Assembly: GCA_045046875.1 (NCBI GenBank)
Contig: JASFYY010000040.1
Span: 1 to 12,867, forward strand
DNA length: 12,867 bases
From: Verrucomicrobiota bacterium
Lineage (GTDB): Bacteria > Verrucomicrobiota > Verrucomicrobiia > Verrucomicrobiales > DEV007
Direction: 5' to 3'
A program made the position numbers and the translations under genes. How positions within the stretch are numbered: position 1 is the stretch's first letter; the number at the start of each line of letters is the position of its first letter. Shown here one piece after another: positions 1 to 12,867 of this stretch. A model generated the notes under the pieces. That model was not told the DNA's origin. It did not search any database and saw only the letters and a list, made by a program, of their open reading frames with translations.

Positions 1-13
1 GCTATATCATTGA

Positions 14-160
14 GCACCGTTGGTGCAAAAGAGATGAAAGCAAACTGTCCTGTAAGGACAAAATGTGATAGCCCAGTGCGAAGCGCTGGGGTTAAATCGG
101 TTTTATTGCCAGCCCTGAGCCGGAGCGTAGCGTAGACAGCCGAAGGCAACGGACGAAATG
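14..160. repeat. Cluster of short REP-like palindromes
   Basis: Hairpins GCACC-gtt-GGTGC (14-26), TGTCCT-gta-AGGACA (46-60), CCCAGTGC-gaa-GCGCTGGG (72-90, one G-T pair) and GCC-gaa-GGC (139-147) in non-coding DNA; mostly GNA triloops. Confidence 0.6.
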
Positions 161-314
161 ATGTTGAGGTGTGATAAGGTGGTTTTCAACAAGCTATAGC
201 TAACTTTTTTGTCCTACACCCCCGCAACTCACAGATTCACACAAAAACCTTATCCCCATTTCGAATGGTCAAACACACAGGTAAGCCCCCCTGTTCAAGC
301 AATCCTGCCCACCA

Positions 315-1682
315 TCACTGACCTATTGCGAAAAGATGTCGTGACCCGCGAACAAAAAGCGTTCCGCCACCGATGGCCGGTGTGGCCATGATGGGCTCGC
401 CAATCGAATTGGTGGCCAGTAATTTGAACTGCGGTCCCGCCGCCATCACGTACACGGTGCCGTCTTCGCTTCCGAGATAGATGCGACCATCGGCACTGAC
501 CGCGGACGCGCTGAAACCGTCGGTGACTTCGGGCATGCGTCGGTAGTAGTGTTCGGCACCCGTCTTGAGATCATACGCACCGACGATACCACTATTGCCT
601 AGTGTGTGAACAACATTGCCCACGATGATCGGCGTCGGCATGTATGGACCGCGCTTGGTCTTACTCCACGCCACTGACGGATTTAAAGTCGCCCCCCTGG
701 CAAGGGTGATGTCGCCGACCGCACCCGGGCGAATGGCAAAAATCGGACGTTCCGGCGAACGACCGCTGGCAACGATGATTCGATCCTTTGAGCAAATCGG
801 CGTCGGTGCGGTGATCTTCGAACTGCCGCCCAAACGCCACAGTTCCTGGCCGGTCTCCAGGTCGTAAGCGCGAATGAAGTTTGATCCATTGGTGACCAAT
901 TCGGCGCGCTCGCCCCTGTAAACCGTCGGTGTCCCCCACGACGGCAATTCGTCACGCGCGGTATTCCAAATGGTCTTGCCGGTCTTCAAGTCAATCGCTC
1001 GAACAAAAGACCCGTTCTGCGTATCGCACTGAACAAACACTTTATTGTCGTAAATCACCGGCGAACTGGCAGACCCCCACTCAAAGGTCGGCGCGTCGTA
1101 AGCACCAACATCCAGGCGCCCCAGATCGTGACTCCATAGCGCTTTGCCAGCTGCGCTGAACGCAAACAGACCTTGGGATCCAAACATCGCAACCACGGTT
1201 TCGCCGTCGGTCGCGGGCGTGGCGTTGGCATAGGTCGCTTTGATATGGCGCTTGTCTTTAGGAACTCCTTGAGTGGCGGTTTTTGACCAAAGGGTTTTTC
1301 CGCTTCCGGCATCCAGGCAGATCACCTGCCACTGATGCAGCGATTGGTCCCTCGACGCTTCACCCGATCCATAGAGTCCTGGTTTGAACGACGCGCCGTC
1401 TTTGCTGCTGAGCGCTGTCGTCAAATAAAGGCGATCCCCCCAGAGGATCGGACTGGAGTGCGCCAGTCCTGGAATCGGAACTTTGAAGCGAATATTCTCA
1501 CCCGATTTCACCCTCCATTTCAACGGAAGATTCTGATCTGCCGCTACACCCGAAGCGTGCCACCCTCGAAACGAGGGCCACCGCGCCATGGGCTTCCTGG
1601 CAAACAGTGGTGTGGCTGAAAAAAACAATCCGCCTACCACGAATTGACGACGCGAAAACTGAACTCGACTCAGACCTTTCAC
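315..1682 (-). CDS. PQQ-binding-like (BamB-type) beta-propeller repeat protein with probable Tat signal
   Basis: WPSFRG N-terminal motif, repeated SSP/ATP...W propeller blades, C-terminal ATPAI...LFVRG..HLFAIG. Start placed at GTG 1682, which overlaps the upstream TGA (GTGA); it is followed by an SRRQFV twin-arginine motif. Confidence 0.88.
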   Translation of the reverse strand: MKGLSRVQFSRRQFVVGGLFFSATPLFARKPMARWPSFRGWHASGVAADQNLPLKWRVKSGENIRFKVPIPGLAHSSPILWGDRLYLTTALSSKDGASFKPGLYGSGEASRDQSLHQWQVICLDAGSGKTLWSKTATQGVPKDKRHIKATYANATPATDGETVVAMFGSQGLFAFSAAGKALWSHDLGRLDVGAYDAPTFEWGSASSPVIYDNKVFVQCDTQNGSFVRAIDLKTGKTIWNTARDELPSWGTPTVYRGERAELVTNGSNFIRAYDLETGQELWRLGGSSKITAPTPICSKDRIIVASGRSPERPIFAIRPGAVGDITLARGATLNPSVAWSKTKRGPYMPTPIIVGNVVHTLGNSGIVGAYDLKTGAEHYYRRMPEVTDGFSASAVSADGRIYLGSEDGTVYVMAAGPQFKLLATNSIGEPIMATPAIGGGTLFVRGSRHLFAIGQ

Positions 1683-2275
1683 TTGGCCACCTTCGTAAAC
1701 TTGGCCGACGCCGTCACCTGGCGCAAAACAGGCCACAGCGGGTGATTTGATTTCTGCGGCGAGACCGACATCGAAAGACGCGATGCGTTCATGTCTGCGA
1801 TCTTGACTGATTCAATCTCAAAGCGAAGTTTTTGCGCCTTGCCCGTCTTGAACGGTTCCACCCAGTCGAGAACAGCGGTGTACTGCCCGTCCTTACCTTC
1901 AACCGGCGTGAGGGCCAATGCGAACTTGTCGGTTTCGATTTTGGGTTGGCGATCTCGCCCCACCGATGCCGCCAGCCCCCGATAGTATTTGAGCAATTCG
2001 GTGTGAATCTGCATCTGCGTCAGCGGCTTCTGATTCGGTAGGTAGAAAACCAGAGCATAAGAGAAAAATTCTTCGTGATCCGGCTTGAACATGCCCGGCG
2101 CAAATCGAATTTCTTCGATGCCTCGCAAGCTCAGATCAGGTGCAAAGCCTGTGGGCAAAATCAACCTTTCCCCGCGCCACTCGGTGTCGAAGGTCACTTG
2201 CACCGAATCGTCGGCAGCAAACGAGACGACGCTGATACAGGCGACGAAAAAACAAAACGAAAAAACCTTGCTCAT
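1679..2275 (-). CDS. Secreted hypothetical protein (198 aa)
   Basis: ATG 2275 has a GGAGGT Shine-Dalgarno 6 nt upstream (2282-2287), a hydrophobic signal peptide ending SFA-ADD, and 4-bp overlaps with both neighbours. Confidence 0.8.
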   Translation of the reverse strand: MSKVFSFCFFVACISVVSFAADDSVQVTFDTEWRGERLILPTGFAPDLSLRGIEEIRFAPGMFKPDHEEFFSYALVFYLPNQKPLTQMQIHTELLKYYRGLAASVGRDRQPKIETDKFALALTPVEGKDGQYTAVLDWVEPFKTGKAQKLRFEIESVKIADMNASRLSMSVSPQKSNHPLWPVLRQVTASAKFTKVAK

Positions 2276-3087
2276 GAGAATACCTCCGTGAAAACCCAAG
2301 TGCTGTAAATTTTCTTTTTCACTCCCCCAGCCCTCTTGACCGCCGTAGTCGCGCTTCCGCTGGACGAAGGAGGTTTCGTTGCCTTACTAGGATTGAAGGG
2401 GGTCAGCTCAATTTTTCGAAACTCCACTTCCGCCCCTTCCGCCTGAATCGCGATCTGTCCCTGGTCGACGGTACAATTAAAACCGTGATTCACCAACTCA
2501 CCATTGAGGTGGACCTTTATCTCTTTTCCCGTGCATTCGATCACAAAACGGTTCCACTCTCCGAGCGGCTTTTCAGAATCGTCGGTCAGGTTGAAAATGC
2601 GTCGGGAATCCCCCTGCATGCCACCCCACTTCTGGTCTTTTCCACGCGGCCGACGCCGTTCCATATCAGGAACTTCAATATTCTCGCCGATGCACCAGAA
2701 GTCCCCGGCATGCCCGGAGTTCATCTGAACCTCGATCGATGACGGAAACATATTACTCAATACCCGCGGGGTGGAGCTATGTGCCAGCACACCGCAGTTG
2801 CCCGGCTTTCCTGGAAATCGATATTCGACCACCAGCTTGTAGTTGGAATATGATTTATCAGTGATCAGATGTCCGCGTGGCATCCCTAGACTGACCAGCA
2901 TCCCATCGCGAACGATGAAGCTCGGCGCAAGGTTGGTGTCTTTGTCGGCAGCAGGAATATCGGCATGCCAGCCGCTGAGGTCTTTGCCGTTGAACAGCGG
3001 GATAATTTTACTTTCACCGGACTTCTTGTCGTCCGCGAAAATAAACAAGGGTGCAAGGATGAAGGCGGTAATGAAGGGAATTCTCAT
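2272..3087 (-). CDS. DUF1080 / 3-keto-disaccharide hydrolase family protein
   Basis: LFNGKDLSGW, GHLITDKSYSNYKLVVEYR, GNCGV, IEVQ, GEWN and IAIQAEGAEVEFRKIEL are typical DUF1080 motifs; signal peptide from ATG 3087; atypical ~40-aa C-terminal tail. Confidence 0.9.
   Translation of the reverse strand: MRIPFITAFILAPLFIFADDKKSGESKIIPLFNGKDLSGWHADIPAADKDTNLAPSFIVRDGMLVSLGMPRGHLITDKSYSNYKLVVEYRFPGKPGNCGVLAHSSTPRVLSNMFPSSIEVQMNSGHAGDFWCIGENIEVPDMERRRPRGKDQKWGGMQGDSRRIFNLTDDSEKPLGEWNRFVIECTGKEIKVHLNGELVNHGFNCTVDQGQIAIQAEGAEVEFRKIELTPFNPSKATKPPSSSGSATTAVKRAGGVKKKIYSTWVFTEVFS
2301..2347. repeat. Direct repeat, copy 1 (partner 3111-3158)
   Basis: TCCCCCAGCCCTCTTGACCGCCGTA is identical at 2323-2347 and 3134-3158; the preceding ~22 bp are also similar (TGCTG[T/G]AAATTTT[C/G]TTTT). 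Confidence 0.9.
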
Positions 3088-3110
3088 GATGACGGCGATG
3101 TAAACGTTAC

Positions 3111-3158
3111 TGCTGGAAATTTTGTTTTCCCAATCCCCCAGCCCTCTTGACCGCCGTA
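3111..3158. repeat. Direct repeat, copy 2 (partner 2301-2347)
   Basis: Same 25-bp exact core; runs into the degenerate REP-like CCGCCGTAAACTCGGCGAAGGG. Confidence 0.9.
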
Positions 3159-3243
3159 AACTCGGCGAAGGGAATTTTGTTACCAAACTGGGCTTGGAGG
3201 GAATCAAGACGGAGGAAGGGGTTTATGCCATTCATTTTTGATG

Positions 3244-3272
3244 ATTAAAACACGTGCTTTTTCCGCCGTCAA
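3244..3272 (-). promoter_or_regulatory. Sigma70-type promoter for the DUF1080 operon
   Basis: Minus strand reads TTGACG-N17-TTTAAT with TG at the extended -10 position. Confidence 0.6.
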
Positions 3273-3282
3273 GCCCCACGTC

Positions 3283-3311
3283 TTGCACCGCCGCCTCTTT
3301 CTGAGTATGGT
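3283..3311 (+). promoter_or_regulatory. Sigma70-type promoter, probably giving a leaderless mRNA
   Basis: TTGCAC-N17-TATGGT ends 7 nt before ATG 3319; no Shine-Dalgarno present. Confidence 0.5.
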
Positions 3312-3318
3312 CGACGGC

Positions 3319-4599
3319 ATGCGTTCGGTTATCACCATTCTGTTCCTATCCCTGGTTCTTCCATGCTCCGACTCCGCAGCTCAGGAGTGGACACGCTTCC
3401 GTGGCCCCAATGGGTCCGGGATCAGCGCCGCTACCAGCATCCCTGTCAAATGGAGCGCAAGTGATTACAACTGGCAGATCGACCTGCCAGTACAGGGCAG
3501 CAGTTCCCCTGTGTTATGGGGCAGGCAACTCTTTCTAACTGGCGATGATGCAGAGGACGGTCAGCGCAGTATTCTCTGCATCAACGCGAACAACGGTCAG
3601 ATTCAATGGCGACGCGATTATCCCATCAAGTCTCACTACTTGCATCGAGACAACGATTTCACCTCCGCAACCCCCTGTGTTGACAAAGACGGCGTGATCT
3701 TCGTCTGGTCCAACCCGGAACAGGTTCTTATGACGGCGCTAAGCTTGGATGGGCAGGAAATGTGGAGTCGGGATCTTGGCCCCTATAAAGGACTGCACGG
3801 CTCTTCGAATTCTCCGATCATCGCCGACGGCTTGGTGATACTGGCGAATGATCAGATGGATCCGAAGCGCTTTGCCTATTACCTGCCCAAGGACACGAAT
3901 ATGGAACCAGGAAAGAGCTTTCTGATTGCCCTCGACCGAAAAACCGGTGAGACACGTTGGAAAGTGGATAGAAAATCTGAACTAGCCGGTTACGCAACGC
4001 CTTGCATCCGCCGCTCGGGTGGTCGAGCAGAAGCTATTTTTTCCAGCACGGCACACGGTATCACTGCGGTCAATCTACAAAGTGGCCGCATTACTTGGGA
4101 AATTGACAATATCTGGGATAACCGCACGGTCAGCTCACCGCAGCTATTCGGTGAGCTGGTATTCGGCAGTTTTGGCAAAGGCCTGTCCGGGCAGCGTTTT
4201 GTCGCCGTTCGTCCCGAGAAACCTGGCAGCGCGAAAGGCGAGCTGGTCTATGATGTAACAAAAAATGTACCGCTTGTTCCCAGTTTTGTGGTCAAAGACA
4301 AGCTTATCTATTTATGGACCGACAGCGGTGTCGTCACCTGTCTTGACGCAGCGACCGGAAAACTGCATTGGCGGGAGCGTATCGGAGGCGAATACTACAG
4401 CTCACCCATCTGGATCCAGGGACGCTTGTATGGCATCAGCAAGCGTGGTCAGGTAGTGGTTCTGGCAGCCAGCACAAAGTTTGAGGTGTTGGCACGAACG
4501 GAACTCGGCGAAAAGACATTTGCCACCCCTGCCGTCGCCGATGGTGTGATGTATCTGCGCACCCAATCGCGTTTGTACTCATTGGGGAAAGCGCGGTAG
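3319..4599 (+). CDS. PQQ-binding-like (BamB-type) beta-propeller repeat protein, Sec signal
   Basis: Signal peptide MRSVITILFLSLVL..AAQ, then EWTRFRGPNGSG, repeated SSP..W blades, C-terminal ATPAVADGVMYLRT..RLYSLG. Confidence 0.9.
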   Translation: MRSVITILFLSLVLPCSDSAAQEWTRFRGPNGSGISAATSIPVKWSASDYNWQIDLPVQGSSSPVLWGRQLFLTGDDAEDGQRSILCINANNGQIQWRRDYPIKSHYLHRDNDFTSATPCVDKDGVIFVWSNPEQVLMTALSLDGQEMWSRDLGPYKGLHGSSNSPIIADGLVILANDQMDPKRFAYYLPKDTNMEPGKSFLIALDRKTGETRWKVDRKSELAGYATPCIRRSGGRAEAIFSSTAHGITAVNLQSGRITWEIDNIWDNRTVSSPQLFGELVFGSFGKGLSGQRFVAVRPEKPGSAKGELVYDVTKNVPLVPSFVVKDKLIYLWTDSGVVTCLDAATGKLHWRERIGGEYYSSPIWIQGRLYGISKRGQVVVLAASTKFEVLARTELGEKTFATPAVADGVMYLRTQSRLYSLGKAR

Positions 4600-4829
4600 C
4601 TGCACATTTCGTCTCTCGCACAAGTTTCACCTTATTCCAATACCTCCTCTGACTTACATATTATTATAACTCACTCAAATAATGAGACTTATGGACGATT
4701 TTACTCCTTAAAAACAACAGGATACAGAACACCCCTTGCTTGGCCTCGCAATCCCCATTATTATCGAAACCCTATTCCTGCATCCCATTCTGTAAAATTT
4801 CGTAAATTCTGTCTAAAGACGCTCAACAC

Positions 4830-5531
4830 ATGAAACCACACGTCCAACTTGCCGAGGCCACTATGGCCAATGGCACCCGCTTCTCCCTGCATCAACACGA
4901 CGGGAAGTTCTACCTCAATTACAATGGGAACGAACTGATGAGCACCGACCACACCTATTCCGAGCGACTGCTGGCCGACATCGGATGTGCCGCCCTGCTC
5001 AAGGAAAAGTCCTCCTCCCCAGCTCATCCCCGCGTCCTCATCGGCGGTTTAGGCATGGGCTTCACCCTCAAACGCGCCCTGGAACTTGTCCGCCGTCCCG
5101 CCACCGTGGAGGTCGCAGAACTGATCCCGGAGCTGGTGGAGTGGAACCGCACTTTTCTGGTCGAACACAACGGTCCCCTGCTCGACGATCAGCGCACCAA
5201 AATCTACCACGGCGATCTCTTCGACTGCATCTCGAGTGCTAGTAAAAACAGCTACGACGCACTGCTGCTCGACATCGACAACACCCCGGACGACCTCATC
5301 ACTCCTGGGAATGCACGACTCTATACGCCCGATTTCCTTGCGGCGATTCGGAGATCCCTCAAGCCCGGCGGATGTGTGGCCTACTGGCTCTCGGAGCCTG
5401 CACCCAACTTTAAGAAAAAGCTTAGAAAAGCCCACTTCGACGTCGAAGAATTCGCCGCCAAGTCACATGAAAATTCAAAACGCGCGCGCCACTGCATCTA
5501 CATCGCTCGGCCTCGCCGTGATCAAACTTAA
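4830..5531 (+). CDS. Spermidine synthase-like SAM-dependent methyltransferase-fold protein
   Basis: ELMST...SE..LA, RVLIGGLGMGFTL (SAM-binding motif I), VAEL, YDALLLDIDNTP, L.PGG motifs. Confidence 0.85.
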   Translation: MKPHVQLAEATMANGTRFSLHQHDGKFYLNYNGNELMSTDHTYSERLLADIGCAALLKEKSSSPAHPRVLIGGLGMGFTLKRALELVRRPATVEVAELIPELVEWNRTFLVEHNGPLLDDQRTKIYHGDLFDCISSASKNSYDALLLDIDNTPDDLITPGNARLYTPDFLAAIRRSLKPGGCVAYWLSEPAPNFKKKLRKAHFDVEEFAAKSHENSKRARHCIYIARPRRDQT

Positions 5532-5572
5532 ACTCGAGCTATTGGGGGTGCTTTATTTTTCCGATGCTCTTA

Positions 5573-5610
5573 CTTGGCGAACCTTTGCGACTTGAGCGAA
5601 GCGGGCGAGA
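5573..5610. repeat. Short intergenic REP-like element
   Basis: CTTGGCGA/CTTTGCGA near-tandem followed by TGAGCGAAGCG (5593-5603); this 11-mer recurs inverted at 11172-11182. Confidence 0.4.
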
Positions 5611-5734
5611 TATATCTGAATAAGGACCCGCCTTTTGATTACTAGGTGAAAAAAAAGTTGCCCCTCTTTGAAGTTGATAAATGAAGATGATGAAAGACGG
5701 TTTTCAAACGAAGGCACAAAGTTTTTCAATTCTT

Positions 5735-5752
5735 ATCCGCGTTCATCCGCGG
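5735..5752. repeat. Short 10-bp-period repeat ATCCGCGTTC-ATCCGCGG
   Basis: ATCCGCG at 5735-5741 and 5745-5751 in AT-rich intergenic DNA. Confidence 0.35.
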
Positions 5753-5801
5753 TTAAACTCTTTTTTTGAAGCGCCTGCGTTCTACCTATATAATTCCCCC
5801 C

Positions 5802-6281
5802 CTAAATAACAATCCCCGTAATATCCCCTTCAAAAACCATTTTATCATTAACAAAACCCTGGGATTCAAATACCGCAATTCTCGATCTCAGTTTTTTCGC
5901 TCTTGTGATCATGAGAAAATCACATCCCGGTTCCACACTGCCACGAAACTTCACATTATTTACCCCGGCGAAACCAAAAAACTTTTTCCCGCCGGTATTA
6001 AATTTCAGGTGATAAATAACCGAACTCAACTGAGCCGCCATTTCTATCATCAACACACCAGGCATGATCGGGCGTCCCGGAATATGCCCTCGAGTCCAGA
6101 ATTCCTCGGCAGTCTGTTTTTTGATACCCACAGCAAGCCCTTGCTCGAGATCTAGTGAAATCAGTCGGTCTAATTGCTCAAACTCTTCACGCTGCGCATT
6201 CAGTTCAAGAATCTCTTCTTTAGTAACAGCCACTGCATCTAAGTTGATGTCAGCCAGTTCCAAAATCGGTTGTGATGCCAT
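5802..6281 (-). CDS. fabZ: 3-hydroxyacyl-ACP dehydratase, FabZ/FabA hotdog family
   Basis: RGHIPGRPIMPGVLMIEMAAQ (catalytic His and Glu of FabZ type) and VKFRGSVEPG; start placed at ATG 6281. Confidence 0.85.
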   Translation of the reverse strand: MASQPILELADINLDAVAVTKEEILELNAQREEFEQLDRLISLDLEQGLAVGIKKQTAEEFWTRGHIPGRPIMPGVLMIEMAAQLSSVIYHLKFNTGGKKFFGFAGVNNVKFRGSVEPGCDFLMITRAKKLRSRIAVFESQGFVNDKMVFEGDITGIVI

Positions 6282-6523
6282 TATGTCTAATCCAATCAAT
6301 TACGTGTTAAAATTGCCCCTTTGATACAGGCCGTGGACGAGAACCAAAAGACCGACGCCCCTATCACATACTATCAGAGTGCGTTGACTGCTAGAAATAA
6401 ATGGTAAGCATTTGCAGTTGTGAACCCCCTCAGGAAAAAACGAGAAGCATTTATTTCCAACAACGGTCACAAATACCCACCTCCGGCCTACTTGTATGCT
6501 ACCCTCCCAAGTCCTTCGACATC

Positions 6524-6787
6524 ATGGAAATCACCAACAAAACCAAAAAGCCTCTCAGGGTTCCTCTTCCAGCCGGAAAAAAACTCTTCTTGAACCCGGG
6601 AAAGTCCGGACAGATCACCCCGGCGGCGGCCACACGTCCTGCTGTGGTTAAACTGATTGAAACAGGAGACGTTGAACTCTCTGAAGAGGGCACCAAACGA
6701 CAAGGTGGAGATAGTTCCGGCAGCACCGTTTCCAGTGTTTCACGCGACGGTAGATCCGGAGCCATGCGGCAGTCCGGTGACAAATAA
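6524..6787 (+). CDS. Small hypothetical protein (87 aa)
   Basis: MEITNKTKKPLRVPLPAGKKLFLNPGKSGQI looks protein-like, with a G/S-rich disordered tail; best ORF in the gap between fabZ and the 6901-8652 gene. Confidence 0.65.
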   Translation: MEITNKTKKPLRVPLPAGKKLFLNPGKSGQITPAAATRPAVVKLIETGDVELSEEGTKRQGGDSSGSTVSSVSRDGRSGAMRQSGDK

Positions 6788-6900
6788 GTGGCGCCCCTTA
6801 GCCGTAGTCATTATTACTACGCCAACTCACGTTCACGTGGCAACGCCCTTTTCCTCCGTGAGCTGCCACATGAAGCACTTATCTTCACTGGTGAAGTAAT

Positions 6901-8652
6901 TTAACGAGATCGGGCTCCGTTGACGATGATCGTGACCGTGGCCTTACGATCCACCAAAGGCGCTGTTCCACCAATCACATAGGTGAATGTATCGACGATC
7001 GAACCACCTTCGCCTACATTCCGGAGAGTCGCCGAATCCGTCGGATCGTAGTCGAAGCTCCCGTCCGCGTTCACTTTAACTACAGCCCCTTTCGCACTGA
7101 GGGCATCATAGTCAATCACATCAGTGACCGGCCCCAAAACTGCCGCACGGACTTCCTGTAAGGTGAAATAATTTTTTCTCTCTCTGCTTGAATTCCGGGC
7201 AATGATACGGATCTGGTCAATCGTCTTACCCACAGCCAGCTCTACGTCCGTCGTAGAAACCCGCAGATGTTGGGGAGCGCCATCTGGTATTGCCAAGCCT
7301 GTGGCAATACCCTGGGATTTCCCCCCGCTGAGAAACTCGACATCAAAATCATTGTCACGGTTAACGCCTCGTGCATAGTCAATGCGGCCATACAAATCAA
7401 ACACCAGCTTCCCACCTTCAGCGAGCATCACTTCTGCTGCAATGTCATAGGTGATGATGACCGTCTCGCCAGCCGTCTCCTCAGTGTGAAAAGAATTAGA
7501 TTTTGAATAATCCAATTCAGGCAGTGATACCGTCGGATCAGAAGGGTCATAGGCAAATCCATCCGTCAGTGTGTTGCCTATCGATGACTCATTGTTAATG
7601 ACGGTAGCCACAGGCAATCCGTCCGATAACCTCACGGCGGTTGAATCAGTCAAGGTCAGCTCGCGAAAGTTCTGCAGGACACCGCTAAGGGCGGCATCCT
7701 CATTGGTGCGAAAAGTATTGCTCCGCCCACGCCCATTAACTGTGACAGTAACCGTGGCGGTGCGATCTGCCAGCGGTGCCTTACCGGCGACCACATAGGT
7801 GAACGTATCGTCAAGCGATTCACCTATGTTCAAAGCCTGGAGAGCGATCGCACTCGTCGGGTCAAAACTGAAACTCCCATCCGCGTTCACCACCACCTCC
7901 GCTCCGTTTTTACTGGTGGCATCGTGGCTTATTACCGCCGGCGAAACGGTCTTCAAGAACGCTGCCCGGACTTCCTGTAAGGTGAAATAATTAGGGTCGC
8001 CAAGCCCGTTTGAATCCCGCGCAACGATCCGAATCTGATCAACCGTAGTTCCTACATCCACTGACGCTTCAATCGTCGACACTCTGACGTGCTCGGGAGA
8101 TGGCGGGTATTGAGCTGCTTGAATAATTACTCCCGCAACGGTATTCCCCACAATCACTCCATCACTGAGAAATTCCACGTCAAAATCATCATCCCTATCA
8201 GGGGGGGCCGTTGGTTTGCTTCCATACAAATCAAACACAATCACCCTACCTGCAGTCAGGGTTGTCCCGGCAATATCGTAGCTAATGATGATTGTCTCAC
8301 CGGCTGGCTCGTTAGCGACAAATGAATTTTTCGCCGAGTAATTCAGCGCAGGCAACGTGGCAGTAGGATTCAGGGGATCGTAAACAAATCCATCAGTCAA
8401 CGTATTGCCAATCAGGGTACGTCCATAGGTCGTCACAGGCAGTCTATCCTGCCCTACCGCCATCGGATTGCTCAGCGCAAGCGTCAATTCGTTCCGTAAC
8501 ACTCCTGGAGCTGCCACATTCAGTGCTTCGTTTTCATCCGTGGAGTAGTTCGGATCGTCTTTCACCAGTGCCTGTCCCCGACCACTGGTGAGCGATATCA
8601 GCAGTGTTGCGAAAATCGCGGCTATTCTGGGAACTCGATAGCTATGTTTCAT
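6901..8652 (-). CDS. Secreted protein with two tandem VCBS/cadherin-like Ig repeats, each carrying an inserted ~180-aa domain
   Basis: Signal peptide; DD..Y.TDE...GVL.N and GA.V.VNADGSF..DP...L..GE...DTFTY...ATVT..VNG occur twice; 26-bp exact internal DNA identity at 7148-7173 and 7967-7992. Confidence 0.85.
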   Translation of the reverse strand: MKHSYRVPRIAAIFATLLISLTSGRGQALVKDDPNYSTDENEALNVAAPGVLRNELTLALSNPMAVGQDRLPVTTYGRTLIGNTLTDGFVYDPLNPTATLPALNYSAKNSFVANEPAGETIIISYDIAGTTLTAGRVIVFDLYGSKPTAPPDRDDDFDVEFLSDGVIVGNTVAGVIIQAAQYPPSPEHVRVSTIEASVDVGTTVDQIRIVARDSNGLGDPNYFTLQEVRAAFLKTVSPAVISHDATSKNGAEVVVNADGSFSFDPTSAIALQALNIGESLDDTFTYVVAGKAPLADRTATVTVTVNGRGRSNTFRTNEDAALSGVLQNFRELTLTDSTAVRLSDGLPVATVINNESSIGNTLTDGFAYDPSDPTVSLPELDYSKSNSFHTEETAGETVIITYDIAAEVMLAEGGKLVFDLYGRIDYARGVNRDNDFDVEFLSGGKSQGIATGLAIPDGAPQHLRVSTTDVELAVGKTIDQIRIIARNSSRERKNYFTLQEVRAAVLGPVTDVIDYDALSAKGAVVKVNADGSFDYDPTDSATLRNVGEGGSIVDTFTYVIGGTAPLVDRKATVTIIVNGARSR

Positions 8653-8833
8653 AAAGATTCCCCGCCTCTTAAACGAGGTTGTTTCAATGTGCTGGAACTC
8701 CTCCTATAAATTGGACACAGGGAGGTTAATCCGATCGGTTTTAATTTAAGGTGATTGTTTCAAGGTTAAAGCATTTTCTTGGTTTAGGCTTTTACCTGAT
8801 CCCATCCCGCTTTTCACCTATTACCCGCCAGCG

Positions 8834-8858
8834 AAAATTCAAAAGCGGACTCGTCCGC
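8834..8858 (-). terminator. Probable intrinsic terminator downstream of the outermost tRNA 3'-end copy
   Basis: Minus strand GCGGA-cgag-TCCGC followed by TTTTGAATTTT. Confidence 0.5.
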
Positions 8859-8879
8859 CATAGCCTCGGCGACGGCGGA
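8854..8879. repeat. REP-like palindrome TCCGCC-ATAGCCTCGGCGAC-GGCGGA fused to the att core
   Basis: 6-bp inverted arms with an inner GCC-tc-GGC; related to 3151-3172 and 2340-2374. Confidence 0.6.
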
Positions 8880-8976
8880 AGGAGTGGGATTAACTCCCGC
8901 TTGTAGCAACTCGTTGATTATCAAAGGTTAAGTTTTCACCTCCGACAAATTAACTTACACCCGTAACTTACAGATT
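8874..8976 (-). repeat. att site copy A: tRNA(Ser)-like 3' end + IHF site + arm-type repeats
   Basis: Minus strand AATCCCACTCCTTCCGCC (T-loop end, T-stem, acceptor stem, G discriminator). 93/103 identical, ungapped, to 11329-11431. TAACTTACA at 8951-8959 and 8964-8972. Confidence 0.85.
8907..8919 (-). promoter_or_regulatory. IHF-binding consensus in att copy A
   Basis: Minus strand AATCAAcgagTTG is a perfect WATCAANNNNTTR match. Confidence 0.65.
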
Positions 8977-9273
8977 TACACGAATACTTTGACAGAAATT
9001 TGATTGGCTAAACACACAGGTGAGGACCACTTAGCGAGAGTTGAAAAACGCTGCGGTATCCAGCCCATCCGAGAATGGACAACAATGGATGCCACCTTTC
9101 CATCAGACATCAATAGAAGACAGATGATTTCCTCGGCTATAGCCTCTCTTTCCTTGCACGTCCGATTCCACTGTTTTGACTTTAAAACCTGGCACAACAC
9201 GTGGCCGTGTTTTTGAGCTTCAGCTCCGTTTACACATATCTAATCAATTGAATTCTTACGAAACTTTATTAGG

Positions 9274-11016
9274 ATGAGCTCTATGTATAAAAAGAATATC
9301 CTTATTTCATGGCTGCCGGCACTTTCGCTTTATTTCAGCATGTTTTCATATTCAAATTTAGGAGTAGCGCAGGACACAGTTTTCAACATTCACAACGATT
9401 CCAGCAGTGTTCCCGACGGCTTCATAATATTCGATTCCAATGGAAACATCATAGAATATGATTCCAATGGAAACGTCACCAACAACCCAAACTGGCTCGA
9501 TCCTTCTTTCGAACCTTCATCAGTCTGGCTCGATGATTATCAGGGTTATGAAAGCCGTGATATTCGCTTTAGAACCAATCAATCAGGAACGCTGGCGCCC
9601 TTGCTGAATGCGGGTGACTATAAAAAATCCGTAGACGACAACTCGGGTCGTCAAATACTGCTAGCTCCTCCCAGCTTGGCCATAGGTATCGATATGATTT
9701 TCTCCACAGTGGACAGCGGATTAGGCATGGGGCTCATCAACCAACAACTTATCCGCGGCGCACCCGATGCTGCCTTGAGAGGCTTGAATACCCGCTTGTT
9801 CAGGGCTCGATCTGGCATGAAGCCTCAATCTACAGCACAGACCTCTACCTTTTCAGGCAATTCAAGTTTACTTCGCTACTTTGCCTTTGTTCAAGACGAA
9901 CACGTGGACTCCAAAGTGGCCCTTGGTCTGGCTGATGGGGTGGAGCGTACCATCGAGGTCAAAATGATTGACTCACTGAGTGCTCAAAATGGCATCAATA
10001 TGCACAATCAATCTCATGTAGGCGGCTTACCTTATGCATTACTAGCTGCCCCACTGGTCAGTGGCGCAACGACTGTAAAAATCATTGAAGCCGGTCCTTA
10101 TGATGCAAAAGTCCTTGATAGGGCCAAATCCGTAATCGAAACCGCGCCAACTAAACGCTGGGAAGCTTTTGTTTCTGGAGATTTCAGCCATTATGACCAG
10201 GACTCTTTGGACGAAATGCTGGAGAGCTTTGACACTGAAACATATGCTGGCAGCATTGGCGTTGAATACCACGCTAAAGAGTGGCTTAACATTGGCCTAG
10301 CTTGGACCTATCTGCAAAGTGAAGCCGCGGGATTGGGCGGCCTAGGAGACTTAGATCTCAACGGCAATCTAATTTCAGCTTATGCCACTGGCTTCTGGGA
10401 TCAGAACTGGGCCGATATTCTTTACAGTTACGGTTCCTTCGACAGTGATATCCTTCGCAACACAGGCCTCCTTGGAGGCAAGGCACGGGGAGAAACGGAT
10501 AGCGACAGCCACAATATACGGCTCAATATCGGCCGCAATATCCAAGTGACAAATAACATCGTCACTGGACCCATAGCAGGACTGCGTTACTCCAGTGGAA
10601 GCAGTGACCCATACAGTGAAAACGGAGGTGGGCTAGCCATGCTTAATTACGACGACACAGATTTTGAATCGATGCAAAGCCAAGTGGGCTGGCAGGCGAG
10701 CCACCTGCGTCCAACTGGTTGGGGACGCATCGTATCACAAGTGCACCTTGGCTGGGAACACGAATACATGCCAGAGAATGGCACGGTGGGAGTATCGATG
10801 CAGACCTCACCTTTTACCCTGGGAGGAAAACGAGTAGGTGGATTTTCCGCTGAGAGTGATGGGGAACATCCTGGCACAGACTGGATGTCAGCGGGAGTGG
10901 GACTGAGTTTTGAACTGGACCGCGGTTGGACTTTTTTAACCGACTACCAAGGCGCGTTCTTTCGAAGCGGTTCGACACAGCATTACGTCTCAGCAAAAGT
11001 GAATTACAAGTGGTAA
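9274..11016 (+). CDS. Autotransporter (type Va) outer-membrane beta-barrel protein with short passenger
   Basis: Signal peptide ending GVA-Q. The C-terminal ~285 aa show an amphipathic beta-strand pattern (GSIGVEY, YSENGGGLAMLNY, QVHLGWEHEY) and end in VNYKW. Start could be 9274 or 9283. Confidence 0.9.
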   Translation: MSSMYKKNILISWLPALSLYFSMFSYSNLGVAQDTVFNIHNDSSSVPDGFIIFDSNGNIIEYDSNGNVTNNPNWLDPSFEPSSVWLDDYQGYESRDIRFRTNQSGTLAPLLNAGDYKKSVDDNSGRQILLAPPSLAIGIDMIFSTVDSGLGMGLINQQLIRGAPDAALRGLNTRLFRARSGMKPQSTAQTSTFSGNSSLLRYFAFVQDEHVDSKVALGLADGVERTIEVKMIDSLSAQNGINMHNQSHVGGLPYALLAAPLVSGATTVKIIEAGPYDAKVLDRAKSVIETAPTKRWEAFVSGDFSHYDQDSLDEMLESFDTETYAGSIGVEYHAKEWLNIGLAWTYLQSEAAGLGGLGDLDLNGNLISAYATGFWDQNWADILYSYGSFDSDILRNTGLLGGKARGETDSDSHNIRLNIGRNIQVTNNIVTGPIAGLRYSSGSSDPYSENGGGLAMLNYDDTDFESMQSQVGWQASHLRPTGWGRIVSQVHLGWEHEYMPENGTVGVSMQTSPFTLGGKRVGGFSAESDGEHPGTDWMSAGVGLSFELDRGWTFLTDYQGAFFRSGSTQHYVSAKVNYKW

Positions 11017-11063
11017 GAGTTTGTGAAGTAATCCGCTCATCCGGGAGAACAACGTTTGTTTGT

Positions 11064-11094
11064 TCACTTACATCATTAACTTACAGCGTAAGTT
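11064..11094. repeat. Arm-type repeat pair at the right end of the mini-island
   Basis: TCACTTACA (11064-11072) and TAACTTACA (11077-11085) have the same 13-bp period as the pairs at 8951/8964 and 11406/11419; an inverted GTAAGTT follows at 11088-11094. Confidence 0.75.
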
Positions 11095-11149
11095 TTTCCC
11101 TTCCGACATTTCCTCAAACCCTAATTCCATGGGAGTTGAGCGCGCAACC

Positions 11150-11166
11150 GCGGAAGGAGTGGGATT
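11150..11166 (-). repeat. att core copy B (tRNA(Ser)-like 3' end, CCA not intact)
   Basis: Minus strand AATCCCACTCCTTCCGC then GG; 17 bp identical to copies A and C. Confidence 0.85.
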
Positions 11167-11327
11167 GCCATCGCTTCGCTCAGGCTGTCTCCGCTGCGAC
11201 GCGTCAGCGTTCGATAAATAGCGAAGCCTTTTTGCGGAGCCGCACAAGTGAAACGCTGCGCGGATAAACTGCCTTCTTCTCATCCCACGACTGACGGCAG
11301 TTCGCTCCCTGCTCCGCAGGGACGAAA
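11167..11327. repeat. Structured GC-rich spacer between two tRNA 3'-end copies (180-bp period; tRNA-linked-repeat-like)
   Basis: Hairpin TTCGcTCCCTGC-tcc-GCAGGGACGAA (11301-11326); AACTGCC/GGCAGTT inverted pair (11267-11273/11296-11302); ATCCCAC (11282-11288) is complementary to the core GTGGGAT. Confidence 0.55.
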
Positions 11328-11431
11328 TGGCGGAAGGAGTGGGATTAACCTCCACTTGTAGTAACTCGTTGATTATCAAAGGTGTAATTTTCACCTCCAA
11401 CACATTAACTTACACCCATAACTTACAGATT
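11328..11431 (-). repeat. att site copy C: tRNA(Ser)-like 3' end with CCA + IHF site + arm-type repeats
   Basis: Minus strand AATCCCACTCCTTCCGCCA (11346-11328); TAACTTACA at 11406-11414 and 11419-11427; ~90% identical to copy A. Confidence 0.85.
11362..11374 (-). promoter_or_regulatory. IHF-binding consensus in att copy C
   Basis: Minus strand AATCAAcgagTTA is a perfect WATCAANNNNTTR match; the only difference from copy A is at the degenerate R position. Confidence 0.65.
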
Positions 11432-11531
11432 CCAACGACTAATTCAGTCCTGAAGATTAATATAAAAAATAGCTCAGTTTCAGGGATCAGCTCATATCAC
11501 CCGCCATGATATATACTCACAAACTCCTAAA

Positions 11532-12152
11532 TTAAATTGCCTCGTAGGTTTCGTTGTAAATCGCTGACAATGACTTGCCATTAAATTCCCAATAGGATCC
11601 TGGTGCCACTCTGTAAGGCAAATCTAAGAGCATGCGGGTGACCTGAGATAATGATGTTTCCTCTTCATCATAATTCACCTTCCGCTCAGAAGCGACAGTT
11701 ATGGTGGCGTCCCCTTGGGTAAAGTGAAGAGTAGATCCTATCGGGATCCCCATCTCGACAAAATTTAGCGCCGGCCGCCGTTTGATTAATTTTTCGCTAG
11801 CCTCTTTTGATTCGATATCCACCTTTTCCGCTTCCTCTCGAATATCCGGAGTCACATCCTCTATTATCATCAACTTAAGAAGAGCAATAGCCTGATCAGG
11901 ATCAATTTGGAAAAACTCACGCTTTGGATTTAAACGGTATGGCCCAAATGCTTGGTGGAACGCACGCTCCACAACATTCTCGTCCTCTACCCTGCCAGCA
12001 AATGCGCACTCGAATGGCACGGGAACACCAGTCGAATACAACTCGTTCAATCTAGTGTCCACACCATTTCGCGCCGTCTTGCCAATCTTCACCAAGCCTG
12101 GCATAGCGGGGTTTGTAAGTACGTAGATGATTCCAGGTTCCTTATTGCTCAT
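11532..12152 (-). CDS. GIY-YIG nuclease (T5orf172-like) with RAMA/DUF4357-like C-terminal domain
   Basis: GIIYVLTNPAMPGLVKIGKT...RLNELYSTGVPVPF...VE...H...REFF is the T5orf172-type GIY-YIG signature; C-terminal SLS...GSYWEFNGKSL. Start placed at ATG 12152. Confidence 0.85.
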   Translation of the reverse strand: MSNKEPGIIYVLTNPAMPGLVKIGKTARNGVDTRLNELYSTGVPVPFECAFAGRVEDENVVERAFHQAFGPYRLNPKREFFQIDPDQAIALLKLMIIEDVTPDIREEAEKVDIESKEASEKLIKRRPALNFVEMGIPIGSTLHFTQGDATITVASERKVNYDEEETSLSQVTRMLLDLPYRVAPGSYWEFNGKSLSAIYNETYEAI

Positions 12153-12292
12153 ATATTTGCAACATTTCAGAATTATCAGCCTGAGGTCAACATGATTCTG
12201 GCTTCCATCCGAATTGAATTGCCATGTCAAACCTCGCCAACTAATCTGCCAGCGATGCTGGCATTTTCGCAGCAGGACAAATAAACTTTGAG

Positions 12293-12631
12293 ATGAGAAT
12301 TCTAACCTGGAATATCCAACATGGTGGAGGCAAGCGGATAGAGCAGATATTCAAAGCTCTTTGCCCTTACAAAGCTGACCTGATAGTCTTGTCGGAATTT
12401 CGCCAAAACAAAGCGTCCGACAGATTGAGTGCGCTCCTCAGAGAAGCAGGCTACCTCTATCAGTCTGCGCAGCATGCGCCAGCCACGAGTAACATTGTAT
12501 TCGTTGCGGCTCGACGCCCCTTCGAAGCAATAACGTTTCCCGGTCAACCTGGGGATGAAGAGTTTGGAGATTTCACAAATCGCATTCTCCTAGCACGAAT
12601 TGAGGGATTGAATATTTTCAGCCTCTACTTA
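12293..12631 (+). pseudogene. Endonuclease/exonuclease/phosphatase (EEP) family gene, 5' part, interrupted by IS630
   Basis: MRILTWNIQHGGG and DLIVLSEF are EEP motifs. The gene is cut after SLYL at the TA 12630-12631; the C-terminal GDxN and SDH motifs are missing. Confidence 0.8.
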
Positions 12632-12867
12632 CTAACCCGGCGGATAATTAACATGCATACCTTATCGTTTCAGCTTTAAAGTAACTGGCTATTCTTGCAG
12701 GCATTTTTTGGAGTGAACGCATGACGCTGCGTGCGGTTTTTTTGAGTGCTCCTTTTTCGCGGAGGTCTGGACGTTTGGCGATTTGATACTTTAAATCGCA
12801 ATTAAGAAATTCGTCCGGATTAAGATCAGGCGAATAACTTGGCAGGTATTTCAACGTGATTTTTTTA
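12632..12867 (-). mobile_element. IS630-family insertion sequence, one end (continues beyond window)
   Basis: Transposase C-terminus followed by a short terminus TTATCCGCCGGGTTAG abutting a TA dinucleotide, the IS630/Tc1 target. Confidence 0.85.
12648..12866 (-). CDS. IS630-family DDE transposase, C-terminal part (5' end outside window)
   Basis: ITLKYLPSYSPDLNPDEFLN matches the LP.YSP.LNP.E signature that carries the catalytic Glu; ends YF....IRYAC. Confidence 0.92.
   Translation of the reverse strand, partial: KKITLKYLPSYSPDLNPDEFLNCDLKYQIAKRPDLREKGALKKTARSVMRSLQKMPARIASYFKAETIRYAC

Follow-up and report, generated by a model that had tools for sequence, protein, structure and literature searches.

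CIMEs are described as elements that have lost their recombination and transfer genes and have kept their att sites (PMC5704250). In Streptococcus salivarius, CIMEs of 1.2-13 kb and microCIMEs of 130-220 bp have been reported, both of which lie farthest from the target gene (PMC7563491). The ssrA islands of Dehalococcoides also stand in tandem, with copies of the end of a structural-RNA gene at their borders, and 15 islands without integration genes were proposed to be cis-mobilisable (PMC3146451). In marine Prochlorococcus, tycheposons belong to tRNA islands built by successive integrations, with partial tRNA copies between them (bioRxiv 10.1101/2020.12.28.424599). With regard to the sites themselves, the att sites of lambda and of the KplE1 integrase IntS combine core, arm and IHF sites, and the KplE1 integrase gene adjoins the tRNA-side attL (PMC2951348). 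IntDOT of CTnDOT, an arm-binding tyrosine integrase, recombines overlap regions of little identity, the rule for lambda being that partner sites are identical throughout their 7-bp overlap (PMC2817482). A literature search for verrucomicrobial genomic islands at tRNA-Ser with an integrase, or for tRNA-linked repeats, found nothing relevant.

The stretch of DNA analysed here (the window; 12,867 nt, the entire contig C40 of the verrucomicrobial genome G000) contains a cassette with a single autotransporter gene between two copies of a tRNA end. We read this cassette, with a probability of roughly 60%, as an integrase-less, att-bounded segment, the most distal of the insertions stacked behind tRNA-Ser(CGA), and likely what is left of a worn-down island of the DUF6538-integrase kind, that is, a CIME, which is predicted to move mainly in cis with its integrase-bearing neighbour. 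As with the streptococcal CIMEs and microCIMEs, the cassette falls in their size class, is free of recombination and transfer genes, keeps its att sites, has a gene-less neighbour and lies distal to an integrase-bearing element (PMC5704250, PMC7563491), and by this analogy the arrangement of cassette, 180-bp unit, integrase element and target gene matches the published CIME and microCIME arrays. Unlike in the streptococcal case, the host belongs to the Verrucomicrobiota, a DUF6538 integrase is involved, and the origin of the cassette by deletion is putative. The Dehalococcoides islands differ from this stack in their tmRNA target and serine recombinases, and the accessible text describes no arm or IHF sites for them (PMC3146451). 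Tycheposons encode their own integrase and in many cases replication genes, whereas the cassette has neither (bioRxiv 10.1101/2020.12.28.424599).

As originally predicted, the cassette is framed by exact 17-bp direct repeats, GCGGAAGGAGTGGGATT, which lie on the minus strand at 8875-8891 and 11150-11166 with a spacing of 2275 bp. Their reverse complement is the 3' end of a tRNA-Ser(CGA) gene on contig C49 of the same genome (C49:73901-73990); within the window no tRNA gene was found. The genome holds four exact copies of this core, namely these two, the tRNA end itself and a further copy at 11330-11346 that the original prediction had missed, and a match with two mismatches on contig C59 stands without att context. 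The proposed pairs of arm-type 9-mers were recovered on the plus strand with a period of 13, at 8951 and 8964 (8951-8972; 59 and 72 nt from the core) and at 11064 and 11077 (11064-11085; 77 and 64 nt), and a third pair with the same period begins at 11406 and 11419. This pattern matches three times in the window versus never in 200 shuffles, and across the 5.6 Mb of the genome, with up to one mismatch allowed per 9-mer, all three matches fall within the window against an expectation of about 0.013. The consensus motif for IHF is WATCAAN4TTR, and the match claimed for the left end is exact at 8907-8919 on the minus strand. Within the window the only other exact match begins at 11362, and with 17 of 200 shuffles reaching two matches the motif alone is weak evidence. 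The position of the box at 8907-8919 is conserved in five aligned attR-type ends.

These sites form three ends. The outer core at 8875-8891 would play the attR role and marks the junction with the chromosome, and a relative, G005, joins an intact tRNA to the same flank here. Read from the sequence, positions 8892-8903 likely hold the rest of a 7-bp spacer of T-loop size and an inverted core-type half-site (GTGGG-7 nt-CCCGC), comparable to GTGGG-7 nt-TCCAC at 11330 and GTGGG-7 nt-CCCAC in the tRNA. The arm pair of this end is placed as it is at the attR of islands with integrases in G055 and G074, and with its IHF box the outer end amounts to a complete attR. The inner core at 11150-11166 would take the attL role for the cassette. 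The third core belongs to an end (11330-11444, plus strand) that also has an IHF box at 11362-11374 and an arm pair at 11406-11427 and is read as the attR of the island proximal to the tRNA; the 116 nt from 11329 onwards are 87% identical to 8874-8989.

The order of the stack from the tRNA outwards is the integrase island, a gene with a T5orf172 domain, the core at 11330, a 163-bp hairpin unit, the core at 11150, the cassette, the core at 8875 and the chromosome, from which it follows that the cassette is the member farthest from the tRNA. The island starts with a 626-aa DUF6538 tyrosine integrase, followed by an Xre-type gene, an unassigned gene, a XerC-like recombinase of 340 aa and an unassembled gap; the T5orf172 gene (11532-12230, minus strand; PF10544, E 9e-16) is read as its cargo. 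The gene-less, hairpin-rich unit (11167-11329, minus strand; 180 bp with its core) is of microCIME size and occurs once in G000, and related hairpin units repeat behind the same tRNA in G017, G055, G140 and G024. Contigs C49 and C40 are unjoined in the assembly, and the link between them depends on an empty site, which was found in G005, a genome of the same genus. There, contig C255 fuses the C49 side (95.0% identity over 7985 nt, tRNA included) to window positions 5800-8891 (94.0%), and because both sides are joined directly in this empty site, all DNA between C49:73989 and C40:8892 is inserted. The cassette thus follows in tandem on an element that bears an integrase and adjoins the target gene, and it lies on the distal side of this element, the middle of which is unassembled. 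Since conjugation genes were undetected in this neighbouring island, it is assigned neither to ICEs nor to IMEs.

The cargo is an autotransporter gene of 580 aa in an intact frame (9274-11016, plus strand; PF03797 at residues 299-559, E 2e-35), which is the only ORF of the cassette with a Pfam match. Four paralogues elsewhere in G000 share 55-59% identity with it, and no core or arm pair was found within 4 kb of any of them. The description as a single-gene cassette holds for the intact gene, but the interior also contains a decayed IS3-like left end with the start of orfA (9099-9226, minus strand; assigned by eye from the translation). These 128 nt share 74% identity with a transposase remnant in G001:C53, which points to insertion and deletion within the element. 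The claim that the cassette is integrase-less was borne out, as tblastn with three integrases and two integrase profiles gave nothing below E 0.5 inside it. Neither integrase, relaxase nor conjugation genes lie in the cassette, and both attL and attR are kept with exact cores and arm pairs, the tRNA-side end being without an IHF box. The cassette is not an IME, an element type that encodes its own excision and integration functions. The outcomes that would have spoken against the original prediction were likewise not encountered: the core belongs to a tRNA, the autotransporter was not found at this locus in relatives without these ends, and no decayed integrase lies inside.

The original prediction had proposed to locate the nearest tyrosine integrase, and at the tRNA lies an intact-looking one, C49:74091-75968. 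It starts 100 nt past the tRNA and encodes DUF6538 and Phage_integrase domains, and the interval behind the tRNA contains an IHF-like box and the arm 9-mer known from the cassette, at offsets 66 (two mismatches) and 79, followed by the integrase start. This layout of attL and integrase is that of KplE1 (PMC2951348). The catalytic residues R430, K468, H540, R543, W566 and Y576 are present, and the modelled fold matches the lambda and Tn1549 integrases at E ~2e-7, as expected of a heterobivalent tyrosine recombinase; unlike in lambda and KplE1, the enzyme is 626 aa long with a DUF6538 domain and a long helical insert, and no directionality factor was identified. In the model of the N-terminal 80 residues (pLDDT 89.7), strands at 7-10, 13-19 and 40-44 precede a helix at 50-76. 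This fold aligns with the arm-binding domain of the HPI integrase (3jtz; Z 4.2, rmsd 2.4, 50 residues) and with lambda integrase (1z1b; Z 4.1, rmsd 6.4, 59 residues), no match reaches Z 5, and Foldseek with the N-terminal model returned nothing at E 0.001. These fold matches are weak and tied with unrelated folds, and DUF6538 is likely, and no more than likely, the arm-binding domain of the C49 integrase. A full-text search, with most subscription journals outside its reach, found no paper on DUF6538 as an integrase domain.

Homologues of the C49 integrase occur in eight of 133 other genomes of the family at E <=1e-30, with G001 adding one. Across 11 loci compared by eye, the arm type tracks the integrase type. 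All four of the closest loci have GTAA(G/A)TT arms (G000:C49, G055 and G095 at tRNA-Ser(CGA), G074 at tRNA-Sec), and the seven more distant loci, whose integrases are 27-31% identical where measured, have CACA-type arms (six at tRNA-Cys and one at tRNA-Ser(TGA) in G000). As kin share traits, this agreement is a match and not a test of co-evolution. G000 has only two DUF6538 genes, on C49 and on C54 at tRNA-Ser(TGA), and since the latter goes with CACA-type arms, the C49 integrase is the sole candidate match in this genome and the tRNA-Ser(TGA) integrase is ruled out as a helper. The complete islands of G055 (4.1 kb) and G074 (19.4 kb) have a C49-type attL and an attR arranged like the outer end of the cassette. 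In such autonomous islands, arm repeats and IHF boxes occur on both sides of the core, as in heterobivalent systems, whereas the cassette has arms on both sides and an IHF box on one. Two genes of the HU/IHF family are present in the genome.

The original prediction went too far in stating that all cis sites are kept. In the tRNA-side end of the cassette, the interval from core to arms lacks an IHF-like box even when two mismatches are allowed, although such a box is present at all four of the autonomous Ser(CGA) ends compared (0-2 mismatches), and at 11150 the outer core-type half-site lacks the symmetry about the 7-bp spacer that is found in the tRNA, at 8875 and at 11330. Sequence comparison also reveals a third, inverted arm-like site (~11089-11095) and a conserved block of 29 nt between the arms and the core (11086-11149). 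Two findings stand against descent from an island of the C49 type: the tRNA-side end is unlike a decayed C49-type attL (42 of 85 positions identical to the C49 end, and no match at E <=5 to a profile of the four autonomous ends), and the cassette contains no integrase remnant, a profile search having found no remnant of an integrase start behind its arms. In favour of such descent stands a series of erosion, in which the integrase is intact at G000:C49, broken by stops or frameshifts in G055, G095 and G074, gone in G023, where a transposase-like ORF takes its place directly behind the arms (no attR was found there within 59 kb), and absent from the cassette with its IS remnant.

An alternative that we consider possible but doubtful is that the cassette is a dedicated satellite, one of a class of integrase-less cassettes under selection with a tRNA-side end of their own (three arm sites, no IHF box), which would leave as a lone 2275-bp circle and be mobilised in trans by the DUF6538 integrase. 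The main result for it is that 11064-11154 is identical at 70 of 91 positions (77%), ungapped, to the metagenome contig L055, whose interior is unrelated to that of the cassette and whose arms have no integrase next to them, the integrase island on its tRNA side being unrelated; this likeness fits a maintained, cassette-specific end and comes from one 3.3-kb contig, in which the far end of the L055 cassette is not included. The tRNA-side arm offsets of 64 and 77, within 2 bp of those of autonomous ends (66 and 79 at the C49 integrase), also speak for it, and a similar outer-type end in G001 precedes a sulfatase gene at a non-tRNA site. Against a dedicated class, the cassette and L055 remain the only two examples of this tRNA-side end, with no further ones in 400 genomes of the order (by pattern) or in viral contigs and only three short, weak matches in 400 genomes of the phylum, and the asymmetry at 11150 counts against it too.

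In the search for the same ends around other cargo, similar single ends were seen in L055 and G001, and the outer-end pattern had no match in metagenome contigs. The search for the core followed by AAC gave two genome loci, one viral and one metagenome locus. Two of these look like chance matches within genes, another belongs to an att end whose arm repeats are of a different type, and the last is L055, found by luck because its AAC starts a hairpin unit. The arm-pair pattern matched in 11 of 134 family genomes, with several matches in the control too, and matches outside G000, G001, G003 and G023 were judged by eye to be chance or not clearly related. A cassette in G003 (arms, Fic gene, core) was considered as a second satellite and is read as an eroded island because it contains the ends of type I restriction genes. 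The ends do not have the character of integron attC sites, which are hairpin ends that recombine as single-stranded DNA, as the outer ends fold like shuffled sequences (z -0.6, -0.1); weak folding was seen at the tRNA-side end (z -2.6, -2.7) and not at its L055 homologue (z -0.8). Rfam had no match to the cassette ends.

Evidence for movement comes from run X4, in which one 2470-nt contig (depth 23.9) spans 8909-11346, covering cassette and unit with nine differences in 2438 bases, and a flank contig (7800-8830; depth 21.8) has 55 differences and two gaps in 1031 bases. An identity of 99.6% next to a flank that is ~5% divergent indicates that the transfer was recent. Among 40 listed differences in the flank (65 others lie beyond these), 31 were checked, leaving out seven adjoining indels and two from another contig, and 29 of the 31 equal G005; a G005-like population thus carries a near-identical cassette, while the G005 genome itself has the empty site. 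The path from flank to cassette in X4 runs through short overlapping contigs with no single bridging contig; X4-X6 belong to one study, and the population may be mixed. X4 differs from the window just inside the outer core (8892-8908), and the X4 and X5 contigs stop matching exactly at 11346 and continue for 7 and 10 letters.

Within this transferred block the 180-bp unit shows zero differences from the window and so moved along with the cassette. This co-transfer favours mobilisation in cis and is left unexplained by a 2275-bp circle of the cassette alone. A second outer-type end on the same flank in X4, on a 4713-nt contig (depth 12.2) that matches only 8842-8982, would suit a satellite. Neither a joint from 11166 to 8892 nor a form that skips the cassette was seen in contigs of X1, X2, X4, X5 and X6, but because rare forms are lost from contigs this does not show that they are absent; nor does the hole at 11349-12531, which lacks contig cover in X1, X4, X5 and X6, prove anything either way. 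Taken with the co-transferred unit, the unseen joint leaves the originally proposed circle mobilised in trans unsupported.

Less probable still is a remnant dead for recombination whose spread would depend on natural transformation, with homologous recombination acting in the flanks and in the tRNA. The genome has a ComEC-type gene, neither a relaxase (PF03432) nor a coupling protein (PF02534) was found in this 95%-complete assembly, and the missing IHF box on the tRNA side would agree with such a remnant. Yet the X4 flank keeps the alleles of the sister lineage up to 8837 and rises to 99.6% identity only past the att site, which counts against homologous replacement because this should bring the donor flank, and the perfect matches of the outer arm pair and IHF box are hardly those of a dead element. 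It is very improbable that the XerC-like recombinase of the island was the mover rather than the DUF6538 integrase. Its gene does belong to the same island, and a comparable broken ORF was seen by eye in the G055 island. But the protein consists of no more than SAM-like and catalytic domains, without a further N-terminal domain that could take arm sites, and the arm type tracks the DUF6538 integrases.

Under the preferred reading of a CIME moved mainly in cis, the C49 integrase would use its N-terminal DUF6538 domain to hold the TAACTTACA arms, its catalytic part would bind the core sites to either side of the tRNA T-loop, and IHF would bend the DNA. The complete attL of the island would be the best partner for the attR of the cassette, and recombination of the tRNA-side end of the island with the outer end of the cassette would release the entire stack in a single circle able to integrate at an empty tRNA. 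The island might later leave alone via the site at 11330, stranding the unit and the cassette. If the T-loop is the overlap, only three of its seven bases are common to the tRNA and the three window cores, which departs from the lambda rule, and the exchange would have to tolerate mismatch like IntDOT unless crossover falls in the identical 3' block; crossover could alternatively take place within this 3' part of the core. Unlike for IntDOT of the Bacteroides conjugative transposon, such tolerance is suggested here by junction sequences only.

Most integrase-less tRNA islands have been called from direct repeats alone. For this cassette, arm sites and an IHF box are joined by a candidate cognate integrase, by a second integrase of different specificity in the same genome that can serve as a control, by an empty site in a relative and by a recent copy in another species, so that three short att sites and a single enzyme would suffice for a direct test of mobilisation in cis against mobilisation in trans. 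The element is likely a passenger of a known type that borrows the integrase of the neighbouring island, a member of the little-studied DUF6538 family. The tRNA-side end that the cassette has in common with another contig is a new lead. In a tentative wider reading, which we regard as unlikely, DUF6538 would be the arm reader of widespread, long tRNA-targeting integrases, each with its own arm code, that are pirated by purpose-built minimal satellites with a distinct IHF-free tRNA-side end, swapping single genes such as those for surface autotransporters between verrucomicrobial species; if true, such satellites would act like an integron built on lambda-type sites. The cassette is real, ordinary in kind and unusually well resolved, and through it DUF6538 gains a testable function as a likely arm-binding domain.

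The genome that carries the cassette holds one more island with a DUF6538 integrase, a 13-kb element at tRNA-Ser(TGA) (G000:C54:67507-80787, locus L083). CACA-type arms are present at each of its two ends, and a unit of 141 bp lies behind it. Such hairpin units without genes, about 100-180 bp in length and each terminated by a copy of the tRNA 3' end, lie behind serine tRNAs in several genomes of the family, where they occur singly or in tandem. They were seen at 11167-11329 of the window, at 80787-80928 of C54 in the same genome, and at loci L028 (10214-10560), L102 (11864-12367) and L072 (10100-10257).

Related ends were also found in two other genomes of the family. In G001, an end of the outer type that has both an IHF box and arms (contig C133; locus L023, 10269-10380) is located where an aminotransferase gene terminates (its 3' side), at a T-loop-like 7-mer instead of a tRNA; a sulfatase gene comes after this end, and no partner end was found within the 19 kb examined. 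In G003, an arm pair that appears to be a hybrid between the attL-type and attR-type arms is followed by a Fic gene flanked by remnants of type I restriction genes and then by the tRNA-Ser core (contig C103; locus L025, 8595-10180).

A non-coding motif of 35-50 nt from the cassette interior (window 9040-9090) was found again in G001 at 80-86% (L026, 7385-7433, and L023, 14469-14503), one occurrence being one arm of an inverted pair. A non-coding stretch behind the arms of the metagenome contig L055 (599-763) matches G001:C53 (L026, 7742-7901) at 83-90%, split into three blocks with their order changed. The core is directly adjoined by a short palindromic repeat, framed by GCGGA, in two places: in the chromosomal flank (window 8846-8879) and inside the cassette end of L055 (951-983).

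At the tRNA locus, the intact tRNA-Ser(CGA) gene has a second, incomplete copy of itself upstream (L001, 7644-7716), both in this genome and in the same-genus genome with the empty site (G005). The tRNA-proximal island holds a short ORF (window 12293-12679) encoding 128 aa that resemble exonuclease/endonuclease/phosphatase proteins below the Pfam cut-off and that are perhaps truncated. A secreted-looking protein of 583 aa (window 6901-8652) contains a pair of internal repeats, spaced by about 820-840 bp, and had no match in Pfam.

At the left of the window, positions 218-292 form a decayed copy of the outer arms and of the sequence that follows them (72-74% to 8957-9031), from which the core is absent. 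A repeat with many genomic copies adjoins it. A weak Rfam match to Acido-Lenti-1 (window 46-90; 33.3 bits, below the gathering threshold of 37) is located just upstream of a repeat that likewise has many copies in the genome. No alignment of G005 to the window reaches left of 296. The decayed copy is possibly an older, stranded end.

Follow-up and report, generated by a model that had tools for sequence, protein, structure and literature searches.

The region from 8874 to 12867 of contig C40 (the window is the whole 12,867-nt stretch of this contig that was analysed) is, in our judgement, likely to be part of a short tandem array behind tRNA-Ser(CGA). Its units are an island with a DUF6538 integrase next to the tRNA, a mini-repeat of 162 bp, and an autotransporter cassette that has no integrase; the cassette is a likely passenger that could be mobilised in cis by the neighbouring integrase. 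The order of the elements is tRNA, arm, and integrase on contig C49, followed after a gap by nuclease, arm, core, mini-repeat, core, arm, autotransporter, arm, core, and host flank (Table 1); the same arm motif is present at all four ends. In the close relative G005, the sequence from 8874 leftwards directly abuts the tRNA and the C49 flank; this empty site places the intact tRNA on the minus strand past the right edge of the window (C49), as the initial annotation had proposed. The locus shows an intact tRNA, an integrase, a displaced 3′ fragment in the same orientation, and a relative's empty site, which together make up the Islander definition (PMC4383910).

Anatomy of the array

Table 1. 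Features of the array in window coordinates.
Feature	Position	Strand	Remarks
att core 1, displaced tRNA-Ser(CGA) 3′ end, outer (attR) junction of whole array	8874..8891	-	
P-type arm, autotransporter cassette	8892..8976	.	IHF-like 8907-8919; arm sites 8951-8959, 8964-8972
Decayed IS3-like left end within cassette	9099..9226	-	74% over 128 nt to G001 element
Autotransporter cargo, 580 aa	9274..11016	+	PF03797 E 2e-35
P′-type arm, autotransporter cassette	11064..11149	.	arm-site pair 11064-11072 / 11077-11085
att core 2	11150..11166	-	17 nt, without CCA end
Mini-repeat, 162 bp, non-coding, tRNA-linked, between cores 2 and 3	11167..11328	-	single copy in genome
att core 3	11328..11346	-	complete through CCA end
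P-type arm, right-hand element	11347..11431	.	IHF-like 11362-11374; arm sites 11406-11414, 11419-11427
T5orf172/GIY-YIG-type nuclease, candidate defence gene	11532..12152	-	Pfam; PADLOC candidate PDC-S57, E 6e-77
EEP-family gene, N-terminal half only, IS630-interrupted	12293..12629	+	right boundary inferred
IS630 transposase 3′ end, cut by contig end	12630..12867	-	PF13358, NF033545; left boundary inferred

The 103-bp block at the end of the cassette was initially described as recurring with 10 mismatches and no gaps, and alignment of 8874–8976 with 11329–11431 gave exactly that count (mismatches at 8895, 8896, 8899, 8907, 8929, 8930, 8932, 8944, 8948, and 8963). The four 9-mers and the IHF consensus were likewise located intact in both blocks, i.e., TAACTTACA at 8951, 8964, 11406, and 11419, and minus-strand matches to WATCAANNNNTTR, which we take to be the IHF consensus, at 8907 and 11362. 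When up to one mismatch is allowed, the paired arm motif occurs three times in the window, as compared to 0.00 expected (200 shuffles); the third pair (11064–11085) is the other arm of the autotransporter cassette. Four copies of the 17-nt core are present in the genome, three in the window and one that forms the tRNA-Ser(CGA) 3′ end on C49, which bears out the earlier assignment of the core to a tRNA-Ser 3′ end; core 1 is the exact reverse complement of C49:73972–73989 and, at the unoccupied site of G005, is the terminal part of the intact tRNA. The 103-bp block is an attR end consisting of the tRNA-Ser(CGA) 3′ core, an IHF-like site, and an arm-site pair. Its origin as a dispersed repeat or a local duplication unrelated to integration has practically no standing: the abundance of small repeats in the genome speaks for it, but the core count (just two copies of the block, each beginning at the tRNA core), the empty site in G005, and the identical geometry in all 24 integrase islands compared below refute it.

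The initial annotation had also read selection on binding sites into the placement of the mismatches. With motifs chosen after the fact, a mismatch-placement test gave P values of 0.13 (arm sites only), 0.026 (IHF site included), and 0.009 (core excluded); selection is only modestly supported by this pair of sequences and much better by comparison across the family. Neither block folds better than shuffled sequence on either strand (z of −0.03 to −0.85), which gives no attC hairpin. A decayed arm without a core was also seen at 218–292 of the window, and likewise in G001 and G003, showing that such ends often turn into fossils.

The cassette (2.3 kb, with a surface protein as cargo) is bounded by cores at 8874 and 11150, both matching the tRNA-Ser(CGA) 3′ end, and keeps attL and attR, with arm pairs at both ends. 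Its open reading frames comprise only the autotransporter and an IS3-like remnant, with no recombinase or transfer gene, and a six-frame search of the cassette with an integrase HMM for an integrase remnant gave nothing significant (best domain E 6). The IS3 label follows from the matching G001 element, whose ORF resembles IS3 OrfA. The P-type arm lies about 61 bp from the core with a period of 13 bp, both family-like; the P′-type arm lies 81 bp from the core start, as compared to 83 bp in the C49 island, and its IHF-like site is degenerate (6/9), while the attR at the outer end is perfect. Loss of the integrase from a sister island probably gave rise to the cassette. The cargo gene, which ends 47 bp from the inner arm, belongs to a paralogue family of this lineage with four further copies in the genome, none beside att motifs; since these four and three homologous loci of congeners are without core or arm, flanking by att sites was rejected as a general trait of the autotransporter family.

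The 162-bp mini-repeat has a fold z of −1.5, and units resembling it adjoin the same tRNA end in G003, G104, and G140; an Rfam scan of 8600–12867, mini-repeat included, returned nothing relevant. The genome as a whole is rich in small repeats.

The P-type arm of the right-hand element and the C49 attL arm contain a common 22-mer (21/22), inverted about the core, and this arm is probably the attR of the integrase-bearing island that has its attL on C49. The right-hand element is most simply, and probably, the end of that island and not a second cassette; the visible array has one gene-bearing unit without an integrase instead of the long stack initially envisaged. As for its cargo, the GIY-YIG nuclease and EEP assignments stood; the EEP ORF is an N-terminal half only (128 aa vs. 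238–245 aa in six relatives) that continues into an IS630 end. The genome was searched for the C-terminal half of the EEP gene and for any other IS630 piece, and neither was found. The ends of C40 and C49 had no match elsewhere in the assembly, and the two contigs stay unjoined; the right-hand element may itself be a unit without an integrase, and further units may sit in the gap. Geometry would place the oldest module at the left, as initially proposed, but the cassette and the island may have been acquired jointly.

The DUF6538 integrase and its island family

The gene behind tRNA-Ser(CGA) on C49 encodes a tyrosine integrase of the DUF6538 type and is accompanied by matching arms, in agreement with the earlier expectation of an integrase with an extra N-terminal domain. 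The 629-aa protein (C49:74082–75971) matches DUF6538 and a SAM-like core-binding domain and has the catalytic residues R433, K471, H543, R546, W569, and Y579, a set that is invariant, except for R/K numbering, across 15 aligned homologues; the C49 attL carries TGTACGTTT-N4-TGTAAGTTA, which is the arm motif of the window. The structural model of DUF6538 has a three-strand/one-helix arrangement (E10–13, E16–22, E43–47, and H53–79, with pLDDT about 90 there), and its fold matches are weak, with the lambda Int N-terminus (Z 4.3) and the HPI arm-binding domain (Z 4.2, rmsd 2.9, 52 aligned) both tied with unrelated folds; a Foldseek search of the model against PDB gave no match. DUF6538 is likely the arm-binding domain. 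A literature search for the term DUF6538 found no paper, and the integrase family is little studied. The other DUF6538 integrase of the genome (C54), whose island showed no attR within 13.5 kb, was ruled out as the cognate enzyme by its different arm motif. No excisionase, relaxase, oriT, or conjugation/transfer genes were found in 5.0 kb (C49) and 1.5 kb (window) of the island, the island middle lying outside these stretches.

Among the 30 best integrase loci, 25 lie directly behind a tRNA (tRNA-Ser in 20), and a downstream core was found in 24 of the 25 tRNA-linked islands examined; no tRNA was found in the stretch of G071 examined. Direct-repeat arm sites flank the core on both sides with a spacing of about 83/61 bp, and a 13-bp period scored best in every closed island (24/24; mean score 29.0 of 32, as compared to 22.7–24.0 for other periods). 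Arm motif groups track the integrase tree, with five groups needing 5–7 changes vs. 13.6 when shuffled, in a count that uses grouping by eye and related, hence non-independent, integrases. The three integrases with TGTAAG arms, including that of C49, branch together in the DUF6538 tree (99/98), and their grouping is weakly supported in the catalytic-domain tree (74/84). These comparisons place the arms in a widespread family of lambda-like islands; DUF6538 integrases are a tRNA-targeting family found in Verrucomicrobiota and Alphaproteobacteria, with predictable att sites. Arm pairs matched seven times in 400 other genomes, two matches being att-related (G003 and G023, the latter an attL whose integrase was replaced by IS elements) and five at the level of chance found in controls. 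In collections that may lack near genomes, scans of metagenome contigs for the arm pattern and of genome contigs for the core-plus-arm pattern gave no match, and none of 86 pattern matches in metagenome contigs was confirmed as a relative of the C49 integrase; five viral arm-pair matches, which have no core, tRNA, or integrase, were rejected as chance.

An integrase-less passenger was found in one of the 24 closed family islands (G149, in which a 914-bp unit of the same design lies behind the island) and in none of the 22 members of the GTDB set, over stretches of up to 11.8 kb; four matches to short cores with two mismatches (G074, G170, and two in G149), which are without arms, were rejected as chance. 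This rarity bears on an integron-like platform, in which a resident integrase inserts and excises many purpose-built, integrase-less cassettes singly in trans and the right-hand element is another such cassette. The arm pairs at both cassette ends with near-family spacing, the absence of an integrase remnant, the short distance from cargo to inner arm, the different states behind the same flank (see below), and a contig gap that could hide further units are all compatible with such a platform; it is nevertheless unlikely, given the single visible unit, the degenerate inner IHF-like site, the lack of attC-like hairpins, and an integrase that fails the integron-integrase model.

Strain comparison and movement of the cassette

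In public runs, the cassette is about 99.6% identical, as compared to about 95% for the backbone. One X7 contig covers 8909–11346 with nine differences in 2438 nt, while the X7 contig over 7800–8830 shows 55 differences in 1031 nt; in X6, the cassette shows seven differences in 2365 nt vs. 58 in 1092 for the backbone. In these runs, backbone and cassette contigs are separate records, which are assigned to a single organism by their comparable depth (21.8 and 23.9 in X7). Three states were found behind the same flank, i.e., empty (G005), autotransporter (G000 and X6–X8), and a 4.7-kb X7 contig that matches 8842–8982 and continues into 4.6 kb of other sequence, representing other cargo behind a sister arm; the initial expectation that content varies between relatives was thus borne out. 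No contig of X6, X7, X8, or X1 covers 11349–12531, and the C49 island is without cover in X7 and X2, with only low-depth pieces in X6 and X8; this pattern fits a cassette without this island, though missing cover is no evidence. Neither an excised circle nor a joined form was seen in the public-run contigs, which were the only material searched; the comparison covered X1, X2, and X6–X8, the shares of X3–X5 being small.

These data also bear on whether the units are inert relics, the cassette being a dead island remnant and its near-identity between strains the product of exchange through the shared arms, tRNA, and flanks, by homologous recombination or natural transformation. Core-less fossil arms in G001 and G003, the G023 attL, the damage done to the two units by IS3 and IS630, and a 17-nt stretch next to core 1 that differs in the X7 and X8 cassette contigs, as a crossover inside a shared arm would leave, agree with this explanation. 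It is very unlikely in view of the outer arm sites and IHF-like sites (four and two, respectively), all of which are perfect, the intact cognate integrase in the genome, and a left flank whose differences (8786–8837) run to within 40 bp of the core with no conversion tract, as expected of a site-specific junction. The X7 and X8 cassette contigs do not align over 8892–8908, and X7 has other letters directly behind core 1, which simple cis-transfer of a whole attR leaves unexplained.

For the cis-mobilised passenger that we favour, the steps can be drawn by analogy with lambda-type integrases: DUF6538 would bind the 9-N4-9 arm repeats, IHF would bend the arms, and the catalytic domain would cut in the tRNA 3′ core. 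Recombination of the island attL with the intact outer attR of the cassette could then excise island and cassette as one circle, and integration at an empty tRNA-Ser of another strain, followed by excision of the island only, would leave the cassette behind. The locus offers sequence evidence of recent movement of a 2.3-kb integrase-less cassette between strains about 5% apart. A broader proposal, which we regard as doubtful, is that DUF6538 islands are shuttles that take up minimal one-gene cassettes bearing the arm code, built from genes of the host lineage (here an autotransporter paralogue), move them between species, and deposit them at tRNA genes; if true, this would be an integron analogue with lambda chemistry, DUF6538 being an uncharacterised arm-reading domain and its code readable from genomes.

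Comparison with known systems

The integron-like, undescribed system initially proposed was not supported, as the att arms are double-stranded and lambda-like, with no attC hairpins, and tandem accretion that includes integrase-less passengers (CIMEs) has already been described (PMC5704250, PMC3146451). The former defines CIMEs and site-specific tandem accretion (ICESt1/ICESt3 of Streptococcus thermophilus). The cassette resembles CIMEs in that it retains attL and attR but has no genes for integration or transfer, and probably lies in tandem behind a related element with an integrase, where a target gene has its 3′ end. It differs in that its helper is a small DUF6538 island in which no conjugation genes were seen, it measures 2.3 kb and carries a single cargo gene, helper and passenger are separated by a mini-repeat, and mobilisation is inferred. 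The Dehalococcoides ssrA islands (PMC3146451) are tandem and bounded by a 20-bp target-gene repeat, and 15 of them, without an integration module, were proposed to be cis-mobilisable; the serine recombinase DsiB and a six-gene module act there, unlike the tyrosine integrase with arm sites here. Prochlorococcus tycheposons and cryptic elements (bioRxiv 10.1101/2020.12.28.424599) and Alteromonas additive flexible islands (PMC4898812) share with this locus serial tRNA integration that displaces older elements outwards and near-identical cassettes in divergent backgrounds, while here no replication module was seen, and both the arm-site code and its cognate integrase have been worked out.

With lambda, P4, and HPI integrases (PMC8138268; PDB 1z1b, 3jtz), the C49 enzyme shares a predicted N-terminal three-strand/one-helix domain, core-binding and catalytic domains, and a core flanked on each side by direct-repeat arm sites, with IHF-like sites between; its 629 aa, N-terminal DUF6538, fixed 13-bp period, and about 83/61-bp spacing family-wide set it apart from the systems treated there. 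Integrons likewise string unrelated cargo units together at a single site, the newest probably being nearest to the integrase; unlike them, this locus has a tRNA target, double-stranded arms, one passenger unit, no attC hairpin, and no IntI-type integrase (no match of the 629-aa protein to TIGR02249, and 36.7 bits against a cut-off of 265 for a second, 340-aa recombinase), and an integron was rejected. The locus is probably a tandem accretion with a predicted cis-mobilisable element, i.e., island building of a known kind; what is new is the att anatomy of DUF6538 integrases, with DUF6538 as the likely arm-binding domain. The locus is of value in that it supplies predicted binding sites open to testing and assigns DUF6538 a likely role, and predictable att sites could aid island annotation and integrase prospecting.

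Attachment blocks and the tRNA-Ser(CGA) target

Realignment confirmed the repeated block of the initial annotation: positions 8874–8976 align without gaps to 11329–11431 with 10 mismatches, all four TAACTTACA 9-mers are intact across the two blocks, and both IHF-like sites are intact. A further arm pair (two 9-mers 4 nt apart) was identified with one mismatch, and the window holds three arm pairs, as compared to 0.00 expected from 200 shuffles. The proposal that mismatch placement reflects selection on binding sites found only modest support, with P ranging from 0.13 to 0.009 by motif set and the sets picked post hoc.

The window makes up all of contig C40. The first 18 nt of the blocks correspond, in reverse complement, to the 3′ terminus of tRNA-Ser(CGA), of which an intact copy lies on contig C49 of the same genome; this genome has four copies of the 17-nt core, at 8875 (core 1), 11150 (core 2), 11330 (core 3), and in this tRNA. 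In a congener (G005; flanks 92–98% identical), the sequence of 5800–8891 continues directly into an intact tRNA and then into the C49 flank; because both flanks are joined at the intact tRNA there, C49 and C40 represent two sides of one insertion site. This empty site bears out the predicted minus-strand tRNA-Ser beyond the right edge, with the gap between the two contigs still unclosed; islands in metagenome-assembled genomes are commonly split over scaffolds (PMC9580842). The description of the array as integron-like was not sustained, as the array fails the tests for both attC and IntI, and an integron-like platform acting in trans is an unlikely explanation. The fossil arm at 218–292, lying 8.6 kb from core 1, is possibly the trace of an earlier accreted island.

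Features of the window, of C49, and of fetched loci
Location	Feature	Observation
1–221	MITE-like repeat	Dozens of genomic copies; contig ends a frequent location
218–292	Fossil arm and ~50 bp of adjoining sequence, same orientation	73.5% over 68 nt to 8957–9024; left side cut by multicopy repeat; unaligned in G005
6901–8652	583-aa secreted protein	Internal duplication; no Pfam matches; conserved beside G005 empty site
8892–11149	Cassette	Autotransporter gene, IS3-like remnant, arm pairs at both ends
8928–8949; 11077–11110	TGTCGGA-GG-GAAAA-CTTA-like motif	Minus strand; in both cassette arms
9040–9090	Segment single-copy in source genome	Two look-alikes in G001, one adjoining an IS3-like end
11064–11085	Further arm pair	
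11064–11149	Cassette inner arm	Additional inverted arm-like site
C49:73901–73990	Intact tRNA-Ser(CGA)	
C49:73643–73715 (L052:3644–3716)	Second copy of tRNA-Ser(CGA) 5′ 73 nt	Short structured insert separates it from partial 3′ end; split copy also in G005, similar upstream copy in G001
L052:7734–8756	340-aa recombinase of C49 island	Xer-like
L053:922–2877 (contig C54)	Second DUF6538 island of this genome	At tRNA-Ser(TGA); different arm motif
L024:3290–3372 (G001)	Decayed sister end	Full arm without core, fused to host gene
L022:8595–8616 (G003)	Decayed sister end	Arm pair and Fic gene; outer core absent
L145 (G023)	Decayed sister end	attL, with IS elements in place of integrase

Probable helper island and passenger cassette

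The gene immediately behind the tRNA on C49 specifies a tyrosine recombinase of 629 aa, which has DUF6538 as its N-terminal domain and carries the catalytic residues R, K, H, R, W, and Y; after it come genes for an HTH regulator and a hypothetical protein, then one for a second recombinase. Between tRNA and integrase gene, we found the window's arm motif, TGTACGTTT-N4-TGTAAGTTA, and a 22-mer matching the IHF-like segment of the right-hand arm at 21 of 22 positions, inverted about the core. On the simplest reading, drawn across the contig gap from this shared motif and 22-mer, 11329–12867 would be the attR end of the C49 island; the second element, initially taken for a separate sister cassette, would therefore be the helper itself.

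No integrase was found within the cassette. Its outer arm is perfect. In the inner arm, the arm sites are preserved, the IHF-like site is degenerate, and the spacing is slightly shorter. The predicted fold of 11060–11166 is more stable than those of shuffled sequences (z about −2.6); the motif shared by both arms and this fold possibly represent an accessory-factor site or a terminator of the autotransporter gene. A 162-bp mini-repeat separates cores 2 and 3, and similar units flank the same tRNA end in three relatives (G003, G104, and G140).

The cassette itself shows the testable features of a cis-mobilisable element (CIME), with cores and arms at both ends and no integrase of its own, and, judged from sequence, appears to work like one behind the island. 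Most likely, the island integrase would pair its own attL with either attR; recombination with the outer attR (core 1 side) would excise island, mini-repeat, and cassette jointly, and recombination with the inner attR would leave the passenger behind. Such use of either attR would account for an outer arm that is intact and an inner one that is worn, as well as for a near-identical cassette in a divergent backbone.

The DUF6538 integrase family

Of 401 genomes from the order, 40 contain homologues of the C49 integrase (E up to 1e-20); a tRNA lies directly upstream at 25 of the 30 best homologue loci, 20 of these being tRNA-Ser. We fetched 7–60 kb for 25 loci of relatives and for the C54 locus; a tRNA is present at 25/26 and a downstream core at 24 of the 25 tRNA-bearing loci, delimiting islands of 6.0–19.4 kb, and no attR was found within the 13.5 kb fetched for C54. 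A joint four-site search selected a 13-bp period in all 24 closed islands, with arms mostly separated from the core start by about 82–84 bp at attL and by about 61 bp at attR; the window's arms share this geometry. An integrase-less passenger follows a closed island in one case (1/24), a 914-bp unit in G149 (L138) behind an island at tRNA-Cys, with two small genes resembling, by eye, a PIN-type toxin-antitoxin pair.

A GTDB scan confirmed 220 loci, of which 80, overlapping the order-level set and coming from Verrucomicrobiota and Alphaproteobacteria, were kept. The closest named relatives of the integrase agree with a host that is probably a member of Verrucomicrobiales. An upstream tRNA was present at 62/80; within the span examined, 22 had an attR (period 13 in 20) and none of these 22 a second core. 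On trees of the N-terminal and of the catalytic protein end alike, integrases with similar arm motifs tend to group together; on the N-terminal tree, the three integrases with TGTAAG arms form one branch. G074 was represented in this analysis by separate ORF pieces. The predicted N-terminal structure has three strands and one helix, a layout described for arm-binding domains (PMC8138268), and the lambda and HPI arm-binding domains were among its top structural matches, as weak ones. A search of open-access main texts found no paper with the term DUF6538 and, among the papers listed, none on a Verrucomicrobia-specific island. The family-level att code of DUF6538 integrases is the most useful by-product of the analysis.

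Probable mobility between strains and known systems

The cassette and mini-repeat are present in public sequencing runs of one study. A single contig of run X7 spans 8909–11346 with 9 differences, as compared to 55 in 1031 nt for a contig over 7800–8830, and run X6 presents 7 differences in 2365 versus 58 in 1092; these contigs are separate records from metagenome-scale runs, linked solely by similar depth. A 4713-nt X7 contig matches 8842–8982 before continuing into other sequence, with indels that liken it to the right-hand arm; it carries different cargo at the same flank. Counting against a simple transfer story, alignment of the X7 and X8 cassette contigs begins only at 8909 and the X7 letters behind 8891 differ. 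Neither excised nor joined forms turned up among the run contigs. That inert relics were spread via homologous recombination is improbable, and we favor integrase-mediated use of either attR.

Tycheposons push older elements outwards (bioRxiv 2020.12.28.424599), Alteromonas species share near-identical cassettes (PMC4898812), and Islander lists 125 tandems in 3919 islands (PMC4383910). The mechanism proposed here is the CIME/accretion model as presented in PMC5704250, which was also proposed for Dehalococcoides islands (PMC3146451); the array is probably a further case of known CIME/tandem-accretion island building.
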